The notes under the pieces: generated by a model
Seen by the model: the letters and a program-made list of their open reading frames with translations, nothing else
What the model was told of the DNA's origin: nothing
The model's database searches: none
Made by a program: the position numbers and the translations under genes
Source: Podarcis muralis
Lineage: Eukaryota
Length of the DNA stretch: 64,000 nt
Reading direction: 5' to 3'
Assembly: GCF_964188315.1 (NCBI RefSeq)
Contig: NC_135660.1
Span: 46,748,001-46,812,000 of the forward strand
In this document: positions 1 to 64,000 of the stretch, in pieces
Layout of the letters: each line of letters starts with the position of its first letter
How positions within the stretch are numbered: position 1 is the stretch's first letter

Positions 1-656
1 TTGCTTTGTCAAACAGGTCTGGCTTTCCCTATGTGCTGGAAATCAATAGCACAATATCTACAGCAGCATGACAGACAACCTGTCACTGTGCCAATTGCTA
101 GGTTTGCAGGAGGATGAGAGGGGAGGGCTAAAACTTTTGTCTTTCAGCAGAGTGTTTCTGGTTCCTGCAACACGAACTGCTCCCTTGGCAGGGGAGTACA
201 AGAACTGATACATAATGTCACCCAAGGGGCCTTTTTCTTCTCTGCTGTTATTATTTAATTGGCACCCAGCTGCAAAGTATTGTAGCAGCAGGAAAAGTTA
301 CTTGCATTTTAACTTCGGTTCTTAATGACGATCTGAAGAAGAAACACAAATAGAAGCTGAATGGGGGCAGTTCCTTTCTTAGCACATGAGGCAGGCAGCG
401 TAGAGGCAGGAGGTGGGACACACACGCCCCCGATGTTATAATTTATACTTAGAGTATGCCTATGAACATGCAATCTGTGTACATGTCCTGAACAATGTCA
501 GGTATGGTAGCAGGAGTTTGGGGACATTTTTTTAAAGCAGTAGGAATGCAAGATGCGGTTGAAACTATCACATACACATTATGGTGGTGTGGAGCCTCGT
601 TTATTGCAGCCCAAAGGAACTTGTAACACATGAGTGTCAGGAAATGCCAAAAGAGA

Positions 657-850
657 TGGGCACAGTTCAATGGCAGGGCATGTCCTGTGCATCCAAAAGG
701 TTCTGGGTTCAGTTCCCAGGATCTCCAGGTAGAACTAAGTGAGACCATCTCCCTTGAAATCCCGGAGCGCCACTGCCAATCTGTATAGACATTACTGAGC
801 CAGATGGACCAATGGTCTGACTTGGTATAAGGGAGCTCCCTGTGTTCTTA
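657..850 (+). mobile_element. Old tRNA-derived squamate SINE (Squam2-like), degenerate
   Basis: Decayed tRNA-like head (cagttcaatggcagggca...ggttcagttccc) followed by the typical 3' body 'ctgccaatctgtatagacattactgagccagatggaccaatggtctgacttggtataag'. Family name is from memory. Confidence 0.6.
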
Positions 851-1755
851 TGTACTTCTGAACTTTGCTGTAACTTGGTCTTTGCGGAATGACTTATAAG
901 GAGGGGTTACATTAACCAGACTTGCTTTCTTCAACCTCCCTCCAAGTTGCTTTCACCAGGATGAAAGGAAGCTAAAACACAGTTATTGAGTCTCCCACAA
1001 GCCCCAGTGAAGTCAAGATTCGTTTTCAAACTGTATGCTGAAATCTTGGGGAAATTTCTAATGTGTGCATGTCTAGCAGGGTGTGAGTTTGAAAGGGAAA
1101 GTACTCCAAAGGAGGCAAAAAGTACTGTGCTCCAACTCCTGCCCCAACTCTGTTTGTAACTTTCTTTCCTGTTATTTTGATACAATTGTGCTTTGCTCTC
1201 ATGCTTCTCTCTGTGGGAGATGCTAGTCATGAAAGACTAAACAGCATTTTATATATCAGGTAGAAAAATGTTCTGAATTTCTGTGACTCCGTCTTTTATG
1301 ATGCTAGTCATAAATCTTTTCTCGGAGTGAGAAGGCACAAGCCACCTTGGAAAGTGCTTTCCCGCAATGTTAGTGCACAGATGCAATGCAATCTTATCTT
1401 GTTCACTTGGAAGAAGGTACAACTCCTTAGTAAAGGCCTTCCCACATGCACCATTTAGAGTGGTACAGTTGCTGTTTTTGACCTGATGTTTTAATGGATT
1501 TGCAGCTGGATTTGCAGCTGATTGTCTGCATCTTTGGTCACATGTTGCTATTATTAGGGAGTAAGTGCAGAGCATTCCTTTGCACACTAATGATAGGTTG
1601 AACCCAAAAGCAGAAAAATTCTGTGGCTTTAGTCACACCCTGTATACACCCTCCATGTCCCTCAAGCCAGTAAATTGTTGGAGTTATAAGCATGTGCATG
1701 GATTAGCCCTTTTGTAGTTTTTATTTATTTAATGCCAAGGATTCCAGAATTCTAG

Positions 1756-2123
1756 GGGACGTGGGTGGCGCTGTGGTCTAAACCACTGAGCCTAGGGCTT
1801 GCCGATCGGAAGGTCGGTGGTTCAAATCCCTGTGACAGGGTGAGCTCCCATTGCTTGGTCCTAGCTCCTGCCCACCTAGCAGTTTGAAAGCACGTCAAAG
1901 TGCAAGTAGATAAATAGGTACCGCTCCGGCGGGAAGGTAAATGGCGTTTCTGTGTGCTGCTCTGGTTCGCCAGAAGTGGCTTAGTCATGCTGGCCACATG
2001 ACCTGGAAAAACACTCTGCAGACAAACACCGGCTCCATCGGCCAGTAAAGTGAAATGAGCACCCAACCCCAGAGTCATTCGTAACTGGACTTAACTGTCA
2101 GGGGTCCTTTAACTTTACCTTTT
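1756..2123 (+). mobile_element. Sauria SINE, full length
   Basis: Head gggacgtgggtggcgctgtggtctaaacc, core gtgcaagtagataaataggtacc, tail tttaactttaccttt. Near-perfect 14-bp TSD attccagaattcta (1741-1754) / attcctgaattcta (2126-2139). Confidence 0.92.
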
Positions 2124-2457
2124 TTATTCCTGAATTCTAATCTTGTAGGAGTATAGGAGATTAGAAAAGGAACTATGGCAAACTATGGTAGTCATGATGA
2201 GATTTTGCTGGCAGCTAGGAATTGCCATCACAGGCAGTGCTCTGTCTGTTATATCTCTTCATTGAATTCAGCTCAGATGCCTGACAGCTCACACAGGTCA
2301 GAGGGAAGTGGCACAAAACAGCCATCTCCCAAACCACACTCACCAACCCCTTCGCATAGAAACCAGGATGGTTCCTGCACAAACTTCTGTTCTGGATCTT
2401 TCACAGAAGTTTCATTACTTTGTGGGGTTTGGAGCATGTTATTCTGGTATACCAGCT

Positions 2458-2723
2458 GAAGAAGAAGAAGAAAGAAGAAGAAGAAGAAGAAGAAGAAGAG
2501 GAGGAGGAGGAGGAGGAGGAGGAGGAGGAGGAGGAGTTTGGATTTGATATCCCACTTTATCACTACCCGAAGGAGTCTCAAAGCAGCTAAGAGGCTGAGA
2601 GACTTCAAAGAAGTATGACTAGCCCAAGGTCACCCAGCAGCTGCATGTGGAGGAGCGGAGACGCGAACCCGGTTCACCAGATTACGAGTCTACCGCGCTT
2701 AACCACTACACCACACTGGCTCT
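2458..2723 (-). mobile_element. tRNA-derived CORE-type SINE (Squam3-like) with expanded (CTT)n/(CTC)n tail
   Basis: Minus strand reads gagccagtgtggtgtagtggttaagcgcggtagactcgtaatctggtgaaccgggttcg... and ends gatatcaaatccaaactc(ctc)n(ctt)n. The tail gives the (GAA)n(GGA)n run at 2458-2536. There appears to be a short internal deletion near 2590. Confidence 0.8.
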
Positions 2724-5220
2724 GAATAATGGCAACATTGTGTGGCAGCACTCCAAAAAATCCAAACCCAGGAAACTGCACCACCATAAATGGTAGAAAG
2801 GTCCTAAATGTATTTAAGGCTGACTTTGATGCTTTCTGTTTTCCATTGCATTTGTATTGTGTCTTTCAGATTGTAAACCTGTGGTCAGGAATTGTCTTTA
2901 AAAAAATAATAATAATAAAAATCAATTTCCACAGTAAATGTATTATAATTAAGAGGTTGGGGAAAGCTGGCTGAGGACAATATGCTTTTTGACGAATACC
3001 CATGAGCATTTTTAGAACTGTCACCACCTTTCCCCACCCATGCAGCCTCTGATTTCCCCCCTCTATTTTCTACATCTTTCTAATCCATCCATGGATCCCC
3101 CCCTCCCCTCCCTGCTATCTCTTCTTTATCTTCATTTACCTCTAAGCACTCATCATTCATTGCAATCCTGTTGGGAGACTTGCACTGGATGGCTTTCAGC
3201 TCATCCCCAGTCAGAACAATCAGATTGAAGGGAACGCTTTGTGCCAGCCTTGGTGTCAGCCAATATTCTTTCTATCTAGGCAATCAGCAGATACGACATG
3301 ACCAGTCTGATCACATCAATTTCAATCCAGACTGCTATGAACTGTCAGCCTAATAATACAGAAGCTTTTCATTCGATCCCTCCTCCTTCCCCCTCTTGGG
3401 ATGTAGGACACTTTTACATAATGCAGTGAAACCACTCCTCAACCTGATGGTAATGGGAAGCAACAGCCTTTTCAACAGCCTGCCAAAGCTTGGGGTGGGG
3501 GAATTAATGGGGGGGTTGGGGGGGGAGAGAAAGAAAGAAATCATCCTCAGTGTGATCAGGAAATGACATGACTATTCCTTCCCAGTTTTGTCTGCTTTTA
3601 AACACTGCCCATTCAAGCTTCCTGGATGGTTGTGTCAAGGTGCTTACCTGTAAAAGATGTTCTAAGTCACGTGCAAAAGTCAAAGTCAATCCACCTAGGG
3701 AATTTCACATTGAGGTAGACAGCACAGGGATTCTGCTTTTCGGTCTGTACCACATTTTTCTATAGAGCAGGGGTGGTCAGATGGAAACCTTGCACAATTT
3801 TATCCAGCGCCTGGTGGTTTTACTCAAAGCTTGGCAAAACGTTTGCCCCCAGTCTCACTCCTAAGTCAAGCGTGTTTCAAAATGGTAACAGTTGGAGATA
3901 GTGTACCCTTTGACTTTGGAGTCTTGATGCAGTTCCTGAGTGCAAGTTCTCAGTAACTGAACATTCCTGACTATGAGGTGGAACTTCCTCTGTTATACAG
4001 GCTGGCTGTCCACATAAAGGATAGTTGATATGGAAGAATGCAGAAGTCCAAGGCTATTGTCTAGAAAGGAGAGTGGTCCTCAAAAGTGAGAGGCTCAGTT
4101 CGACTGGAATTTTGTACATGCCCTGGGACTATGAGGTTATTTTGGATTTGCTCAAAGCAATGCGTTTAGCACTACTGCAGGTAATCAGAGGGAGATACAG
4201 CAGTTCAAGTTAAGTATACTTCTCTCAGGGGAAGTTCCTATTATTCCCACCAAATATTCTCTCCATAGTCACTGCTATGCAGGGGATTTTTCTTGCAATA
4301 CCCAATATGCACAATTATGATTATGAAAGTGCAAGCCTAATCAGTTCCCATAATTTCTATCCTATATAATGCAAGCAGGCACCCTTATTTAGCTTTCATT
4401 AACTCAGGTCAGTAATGGATGCAGCCTCTTGCAAGCATCTTTCCATGGGTAATTGGTCCATATTGATGTTTCTTGGTAAATATTTTCACATTTCCTCATA
4501 AGGGGCATGTCAGTCACCTGACTGCAAGTTCTGATTGTCCAGAGACCCCTTGTAACTTCCTGTCTTCTTTCTAGTGGGAAAATTACATTGTGAAATCTAC
4601 TGGCAGATCGCTCTTTGGGCAATATCCAGCTAAACTATTTTTCTAGATACCACCCAATGTCATTTATTGATCTTGTTCTATCCAGCCCTGTCCTTAACGA
4701 AATCACCCTTTGTATTGGAGCTAATGCCTGTCTAATTTCTATAGCTGTGTACTTCTCAGTCCCCATTTTGTTCAGTATTCTGCTCAAGGGACACCTCCAC
4801 TTTGTTAAGCTTTCTGCAATCCTCCACAAGGGTGTTCCATGCTGCTCTTTTCCAAGGCTGCTCCAACTCCAAAGATGCCTGCAGGAGTCAGAATTCTTCT
4901 TTAGCCCAGACAGAAACTTGTCTCCTTTCCTTTTTAGAATCTATGCCAGAGAGATCCCTGAACCTAGCTGTGACCGTGCACCCTCAAGTCTTGGTGAAAC
5001 TCAGGATACTGCTTCTCTTTAGCACCTCTTCACTGGGAAAGGCAGTTACGAGTGGAGATGAATGTGGCCCTTGTGCAACATGATTTACCCAACTCTTGTC
5101 AGAAAGAGAACACATTCTGCACCCACAGAAACGTCCAGCTACACTGGGCACCCCAGCCTTAGTGGGGGATTTTTGTGTGTGCATAAACTAGAGGTGACAA
5201 TGTGCCCTATTGTCACATAC

Positions 5221-5400
5221 CTCATAGAGGTCTATCATCACATTGCCCTCCAGGTCTCGGCTGCTCTTGACATTTTCCAAAGCCAGGGTGAAGTAGACCC
5301 CTCGGGTATCAGAGATGTAGAGATTATACGTATCGTTCTGGTTCCATTCCTGGACTGCAGCAAACACCTGATTCTCATCAGTGCTGATGACGTGCATGTC
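5221..5400 (-). CDS. SORCS1: SORCS1 internal coding exon (180 bp, phase 0-0; ~human exon 9), VPS10 beta-propeller
   Basis: Translates DMHVISTDENQVFAAVQEWNQNDTYNLYISDTRGVYFTLALENVKSSRDLEGNVMIDLYE. Acceptor cag at 5403-5401, donor gtatgt from 5220. Residues GVYFTLALEN and MIDLYE match SORCS1 rather than SORCS3 as I recall them. Confidence 0.96.
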
Positions 5401-5776
5401 CTGGGGGAGAAAGCACAGAGAGAAGCATCATTGTCGGGCATCTCACTTGTCTCTGCTCCAAGGGCAAGGCAGGGTAAGCCTCGTGGAGGAAGGCAGAGAT
5501 TCATTATGAAGTCTAATCAGAAACCAAAGTCAATCTACTTGCATGTGCACATGCATATTTTACACATTCTCTCTTCTTCAGATATATGCACAGTAATAAT
5601 GAATTGAGGACACATTAAGTGAACATTTACACTGGTGATGGTATTGTACAGTAGCAATGGAGGATGAGTGTATTAAAAGAAACGTAGAATATTAATTCCT
5701 TTCTGTCCTTCAACAGTTTGAGAAAATTCTTCAATTAGGAACCACCGTTCATTATGGTAAAGGAAATGCCATAGGC

Positions 5777-6855
5777 TAGGGATTCTCAAACTTTCTATGT
5801 CCAGGGTCCTTTTGCGAGCTGGTTCACTCACAAAATGGTGGTGCAAGAGCAGAGTCAGCAACGACATGGAGGTGGCAACTGCCGTAGCCAGCAGTAGGTT
5901 ACTAACATTATTTTCTCTTGATGGGACCTAATTGGTCTTTGGGAAATTGCTAAAATCTTTGCCACAGTGATTTCCCAGTGGAGACAAGTTATATACTTCA
6001 GCATTCCTCAAGTTAATAGGAAGCATTGTTTCTGGAGATAGTCTAACTCACCCTCCCCAATTTAGGCAGAATTTGCTGATTCAGAGGATCTAGAGGGTAG
6101 AAGTCGTCAAAAATTAGACACCCTATGCCTGCATGCCTCTCACAGTATTATTACTAATATTATTTCCCTCCCCCCCCCCCCACTTCTCATTTTCCTTTCA
6201 TATATAATTTCAAACCTAGCCCTACCTCTAAACAACCAATTTCCTCCATCCCTCCTCTTGGTGCCTTTTACATTCATTTCTTCCTAAAATAGCTTCCCTC
6301 TTTTACAACCTTCTTCTCTGTTCTGAGATTATTAATACAACTTTAAAAATATTGACTTTGTATCTCCCATATACTCCCCCATTGTATTTCCTGCAATGTC
6401 CCCACCAGTTGTTCTGCCTCAGTGGAGGGAAGAGAAGCTTCATGACTCAGCAGGAGACTGAGCAGGAATAAAGGATGAGCAGGGTGTAGGTATACACAAA
6501 TGTGACATGGAGGAGCCAGAAGACTCTACAGCAGTCCCAAAGGCTTCTGATTTTCCTCTCCCTCAGTCTATGCAACCCTTTTGCTTCCCTCCTTGCCATT
6601 CTCTCTTTCCTCACACTCAGCCAGCCAAATTGCTCATATCCGCTTTTTCCTTTCCTTTCCCCTCACCCAACTTTGCATGCTATAGCTTCACTTGCTAACT
6701 AACTGCTGCTCCTAGTCATGCCTATGTAGTGTGCATGTGTGGGGAGCTGCTGCCTCTAGAGTCAGTTAAACCTAAAGGCTACTGCACTACTAGGGAGCAG
6801 GCTGCAACACTGAGGCCTGGCTGGAGGTTCCTGGGCCACAGTTTGAGCAATGCTA
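5777..6855. mobile_element. Possible old non-autonomous hAT element (~1.08 kb)
   Basis: Degenerate inverted termini tagggattctcaaact / agtttgagcaatgcta, flanked by a near-direct repeat ccataggc / acataggc. Confidence 0.4.
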
Positions 6856-7580
6856 CATAGGCAGTCAAGTAATCATGTGCTTATCCCTGTATTACCATAC
6901 TCAAACCTAGATATGTAGGGAAAGGGGATCTGTGCGTCATTCCAGGTGAATTAAAACAGTAGGGATGATGATGATTCCAAAAATGAGGTTGCATTCTAGC
7001 ATCCACTTGCAGACTGGACACAATGGTGCTTCCTTATGAGTAAGCATGTACAGGACTGGGTTGCACATGACTAAGTAATTGTGAAATCTGTAAATCCAGC
7101 AGTGTCAAACAGCATATTAAATGTACTTGAGAATTCTTTAAATGTCTGACTTTCTAAGCTCCTTTTTTAAAAAAAAATAAAAAATGTGTTTGCTGTTAAA
7201 TTAAAATGTGCAGATCAGATTAACTGTTGTGCTGCTTCGGTCCCCTATTGGTTATGTGGATACTTACAAAGCAATGTCTTTAATTTCTTGTACTATTGTA
7301 CCTCATAAAGATTTTTGCAGGAAAGCCCCCCAAACTAATGCTACGGTAGCATTTTGCTGTTCCAAGACATACACGTCTGTCCTCGGTGTCTAATTAATAC
7401 GTATCTGCATTTTTAACACAGATGACCTTAACCTATTTTTCTAGCAGCTCAAACGTTAACAAATAAATGATGACTAAAAATCCAGAAATAAAAATCTTTC
7501 CATGGAACAATTAAAGGAAAAAGAGAAAATAAGACTTGCATCATTGAACTAGTTGCCACAAAGCTCTTTATCTACATTTA

Positions 7581-7937
7581 AAGGTAAAGGTACCCCTGCC
7601 CGTACGGGCCAGTCTTGACAGACTCTAGGGTTGTGCGCCCATCTCACTCAAGAGGCCGGGGGCCAGCGCTGTCCAGAGACACTTCCGGGTCACGTGGCCA
7701 GCGTGACATCGCTGATCTGGCAAGCCAGAGCCGCACACGGAAACGCCGTTTACCTTCCCGCTAGTAAGCGGTCCCTATTTATCTACTTGCACCCGGGGGT
7801 GCTTTCAAACTGCTAGGTTGGCAGGCGCTGGGACCGAACAATGGGAGCGCACCCCGCCGCGGGGATTCGAACCGCCGACCTTTCGATTGGCAAGCCCTAG
7901 GCGCTGAGGCTTTTACCCACAGCGCCACCCGCGTCCC
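7581..7937 (-). mobile_element. Sauria SINE, full length, CpG-rich (young) subfamily
   Basis: aaggtaaaggtacccctgcccgtacggg...agcgccacccgcgtccc. Perfect 13-bp TSD ttatctacattta (7568-7580 / 7938-7950). Confidence 0.95.
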
Positions 7938-10568
7938 TTATCTACATTTACTGGCATCCAAACTTCTATTGGATACTGCAATTGGTTAAACCCAGTCAGC
8001 CCTCCCAACTATAGGATTAACGGTGCAGAGCTTTGTGGCCAGGGGGCACAGCTATTAAGCAGGTGCCTCTTGTTAGAAATCTCCTTCTAAACTTTTGCCT
8101 CCATTATTCAGATTTCATTGGCAGCCTGCCATTCAAATTCCAGCTTGGATTGATCAGATGCCATTGCCTGGTTTAGGAATAGCCAACCTGACATTTTTAA
8201 AATAGTCATCTGCTAACACAGGGTTTGGAGACTGGAATGACAAACGCACGAGGAGAGAGCCTCGTAGGCATGCCAGTTCAGTATTCATAACTTGCAGATA
8301 ACCAGGCAGCTTCTTCCACTCTGTATTCAGACAGGAGATATTTTGTATTCTTGGTTGCTTTGAGTAAACATTGTGGTTCCCCACCCCGCCATTCCTCTCT
8401 CCCTTCTTTATTCAGTCTATATATTGCCAGACTGAGGAATTGTCAGCAAACTTGTCGTGTGCAACAAATACCACTCAGATGCACCACATAATGCGTCCCT
8501 TCTTCTTTGTGTCAGACACAGTAATTCGCCTGTTATTTCTACTGGGTAAATCATACCATGAAACAATCTTCCTGCTGACAAAGAGAAGCTAAATACAGGG
8601 GGATGGAGAGGGAAGTTGTACCACCACCATCCTTTTCCATGGGAAATAAAGATACCTCTTGCCTTTGGAAAGAACAGGAGGGAATGCTGTCTTCCAATTA
8701 GTGAATGCCCCCTGACACTGGCCGTGACACCTTTCCCATACATCTGCCTACAAAAGCATCAAAACACCAGCCTTCAGAATTCCCCAGTCTGTATCACTGC
8801 AGGATAGTCAGCATTAAGATGCAGCCCATCTGTCTGGCCTTTATACCTTATGTCTTTACAGGGAAAGAACGGCATTATGCACATGACTTTGTTTGGGTGA
8901 ATGTGAAGGGCTAAAGGTCAATGCTTTCAGAATTGCCAAGATGCTGCAAGTGCCCTTTTCTCTGCTGACCAGGGGATCTTGGCCTTTTGGCAAATTGAAT
9001 GGCATAAATGCAATATCTGATTTGTTATCTTGATTGAAGATGCTGTCAGCTAATTTATAGTGTGCATTGCTGGGTTTCCCTCCCCGCTCTATAGGGTGTT
9101 AGGTCCTGTTGACCTGCTAGCTCAATGATTAAAAATGAATGAGGAGCACAGAGTCTTTCCACCATCACAGAACGTGGGACCATAAAAATGATCTGGAGGG
9201 ATAGCAAAGTTCAGAAAGATGAGAGGGGGCATAGGCTGGAGACTGAAAATGCAGAACTACCCAACAAGGATAAACATGCTTGAATGACAATAGAGAAAGG
9301 CAGGTATTAGGAGTGAAATTGTATATTGTGGTAGATTCATTTAGAATGTACTCAGTCTCAATTCATCACATTGCTACCTAGGTAGAGCAATTATATCTGG
9401 TTGGTGGCTCTGTAAACAATGCACAGAATCATGCATCACTTCTATCCTTTAAAAAAACAATCTATTAACGAAATCCCATTTTTCTTATCAGTTGTAGATG
9501 AATGGCTACATTTTCTGTTTTAAACTGCAGTTTTGAGGTGTTCATGAATTCAGAGTATGAAAGGTAATGATGGACAAATTACTTGTCTACAATTCCCCCC
9601 CCTAAAATTTGTAGCTTTGGGGGAATGTTGACCACACTGTTGACCACCCAGTACAATCTGATTGCATTCCACAGCCCTCTGAAACATGCAGGAGTTTCAC
9701 AGCAGCTGGACAGATGTGGAAGGCTTCTCTGAGATTAGAAAAGCTGGGCATCACTTTTCCTAAGAAATAGCTTGTGAGGGTGCAAACATTTCACACACTG
9801 CACTAATAAGTGTGCTTAATCAACATGCATAAGATATATATCTCTCTATGTAGAAGAAGAAGAGAATAATAGATTCCATAGGTTAATCTATCTTCCTTTC
9901 ACCAGGCTGGAGTGCCGAATGTTATATAAGCACAGGAAAAAGAGGCAGGATCATTGCCTTATAACCAGCCATAAAGAACAGCAACAGCAACAGCAACAAT
10001 CTACTAAGTGCCTTAAAGAACCCCAAAGCACTTCACAATGGCTGTGTTAAAAAGAACAAAAAGACTAATCTAAGAAGTAGAGTACTATAAGAAATGGGAA
10101 GGGAAACAAAAGCAGAGGAAAGAAGAAGGAGAGGACATAGAGAGAGCAAAGGCTTATGTTATCTAGAGGATGAGTCTCACAACCATTTTAAGGGTCTGTC
10201 CAATACTCCTAGAATCTGTTTTCTGTCTGGGGCAGTGGACTAAGCTGAGACTTAGCACTCAGGACACAAGAAAGTAGCAGGGTAAACTGGCCACACGTAA
10301 GATGTTGCTGGCCTGGTGGGGCAGAGCCACAGCAATAGCCTCCAGAGAGCAGTGTTGCTGCTGCTCATTGGATGGAGGAGGGAAGAGGTGGCAGCGAGGT
10401 CTGGACTGTGCAAAGGCACTGGTGAGAGTGCCGGATTGGGCTTCACTGTATGTCTGCATAGCTGGTCCTCACCACAGACTCATCCCTCCTGGTAAGTGGC
10501 AGGATGCTGCAGCTCTGCCCCATCAGGAAAACTGCTGCTGGTTAACACAGATTGTAAGAGAAGCACCT

Positions 10569-10977
10569 GGGGGACACGGGTGGCGCTGTGGGTAAAACCT
10601 CAGTGCCTAGGACTTGCCGATCGTATGGTCGGAGGTTCGAATCCCCGCGACGGGGTGAGCTCCCATCTTTCGGTCCCAGCTCCTGCCCACCTAGGAGTTC
10701 GAAAGCACCCCTAAGTGCAAGTAGATAAATAGGTACCGCTTTATAGCGGGAAGGTAAACGGCATTTCCGTGTGCTGCGCTGGTGCCGGCTCACCAGAGCA
10801 CCTTTGTCACGCTAGCCACGTGACCTGGAAGTGTCTGTAGACAGCGCTGGCTCCCGGCCTCTTAAGTGAGATGAGCGCACAACCCTAGGCTCCCGGCCTC
10901 TTAAGTGAGATGAGCGCACAACCCTAGAGCCGGACACGACTGGCCCGTACGGGCAGGGGTACCTTTACCTTTACCTT
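10569..10977 (+). mobile_element. Sauria SINE with internal 39-bp tandem duplication
   Basis: gggacacgggtggcgctgtggg...acctttacctttaccttt. TSD taagagaagcacct (10555-10568 / 10978-10991). Duplicated unit at 10850-10888 and 10889-10927. Confidence 0.95.
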
Positions 10978-12617
10978 TAAGAGAAGCACCTATTCATTAT
11001 GGTAAGAATATTCAGATGCTATCCTCCCAGCCCTAGTTTCTAATGAAAAAGTCAACAACACATATCCATAAAATTGGACCAGCCCAGACCCTGGCAAAGG
11101 AAAGTTCCATGCCTAAGGCACTGTAATCACTGGCAAACACTTTTGCACCAATTAACGTCCATCAAAGTTTATGGGAAGAGTTTCACCCCAGACATTAAAA
11201 TTAGAGCTTGGAGTTGACCTAAATACCTTATATCTTCCATCAATCTATTTTCCATCCACACATTTTGTATCTCTAAAATTCAATATAAATATGCATACTT
11301 GGCGAAGGAAGCATAATTATAAAGCAGCCTTAACAAAATGCTGCAGGTAGAGAATGTCAGAGACATTTTGCAAATAACACAGTTGACTGCTGTAATGATG
11401 GACCACTAGAGTTGGTCCACATACAGACCTGCTGGATTAATTTTGTTCTATCTTTTAATGTTTGGTTGAATTATGCCTGGGCCATTTGTATTATTTGCCA
11501 CAACAATGGTCTGATAGTAAATTAATTTGTCTGATCTATGTCCCTAGAGAAATTCCAGATACGTGCTTTGTCCGATAGGCACAGTGTTTGTGGAGGTGAT
11601 GGAAACACTCACAAAGCAATATGCTGGAAACCAAATATACCAGTCATTATGCTGATCACAACTGATTCAAAATCACTAGCACAAAAAGAGTAGCAATAGT
11701 GCAAAGCCATCTACAGTTGCGCCAAACTGATAAACTGTTCCTCTTCTATGAAATTTGCAGGTCTCTTCTATGTTTAATATGAATCATTCTCACTATCGCT
11801 GCATCAGAGGCACATGATTTTTACCATTTATTTTCACCCAAAGCAGCAGAAACATCAAGGTGGGGAATCTAGCGATCGAGCCACTTTGTCTGGGTACCAA
11901 AATTCCACAAGCTACTGTGGTCTCTAAGAAAAGCTTTACACGCCATTGATTTTATTTGGGCAGAGTAATTGAGCTGAAAGAGATTAAAGTCTCTCTAGTC
12001 ATAAAGGACCTTGCTTGTTTCATTTCCTTTTGACTGTGCTGCGCTTTGTTCATTTTTAATAAAGGCAGCCACCTGCTTTGATAACAGCATCCTCAACATG
12101 CCTTTACCACTGTAGCTCTGTGCATACAGATTTAGATGTTCACCCTTTGAAGATATGGTGAGATTGTAATGAAGCACCTTGTTGCCTTAAATATCACCCT
12201 GTCGGTGGATTCAACAACATCTGCGTCTTGTGCTGGGTGACAGGAAGGCCTCTTGGGGCTTGTTAAGCCAACTGACATCCGAAATCAGTGGAAGCTGCTT
12301 GGGAACTATTTAATATGAGCAATTTCTACAAGGAATGGGAGAAGCTAATATATATGCTCTGTCCAATAACAGGATCTATCCTAAAAATATGAATCCAGCT
12401 AGAAAGCCAAGGGGAATCCTTAAGAAGGAACAGACTCACAACATATACAGGAAAGGTGTTCATTGCTACTTCCAACTTTCCTGCCTGTTCTCCACAAATA
12501 TAACTGGCTGTATAGCTAGCTGGGATGGGTGAATCTACCAATTTTGGTTTGTCTCAGTCCCCATCCCAACTCCAGCACTCTTCTTAAGTTCAGTTCTCCA
12601 CATTTCACACCAATTTA

Positions 12618-12618
<1 letters not shown>

Positions 12619-12666
<48 letters not shown>
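12619..12666. repeat. (ATT)n microsatellite
   Basis: Direct trinucleotide run. Confidence 0.95.
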
Positions 12667-12901
12667 TTAAAGTCCTCATGGAAATTCATCAGCATTTTTA
12701 CATATTGTGTTTAATAGGCAATTTCTCCACAAAAAGAATTGTACATCTTTTAAAGTCATGTAAAATAGTAAGTAAAGACAGTAATTAGCAATCATCCATG
12801 GTCCCCATCGCTAGTGAAACTATGTGAAAGTCTATGCAACTGCTTTAGAACAAAATACTCCTCTTATACTTGCATTGGCATTATCCCCTTCCATACGCTC
12901 C

Positions 12902-13357
12902 TGTCAGGGAACTGCCATCGGCTCAGGGGGGAGAGGGGAAAAGCCAGATGGATTACAGAGAGCCCCCAAAGATCGTGGGAAGCAGCTCCTCCTCAGCGGA
13001 GGCGAGTAACCATGCCTCCAGTGGAGAGGAGCTTCAGGGCTCGGAGGAGGCAAGGCGGTGCAAGGACACCTTGCCTGGGCAAAGTGGGGAGGAGGGAGGT
13101 CCTCCGTTACCCACACCCTCCTTGCGCAGTAAGCTTTCGCGCCAAGAGGGGAGGCGCAGACTGGGCGTCAAGAAACTACTTTGCTGGGGAAGGTTTAAGG
13201 ACCGCCCACTCACAGATTCTGCCAGTGAATGAGCCAGCCATGGGAGAGTGGCGCTCTGGACAGATAAAGTTTATTTTGGCATCAAAAGCAAGGCTTCACA
13301 GCCGAGCAGGGAGGAATTTGCCTGCTTGCTCTCGAGCAACCCCTTGGAACCCTAATA
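12902..13357 (+). mobile_element. Solo LTR (probably Gypsy/Ty3 class)
   Basis: GC-rich 456-bp segment starting TGTCAGGG and ending CCCTAATA (imperfect terminal inverted repeat). Perfect 5-bp TSD gctcc (12897-12901 / 13358-13362). ATAAAG near 13264. Confidence 0.75.
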
Positions 13358-14807
13358 GCTCCCTTTATCAATGTTTAGATTTTGCAATGCCTGCATAACT
13401 GACCTGCTTTTTTGCTTATGTGTTAGATATCAGGGCCCACTGGGGTCAGAAACAAAGGGTATGGACCAATTAGGCCAACAGGCAGAATCTGGAACAGGCA
13501 GATATGGGACCAAGAGCTAGAGACAGATAACATAGTTTTAAGATGGACTGGTGGTTTTCAGGTGTGGTAAGGAGGTGGGTAAGTAAAATCTGCAGCAACT
13601 GGTGCTGGGAATAAAGTCTCTGGGCTGCCAAAGTCCCCAATTTGAGGCCCCTGGTGTGTTGTTTGTTGTTGTTGTTATATTTCTTACCCACCCCTCATCG
13701 TGAGGTTCCCTGGGGAGTGCAGTTACAACAATTTAAAAATACAGTATTAGTTAAAATAATCTAAAATAAAATAAGGAATCAATTAAAGCAAATTGCATTA
13801 CATTATATTGGAAAACACCATTATTTACTTATTACATGTGTATTTTGCCTTTCCTCCATGGAGTTCAAAGTGTTATATTATGGTTCTCCTCTGTCCTCAC
13901 ATCAACCCTGTGCAGTACATTAGGCCAAGAGACAGTAATTGGCCAAAGGTAGCCCAGTGTGTTTGTGGCTGAATGGTTATTTGAAACCTCGTGTTCCCAA
14001 GCCTTATGGTGAAGGAAAGGTAAGAAATCAAATTTAAAAAAACAACAACAAATAAATAAAAGTGAGAGTCAAGGGTGCTGACATTTCCATAGGGAGATGT
14101 CTCAGTGTCATTTCCTGAACAAAGAGACCACGAAGCATTGCATACTGAAAAGCTGGCAAGGAATTTCATAGGCCATATTTCCAGCTTGTGACATAATGGA
14201 ACAAATTGGTTTGTATGAAAGACAGCAGTCCTTAATAATTTCCCTGTCCCTCAAGTTTTGATTGTGTAGTGGTTTAAAATCAAGTTCTAAGTGAAATTTG
14301 CTTCCTCCTGACTGACATATTTTACATGGGCTTTCTACAAGTTTTAGCTCCAGAAGGCAGTGATATCCTTTTAGGTTCCACTGCTTCATTGTTCTTAATT
14401 AGGGAAGATGTGAAGCCAACACACAAAGGCGCTTTGTTCTTTAATCCCCATTAAGTTACATTAATAAAGCAAAATGTGGGAGCTACTGGCACAAAGAAAA
14501 AGGAAAAACATTTTAAGAGAAAACCACAGATGTCAGTAATGATTAAAATGAAACACTAATTAGTAATTTCCACCAACTCAAAAGTCAATCTGCATTTTGA
14601 ATGGAGGTCCTTGGCTAGCTGTAATATTGACCTTAATGGATGGGGTTGTCCCCCCCCCCCCGCTTGGATATTTTCTTTAGTAGGAATCAGGTCTGCGTGC
14701 AAATTAAACCAATTCTGAAGTTGCTGCTGAAAAGCAGTAATGCTAGTCTGCTAGTCAAACCGTGAACTGAAAGCACATGCATGAATATCCTGAGCATAAG
14801 AGTTTAC

Positions 14808-14897
14808 CTTTGGCAAAGCATACTTAGGAAGCCTCATCTGCGCAAATGCATTTCTCCGATAGGACACGTAGTAATGAGGACGGCCTCCTGATGTCAG
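14808..14897 (-). CDS. SORCS1: SORCS1 coding exon (90 bp, phase 0-0; ~human exon 8)
   Basis: Translates LTSGGRPHYYVSYRRNAFAQMRLPKYALPK. Acceptor ttgcag, donor gtaaac. Too short for the ORF track. Confidence 0.95.
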
Positions 14898-15514
14898 CTG
14901 CAACATATAACATAGTTTTCTTTTATTATCAAGGTTATTATCATCACTGTTTCATTTTTCCAAAGGCAGGGAGAAAATAATAGGCAAGCTGGAAAGGGGA
15001 ATGCAATTGCGGCAGTGACAGCTCAAAAATGGGACTGCAGTTACAGCAGGAGACAAAATAGGCATCATTCAGATTGTCAGCAGTGAAAACTGACAGCGTT
15101 AAGTGGCCTAACCTATTCAGATTGCTTGTACAGAAAGACAAAAGGGCACAGGAAAAGCTGCAAATATAAGTGCCTAGAAGCAGCCTTCTGAATCCTCATT
15201 TGAGCATGCAGCATTTGTAATCCTCGTGTCAGTGGTAGTTGTTCTTAGTTTCTAACAATCAGGACTTGAGAGTATAATGACACAACCTTTTATGTTTGTG
15301 TCAGCTTTGGGAAAACTCCCTGCCCCCTTCAAACCCAAGACCAGATTGAAAGTTTTGGTCAGCTGTCTCAAGTGTACCTAAGTGCTCTGAATTTTGCAGA
15401 GTGCTTAACACTTATTGTTACATGTTTCAAAGCAATCTGTGTTTTCAACACCTGAATGAATGAATGAAACTTAATTTCTTCTAAACTACAAAGGAAAGCT
15501 AGCTGCAACTAAGC

Positions 15515-15765
15515 CATGGGTAGGTAAACTAAGGCTTGGGGGCAGGATCCAGCCCAATCGCCTTCTAAATCTGGCCCACGGATGGTCCAAGAATCAGCGT
15601 GTTTTTACATGAGTAGAATGTGTGCTTTTATTTAAAATGTATTTCTGGGTTATTTGTGGGGCATAGGAATTCGTTCATTTTCCCTCTCCAAAATATAGTC
15701 CAGCCCCCCACATGGTCTGAGGGACAGTGGACCAGCGCCCTGCTGAAAAAATTTGCTGACCCCTG
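15515..15765 (-). mobile_element. hAT/Charlie-type MITE
   Basis: Termini catgggtaggtaaact / aatttgctgacccctg. Perfect 8-bp TSD aactaagc (15507-15514 / 15766-15773). Confidence 0.88.
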
Positions 15766-15921
15766 AACTAAGCCAATGAAACAGACTGTCCCCTCAAAAT
15801 TGGTTTAGGACAAAACAAAAGTGACACTCAGTAGCTTACACTGAGGAACATGAGTAAAAATGAATGGTCATCATCATACATTAACAACAAGGGTGATGAC
15901 TGCCATATTAAATAGAATCAG

Positions 15922-16058
15922 CAGTGGGTTGTTGTTTTTTCCAGGAGTACAAAAGGGTATTCAATACCGGCACCTCTTTTTGTTGCTAAAAAGTGTGGCA
16001 CTTACTTTAACAACTTCATTGTGAGTACCGGCACCTATTTTTCTAGAAAAAGCACTGA
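15922..16058. mobile_element. Short hAT MITE (CAGTG...CACTG termini)
   Basis: Starts cagtgggttgttgtttttt and ends aaaaaagcactg. Imperfect 8-bp TSD agaatcag / aatatcag. Confidence 0.6.
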
Positions 16059-16116
16059 ATATCAGCTTAGTCTAAGCTTAACAGTGTGGCCTTTATAAAC
16101 CACACAATAGACTTAA

Positions 16117-16191
16117 CAATGCAATGCAATGCAATGCAATGCAATGCAATGCAATGCAATGCAATGCAATGCAATGCAATGCAATGCAATG
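16117..16191. repeat. (CAATG)15 pentanucleotide microsatellite
   Basis: Perfect 75-bp array. It is the source of the MQCNA and IALHC repeats in the ORF track. Confidence 0.95.
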
Positions 16192-17153
16192 TGTACTTTT
16201 GTTTGATTATGTAACAGGCAATGGAATTTACACTTTTAACAGTACGGGTAACAATGGATGGCACTTGGTAAATTTGTTGTGGAAGAAAAAAGCAAGACAA
16301 TGTATATGTGCTCTTTTAATAGACAGGAGGGCTGGCAAAAGTTCTTCTTTGGGTGGGCAGGTGCTATGGGGGAGTCAAATTCTAGGTCAAATTCTGCTTA
16401 CCCTTATAGCTGGGAGAGACAAGTAAGACAGTATGGCAATACAGCCACGACTCCCAGTATAATCCCAGGTCAGAAATCAGAGACCTCAGAACCTCATGAA
16501 ATAGTTGGAAGCCAGATAATTTATAGCACATCTCCACTCTGCTTGCGTTTTATTTCCTTTCTCTTTGTTATGAAATGGACAGCAGCAGGAGGATAATGAA
16601 ACCTGAAACTGTTCAGATATATTCTCTGGCTTTCACCTGGAACACAGCTCAGCTGAATATATCTCATCTTCATCCTTTTCGCAATAATCATAGCCCATGC
16701 ATGACAATCATGCCTGATTACTCCTCTCAAGTACTCCCCTTCCATCTCTCTCCCTTACCCCTTACACTCCGAGCTCAAACTAATAGAAAAAAACTTGATT
16801 GTTCTGTTGCAATTGTGATATCAGAATCTGGCATACAAACTTAAAAACCTGGTGAGATGGAAGGATGCTCTTGGAATAAAATATGAGGTTGGCTGATTGG
16901 CAAGGTAGATTATTGCGGTACACATTGTGCACACTCCAGGCAAAACCCCTCATGACCCCCGCGTTGATAAGGTACTTGAGGTAGAGGCAGAAGTAAACAA
17001 TTAGCATCCCGATGGGACCAATGCTTGGCTTCGATGCACTGAAATGGAGCATTCATGCAATCTGTTTTGTTGCAAGTGTGAGGGAAGGCAGATTAAAATT
17101 CAAGGAAGGAGGACAAATGATTTGCAATCAATCAGTGGAAAAGCTGTTCAGAC

Positions 17154-17272
17154 CTGAACAAACACATAATCATCCTGGACAATGAGGGAGTCAGAGTCAA
17201 TGTATCCTGGAAAAGGTTTACTTCTTATAGCTTCAGAGCAGTTTTGCATCCTGCAGGTGATGTACTGTGCAT
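17154..17272 (-). CDS. SORCS1: SORCS1 coding exon (119 bp, phase 1-0; ~human exon 7)
   Basis: (C)AT then AQYITCRMQNCSEAIRSKPFPGYIDSDSLIVQDDYVFVQ. Acceptor tttcag, donor gtctga. The split codon C|AT joins the previous exon. Confidence 0.95.
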
Positions 17273-19689
17273 CTGAAATCACAAAAACAACAACAATGCC
17301 TTTAGCAGCTGAATACTCTCAACTTTACAATGAAATATGTTCCAAATATGCTTTCATCCTTGCAATAAATTGATGCCCTTAACTAAGATTCATCAATGTA
17401 GTTCAGAAAATAGAAGTAAAGGAATGAATTGCTCCCTCCGCACTTGCCACTGTTAGCCTACTTCGAACTGGTGGTGATGGAAAGTCTGGATAGCCAGGGT
17501 GACTTTGCTAGACATGGAAGAGATACTGGAAAAAGAAAAGAGAAAAAACTGAAACAGTGTGGTCAGAACAGCCTGTGCAGGAAACGGGAATCTCTATAAT
17601 TGTTCTCCCTGCAGCCCTTCCCTACTCTAAAGATATTTCACAGTCACTGAACTCTTTCTAGTTTCCATCCAAATTATTAAGTTGTTTTGCCAAAGCAAAA
17701 AGTCCAAATTCACCTTAAAATTCTATAAGCATGTTTCTGGAGGTTTTCCTTCCTTGTCAAGCCAACTCTAAGGGTTTGGTAGGGAACAGAGGTATGTGGT
17801 GGAGCAACTAGTGGCCATGATAGGCTGATTTAGGCCCAACATTTCCAGTGCTTTTCTCCATGGCAAAGAAAAGTAGGTATTCTTGTGTGGATGACTTTGA
17901 AAGTGGACGCATGTGTACATGCAACCCCTTTATAGAATTAAGCCTACACAACGATCCATCTCACAGTTGTCCTCTACTCTTCCATACTGCAAGAAGCAAG
18001 TGAGTAGGGTGACTAGCAGGCATCCTCCATTTAAAGGGATGGCTGGCTCAAGTGCAGTTTAAAGATAAAGAATCCTAAGATGTGGTCTTAGACAGTTAGC
18101 ACCTGGAGAGCAGAGGTCACCTGTTCACAGTCTTCCTCACAATGTACTGTGTAGCATTTCTATTTAAAGTATAGCCATTCTTTCTAAATCTGCATTCCCC
18201 ACTCCTACCACTACTCATTTAGTTGGCAAAAGAAAACAGCTAGGAACTTTTATTAAATTGTTTTAAAAGGTATCTAAAAATAGTTTCAAGAAACACAGGA
18301 CTCACTTAGGAAATACATGCAAGGCAGCAGACCCTCAAGCCTCTTTCAGAAAGAAAACATGTACAACTACTAGTACTTGAAAGGAAAGAATTAGCACAGT
18401 CATATCCAATATCAACAGTGAGGAACATGAATGACTGAGCAAGGGAATACAGCTACACGCATATAGTTAGAACATCACAGTGAATTCCTGAGTGCTCTAT
18501 CTTGATGGCAATCTACGTTTACTTGAAGGAAAGAAAATGGTGATGGGAAAGAAAACGGAAGAGGAAATGAGTTTTGAAAACACTGTCTTTCCCCTCTGCA
18601 ACAATGGGCAGCTGATTATGTAAACAATAAGTCCCTCTGCTTCATTATTTTCTCCCTAAAAAACTGCATAATCACCACAGGGACAAAGTAGCATTCTAAA
18701 CCACAGTGTTTAGCTCCCTTTGTGTATAAAAATTAATAGCAATAACTCATTAGTGCCTCAGGGATGGAAACAAAGTTTTAGTTTGGTTTGCATATGAATG
18801 CAAACCTATCTAATTTGAACTTCCCCAAACAGTCTGTAAACAGAAAGGCAACAAACATTTGAAATTCGCACTTCTCTGAAATTTGTGATGCAGTTCCCTA
18901 ACCATATAATATATATAAAAGAGCATTTATAAGAGAACCGTGTGCCTCAAAACATGTGCATTAGTGAAACTAACATATAAAAATGCATCATGTTGGGCAA
19001 AATTGCTTTCCAATACATGCCTATGAAGTAAAATCCACATACAATAATGTGTATTAGGGAAAATCTGAACTCAAAGTGGCAAAACTGAATTTCAGATTGG
19101 AAAAATGAGAAACTGGGAGAAACTAAAAATGACAGATTCATCCATCTGTACTCACTCATAGCCTCAGTTCACTGAACTCTTTCCCACATTAAGAGATTGA
19201 TCATGGCATGACATTTTGGGAATAAAAACACTCTGTTCCACTGTATTTCTAGCACCCCCCTTCCCCAAATAGCCATATGTTGGTTTCAAACCAAGGAGTG
19301 CTCCATATTATATTTAGCTGCTATATTACCAGAATGTGGGAAACATGCACACACATACCTTGCTATGCATATATAATGTGAATATGCTGATGGGAGCCTC
19401 AAGCTGCCCTGGTTCCTGGCTGTCTGAATACATAGTGACCATGAAATCAAATGGGTCTGTCTCATACATTATGAGGCACAGAGCACACTCATGCACAGTG
19501 CATCTTAATGTATGTTCACTGAGATATTTGTGCACATAACTGCAGCCTCTGTTGCAATTGGTCTCAAATATGTTGTTTTTGTAAAAGACATAAGAATATA
19601 AGAAAGTTCTGCCAAATCAGATAAAAACACTTTAGTTCAAGGGTGGCTAACCCACAGCTTGAGTGTCTTATCTGGCTTTCTCTTATCCC

Positions 19690-19858
19690 ATGCGTAGCCA
19701 AACTAAGGACTGGAGGCCAGGTCCTTTTATTTAAAATGCATCTCTGGGTTATTTGTGGGGCATAGGAATTTGTTCAATTTTTTTTTTCCAAAATACAGTC
19801 CGGCCCCCCACAAGATCTGAGGGACAGTGGACCAGCCCCCTGCTGAAAAAGTTTGCTG
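19690..19858 (-). mobile_element. Internally deleted copy of the 15515-15765 hAT MITE family
   Basis: Shares tttaaaatgcatctctgggttatttgtggggcataggaatt...gagggacagtggaccagc...tgctgaaaaa with the 15.5-kb copy. Confidence 0.8.
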
Positions 19859-22800
19859 TCTTATCCCATTCCCCTCACCTTGCAAGATCCTATCAATTCT
19901 GGCCATGGTGACAAAAGTAGACATGGCACTTTGGTGGCTGGAGAATTTTAAAACTCTCTGCCTGCCCAGCAGTCTGGTGGGGATGTAAATTGCCCCCCTC
20001 TGCTGTCATCAGATTGATCATTTGCTAAGCATGGAGGTTGAACAACTCAATTCTCTGTTAATCTGTGCAGATTAGATGGAGAGGGTGACTGTATTCTGTA
20101 TATGATTTTGTCACAACCAGTCTTAGTCACATCTGCTGCTGGCAGGGGTGGTCAAGGTTGAAAGTGATGTTTGGACTAAAGAAAGTTTGGTCCAAAGTTT
20201 GTCTGTTTCCAGGGGTGGCATACAACCATTATGACTCAAAGACAACCATGGACAGCCTTATCTTCCATGACTTTGTCTATTGTCCTTTCAGTGCTATTTA
20301 AGTCCATGACTATCACAATGAGGAAAGTGAGACAGCAAAGAAGAAAAAGAAAAAAAGGACTCAATACAAGGATTTTTAGATATTGCATTTTTACAGCTCT
20401 TTTTCAATAATTATTTCCTCTTGAGCTAGGGTAGTAGTGTTCATTGAGACACAATTCAACAACAGGTACTCTCTTGGTATGCAATCCATGAGGATTTTTT
20501 ATTTACCCAGTTATACAGGAAGCACCTCATCACTTACAGTTAATTCATGTCAATTAATATATCCCATTGCTAAGCTTTGGAATTAATTTCATTCCTTTTC
20601 TGGCACAGATGTTCTGCCTCCCACTAGTAATTGGGATGTTATGCTTCTCATTTTCAGCACTCATATACCCAACAACAGCTGCTGTTTCAATTGTTACGGT
20701 AACATTGGAAATATACCAGATCTCGACTAGCAAAAAGAGATTAAGAATTGCCACACTGGCTCTGGTCTGCATGGACTGAATAGCTAGCTGTTCGTCCCTT
20801 TGTTTTTCTAACCATCTAGAAACAGGTTGTGATACATATGTGATACATATCCGTTGATTTGGTGAAATTTACTTTCAAGTTATTTGTGCTGGATCGTGGT
20901 GGATGGGAAGCTTCTCTCTCCCAAATTCAGTCAAACTGTAGAGCTGGAGTATTCACCTTCCATTGGTGAATACTTAAAGAATGAACTGATTGAAGCAAAT
21001 CTGGACATATTTTTAACTACAGCAATTATGACTCACACAGTCAATCTAAATATGTGCCTTTACCATTGTGGCCAGTAAAGGCTATGTGTAGGCTGGTTAT
21101 AAAAGCACGTTTGATGTGCCTGGTGATCTACCTCTTTGATGAGATGCATAAGGAACAAAGATTCTTGAGCAGACGATCCTTACCGTAATATGGTATGTAC
21201 GCAGTATATGATTCCCAAGTTCCTAATATCTGTAAAGGCTTCATTCCAAGGATATCATAATACACATCAAAATATGGCACATCAGATAAAGCTCTACAGA
21301 GGCCATATGTTAACTGCCCTGTCGTTATGGAGCAGCACTTCTCTGTCAACCTAGTCTACTACTTAATGTGTAGATTTGCCTCTGCACGTCAGAAGAGTGA
21401 GCACTTGGATGAGGCTGACCGGGTGCCTTGTATTGACAGCACAATCAGATGTGGTCAAGGAACTCTCTCACTGTTTTGAGAGCAATGACCTCATCTGTTT
21501 TAAGCAGCTTCCCTCAGGTTCCACCCCAAACCACATGCTCTGCTTTTGCTAGGACAAGATGAGCACGTTGGTAGTGGGGCCCAAGCATTTTTGGGGGAAA
21601 AATCCATTCTACTATGTTCTGGGCTAAGACTTAGCGTCATTTCATAAAAGGCATTCGCTATATAAATAAGTACAACTCACAGGTTCAGAGTGGGTTTGAG
21701 GAGTAGAGATATGCAGAGAGCATCGGTGATAAGCCTGAGACATTTGAGTGGTATTTGCCCAAAATAACCTCTCATGCTTTACTAGTCCAAGGGACCTAGA
21801 GTTCAGATCCATCACCAAGAGTCTCATTGACTCTTTTCTTTTTGTTAGCTCAGGGACAGATTGTTTTGATAGAGCCTCCTAAAACATATTTCAAATACAT
21901 GGATTGTGATGAACAAAGACGAACCATAATACTAATCCAGTGCTCAGAGCCAGGATGAATACTAGGAATCACAGTTCTGTGCTTTCACCTTGGTAGTAAG
22001 TATGCATGCGCTGAGTTTGGGGAGGTTGACTTTAACTATTTAAGATGCTGCATATCAGATATTTAAATTAATGATACGGTAGCCCACAATTTAAACAATT
22101 TACTGCCCGTTATCTTCACTCTAGGCATTTAGTGGCAAAGACTCCACCACATTAACCCCCAAAGCATCTGTATTTGGGGTGACCTCAAAGAGGCAAAACT
22201 CCCCCTTCATTCTTCCCTTCTAAAACTCTTTTCTGGTTCAGTTTTAAGCTTACTGCAAGCTCGCTGTGATACCCATGGGATACAAAATGAAAGCCTGAGA
22301 TAAGCTTCACATGAGAGTCATTCAATGGAAAATGCAGAAATTGACACTACTTCCACACTCATTTATTTACTTTTAGTTAAAATGGGCTTTCAGACTTCAA
22401 GAGAAACTATTAAATATAAATATGGATTTTAGTTATTTACTTTCAAAGTGTACAGTTGATCAAAAACCCTTCAGGACTTTGCAAAAGTGTTAATGGTGGG
22501 ATTAAATTTATACATTGCAGCATTAATGCTGAATGTTATTTAAACTGATACTGGATGCTATAAATATATGCTACGCAAACTATTTACTCCACTTCTTTTT
22601 AAAACTGAACTGGATATACTTATTAACTATTTGGCATAATGTGTCTAATTTTATTCTCTGTAACTGTTCACTGAGCCTTCCACTGCAACTCTGTCAAGAT
22701 GGAATTGATCTGTTAAGGTATTTTTATACCAGCCTTCACCACAAGAAACACAGGCTTGCATACAACAAAATAAAATACAACAAAGCATAATATATTAATT

Positions 22801-23701
22801 ATTTTACTGTATACTATTGCACATAGTACAATCAATCTTAATCAATCTTATTTATGTTCCTTCCCATCTACCTCAGTTCTACCTCCGTGATAATTTCTTG
22901 GGATTCTGCCTTTTACGTAGAAGCCATCCATAGGTGAGAGAGCATGAAACCTCCAAAATCTGAGTAGCAGCCTGATCCTGTGTAAAAGCTAGTATATTCT
23001 GGCTGAGTTCAACGGCATGTTTGTTAATTTGTTTGTTTCATTTATTGGCAGCTCATTATCAAAACAATCCCACTCTGGTGTGAAAATGTTGTGGCTACAT
23101 ATAAAATACATAAAAAGAACAATAATAAAACCGAACATTAAAATCACTAAAACATACTGGTATGCAGTTTACAGGTATTCAAGAAGATGGCAGAAATGGA
23201 AAAGAAGGGCTTTCAGAAGCAAAACCAACTGAAAAATATCTGTGTCTCTCTCCCCAGCTCAGGGACAACCGCAGAGAGAAGGGAACGCTATCATTCTGAA
23301 ATGATTCCAAAGTTTGTGAGCCATTTTGTGGAGGAAAGAAGCCAAGATTCAAACTTCAAATATTACACACTTCCACAGCATCCCTAGAAAGGGCTGATCA
23401 AATGAAGCAGGCCATAAGAAGAAAAACATTTTATGCTTGTTGTTTCATTTTTATGCTTTCCTCTTGCAGATCCTACATGACTTACAAATCTTTTCTATTT
23501 CTGTATAAACTGTATTTAGCTGCAGAATATCCTTATGAATTGCAACCTACTTGAGAATGGCTTCCGCAGCACCAAACCAGACAGTAATGTGCTGCTGCTG
23601 CTGCTAGATCTCTCTGATGATATCTTAGATCTGGATGCTCTTTCCATGACCAAGTATTTACACTTGCAATAAAATGACTATGAAGAAGCAAAAGAACTTA
23701 C

Positions 23702-23766
23702 GGCCATCCACTGTCTTTGACTCCAAATGGACTATGTCTGGCTCTTTAGTAGTACCCATCCTAGAC
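23702..23766 (-). CDS. SORCS1: SORCS1 coding exon (65 bp, phase 2-1; ~human exon 6)
   Basis: (TG|G) SRMGTTKEPDIVHLESKTVDG (C|AT). Acceptor ccttttttcag-type tract, donor gtaagt. Confidence 0.95.
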
Positions 23767-25207
23767 CTGAAAAAGGAGAAATTAAAACTATAGTATCTGT
23801 ACACTGAGTTATATGGAACATTTTATAAAACATTGTGTCCATTTGCATAGCTTAAATGTTTAATGAGAAATATTTTATAATTTGTTTAGAAAACAAATTC
23901 CCCATTAATTTTCAGGCAGTTATTATTTCTCTTATGAAATGAACGTGAGATTCGGGAACAACTAGAAAATAAAATATACTTATTCGCTCATAGGATCAGC
24001 AATACCAAAATATAATACGCTCAGCATAATATGCGAATAGAAAAAAAAATGCTTTGTTAGATACATTTAAATGGGTTCTTATAGATCTGCTTTTAGGCAA
24101 TTCTCTAAAAGAAGCTTTGTGGCCATTTGCACAATGTCACATATTATTTATGGCTCATCTCTGGATGCTAAATGAGCTGAATCCAAGTGCTAGGGAGCAG
24201 CATCTGCTGTGGTGGTGGTGGTGGACTTCCAGAAGTTGCTAGACTACAACTCCCATCATCCCTGACTATTGGCCATGCCAGCTGGAGTCCAACATTGTCA
24301 GGTGGGCAGAGGCTTGTACAGTTTTGTAACAAGGAAACTACATTCCTGAGGTTTCCTTGGGAAAAGCCATGATCATTAAAGTGGTATAAGAGTGCTTTAA
24401 ATGTATGGTGTTGCTGTGACCATAAAGTTCTCCCACAAGCTACTGACAATCTGGAGATACCCTTAACCTCTGCTTTGATTTCACTGTGTCAATCTCAGTT
24501 CTGAACATTCTAGGGCCATATTCACACCATACAGGTAAAGCACTATGATACCTATTTTAACAGCCATAGTACCCCCCTCCCCAAGAATTCAAGGAGCTGA
24601 GAGTTGATAGGAAACTCCTATACCCCTCAGAAATCTATAATTTTGGGAGTAGTTTAACGATAAATCCCTCCTCCCAGGGAACTCTCCTTCTTTCCTTCTT
24701 TTTCATAGGTAAGAAAGAGCTGTTGAAAATGTCACCAGCGACTAAATTCTTGGAGAAAAGCAAGGATTTAAACTGGGCAAGGATGCTCTGAATTTTCAAG
24801 ACGTTTTGTTCATAGTAGAGAAGACAGATTCATTTCTGAAGTTCATTGGTAATTTAGCAAAATCTAAATTGTGGTTAAAAGAAAATACTTGATCCATTCA
24901 ATTTCTTAATTTTGTTCAACAAATACATCTGGAAGACCCTAACCCATCAGTAGCAATTCATGCGGAAGAACAAATACTGATCATTATTTCTTAGTAGATT
25001 TAAGTGAATAAAAAATGATTAACATTGACAGTAGTCTATATTTGCCAAAGCCTAACTAAATTAGGTGTTCTGGGGGAAGAAACCCTGAAGCTTTTGAATT
25101 ACTCTTGTCAGTACTTGCATTGGAAGTCTATCTCATCACTATGAACGTAATTCTGTTTGCAAAATAAAAAAAGATACCCATTCAACTTATATGAAAACAA
25201 GTCCAGG

Positions 25208-25390
25208 NNNNNNNNNNNNNNNNNNNNNNNNNNNNNNNNNNNNNNNNNNNNNNNNNNNNNNNNNNNNNNNNNNNNNNNNNNNNNNNNNNNNNNNNNNNNN
25301 NNNNNNNNNNNNNNNNNNNNNNNNNNNNNNNNNNNNNNNNNNNNNNNNNNNNNNNNNNNNNNNNNNNNNNNNNNNNNNNNNNNNNNNNNT
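25208..25390. other. Assembly gap (N run)
   Basis: 183 N bases. Confidence 1.
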
Positions 25391-26304
25391 AATTCAAGGA
25401 ACCCAAAATGGGCACTAATGGGAGCTTTCCCTCTATTGATAATTTTCTTTGTGTGTGTTTGCATGGGACAAGTGGAAGTGTAAATGAGCCCTCACTTGTG
25501 GCAGAATCAAAAGCAATGTGGTTTAGGCACTGAAAGCCATTAGACACATTACGAAACATTGGCTCAGGGCTTTCAAAATGTATTCTTTTTAAACGCTATT
25601 TGATTTATAAACCAGTGAAAGATTTGGACTGACTCAAAGGTTTTAGTTGAATTAATCATGTAGGTGTTATACCATTATTTAACAAAATCGTTAAAATACA
25701 TGTTAGAGCATACAAATGTGGGTAATATTCTGAGGAGATTAATAATAGTAACTGTTTTGTTTAAATGAATAGCACAGAAAAGTAATTTCAGACCTTTGCA
25801 CATCAGCCTGATTTTATTCAAATACACTTGTAAAAATACAGTACATAAATTATGTGACTAAGAAAGGTGATTCACTAACTAGTGCTTTCATGGTTAACCC
25901 TAAGTCGAGAAATCATTCTGTTTGGTTCAACTCTGAAAGATAGGGCATATTTTCTTATAAATCAGTGCTGCCCTTTCTTTCTCTAAATAAACGTTCATTT
26001 TTTAATGGTAGAAACTGTGTATTTGACAGCCATGCTATCAAGGGAGTAGATATACTGCTATCCTATGGTAGAGTTTCAATGTACATTTTGTGGGGTGGAT
26101 GCTAGGGCTGTGCATTGACCCCCTGATCTGATTTGTGCCCCCAGTTTGTAAATCCAAATTGGACCTGATCCAGTCTGGACTACTCTGACCTACCCCATAT
26201 TTGAAGCTGGATAAAAACTCAGAAAATACAAATCTCTGGAAACCCCATTGACATAATTAAACTAAAATGGCCCTAACTTTTCTGTTCCTTCACACAGACC
26301 TGAC

Positions 26305-26454
26305 CAGTGCTTTTTTTCTGGGGGTACGCAGGGGTATGCATACCCCTAAACATTTTCTGAATCTAAGTCTGGCATCATTGAGGGGCAGTATATCAATATG
26401 AGTAGGAAAATGAGAGTACCCCTAAACATATTTTTTTTTAGGAAAAAAGCACTC
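26305..26454. mobile_element. hAT MITE (TIR CAGTGCTTTTTT)
   Basis: cagtgcttttttt...aaaaaagcactc. Perfect 8-bp TSD gacctgac (26297-26304 / 26455-26462). Same family as 61475-61623. Confidence 0.88.
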
Positions 26455-26472
26455 GACCTGACAATTGGAGAT

Positions 26473-26717
26473 ATTAACCCTTAAAGAAATGATTAATTCT
26501 ATCAAATGTCTGACGGGTAGCTCCAGCGGTTTTAAAATTTACTTTTTCCAAAAAAAGAAAGTATGTTTCAAAAATACTGTGCAAATTCTCATGGTCCTAT
26601 GCTTGCTGTGTTCCTTTCATCAAGATTTTAAAAGCATATGAAGATGTTTGTTTGTTTTTAAGGCTTGAGATACTAGACATGGGCAGGCAGCATCAGGAAG
26701 ATGTTGGCAGAATATTT
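26473..26717 (+). repeat. Donor copy of a ~245-bp local direct duplication
   Basis: Aligns by eye with 30515-30752 (attaacccttaaagaaatgattaattct...gttggcagaatattt), with scattered substitutions and one divergent patch. Confidence 0.9.
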
Positions 26718-26862
26718 TGAACTACAAATTTCTACAGATCAATTCAGGACATTCTGATCCATTTGGTAGCTGCTTCAACTAAAGCAAGGTTTGATTATAT
26801 TAAACCAGCTCTTCCTTAGCAGGTGCAAATATCACCTGTAAAGCCCCAAGGCCATTGCATTT

Positions 26863-27003
26863 CATAGAATCGTAGAATTAGAAGGAACCATGAGGGCCAT
26901 TTAGTCTAACCCCCTGAAATGCAGGAATATTCTTGCCCAATGTGGGGCCCAAACCGACCACCCCGAGATTAAGAATCATATGCTCGTCTGACTGAGCTAC
27001 CCC
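26863..27003 (-). mobile_element. Short tRNA-derived SINE with CR1-type 3' tail
   Basis: Minus strand: gtagctcagtcagacgagcatatgattcttaatctcggggtggtcggtttgggccccacattgggc (tRNA-Lys-like) followed by ...ttctaattctacgattctatg (CR1 tail). Confidence 0.7.
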
Positions 27004-40222: not shown

Positions 40223-43047
40223 TCTCAGCCAGATGATTTTTCCCAGATGGACTGTTGTACTGTCATTTTGATTGGCAAGTTCTACATCAGCCTCCAGCAG
40301 ATGCCCATAGGGATGAAAAGGTCTGAATTGCTGATAAATACTATGCTGGACTCCACACTATCTTGGTTGGCTTCTTCTACCTGAATACACACATCAAAGC
40401 CCAGTCCATCAAAAGGGTTCGATGTTTTAAAAGGTACTCAGTCATAGATTTACTCATGTAGCCAGCACCTGCAAATAAGACTGTGCTTTTTCAAATGAGC
40501 CTGCCTGTCCATATTAACCTAAATTAGTCACTTGTTGCATACTGATGGTCTAAGGGGCAGGGGTGGGGGTCAATTTCTTTTTAAAAAAAGAATTTTTCCA
40601 GTTTTCAAAAGCTTTCCTGATTCTTGCTTAGGGACTATTTTTAAATAACTGAGAATGACAGACAAATGAGTATTTGCAAGTCTCTTTGTCAGGGTTTTTC
40701 ATTTGCTTCTGTGGGATGCTTCTCACATAACAGCAGCCTCCATGCAATCACATGGGGAGCATCATTGTGTGAACTAGGGATGCTTGTTTGCATCATGTCA
40801 ACTGTTTCCTCAACCCCATCAGTGACAGCCAATAACATGAACTGGGGGCAGGGAAACACATGTGTTGGAGAGCAAGGGATAAGTAACCTTCCACAATGCA
40901 GGAGTGAAAATGAACTTTCCATTTGCACCTGCAGTTTGTTCTTGGGTGTAATGTGTAGCTCTACCCCTGAGATAAATATAAATCAAAATAGTTTTTTTCA
41001 ATATAGTCATTTCTAATACATTGCAAATAGTTAGCATCAATAAGTATCATGGATCCTGTAAGTATTCTTTATCCCAATGTCACAATTTCTAGCCTCGCGA
41101 AGCAGGGTCATACGAAGTCGACCCCCACCCCCAACACAATCACTCCATTGGCCTCACATTCACTTCTGCATGTCATCCTCCATGTCTCAATGGATTCATG
41201 ACTTCCTTGCACTGACCTCATGTCCATTTGCTTTCCCATCCATCTCTCTGTCTCTTCCCATTTACAGAATGCTCCTCCACTCACCGCATGAAAGATGACA
41301 TTCAAGGTTTGTCATTTTTATAGCACTGAACCATCTGGACCACAAACTGTCTCCCCTCCCTGAATCCCTAAGCAAATGACTTCTTTTCTTGCTTACACAA
41401 TCTGGCCTTATGGTTACTTTATCTTTTTCCCAAAGACTGAATCTTCCCATGAAAATTTCTGGAATAATCCGTTAACCACAAATTGTCTGAAAGTTCACAT
41501 ATAAAGAAAAATTGTGTTTCAAATGGGACATTTCAGTGAAGAAGAGACCTCTAGCCAGTTCTTAATAATAACTATAGGTGAAATTCATATAATAGGTTGA
41601 AGTTAAAATCTCAGGGCACTATGTGGAATGGACTGTTACTTTTCTTCTTTTTTTATGAAGATATTGATTTCTACTGGAACTTGAAAACAATTTTCCAGTG
41701 AATATTACACACATCCACACCATTTAAATAAATATTTTCAGGAGGGGGGAGGAACCCAGCAATAATATGACAATAGCTTCCATAACAGTAGTATTTTTCA
41801 GATTTCTCTACAGAAGCTTTGAGATGAACATGTATTCATAAACCAAAGTGCCAAAGGGATAATTAAATGAGGGCAATGGCTGGGTCAAAAGGCAGTTAAA
41901 CTATACGGCTTGATATTTTAAAAAAAAATAGCTTTGATCTTACCATCTAGAGTATTACTAAGAAGTACCAAATGCTCTGAAGATACCTCTTATTCACTCT
42001 AAGAGTGCGGGGAATCTGATTTTAACAACTTCGAAGTAAGTTTATCCATTTAAAGTTCTGCCCTTCTGGCTTGCCAAAGGGGCTTTCCAAGCTAGCTATG
42101 TTCATCGCAAGAGCTTCTGAAAGACCCAATACAATTTATAGCAGGGATATAAGCAACTTAAAGAAATCTTAGCTTGAATAATGGTATGGATTTTAATTGC
42201 TTAATTTATAGGTTAGATTTATCAATAAAGTCAGAGGGGGAAAGTACATAGGAACAAACCATAATTTTAAAGGGACAGATGTTGTGTAGAGGATGACAAT
42301 ATGTCAGGTTCGATCATAGAAGAGATATACCTTCCTGTGTGGGAGAAAAAGAGGGCGCCTTTCCTAAGGTGTCGCCACCCAGCCTTGTTTCTCTCCCATC
42401 TTAGTACTTGTGTTACAGTAGCTACAAGCTAGCATGGAACGCTTTTGTGATCATGACAATGAATTATTCAAAAGCTCTGCATATATTGTCAGTTCAGTTC
42501 TAGCCATGTTTACCAACCAGCAAGATTCAGTCTAGTGTAGTGAAAATGTGTCAAACTAGGGTTGGGGAGGGCTCAAATTCCCACTTAGCTATGTAGTTCA
42601 CTGGCGGCATTGGCTATCACAATCTCTCAGTCTAACCTATTTTACAGTGAGGTTGTGAAAACAAAATGGATGGATTCCACCCTGAATTCTTTGGAGGAAG
42701 AGCAATATTAAATACAATAATAATTCACTCAGATGTAAAGTGTTTTTGAGAGAATGGCCTACAAGTGTGCATGTGATCATCAGAGGGCATGAAGGAAAAT
42801 GGCTGTGGGACTTAATAAAATGAATATTGGTATAAAGAGAACTACACAAATGTACAATACAATTCAATACAATACTGGAGACTAAATGTTATATTCATTT
42901 TTAAGAATATTTAAAGACCTTACCACAAGACCTCAAAACCCACAAATCAAACTGATCAAATTACCCTGCCAATCTTCAAAAAGATCACCCAACACTGAAG
43001 AGGTGGCTTTCTGGGAGCTGTGTGATAAGAAATTGCTTGCCTCTTAC

Positions 43048-43121
43048 CAGTAGAATCTGTTTGGTGTTACGTTTTCCTGGAGTAGTAGCCATCTTCTTCC
43101 AAATTCCACTGAACTGTATAA
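43048..43121 (-). CDS. SORCS1: SORCS1 coding exon (74 bp, phase 0-2; ~human exon 5)
   Basis: LYSSVEFGRRWLLLQENVTPNRFY(TG|G). Acceptor (ttc)n ttttag, donor gtaaga. Confidence 0.95.
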
Positions 43122-44764
43122 CTAAAAAGAAGAAGAAGAAGAAGAAATCAAGAAAAAATGCAATCTATTATTCTTCTGCCAGTGACTTTGTTTAATTGTA
43201 CATTGACAGTATGACAATAAATGTTGAACAGAGAGAAAATTACACCTCATCAGGTTAGTTTTGTGAGCCGTCTTCTTTTATCAAGTTTCCTCTCCACTTC
43301 ATCAAGAGATCATACCACAGCTGAGGTTACTGTCACTCCTCAGTGGTTTCTCAGTTGTGACAGCTGATAATGACAGTACTGAATACTTTGCTGTCATAGC
43401 TGAGAAAACGCAGGCAGTGAGCGCAAGGCAAACAAAGGTGGAGATTAATCTCACTGAAGTGAATCCTAAACCTGTGAACTATATTAGACACTATTTATCC
43501 AGGGAATACCCTTGCTGTACTTGCTTCTGTTTTTGAGAATGGATTCTGGGCTATGGCAGAAAGTGAGCTCATTTAACATGTTCTCTCTTGTCACATCTGC
43601 TAAGTATGTAACCCAAAGAAAAGAAATCTCAACAAACGCTTCACCTGAAATGCAGAACGCAGAAGAGGTGGTAGGCAATGCTAACAAATGTATAATTACT
43701 GCACTCTAATTGATAGTGTTGTCACAATGGCAAATCTACAACTTTGTCAGCTTCATAGGTGAAAAGTCTGGAGATCCTGATCTTAGTTTGCATCTGGTAA
43801 AAGTGGCAGAAAATACAGGCTGGGAAGAAATACTTAAAACTTCTCATCATATTCAGTGCCTGGGAGAAACTAAGATGTTGCAAAAACATTTCCCTGAATA
43901 TTGACCCATAAATAATAGAGGGTATTTCATCTTTATAGTTGGATCAGGTTGACTGTAAACTACTATGGGGTTTCAGGGTTTTTTTGCTTCTCATTTGCTG
44001 GTTAGGAGATGAGAGGAAAATCTGATGCAATTAGGCAGGAAGGAGAAGAGACTTATTTATTTCTAGACATTACCCCGTAAAAACACACAATGAAAATAAG
44101 CTTGGCAGAGTAAAAGTGAAGTCTGGCAAACCAGCAGTGTTTGGGCACAGCCATGCCAACACCTAAAGTCCCTTTGACTTCCGTTTATTTAGTCAACTTA
44201 TTTTATCTAACTTTTAAATCAGATATCAAATACACAACAAAAAGGCAAGACAAAACAATATGCTGGAAATAAAACATGTAAAATATAGCAATGTTAAAAC
44301 AAGCAGAATGTAGCTCTGCTTGTCTATCACAAGCACCACCAAAAATAAAGCCACAAGATTGGTGGCTCCACAGGGGTGTGGAGATGATAGATTGAGATCT
44401 ACTGATTAGATTCGTAGATAATTTGCAATAATTTCTGATTGTCATTTGTTTAACAGTGCTTGTCTTTTGCACGTAGACCTAGTAGTGGGGTAGGAGAGCT
44501 AAAAATAATGCCAATATATTTCACATCTGGCAATCTATGTGCCCCTTTGAATTCAGATAGTACATGGGTTGACAAGTCTAAAAAACCTGGGAGAAAGGCA
44601 ATGTATTTAGCATTAACTCTGAAAGTGTATACTTGATTCTGGCCAAACTAAGACTTCTAGAGCAAAATATACATCAGGAGGCTCTCTCTCTCATATACCC
44701 TCCAATATACAGATAAAACATACAGTAGCAACAGATTCCTTCCCCTTCTTTGGAGTACTTGCTG

Positions 44765-44907
44765 NNNNNNNNNNNNNNNNNNNNNNNNNNNNNNNNNNNN
44801 NNNNNNNNNNNNNNNNNNNNNNNNNNNNNNNNNNNNNNNNNNNNNNNNNNNNNNNNNNNNNNNNNNNNNNNNNNNNNNNNNNNNNNNNNNNNNNNNNNNN
44901 NNNNNNN
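44765..44907. other. Assembly gap (N run)
   Basis: 143 N bases. Confidence 1.
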
Positions 44908-46423
44908 AGTGTAAGTAACATTGAGAAAGCAAAGGTTAGCAATGGACATGTTTCTAGACCTCAGCTTGGCCATAGGACTTGTCTGCCAATTTCCTTGTGA
45001 GATTTCGGTAGGAGAGTTACCAACAAACATGACATTGATCACAAAATATAAACGCCACTCAAGCTAGGCATTTTTAAGCCTATAACTCACATAAATGGAT
45101 TGACCATGAAACAAAATGTGGCATGTCAAATTATATCTAGTAAGTACTGAAGCATCACAAATATGGCTTGAACTAACAACCCAGGTAAATTAAATATAGT
45201 GTTCTCAATTGGGGGGCTGTGTCAAATGTTTGCTATGTGGGAAGTGCCATTATGGATTGGGAGAGAACAGGTGGACTGGAAGTAAGAAACAGTGATGTCA
45301 ATCAGGCTTTTGTTCCACCAAAATGGACACTGACATCTTTTTCCCTTCCCATTCCATTCTATTGCTGCTTGATAGGCAGAAGTGCTGCTTTTGTTGTTGT
45401 TGTTAGAAGCTTTTACTTAATACAACATATTTGCTCATGTAAATCCTTCCTCATCACACAATCTTTCCCCCCACCCAGAGCCTAAATATTGATAAATCCC
45501 CATTGTTGCATCAAACTGTATAATGTGCTTACCAGATGCTAAAAACACTTACAATTTGGTGGAAAATATTTTTTTGGCAGACAGCAACATTTTGATATCA
45601 CCATCAGTTTCTTTTCATTCTTGTCCAAGGACAGAAAATGAATTTCAGACCAAGCAGAAACTGAATAAAAAGTCAGGGTCATATCTCCCTGTTCCTTAGG
45701 GAATAGTCTTATTTCTTCCTTTTCTACTCTCTTTCCTATATTATGGAGAAACTTGTATTTCAGATAGACATATGGCCTGGATTCTCAGTGACTGTAAATT
45801 GTGTCCCCACTTGGCATGCGGCACACTCTGCTCTCCATGAGCACTATAGATGACTATTATTTAACATTTACTATTCATGAGCTGTACAGAATGAAGACAT
45901 GATGTGTTCTCTGCTGGGAAAGTTATTGATCAAAGGACACAATCCTCCACCACATTTTATATATAATGAATTGGGGGAGGGTGTGAATAGGATCTGTATA
46001 AGATCTTGCATAGCCCCCATTCATTTCCATGGGATTTATGCATGATTTATTGGCACACTGTACTCAAAGTAAGGTGGGGAAGGGGAGGTCTGAAAAAGAT
46101 GTACATTTTCTGTGCTCTGGATGAGTACAGAAGAAAAAAGTATAATGTACAGTCCAGTATAAATCTGGTCTATATGCCTATCTGCCTATATGCAACAGGT
46201 TACCTAGGTCAAGAAGCAATTATGGGTACAAAATTCCTCAAATAGGAAGGGGTAGGATGTGCTTTTTGGCTTTTAGTAAACATATAGCATTCTGGGTTGT
46301 CCTATTTACATGTTACTCTCAAGTAGGGCATAGCCATGTTGACTTTGGGAAGGGGTTGTGCTTTTATCCCTTGTCCACACCATTGGGTCTTCTCCGTGCA
46401 ACAAGAATGTGTGCACGCAGTTG

Positions 46424-48230
46424 TTTGTGGATCGAGGGCCCGACCCCCGCTATGTGAAATAAACACACAAGGACACGTGATGTAAGGTTAATGGGCAAGA
46501 AAAGGCCACAACTTTATTGATTACAGCAGTGAAAAGGTATTGGCTTAGGCATTGGATGACTATAGGAGGTGGGTTTATTCAACAGTAGGTGGAGCCTGTT
46601 GATGCCAATCCAACTATAGGCTCACCCCCTGATGTCACCGAGGGTCGTGCCATGGCCTCCCGCCAAGCAGGCATCGGACGGAATACACGACCGCCAGATT
46701 CCTTTAACGGAATAACCCACGGTAGATAGCATAGGCGATGGCCACACCTAGCCCTTGACACAGCACAACACATGAATCCAATGCCTAACCTACCCACCAA
46801 TACCACAAAAGTTGTGACGATTGCTACGAGGTAGGCGAAAAAACCAAAAAGCCTAATGCCAAATGGAAAAATTCCTACCAGGCCCCCCAGACAACCGGGG
46901 CGACCAACCTAAGGTCCATAGCAAGGCCAAAAAACCTAGACCCTGAGCTAAATGGGAGTGGAGGGTGGGTGACTCGCTGAGGGACGACGACGAATGAGGA
47001 GGAGGCGGAGCTGGCCCCGCAGCATTAAGCTGCTAAACACGCCCCCCGGAGACACCTGGTTGGCTGCCTCTGGTGGGCATGGGCGCCAGCCAGGTGAAGA
47101 GGGGCGGGGGCTAAGGCCCCCGGCCAGGAGGCGGAGCTCGGGCTCCCGCCCACAACCACTCCCCTCTCTTCCAGGGAGGAGAGTCTTTGTGGATCGAGGG
47201 CCCGACCCCCGCTATGTGAAATAAACACACAAGGACACGTGATGTAAGGTTAATGGGCAAGAAAAGGCCACAACTTTATTGATTACAGCAGTGAAAAGGT
47301 ATTGGCTTAGGCATTGGATGACTATAGGAGGTGGGTTTATTCAAGAGTAGGTGGAGCCTGTTGATGCCAATCCAACTATAGGCTCACCCCCTGATGTCAC
47401 CGAGGGTCGTGCCATGGCCTCCCGCCAAGCAGGCATCGGACGGAATACACGACCGCCAGATTCCTTTAACGGAATAACCCACGGTAGATAGCATAGGCAA
47501 TGGCCACACCTAGCCCTTGACACAGCACAACACATGAATCCAATGCCTAACCGCCACCCGAGCCGCAAAGGGGCTCGCCGCCAATACCCTCACAGCTGCA
47601 ACCAATCCCTAATGCTACTAATGACGCTGTCCAACCAGATGTCATTCCCAATGTCTGTTAGGTGAACTCCGTCATTCCGGTACAAGGCTTGGTCGCCAAT
47701 CCGGATACGGTCATGAGAGATGACTCAGCCATACCAAAAGTGCACCCAACGGGCTATTGCACGATTCAAGAGTTTCCTGGATTTTTCAATGGCCATACAG
47801 TTCTGCACACCGTGCCACACAACTCTCTTCAGGAAGGAGGACCAGAACACCGTTGTTTCGGGACACAAGGCAGCAATCTCATCCAAATCTCTTTTTATGT
47901 GCCACGACAAGTCCACACTTCTTCTGCTAACAAGGTCATTTCCCCCTAATTGAAGGATAAGGGTGTCAGGAGGGCCAAACGCGGCAACTCTCCCTCTCAG
48001 CAATGGCATAAGCAATGCCTCGTCTCGACGACGAATGAGGAGGAGGCGGAGCTGGCCCCGCAGCATTAAGCTGCTAAACACGGCCCCCGGAGACACCTGG
48101 TTGGCTGCCTCCGGTGGGCGTGGGCGCCAGCCAGGTGAAGAGGGGCGGGGGCTAAGGCCCCCGGCCAGGAGGCGGAGCTCGGGCTCCCGCCCACAACCAC
48201 TCCCCTCTCTTCCAGGGAGGAGAGTCTTTG
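46424..48230 (-). mobile_element. Ngaro-type tyrosine-recombinase retrotransposon (DIRS order), internally deleted
   Basis: Split direct repeats on the minus strand: A1 (48230-48026, truncated), SGNH fragment, B1 (47552-47186), A2 (47189-46791), B2 (46790-46424). B1/B2 differ at 2 of 367 bp and the shared A part at 3 of 205 bp (counted by eye). No TSD; TTTG core at each junction. Confidence 0.88.
47590..48025 (-). pseudogene. SGNH/GDSL hydrolase-domain ORF remnant of the Ngaro element
   Basis: ...FGPPDTLILQLGGNDLV (block III GxND)... one in-frame TGA at 47727-47725, then VISHDRIRIGDQALYRNDGVHLTDIGNDIWLDSVISSIRDWLQL* (block V DxxH). Block I (catalytic Ser) is deleted. Confidence 0.85.
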
Positions 48231-51200
48231 CAGAGAAATTCACATGCACAACCACTTACTTGCATGCTGAGGTTGCACAAGTTTTCATGGAGGCCTCACA
48301 TTCAAACAGGTGTTCATGCATCAAAATTTATCTGCAGACAACCACACACAACACACAGTTGTTGCAGTGAGAAAATCTGATAGTGGAGTTAAAGGCTAGA
48401 GATTCCACCTGTCTGGAATATTTCAGTTAAGTCAGTACCGTACTTAGGGCAGGACCATCCCAATGTTGTTAGATTCCAAACCCCATTGGTCATAGCCAGC
48501 ATGACCAATGCACAAAAATAATGGGAGTTGTAGTCCAGGAACATCTGGAGATTTGCACGTTCCCTACTCCTGATTCAGCCTAACTATCTAGAAGGAAGTT
48601 CATAGAAGTCAAGTTCCCCATTTCTTCCACCCTGTAAAGCCCCCTGCGCCCCTGCAAAGCTTATCCAGAGGGTATTGAGGGGTGTCTGTCTGATTCTGGG
48701 TGGTTCTGTCCTCCCACAGCGGTATTCCTGGGTACCATCCCACATTTTTAGGAGGGTCTCCTGGTTATCTGTAGAGGTTTTCTGGGGCAACCAGGTGGCT
48801 AATAGTGGGGGGAGTGAAGAAGAAATATCTGCCCATGAAATTCCTTCTGTACACATATCTAAGGATCCAAGAAATATTCTGTTATTACCTCCTCTTTCCT
48901 GACCTAATTGGCAGTTCTGCCAAACCAAACTTTGATACCTCCACAGCTGAAAGATTCATTAATGTATAAAATCAAATGAATGTAGGGGGAAATCCAAACA
49001 CTTAGAATAGTACCAAGAAATTTGTCACACAGCACAGAAGCTATCAATATCTTTCCCTAGCTACCTAGGAATTTATTTATTTATTTCTCATGGAAACCAC
49101 TGATAGTGATAAAACCTTCAGATATCCATCTAGAGGAGAAACAGTCATTTAAAATGTACTAAGATTAACATCCCGGCAATTAGTTTTCCTGTGGTGTCCC
49201 TTTACAATCATCATTAAACATGTTCAGGGAAAAGTATCTTCAATCAATGCTCTTTTCTCAAATGCTCCTCTTTTCTTAAATATAGTGGCAGTTTGATTCT
49301 TCTTTCTCAATGCATCTTCATCCTAAATGCTATGTATACAAGTACAAATTAAAAAGAACTTCATCAAGCACTACTTTTGCACCCAAATGTATATGAATCT
49401 CTGACTCGGGTATCAGCCCTAACATAAGCAACAGCAGCAGCCCCAAATACTCAAACTGCTGGGCTAGATCAGGTTATCTCATTTAACAGTGGTCAGTAAG
49501 AGAACCCTAGCAAATTGACAAGCATGATATACTGGAGATAACATCCTTTGTTGTTTATCCCCATTATTCAATACTGAAAACTAAACAAGAAGACTGCATT
49601 GTAAGCTGTCATGGTTCTTATACATTGATAGATCTGTCCATTGATAGATCTTTCCCCAAGGATAAGAACCAGTTTACATACTATACCTGCTGCCACATGG
49701 AAAATGCATAAAATAGCACACTCACAAGCATATTTAATCAGAAGTAAGTCCTACAGGGTTCAATGGATCCTACTCTCTAAGTAGGTGTAGGATTTCAACC
49801 TTAATCACTTAGCCACAGAAGGATTGTCATCAAAACAAAACAAAACATGGTGAGCCATGCAATGGCTAGACAAGTGGTGGGACCAATTTTCTCCAGATCA
49901 ACAGAAATGATTTGTAGTAGCATAGAGCCAATTTTGTGGTAGTGGTTAGCCATTGAACATGGCAGACATCTTATCACATGGAGCAGCTTTTCTACAGAGA
50001 AGTCATTTCCAACTTAGCATCCTCTAGATGTAATGGACCACAATTTTTGATGGATGATTGGACCATCATACTTCCATTTACTATATAGTGACCTTTCCCA
50101 ACCCAGTCCCAGGGCCACAATTCTTGTCAGCCCTAGTCAGCATGGAACATCTGGAAGGCAAAGGGTTGGGAAAGGCTACTGTAGAGTAAATGGAAAAAGC
50201 CGCCAAGGGGCTATTACCAGGTCGGGCAGAAAGCTTTTGAAAAGGTACTGGTAGCTCTATCATGAGGCCAAATGAGGCATTTGCCTCAGGCAGCATGTGA
50301 AGAGGGTGGCAAATTTGTTGCTTTGCTTGTTTGCCTTCCTGTCCCCTTCAACCACCCAGCTAGTGCCATCCACCTAGGTGTTTTGTTTTGTTTTTTAATT
50401 TTTAAAAATATTTTGTTGGAAGCTGCCCAGAGTGGCTGGGGAAACCCAGCCAGATGGGTGGGGTATAAATAATAAATTAATTTTTGAAAATTAAGTAGAA
50501 GTATATGGCTCTCTGGAATCATTTCCTGCTCTCCAGTATGAGCCTCACTTGCTCATCCCTTCTTGTTAAATGCTTTGCTACTGCTACCAAGACAACAATG
50601 CTGGCCCTGTCTCAGTCTCAGTCTCTCCTTCCCCACTACCTCACTCAGTGCTGGGAGATCCTTCAGAGCAAAGCATTATGGGTAAGGTGGCCCAGAAAAT
50701 TGCCTGCACTGTCAGTTTTCTCACCATGGTTAGAAATCCTTTTTAAAAATTAGTTAAAAACTTGAAAGTTACTAAAGTAACTTTTGACAAGTTTTTGTAA
50801 TAATGAAAAAAAGAATAGTTAGCCACTTCCTGGCCATCTTGTCCAGAATGCCTGCCCTTCCTCATAGTGTAAAAAGGGGGAGGGGGCAGATGCTGAGATA
50901 TGGCCAGCACTGCCTCTGTGTCAGCAACAGCAACACAGTTAAGTGGTGAGCCATGGAGAGAGGACAAAGAAGGGGCAGAGATGCCCGCCTCAGGTAGCAC
51001 AATGCCTCATGTAACCACTGGACCACATTCCAAAGGATCCATCCACCAGTTACTCAGAATGATGAAAGATAATGTTCTGGGCCAGCTAGAATCAAGCTCT
51101 GCAGCAACTCCATTAAAATATATATGTTTCCCTTGTTCTATAAGTAAATGTCCTCCAGAATTAAACGACTATATTTCTGACATTTTTTATTTCAGTTTTT

Positions 51201-52062
51201 CCTTTGGAATCTTGATAGACTGTTTTAGACTGTTAGAGCCATCAGACTGTCTGCCACGGTATCATCTGTTTGTTTGTCTGCCCCCCCCCCCCCCCGTTTA
51301 TTAGGAGTTGTTCTTCTATTCCCTACCGCTATCTAGTTTATTTTTTTCATTTATTTTAATATGTGTCCCAAAACATAATGTTTAGTGAGGTGTGTTAAGA
51401 AAACGACTGATGGATGCACTCTGAGGGCACGCTTTATGACCTAGTTTGTACACTATAGTTTATGGGCAAATTAAAAGAAAAATGCATTCTATCAGTTGTA
51501 CCTATTGCAGAAACTCATAAATGAAGGGCAAGGCAGCAAAAGACAAGGTATACATATATTTCTCACGGTTCGGTCTCAAGAAAAACAACAACACCTCACC
51601 AAGCTCTAAGACTATGTTTGCCGACTGTAAACTTAGTGACACAGAGGCAATTTCTCAGATGAAATCATTTCCCCATCAAAGACTAGCAATGGGGAGACCA
51701 TCTGGATCCAATACAAAATTAATAATAAAAAAGTGATTAATTGTGCAATAACAACAGCCAGATGGTTAGAATTAGTTGCAATTTCCAGGCCGGGTGGGGT
51801 GGGGTGGGGACCTTCTTCAGACCATTCTCACTGCTGGGCAACCTCCCAGGGGGAACAGGCCAGCTGGGATGGGGGGGGGGGAATCTATTCTGTTCACATT
51901 TAAAGCCAAATTTACCAAATTTGCACTTTCCATAACAATATGAGAACTGAAAAATAATAGCCATCCATCAAAATCTGCACTTGTCTGTGATGCATATCAG
52001 GGGGACATGCACATGAAAATGAATCAATTAGTGAAAAGAAACAATGCATTATATTAAGGGAA

Positions 52063-52572
52063 ATTAGAATCATAGAGTTGGAAGGGGTTCTGGGGGACAT
52101 TTAGTCCAACCTCCTGCAATGCTGGAATCTCAACTAGATCATACAAGACTAATGGCCATACAGTCTCTGCTTAAAAACCTCTAATGAAGGAGAGTCCACC
52201 ACCTGTCATGGGAGTCAGTTCCACTCTCAAACAACTCTTATTGTCAAAAAGTTCTTCCTGGTGTTTAATCAGAATCTCCTTTTGTGTAAGTGAACTCATT
52301 GGTTTGGGTCCTCCCTGCTTGAGCAAGAGAAAACAAGCTTGCTCCATGTGACAGCCCTTTAGATATGTGAAGATGGCTATCATATCTCCTCTCAGTCTCC
52401 TCTTTTCCAGGCTAAACATACTCAACTCCCTCAACCTTTCCTCATAAGGCTTGGTTTCCAGACACTTTTGGCATCTTGGTTGCCCTCCTTTGCACATGTT
52501 CCAGCTTGTCAATGTTCTTCTTAAATTGTGGTGCCCAGAACTGGACACAGTACTCCAGGTATAGTCTGACAG
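52063..52572 (-). mobile_element. CR1 LINE 3' fragment
   Basis: [38 protein letters not shown] and the CR1 3' tail (ctctatgattcta). Confidence 0.92.
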
Positions 52573-53694
52573 ATATTTCTGTGCATGTATATTAAATCCA
52601 GAGCAGCCGACACCCATGTGAGCCATTTCCTATAGTCCTCAATGTACTACACGCATGCATGGGAACTTTCACGGTTTCACCTGAAAACCAGTGTGATGAC
52701 CCCATACTGCATTTTCTGGGCATCTTCTTGCACATTAAAAATCCCAAGACAACATCCATTCATTAGCCTCACTTAGAAGATTAATTACAATGACCTACTT
52801 CTGTTTAATCTTGCTAGATTTCATGCAGTCAATTGCACATTGAGATTAATGTTATCTCCCCACAATGCCCAATGCTTTGTTTGGACTATTACATTTTAAG
52901 TTATTTATTTACTGATGGTTTCAGCAGATTGTACTGTAAAGGGTTCAGTTTATGTTGCTCTCTACAGCTAAGAAGAATAACAATGTAGCATACATACCTG
53001 TTAACAGAAATTTGGGAAACTGAGATTGAAACAGTAATGAGGGACAGTTCTAATGGGCAACATTTACCCATCACATTAGCCAGACATTAAAAGGTTCTCA
53101 CTATACTTGGAGAACTACTATTCATTATTCCTCCCCCCCCCCTTTTGCATACCTTTCTCTCTGACAAACACCTGTTTACATAGGTGAGCAATTCCTCTGT
53201 CAACCTTGATTTATAAATGCATCTATTTTAAAGGTGCTTATTCCCACTCGGAAGCCTGATGGGTTCACAGTGCAAACTTTGCCCATCATGGACAGCTATC
53301 CAAGTACACTCTGTTTGTTCTCTGTCATAAGAGATGTTCATTGCTCAAGTTATAAAGCCTTGGACGGTGTCTATCATGGAAAACTAGTTTACATTTTAAA
53401 TAGCCACCTAAATACAAGAGCTCAGGTGTTAATAGATCTCTTAGAATGCAGTGAGTTCAGGAGAAGGAAAGCAGAGAGATAATAAAATGAAGGTTTATCC
53501 TTTTAGGTGGAAGAATCCAGCTCGTCCATTGTATATCTGGACCAGGCCATAAACCAGATCTAGATGTAGAGATTGTGTTCTTAGCTCAGGATGCCTGAGA
53601 TCAGTGCCTTGAGCTGGACATCTAACAAACCAGTATTATTTCGCTTGAACAGGCACACCTGTCAATCATAGTGAGAGGAGCCAATGTTGCATAA

Positions 53695-54057
53695 AGGTAA
53701 AGGTAAAGGTACCCCCGCCCGTACGGGCCAGTCTTGACAGACTCTAGGGTTGTGCGCCCATCTCACTCAAGAGGCCAGGGGCCAGCGCTGTCCGGAGACA
53801 CTTCCGGGTCACGTGGCCAGCGTGACAAAGCTGCATCTGGCGAGCCAGCGCAGCACACGGAAACGCCGTTTACCTTCCCGCCAGTAAGCGGTCCCTATTT
53901 ATCTACTTGCACCCGGAGGTGCTTTCGAACTGCTAGGTTGGCAGGCGCTGGGATCGAGCAGCAGGAGCGCACCCCGCCGCGGGGATTCGAACCGCCGAAC
54001 TTTCGATCGGCAAGCCCTAGGCACTGAGGCTTTTACCCACAGCGCCACCCGCGTCCC
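53695..54057 (-). mobile_element. Sauria SINE, full length, young subfamily
   Basis: aggtaaaggtaaaggtacccccgcccgtacggg...gcgccacccgcgtccc. TSD caatgttgcataa on both sides. Confidence 0.95.
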
Positions 54058-55456
54058 AATGTTGCATAAGATTGTGCAAAAAATCCATTAATTTCTCTGT
54101 TTACTTGGCTTTTTAAAATTACCCTATTCTCCTTGTTGAGAAATGATTTCCTAGGTTTGGTTTCTTAGAAACATAATTACATTTCTTTGCCATTTTGTCA
54201 GACATCTTGTTTATTTTTGTGCTTTTAAATGACAACTTGGAAGGGAGTTAGACAAAAGTACAAGCAGTTGCCTCTTCTGAGGGAATAAAGTCCATCACCT
54301 TTCAAAACAATATGTGCAGTGTGGTTCTCCTGCAAGGGCAAACTTCATCATTTTGGGGTGGTTAAAATAGAAATCACTTAACCTTAACCTCCCCTTGTGT
54401 TTCGCTTGCAGTGAGTCTGAAAACAGGTGAAATGACAAACATTCCCCTTGGTAAACGAGCAATAATAGATTAGCAATGAGCAACGCAACTGGGACCTTAT
54501 TTGAGCTACAATAAAGCTTAGTTGACTGGAGAAAAAAAGTACCAGGCCTCAAGAGGGGAGGGGAGAGAAAACCTTAATTAAAAATCTATTTAATAATATT
54601 GGACAACAAGAATTTGAGATAATGAAATCACAGGTACCCAAAAACTGAAGAAAGAGGATGGACCTTAGAGCAAGAAAGCTACAACAAAGAGAAGGGGAGA
54701 AAAACAACTGGAAAGGGATACAAAACAACAGACAGGCACACATGCAGCCGGAAGGTGTGGGTAGGGACTCCGAGAAGCGTGTGTGCAAACTTGAAAGGAA
54801 AAAAAGAAAGAGAAAACAAAGGGAACACAAAAAATAAATAATCAAAGTGGATGTTGCCTGTTGGAAAGAAGAAAGGAAATAGAATAAAAGGGAACAAATA
54901 AATCACATGGAAAGCCCTAGAACTGTACACAGGGAATGTGAAATGCCCCAGTACTAAAGGCCTGCCAAATAGCAACCAAATTAACACAAACCATGAAGAA
55001 AAGAAAAGAAAAAGAGTGGAATGAAAACACATTGATTGAAGTATTGATTTTAAATTGCTTGTTTGGAAACAGAAAGGGATTGGGAAGGATGCCAATAGTG
55101 CATTGGTCTTCTAAACATCCTTGTCTCCCAGGCAGATCTCACATGGCCATGTGATAACCAAATGTTTTATGCTTTTTTAAACATCCCTCCCCCAGTTACG
55201 GTGTTTGAACTTCCCTGGTGGAAAAATTCACAGTGGTTAAAATCTAGACCTGTCTGTCAAAATGAAAGATCTCTGCTATCTCTCCACCCACTCCCCACTG
55301 GAGCTCAGGGCACTGCCCGAGTCAGCTAGCAAAGCTCTCATTTGCAAAGGGAAGCAAAGCATTAGCCTAGGTATGAAGTAGAAACTAAGTAGGACCAGGT
55401 TAGCTGAAAAATTAAGTATGAGCCGCCTCAGGTTTAAATATCTTCAGTAAAAACCA

Positions 55457-55903
55457 CCGTATTTTTCGCTCTATAAGACGCACCAGACCATATGGCGCAC
55501 CTAGTTTTTGGAAGAGGAAAACAAGAAAAAAAAATATTCTGAATCCCAGAAACCAGGACAGCAAGCAGCATCGCTGCACAGCAATCCCGCTGGCTGTTCT
55601 GGCTTATGGGATAGCCGTGCACAGCCTCTCCCGGGCAAGGGGAGCCTTCATCCCCTGCCCGGGAGAGTATGTGCATGGCTAAGGCTTCCCCAAGAGCCAC
55701 GCTCCCTTTAAAGAGCGTGTGGAAGGGCAGCCCTTCTCCCTCCTCAGGGAAAAGCCCCCAAGAGCCACACACACGCTCCACGCGGCTCTTTAAAGGGAGA
55801 GCAGAGCAGAGCCTCCCAACTGCATTCGCTCCATAAGACGCACACACATTTCCCCTTCCTTTTTAGGAGGGGGAAAGTGTGTCTTATAGAGTGAAAAATA
55901 AAG
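55457..55903. mobile_element. Non-autonomous Tc1/mariner element (Tc2/Tigger-type TIRs)
   Basis: TIRs ccgtatttttcgctctataagacgcac / gtgtgtcttatagagtgaaaaata. Internal subterminal repeat tcgctccataagacgcac near 55826. Confidence 0.8.
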
Positions 55904-57151
55904 TACTTTATCTGTCCCATCAATATGTGAGGCACATCTGACAGAAGCTCAAAAGAGAGCTTTCTTGGTGGCTGTTCCCAGGCTCTGGGACATCTTATCA
56001 AGGGAGGCCCAGCAAACTTCATCTCTGCTGATCTCCTGCCAAGAGACAACAACATTTTTATATAGGCAAGCCTTTGGCTCATAAACTGATTTGGAAGTGT
56101 GCTGAAATTGGTTTATAAAAACAAAATTATTTTTTGTGATACTTTACTTAACCCAACAACTTATTTTTATTAGTTTTTAAATGTCTTTTATTATATTGTT
56201 GCTAGCTCCATTGAGAACAATTTCAAAGAAAGACGGAACAACCAACCATGGGGGCAGCTTCTCTATGAGTGGTTCCATGTATAAATACCAAGGATAAGCA
56301 CAGAGGTGACAATAAAAACCCAATGCTGAACTATAATGCACTACCGTTGAATTCAGGCAACTGTCAATATCTTGGATTACTGCTGCCACTATGCAGTCTT
56401 TGGAGTAAGTCTTTGGAAACCTTGGCTTCCAAATTGGTTGTGATGCCTTCCCAACCCCTTGCACAACATGCACAGAGGGGATCAGGCCCTACTTTGTAAA
56501 TTGCAATACAAACTAACTTAATCTTGCCCCTCCTGGTCTAAACCAGCACCTCCTGGATGTTCTGTAACCTTGGGTTGCACCAATGGTGACAGTGACCATC
56601 TGCTAACAGAGATTTCAGTCCGTTTCCAGTAATGTGTCCATTTTGCATGTGTTCAATCATAATTCCACTCTGTTTCTTCATTAACTTGTGATTTTTTAAA
56701 AAAAGAATTATGAGTACAATTTTTAATATTTATTTTGTCACAAAACGCACATGTAGATAATATTTTATCTATATGTAGCTTCTCCTAAAATATACATTTT
56801 TGCTGTATTGGATTGTATTTTTAATGCATTGTATATGATCTGTGCATTAGTCTAGGATGTGTAAATTAGGCCAGTACATTTGTGAACGAAACTAAATTCT
56901 CCTCTGGTCTTATGTACCACTAAAATGATCGGTTATTTTATAATTTGAGATTAACTACCACAATTTCACATACTTGGCACCTCAAATGTTAACCCCAGTC
57001 GCCATAAATATCTGCAAGACTATGCACAATGCTTCAGAATTCAACCTGTGGACAAGGTTACAGAACATTTCCTTAAATGACTTTCAACCCATGCCTGCCG
57101 GAAGTACCATGTCACTGACAAAAAACAACAACACCCCCTGCAGATACTAAC

Positions 57152-57310
57152 CTTCTGATCCTGACTATAGGCCAGAATCCAATCCTCCTGTTTGGGATGG
57201 AAGAGCATGCTGTGGATGTAGAAGTTCAGACGGTATTTTTGATAGGTGGCGCCTTCATCAGAACTGATCAACAGGCTGCTCTCAATCTCGGGGTCAGTAA
57301 GCAACATAAT
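57152..57310 (-). CDS. SORCS1: SORCS1 coding exon (159 bp, phase 0-0; ~human exon 4)
   Basis: IMLLTDPEIESSLLISSDEGATYQKYRLNFYIHSMLFHPKQEDWILAYSQDQK, including the Asp-box-like SSDEGATY. Acceptor ccttacag, donor gttagt. Confidence 0.96.
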
Positions 57311-59941
57311 CTGTAAGGATCAAGCAGAGGAATACTGGAGTTTAGGATGAGGATAGGCGAAGAAATAGCTAAAACCTCTAAAGCTCTAGGAAATTCTCCC
57401 CCCCCCCCCCCCATGAAAGAGTATTCGTTTTAGTGAGCGCCATGGCTGTGCAAAGCAGCACAAGCAAAGCAAACAAGTTGATACAAAACAAAGGTGACCT
57501 TCTCAAAGGCAAAGGGATTTTATAACTAAACATTCTACTTATCAGAACTTCTCCAAATACTTTTGTAATCCGGTCTACTCTAAGTTCTTCACTGCGTTCA
57601 GCATTGCTACATTACACTGCATTACAGCATTGTAATTTTGGTAGTGAATGTGATAGGACAGGTGTGCCCTATAACTGCATTTTGAGCAGGAGCTCAACAG
57701 TTTTGCATTACAGAAAACGCTGCTCAGTTTTTGGTTGGTTTCTACCGAACCCCCCTATTCTTTCCAAAAGTGGCATAGACTGAGTAAAATACTATGCCAC
57801 TGAAAAAATGAAACTTTGAGGTCACTAATGTAGTGTTACTAATTTAGAGACTGAGCACTGTCAACTGGAAAAGCAAAGGTTAACTTCTCTTCCTCTGAGA
57901 TTTCACTCATTCATTAACACATGAGCAGCACAAGAAAGAGAGGGCTGTCATCGTGATGCCAAACACATTGCTCAAAACTCCATAATAAGGGTAAAAGTGA
58001 GAGCTGAGAAGTGTCTTAAAGTGGTAAATAAATAATTTAAACTATATATAGCAGAAATTGGAAACCCTGAATGCAGACATCAATGTTTTTGGGGCAATTT
58101 CATGGTAGTCCTACATACACTATCAATATGGATAGCTGCTTGCATTTCCAGAGTGATTCCTTGTAATATAGGTTACTGTGTCACCATCAACTACTTGACA
58201 TGCCTACTGTCTTTATCTGTCTTTCTCTACAACAAAACTGGTTACATTCTCAAATGCAGGAACTTTTTCACAGATCTGGACATCATTCTAAAACACCCGA
58301 GTCAACTTGCTAAGTGAAAAGTATTTCACTCTCAGCACTTGAAACCCTGGAACACAAACAAAAGTTTGTCTTCCTTCACTGTGGAAGACTGCCATTATAT
58401 TGTTTCTCGCCCTCCCCTGGCCAAGTGTTATTAATGTTTCCCAAATCTCACTCCTAACTCACAGAAATAAGACAGGATTCAGATTGGATCAAACGAATCA
58501 CTTCAATGAGAAAGCTGTAACTGGTCATTTTAAAATGGAGAGACTGGTTTGCTCTGCAGGACTGAGAGTCGGTATATAGAGGGCACTGGACTGTCACTCT
58601 TCTATGCAATGTCACTCCAGAGCTGTGTACACATCAGGGTGCAAATGCGCACAGTTTGCACATATCTGACCCATATGATTTTATGCTGGATTTCCCCTCC
58701 TCACATTATCTGCAAATCAGGAAGATCCAAATTCAACAGGGCAAAAGCACAGACAACTGCTTGGATGAATAGGCCATGTGGATGATGTGAAAAAGCATGC
58801 ACAGATGGGATATATAAAATCTACATTAAACTGCTGTGTACACCCCATGTCCTTTCTGTCTTTCATCCATGTTCCTCTTCTGTTTTCCTCTCTACTTTGA
58901 AACTGGTCATGTCAGCCCATCTCATCACTTAATTCTGCTTTCAGGAATCCGGATAAACAAATGATAAGTATTTTAATCCGACCGGTGTCATTTCATATAG
59001 CTAACAATACAAAGACATGGAGCAGAATCCACAGAGGTGAGATGCATACATGGGGCAGAAATGCACACGCAACCAGAACTGCAGCACTTCTTTCTGGCAA
59101 AGTGGCAACTGCCTTTCCAAATGAACAACAGATTGTCTCTTTGGCAGTGGGAGCTACTATGGCACCAATATAAAGCCTTGGCTATGCATGCTCTCTGCTC
59201 TCCTGCATGCAGATATCAGTTCTTTGGATTTTGGCCACAGTTCATTGTGCCAGTGCACATGCCTGCAAATAAGCGACGCACTGAAACAACTCTACATATC
59301 TGGCTTCTCTAGGCAGAAACAGTATGAATGGTGCACAAAAAGCTCCCTCAGCAAGATGCACCCATTGGCACGGATATTAAATAGGCATATATCAGCATGA
59401 CTTCTTGTTGGATGATATATCAGCAGTGCCAATATTCAAAAAATGAACAGACAGATGGTTGAGTAATTCCATTACCTAAAACAAAATTAAAACTGATGCA
59501 TATTAGCTGTTCGCTCAGCCCACCCAACTAAGTAATTAGCATATTTGTCTGCCTATTTTACACTTCTTTTGTATAGGTATGCATGCATGGATATATGCAT
59601 GTCCATGCAAAAGCAGGCACACATGTACAGGTATAAGTGTTATGAATATCTTTATTGAGTGATGTGAATTTTCTATATTTAGTCTTCCATTTATATTATC
59701 TGATAGTGTCTCCATTCAGAATCTGTGGACTGGAAATTCTGTAGCAGGGGGCAAAAGCAAACTGTTCCAGATATCTAATCTGAATTGAAAGCCACCCACT
59801 ATAGCAGTCAGAATGCTGATAGTATGGACATCAGTGAGACCTGGTGAAATCAGTTGAGGTATATAGATCATTGCATCATCATTACAGATCGTGGCAGAAA
59901 CTTGCAGTCAAGTAAAAGCCACTGGGTCTTGTGATAACATA

Positions 59942-60281
59942 AAGGTAAAGGACCCCTGACAGTTAAGTCCAGTCACAGACGACTCAGGTTGCGGTGCTCA
60001 TCTCACTTTACAGGCCGAGGGAGCCGGTGTTTGTCCGCTTCCGCAGACAGTTTTTCTGGGTCATGTGGCCAGCATGACTAAGTCGCTTCTGGCGAACCAG
60101 AGCAGCGCACGGAAATGCCATTTACCTTCCTACCGGAGCGGTACCTAATTATCTACTTGCACTTTGACGTGCTTTCAGACTGCTAGGTTGGCAGGAGCTG
60201 GGACCGAGCAATGGGAACTCACCCGTCGTGACTGGCAAGCCCAAGGCTCAGTGGTTTACACCACAGCGTCACCCATGTCCT
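59942..60281 (-). mobile_element. Sauria SINE (older subfamily, like 1756-2123)
   Basis: aaggtaaaggacccctgacagttaagtccagtc...cacagcgtcacccatgtcc. TSD tgataacataa. Confidence 0.92.
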
Positions 60282-61474
60282 ATGATAACATAATGACTAA
60301 CAAATAAGGATGGCATAAACTTTTGTGGACTTGTATCTGCTTCATCAAATGCATGAAGTGGTGTGCAAAGTTTGATGGTTATACACATGATTGTGAAGGG
60401 GAAATAGTTGTCAGTGGTGAGTTCAGAGGAAAGTGAAGTGTAAAAGCTGAGGACCGTACTGGTTACATTAAAGTTTTACTATATACAAAGTCATTCATGA
60501 TGTTTGTAACAACACAAACCATTCTCAGCCTTATTTATTTGTGACAATCCTCCTACTGTTTGCAGTAGACAAGAACATGGGGGTGGGTGAGAGAAGAACC
60601 ATGCACACCCCTTGTCAGAAAGAATGCTTAAAATAGAGCCCATAAAAAATGGAATTTGGTAAGATTTAGGACTCATCCAGACTTTTGTGTTGTGTTTCTA
60701 AGTGCAAGTCTGTGTCCAAGCAGGGGGTTTTCTATCCTGTGCTTTCCCTGGGGGGAAATTCCACATTTTACTATTGAATTGGAGCAAACAACATTTGGGT
60801 TTCTTTGAGGTTTTTTAAAATACAAAAGTTAATGTTTTGAACTTGCATCTCCTGAATTATGAGAATCATCCCCTTCCAAAGGAGGCACTAAAAGGAAGTC
60901 TGCCTGAGCCTTAAATAGACCAGACTTCAGAAATCTAGTAAAGAGGGGTCACACATGTCAACACCTCCTGTAAGTAAAAGAAAAATAGAGAACAGGAAAG
61001 GTTGGGAGGGTGTTTTATTTATTTATAAGATTTCTTAGTGGCACTTTGCCATAAGGTCCCTGGGTCAGTTATGCTATTATATACAGTCATTAAAAACAGA
61101 TAAAATTGTTAAAATTATAAAGCAAGTAAAACTGTTTAAAATGGTCCTACCAAGCACAAGATCATAGCTGTCACATTCCAAGCTAAAGAAATGCATCTTC
61201 AATATACAGCAAAGCTATACTAAGAGGATGCTAGATGCACCTCTGGGGGAAGAGGTGTTTCAGTGTTGTTGACAGAGAAAGGCCTCTCTTTCTTCAGAAA
61301 TACTTGCAGGTAAATTTATAACAAGTCATATGATTAGTTAACTAATATATTTAATATCCCTGCCACAAATTCAGGGGAAGGGACTGAATACATGGACTAT
61401 ATTTCTTTTCTAATTCAATCATATGCAATCCTGTATGCAGGAAGGCTGAAAATACTGAAAGACTATGGTAAAAA

Positions 61475-61623
61475 CAGTGTTTTTTTTCTGGGGGGGGGAT
61501 GCAGGGGAACACATACCCCTTAAAATTTGTGAATCTAAGTTTGATCTCATTGAGGGGCAGTATTTCAAAATCAGTAGGAAAATGAGAGTACTCCTAAATG
61601 GTTTTTAAAGAAAAAAAGCACTG
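61475..61623. mobile_element. hAT MITE (same family as 26305-26454)
   Basis: cagtgtttttttt...aaaaaaagcactg. Perfect 8-bp TSD ggtaaaaa (61467-61474 / 61624-61631). Confidence 0.88.
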
Positions 61624-62149
61624 GGTAAAAACAAACAGAAACAAAAAGGGATAAATATTTTACTTGAACAATGCAAATTACTCTATCAGACATTTTGCTC
61701 TGGCTTTTGCCACATTTGCTGGATACTGGCTGAGAAAGTAATTTCTGAATAATATGCTGCGCTGCTAATTGATAGTAAGCACTTCCCAAAGAGAGTATAA
61801 AGCAACATGAGTGACATCTGTCACTTTGTTAATGATCTAGTTTTATGTGCAGCCATGCTGTAATAGATGAAGCAAATGATGGAAAGTTTGGGGTTTTTTC
61901 CCCTTTGTTATTATGTTTGGAAATTCTCTTTATTGTGGTAATTTGTGGCTATATTTCTATGCATGCTTGAGTTACAAACCAATGGGTACTTTCCTCAGAA
62001 TAACTGTACCTGAACACAGAACAGTATATTCAACTGTGAGTATACGCTATATTTTTGTGCTTTTCATTTTCTCATCTAAGTTTGCACAGGATAGCAGCTC
62101 AAAAACTGGGCTTGCATGTACAGCATGGAAGTCTCCAGTTAAAGACGCA

Positions 62150-62447
62150 TTTCAAAAGGAACATCTGTTCAAAAGGAACAGACCAAACAGGAAGGGAGGA
62201 GTACATAGCAGCATTATACAGGTATATAAAAGGTGTGTGCAGTTGTGAAAAGATCCGTGACTCAGAGCATGGAAGGCAGATTGAGAGTATAGGTAAAATT
62301 GGTAGGAGAGGGAAACAGTGACCTTGCTGTGGGTGTCTGCTATAGACCTCCAAGCCAGACTGAAGACTTGAGTGCTGCCTTCTTACAGCAGATTACCAAA
62401 CATTGCAAAAGGAGATAGCTAGTAGTCATGGGAGACTTCAGCTACCT
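62150..62447 (+). mobile_element. CR1 ORF2 APE-endonuclease fragment, degenerate
   Basis: Frameshifted HLFKRNRPNRKGG...IESI...DLAVGVCYRPPSQTEDL...F...VVMGDFSY, typical of CR1 endonuclease. Confidence 0.75.
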
Positions 62448-62549
62448 CCAGGGCCTGATGAGCTGCACCTAAAGGTACTAAAGAACTTAGTGGATGTTTG
62501 ACAAAGGAAGTCTCACTGAAATAAATAAGGCTTAGGTTGGGGGTGGATA

Positions 62550-62680
62550 CAGAGCTGTTTCCCAAACTTGGGTTGCCAGTTGTTTTTGGACTACTACATT
62601 TCCCATCATCCCTGACCACTGGTCTTGCTAGCTAGGGATGATGGGAGTTGTAGTCCCAAAACAGCTGGAAACACTGATAT
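62550..62680. mobile_element. Palindromic MITE fragment (cccatcatccct / agggatgatggg)
   Basis: Same fold-back core as 30770-30910. Confidence 0.7.
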
Positions 62681-62827
62681 AGTGGAATCTAATATAGCTT
62701 GCATATGTGCTTTTCCTTTACAGAATTAGTGCATTCTTTTCTGAGTTCTGGGACCCTTTCCCATTGCTTCACGATGGAAAGGAATCCCCAAGTGCATTTG
62801 GGGCACAGCTATGGTGAGAAGAAAAAC

Positions 62828-62881
62828 CATGGGACATATTACAAGTGTATGTTACATGGGACATATTACAAGTGTATATTA
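62828..62881. repeat. 27-bp tandem duplication
   Basis: catgggacatattacaagtgtatRtta x2. Confidence 0.9.
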
Positions 62882-63828
62882 CTAGGTGGAATGGGATCTT
62901 TTTAAGAACAAGGGCATTTGAGAAGAATATTGTGAGAGAACATGTTATAATGAGCCATATAAGTCTATGAACTAGTCTCCCAGAGGATGTGGATATACGA
63001 TTCGGTGTTTATGAGGCTTAATAAAAATAAATGGAGTAGAAATTCCTGCAGCTACGGATCTCCCTGTCTGTGTAAATCCCTCATTCCCCATGGGTTAAAA
63101 CCTACTCAGCAGCTGTCTTGCCATCAGTTCACCCATCCTCACAATGTTCTACAGATAATGAACTCTGTGTCACCCTGGGCAAATCTCTTGTTAATAATCT
63201 TGGCACCATCCGTGCATACTCCAGCCAGGTCCAGCCATTTTTATGTTCACTTTGTAATGTAGTAAGTGATGCATCCAGACCTTGCTGCAAGGAAGGCTGC
63301 ACTGGTACAAGGAGCACTTAACCTCTTAGTAACTAGAAGAAGATGCCAAAGATTGTCCACAGAACATTGGAAATAGCAGGAGGGCAAAGGAAAGGGGTGC
63401 TTATTCTGGGAAGCTGCCAAGTCCCACCAATTTCCTTCTTTTTTCAGATGATAAATCCAGCAACGCTGGACTGACATGGGGCTGTAAACACAATTCTGCC
63501 GTAAGGTAAAAAAAAAAAAAAGAGCAAACAACAATAAACAAAAAATTTTTTTTTTACCAAATACCTAGGTAAAAGCAAGCACAAGACATTCAAACAGATT
63601 AAACAACCAACCACCTGAATAGCTCACACCCTATTTTCTGCTTATGATATTCCACTCCCTCTCTCTCTTTCACTCAACCAGGGCCTCACTCTGTGCCTAC
63701 AGACTCTCACTCTTTGACTTCTGAGTAACTTAGCACCTTTTGTTGCTCTCTCCAACACATCCAGATTCTCACTCTGGCATGAACTGTTGCGCTGAAGCAG
63801 CTACTGCAAAAAAGGGGGATAAAAATAA

Positions 63829-64000
63829 TTGTTGTTGTTTAGTCGTTTAGTCGTGTCCGACTCTTCATGACCCCATGGACCAGAGCACGCCAGGAACTCC
63901 TGTCTTCCACTGCCTCCTGCAGTTTGGTCAAACTCATGTTGGCAGCTTCGAGAACACTGTCCAACCATCTCGTCCTCTGTCGTCCCCTTCTCCTTGTGCC
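63829..64000 (-). mobile_element. BovB (RTE) LINE 3' end, continuing beyond the window
   Basis: Minus strand: ggcacaaggagaaggggacgacagaggacgagatggttggacagtg...ccatggggtcatgaagagtcggacacgactaaacgactaaacaacaac. Confidence 0.9.

What the first reader, a model, noticed from the sequence alone, without database searches (positions are those of the whole stretch)
46424..48230. Young, internally deleted Ngaro-type retrotransposon with an intact split-direct-repeat architecture in SORCS1 intron 4
Seen: two interleaved repeat pairs that are not ordinary LTRs. B = 46424-46790 and 47186-47552; A = 46985-47189 and 48026-48230. On the minus strand the order is A1-internal-B1-A2-B2. Established: this order defines Ngaro elements of the DIRS order, which use a tyrosine recombinase. 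Inference: a large deletion fused the first 205 bp of A1 to the last ORF, removing gag, RT/RNaseH and the recombinase. Near-identical repeats and retained CpGs imply a recent insertion. It may be a mobilisable 1.8-kb non-autonomous family rather than a one-off deletion.
Basis: partly seen in the sequence, partly recalled or inferred. Interest (0 to 1): 0.75.

Follow-up and report, generated by a model that had tools for sequence, protein, structure and literature searches.

The report
Deleted, polymorphic Ngaro retrotransposon copy
This is a 1.8-kb gutted copy of a known kind of lizard jumping gene (a Ngaro retrotransposon), present in some wall lizards and absent in others, and the empty allele shows that it entered at a four-letter TTTG site without duplicating host DNA.

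Summary
B (367 bp, 2 mismatches) and A (205 bp, 3 mismatches) lie at the stated coordinates. On the minus strand they read A1-internal-B1-A2-194 bp-B2.

The 473-bp internal part is the C-terminal two thirds of an SGNH/GDSL hydrolase with one in-frame stop. It is 81-86% identical to Podarcis muralis gene models that join a tyrosine recombinase to this hydrolase. Sister models join reverse transcriptase to the recombinase. No DDE integrase was seen. This is the Ngaro layout described in amphibians.

New here: one DNA run carries both element-flank junctions. Two runs from other studies carry the empty site, which has a single TTTG. TTTG also sits at both element ends and once at the internal A/B junction. 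That is what conservative recombination at a shared 4-nt core predicts.

Other copies continue the hydrolase frame past the breakpoint, which has 3 nt of microhomology and no splice signals.

Whether the deleted form is a mobilisable family could not be tested, and nothing found here speaks for it. The SORCS1 claim was not tested.

Earlier notes of this scan report many Ngaro copies elsewhere in this genome. This is an ordinary new member of a known kind, with a useful filled/empty pair.

The parts
48026..48230 (-). A1: outer 205 bp of the A repeat, the 5' end of the element on the minus strand. It is GC-rich with GC boxes and ends in the 4-nt core (TTTG on +, 48227-48230).
   Evidence: flank junction contig of X1 at 48204-48547
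48026..48028 (-). Deletion junction. These three bases (CGA on +) belong both to A and to the hydrolase sequence of other copies, so they are microhomology. No GT..AG is possible in any phase.
   Evidence: Loose end at 48028 in X14 (table 7) continues the reading frame; alignment to P0001 starts at its residue 62.
47593..48025 (-). Remnant of the SGNH/GDSL hydrolase ORF, the last roughly 140 of about 200 domain residues. Block I (the GHS motif of relatives) is missing. There is an in-frame stop at 47725-47727 and the natural stop at 47593-47595.
   Evidence: (PF13472, E 8e-4, below cut-off); the stop is private to this copy (table 3, place 47727)
47186..47552 (-). B1: internal copy of the B repeat, starting 40 nt downstream of the hydrolase stop.
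46985..47189 (-). A2, the part shared with A1. The B1/A2 junction holds a single TTTG (47186-47189), a copy of the presumed circle junction.
46791..46984 (-). A 194-bp stretch between A2 and B2. It is most likely the inner part of a roughly 399-bp A repeat whose counterpart in A1 was deleted, and a probable 5' leader.
   Evidence: Colinear conserved blocks with the divergent solo unit at 38681-39489; no similarity to the internal part; sense-direction RNA reads of the family.
46424..46790 (-). B2: terminal B repeat, the 3' end of the element, with two minus-strand AATAAA (46513-46518, 46574-46579). The outer end carries the 4-nt core (46424-46427).
   Evidence: X1 contig 46000-46449
46417..46427 (.). 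Insertion site. In empty alleles 46423 is joined directly to 48227, leaving one TTTG.
   Evidence: tables 5, 5c and 8: X14 contig of 1768 nt and X12 contig of 3724 nt

Best explanation
This is a single, internally deleted copy of a Ngaro-type (DIRS-order) tyrosine-recombinase retrotransposon of the wall lizard, lying on the minus strand. It entered this site recently enough to still be absent from other sequenced animals. The cDNA form, whose B-to-A junction carries one TTTG, recombined conservatively with a TTTG in the target. As a result the element is flanked by TTTG on both sides with no true target duplication (inferred from the filled and empty alleles). A deletion of several kb with 3 nt of microhomology joined position 205 of A1 to the middle of the last ORF, the SGNH hydrolase. 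It removed the rest of A1, gag, RT/RNase H, the recombinase and the hydrolase's catalytic N-terminus. The copy codes for nothing functional. It could move only in trans, if at all. It also lacks the 5' leader copy that the split-repeat replication model needs. I therefore take it for a dead copy and not for the founder of a family (inference). Whether the deletion arose during reverse transcription or after insertion is not known.
For: The repeats and their order are shown. The hydrolase remnant is shown. P0152 (593 aa, P. muralis) carries Phage_integrase followed by Lipase_GDSL_2 and is 81-86% identical to the window's two pieces. P0006, P0004 and P0005 show recombinase motifs directly before the hydrolase. 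The recombinase part of P0006 matches 182 proteins, many named xerD homolog with PF00589. P0156, P0163 and P0173 carry RVT_1 before the recombinase. Published Ngaro definitions give A1 at the 5' end and B1-A2-B2 at the 3' end, with an SGNH ORF after YR in amphibians (PMC9210276, PMC8547959). The empty site has a single TTTG in X14 and X12, and the filled junctions are present in X1. [quoted passage not shown] Contig depth over the hydrolase part is about 20-90 times the flank, and hundreds to thousands of times over the repeats. 469 contigs are at least 99% alike in X1. CpG o/e is 0.60 against 0.1-0.17 in the flanks.
Against: This copy itself has no RT or recombinase, so membership rests on relatives. 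The RT-YR-SGNH order is therefore pieced together from separate gene models. Pfam hits to Phage_integrase and GDSL are mostly below the curated cut-offs. SGNH domains also occur behind cold-shock domains in other long proteins. Canonical descriptions show A2 and B2 adjacent; here 194 bp lie between the shared part of A and B2, and I explain this by truncation of A1 without a full-length copy to prove it. TTTG on both sides is formally also what a 4-bp target duplication would give. X1 may be the animal the assembly was made from.
Confidence: 0.85

Rival explanations
1. The 1.8-kb form is a non-autonomous Ngaro derivative that is copied in trans by full-length elements, so several loci share the same A205-hydrolase junction. 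It would be analogous to SIRE, which derives from VIPER.
For: Both ends and the internal B1-A2 junction are intact. The insertion is polymorphic and the family has near-identical copies. Short derivatives of YR retroelements are known: SIRE (PMC6681497) and solo AB units (PMC8547959).
Against: No second copy of the junction was seen. The only informative loose ends at the junction (X14) belong to copies that continue the hydrolase ORF. The copy lacks the inner part of A1, which family RNA reads suggest is the transcribed leader, and so lacks the 5' homology that the split-repeat model needs. The in-frame stop and several other letters are private to this copy (table 3). However, the tools could not search the genome for the junction, so absence is not shown.
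Confidence: 0.1
2. The interleaved repeats are not a split-repeat element. They would be a tandem or nested arrangement of two B-x-A units, arising from unequal recombination, from one unit inserting beside another, or from an assembly collapse near the gap at 44765.
For: On the plus strand the structure reads (B-194 bp-A)(B-473 bp-A), with TTTG at all three boundaries. Solo units are very abundant. Complex patterns from nested copies are reported for TATE (PMC6681497).
Against: Empty alleles remove the whole 1803 bp in one step and leave one TTTG. The second 'unit' holds the end of the hydrolase ORF exactly where Ngaro has its last ORF before B1. The two A and the two B copies are equally similar (98.5-99.5%), as expected of one event. 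X1 contigs confirm both outer junctions.
Confidence: 0.04
3. The empty alleles are not ancestral. They would result from precise excision of the element by a recombinase acting on the two terminal TTTG sites.
For: Tyrosine recombinases are reversible in principle, and excision would also leave a single TTTG.
Against: The empty haplotypes differ from the reference by about 1% in the flanks and by a 4-nt indel next to the site (tables 3 and 5c). They are therefore separate old haplotypes. Excision of DIRS-type elements has not, to my knowledge, been shown.
Confidence: 0.03

Closest known systems
[quoted passage not shown]
   Same: Both have split direct repeats, A1 at the 5' end and B1-A2-B2 at the 3' end, of a few hundred bp (A 236, B 152 in DIRS-53_XT). 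Both have an extra last ORF with an SGNH hydrolase domain after the recombinase. No methyltransferase was seen.
   Different: This copy is in a lizard. It has lost gag, RT/RH, YR and the start of the hydrolase. Its repeats are longer (B 367, A probably about 399). The A1/A2 and B1/B2 pairs are 98.5-99.5% identical, not 100%.
SIRE, the short element derived from VIPER in Trypanosoma cruzi (PMC6681497)
   Same: It is a short derivative of a YR retroelement made of terminal repeat material. It includes a short unique stretch between the A2-like and B2-like parts.
   Different: SIRE corresponds to A2-B2 only and is a high-copy family. The present element keeps A1, part of the last ORF and B1 as well, and is so far known from one locus.
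Cafeteria burkhardae Ngaro elements and their isolated AB repeats (PMC8547959)
   Same: They have the A1-[ORFs]-B1A2B2 structure and are GC-rich relative to their surroundings. Solo AB units are scattered in the genome, as at 38681-39489 here and in the very high contig depth over A and B.
   Different: They live in a protist host, are full-length at 6-7 kb, and have no hydrolase ORF described.
DIRS-1 of Dictyostelium and the circle-junction integration model (PMC7192593)
   Same: A short sequence at the junction of the element's ends is predicted to recur on both sides of a new insertion, one copy coming from the target. Here it is TTTG, with the empty allele to show it.
   Different: DIRS-1 has inverted terminal repeats plus an internal complementary region and a methyltransferase. 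The integration intermediate of Ngaro has not been studied experimentally.

Membership tests
Ngaro (DIRS order) | Split direct repeats: A1 at the 5' end and B1-A2-B2 at the 3' end, with A1=A2 and B1=B2 | tested here: met
   The shared part of A is 205 bp. 194 bp lie between it and B2 and are read as the rest of A2.
Ngaro (DIRS order) | Encodes a tyrosine recombinase and not a DDE integrase | tested here: inconclusive
   It is absent from this copy. It is present directly upstream of the hydrolase in same-species relatives: P0152 (81-86% identical), P0006, P0004 and P0005. No rve hit was found in any model scanned. The Pfam scores for PF00589 are mostly below the cut-off, but 182 homologues include many with PF00589.
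Ngaro (DIRS order) | Reverse transcriptase/RNase H upstream of the recombinase | tested here: inconclusive
   It is absent from this copy. RVT_1 precedes the recombinase in P0156, P0163 and P0173 of P. muralis. RNase H was not looked for.
Ngaro (DIRS order) | No methyltransferase domain (distinguishes Ngaro from DIRS1-like and PAT-like) | tested here: inconclusive
   No methyltransferase family appeared in the Pfam scans of the relatives, but these models are partial.
Ngaro (DIRS order) | Placement of RT and YR inside the Ngaro clade in a phylogeny | not tested
   No reference Ngaro, DIRS1 or PAT sequences were at hand.
Amphibian-type Ngaro with fourth ORF | SGNH hydrolase ORF after the recombinase, ending just before B1 | tested here: met
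   The remnant at 47593-48025 ends 40 nt before B1. YR-SGNH order is seen in P0152 and P0006.
YR retroelements in general | Insertion without target duplication: a short core shared by the element's end junction and the target | tested here: met
   Empty alleles with one TTTG (X14, X12). The filled allele has TTTG at both ends and once at the B1/A2 junction. This is one locus only.
Non-autonomous retrotransposon family | Several loci sharing the same internal deletion junction | not testable with these tools
   No eukaryotic genome search was available and read laying was limited to one call. The findings search by sequence was blank.

The most novel reading that the evidence does not exclude
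The deletion was made at birth. Reverse transcription of a 5'-truncated or abandoned template jumped, by 3 nt of microhomology, from the middle of the hydrolase ORF to the internal A2 copy. It landed close to the point where the normal strand transfer that rebuilds the untranscribed outer part of A takes place. The copy would then be a fossil of the otherwise unobserved strand-transfer step of Ngaro replication. The same route could produce trans-mobilised short derivatives.
Probability: 0.15. Interest if true: 0.5.

Novelty: new member of a known kind. Interest (0 to 1): 0.33.

Why it matters
It adds little as a new kind of element. Ngaro elements with a hydrolase ORF are described, and this scan has noted many in the same genome.

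Its value is as a clean natural experiment. It is a presence/absence polymorphism of a YR retrotransposon in an amniote, and both alleles can be read. It shows that the family was active within the history of the species. It also gives direct filled-versus-empty support for integration at a 4-nt core shared with the element's own end junction. That step has been inferred for DIRS-type elements but hardly documented.

The locus is also a ready PCR marker for wall-lizard lineages.

Tried and rejected
- **Internal duplication:** I tested whether the 194-bp stretch is a diverged copy of the internal region. It is not: the local alignment score is no better than shuffles.
- **Retro-copied spliced RNA:** I rejected the idea that the deletion is a retro-copied spliced RNA, as earlier notes on a Gag-esterase splice suggested. 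No GT..AG fits any of the four phases allowed by the microhomology. The junction also lies inside the hydrolase domain, not in front of it.
- **Pfam alone:** it leaves the ORF below threshold. PDB sequence search with P0006 found nothing. Rfam found nothing credible.
- **Long representatives P0012, P0020 and P0022:** they gave no Pfam domains. P0056, P0065 and P0086 carry cold-shock domains and are a different context for the esterase.
- **Findings searches:** searches by sequence, and for a deletion family, were blank. 'SORCS1' occurs in no note.
- **RNA run X23:** it gave only partial, mostly 90-95% alike reads, so there is no evidence that this locus itself is expressed.
- **Other Ngaro coding pieces in the window:** no RT or recombinase remnant lies anywhere in the window.

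Full report
**Observation**

- B is 46424-46790 and 47186-47552: 367 bp with 2 mismatches.
- A is 46985-47189 and 48026-48230: 205 bp with 3 mismatches.
- A and B overlap by four bases, TTTG, at 47186-47189.

On the minus strand the order is A1, 473 bp internal, B1, A2, 194 bp, B2. The element stands out from its surroundings. It has 55% G+C and a CpG observed/expected ratio of 0.60, against 37-41% and 0.09-0.17 in the flanks. Three of the five differences between repeat copies are CpG transitions.

**The internal part**

On the minus strand, 48027-47596 reads as the C-terminal roughly 140 residues of an SGNH/GDSL hydrolase. It is interrupted by one stop at 47725-47727 and ends at its natural stop 40 nt before B1.

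Pfam alone gives only a sub-threshold Lipase_GDSL_2 hit (E 8e-4). The word search found a Podarcis muralis protein, P0001, that is 84% identical. The alignment starts at residue 62 of P0001, so the first block of the domain, with the GHS motif of the relatives, is missing.

**Link to a tyrosine recombinase and a reverse transcriptase**

An SGNH domain does not prove Ngaro by itself. The exhaustive search also found it behind cold-shock domains in other long proteins.

The link comes from the closest relatives.
- P0152, a 593-aa P. muralis model, is 81-86% identical to the window's two pieces. It carries Phage_integrase at 323-397 and Lipase_GDSL_2 at 456-577.
- P0006, P0004 and P0005 show the recombinase box II and the tyrosine region directly before the hydrolase.
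- The recombinase half of P0006 has 182 homologues. Many are named 'integrase/recombinase xerD homolog' in lacertids, geckos and frogs and carry PF00589.
- P0156, P0163 and P0173 carry RVT_1 in front of that recombinase.

The family order is therefore RT, then YR, then SGNH. No DDE integrase or methyltransferase appeared in any scanned model. This is the layout published for amphibian Ngaro-like elements: gag, RT/RH, YR plus an SGNH ORF, with A1 at the 5' end and B1, A2, B2 at the 3' end (PMC9210276; see also PMC8547959, PMC4157794).

The order is therefore pieced together from separate gene models. No RT or YR remnant lies elsewhere in the window.

**The 194-bp stretch between A2 and B2**

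- It is not a diverged copy of the internal region.
- A divergent solo unit at 38681-39489 in the same window aligns colinearly with the whole B-194 bp-A block. The conserved blocks lie both in B and in the 194 bp.
- The stretch is therefore an integral part of the terminal unit.
- A short unique stretch between A2 and B2 is also known in VIPER/SIRE (PMC6681497), so a natural spacer is not excluded.

**Reads**

I laid contigs of three DNA runs from three studies, and raw reads of one RNA run, on 46000-48700.

- **Filled and empty alleles.**
  - Run X1 has contigs crossing both element-flank junctions (46000-46449, 48204-48547) and no empty form.
  - Run X14 has a 1768-nt contig that joins 46423 directly to 48227. 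Run X12 has a 3724-nt contig that does the same beside a 4-nt indel.
  - Both empty forms keep exactly one TTTG.
  - The insertion is therefore polymorphic.
  - The empty haplotypes differ from the reference by about 1% in the flanks. That is similar to the 0.9% between the repeat copies, so the insertion is about as old as the split of these haplotypes.
- **Integration.**
  - TTTG is present at both ends of the filled allele, once in the empty allele, and once at the internal B1/A2 junction.
  - A 4-bp target duplication would give the same flanks. It would not explain the TTTG at the internal junction.
- **Copy number and private changes.**
  - Summed contig depth is hundreds to thousands of times the flank over A, the 194 bp and B, and about 20-90 times over the hydrolase part. 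This also holds in the runs that lack this insertion.
  - The genome therefore holds many solo units and tens of hydrolase-bearing copies, some at least 99% alike.
  - At 47727 every contig in all three runs reads a different letter from the window. The in-frame stop is therefore private to this copy. It is a CpG-type change.

**The deletion**

In X14, contigs that match the hydrolase side up to 48028 then continue with other letters that keep the reading frame open (table 7). Other copies therefore carry the rest of the ORF.

The window matches those copies up to 48028 and matches A from 48026. The junction thus has 3 nt of microhomology. No GT..AG fits in any phase, so it is not a retro-copied spliced RNA.

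I could not tell whether the deletion happened during reverse transcription or after insertion, or whether other loci share it. The one read-laying run does not resolve the junction, and no eukaryotic genome search was on hand.

**RNA (tentative)**

The RNA reads are few, mostly 90-95% alike and mostly only partly on the stretch. They come from other family members. This locus is not shown to be expressed.

Their direction is consistent over B plus the 194 bp and opposite over the outer 205 bp of A. A contains GC boxes. This fits a bidirectional promoter in outer A, a sense start near the A205 boundary, and a sense end inside B near the two AATAAA. A sub-genomic transcript of this kind is what the split-repeat model requires.

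If this holds, the deleted copy lacks the 5' leader and is unlikely to be mobilisable.

**Verdict**

This is a dead, internally deleted copy of a known kind of element, in a genome where this scan has already noted many Ngaro copies.

What is worth keeping is the filled/empty pair with its single TTTG, and the evidence of activity within the species' history.

The SORCS1 label was not tested. 

Noticed in passing
window 46455-46909 versus 47001-47091 and 48093-48274: Family-level RNA reads of run X23 lie in one direction over B plus the 194-bp stretch and in the opposite direction over the outer 205 bp of A. This suggests a bidirectional GC-box promoter in outer A, a sense start near the A205 boundary, and termination inside B near the minus-strand AATAAA at 46513-46518 and 46574-46579.
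   Followed up: partly
window 38681-39489: This is a divergent solo B-x-A unit of similar length (about 809 bp) on the same strand. It shares colinear conserved blocks with 46424-47189, some of them perfect over 25 nt. It begins with TTTG and ends with TTT.
   Followed up: partly
window 48457-48560: A short, very high-copy repeat lies about 230 bp from the element. Contig depth is about 3000 times the flank and RNA reads are abundant. It is probably a SINE.
   Followed up: no
window 47150-47225 (minus strand): The last bases of B plus the core can pair with a TTGTGG 40 nt inside A, around a second stem. DNA fold energy is -15.2 kcal/mol, z -2.5, and 4 of 200 shuffles do as well. This is weak, but it recalls the junction hairpin noted earlier in this genome.
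   Followed up: partly
proteins P0008, P0009: These 400-430 aa models have a low-complexity, basic N-terminus joined directly to the SGNH domain, with no RT or YR. They are 46-48% identical to the window's hydrolase. They could be the spliced Gag-esterase products proposed in earlier notes.
   Followed up: no
window 46417 (run X12): The empty haplotype of X12 carries four extra letters (AAAC) just left of the insertion site. It is an indel polymorphism next to the target.
   Followed up: no
window 46808-46841: Dozens of contigs in all three DNA runs break away from the window sequence here (loose ends). Subfamilies of the terminal unit therefore differ by a replaced segment inside the 194-bp stretch.
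   Followed up: no
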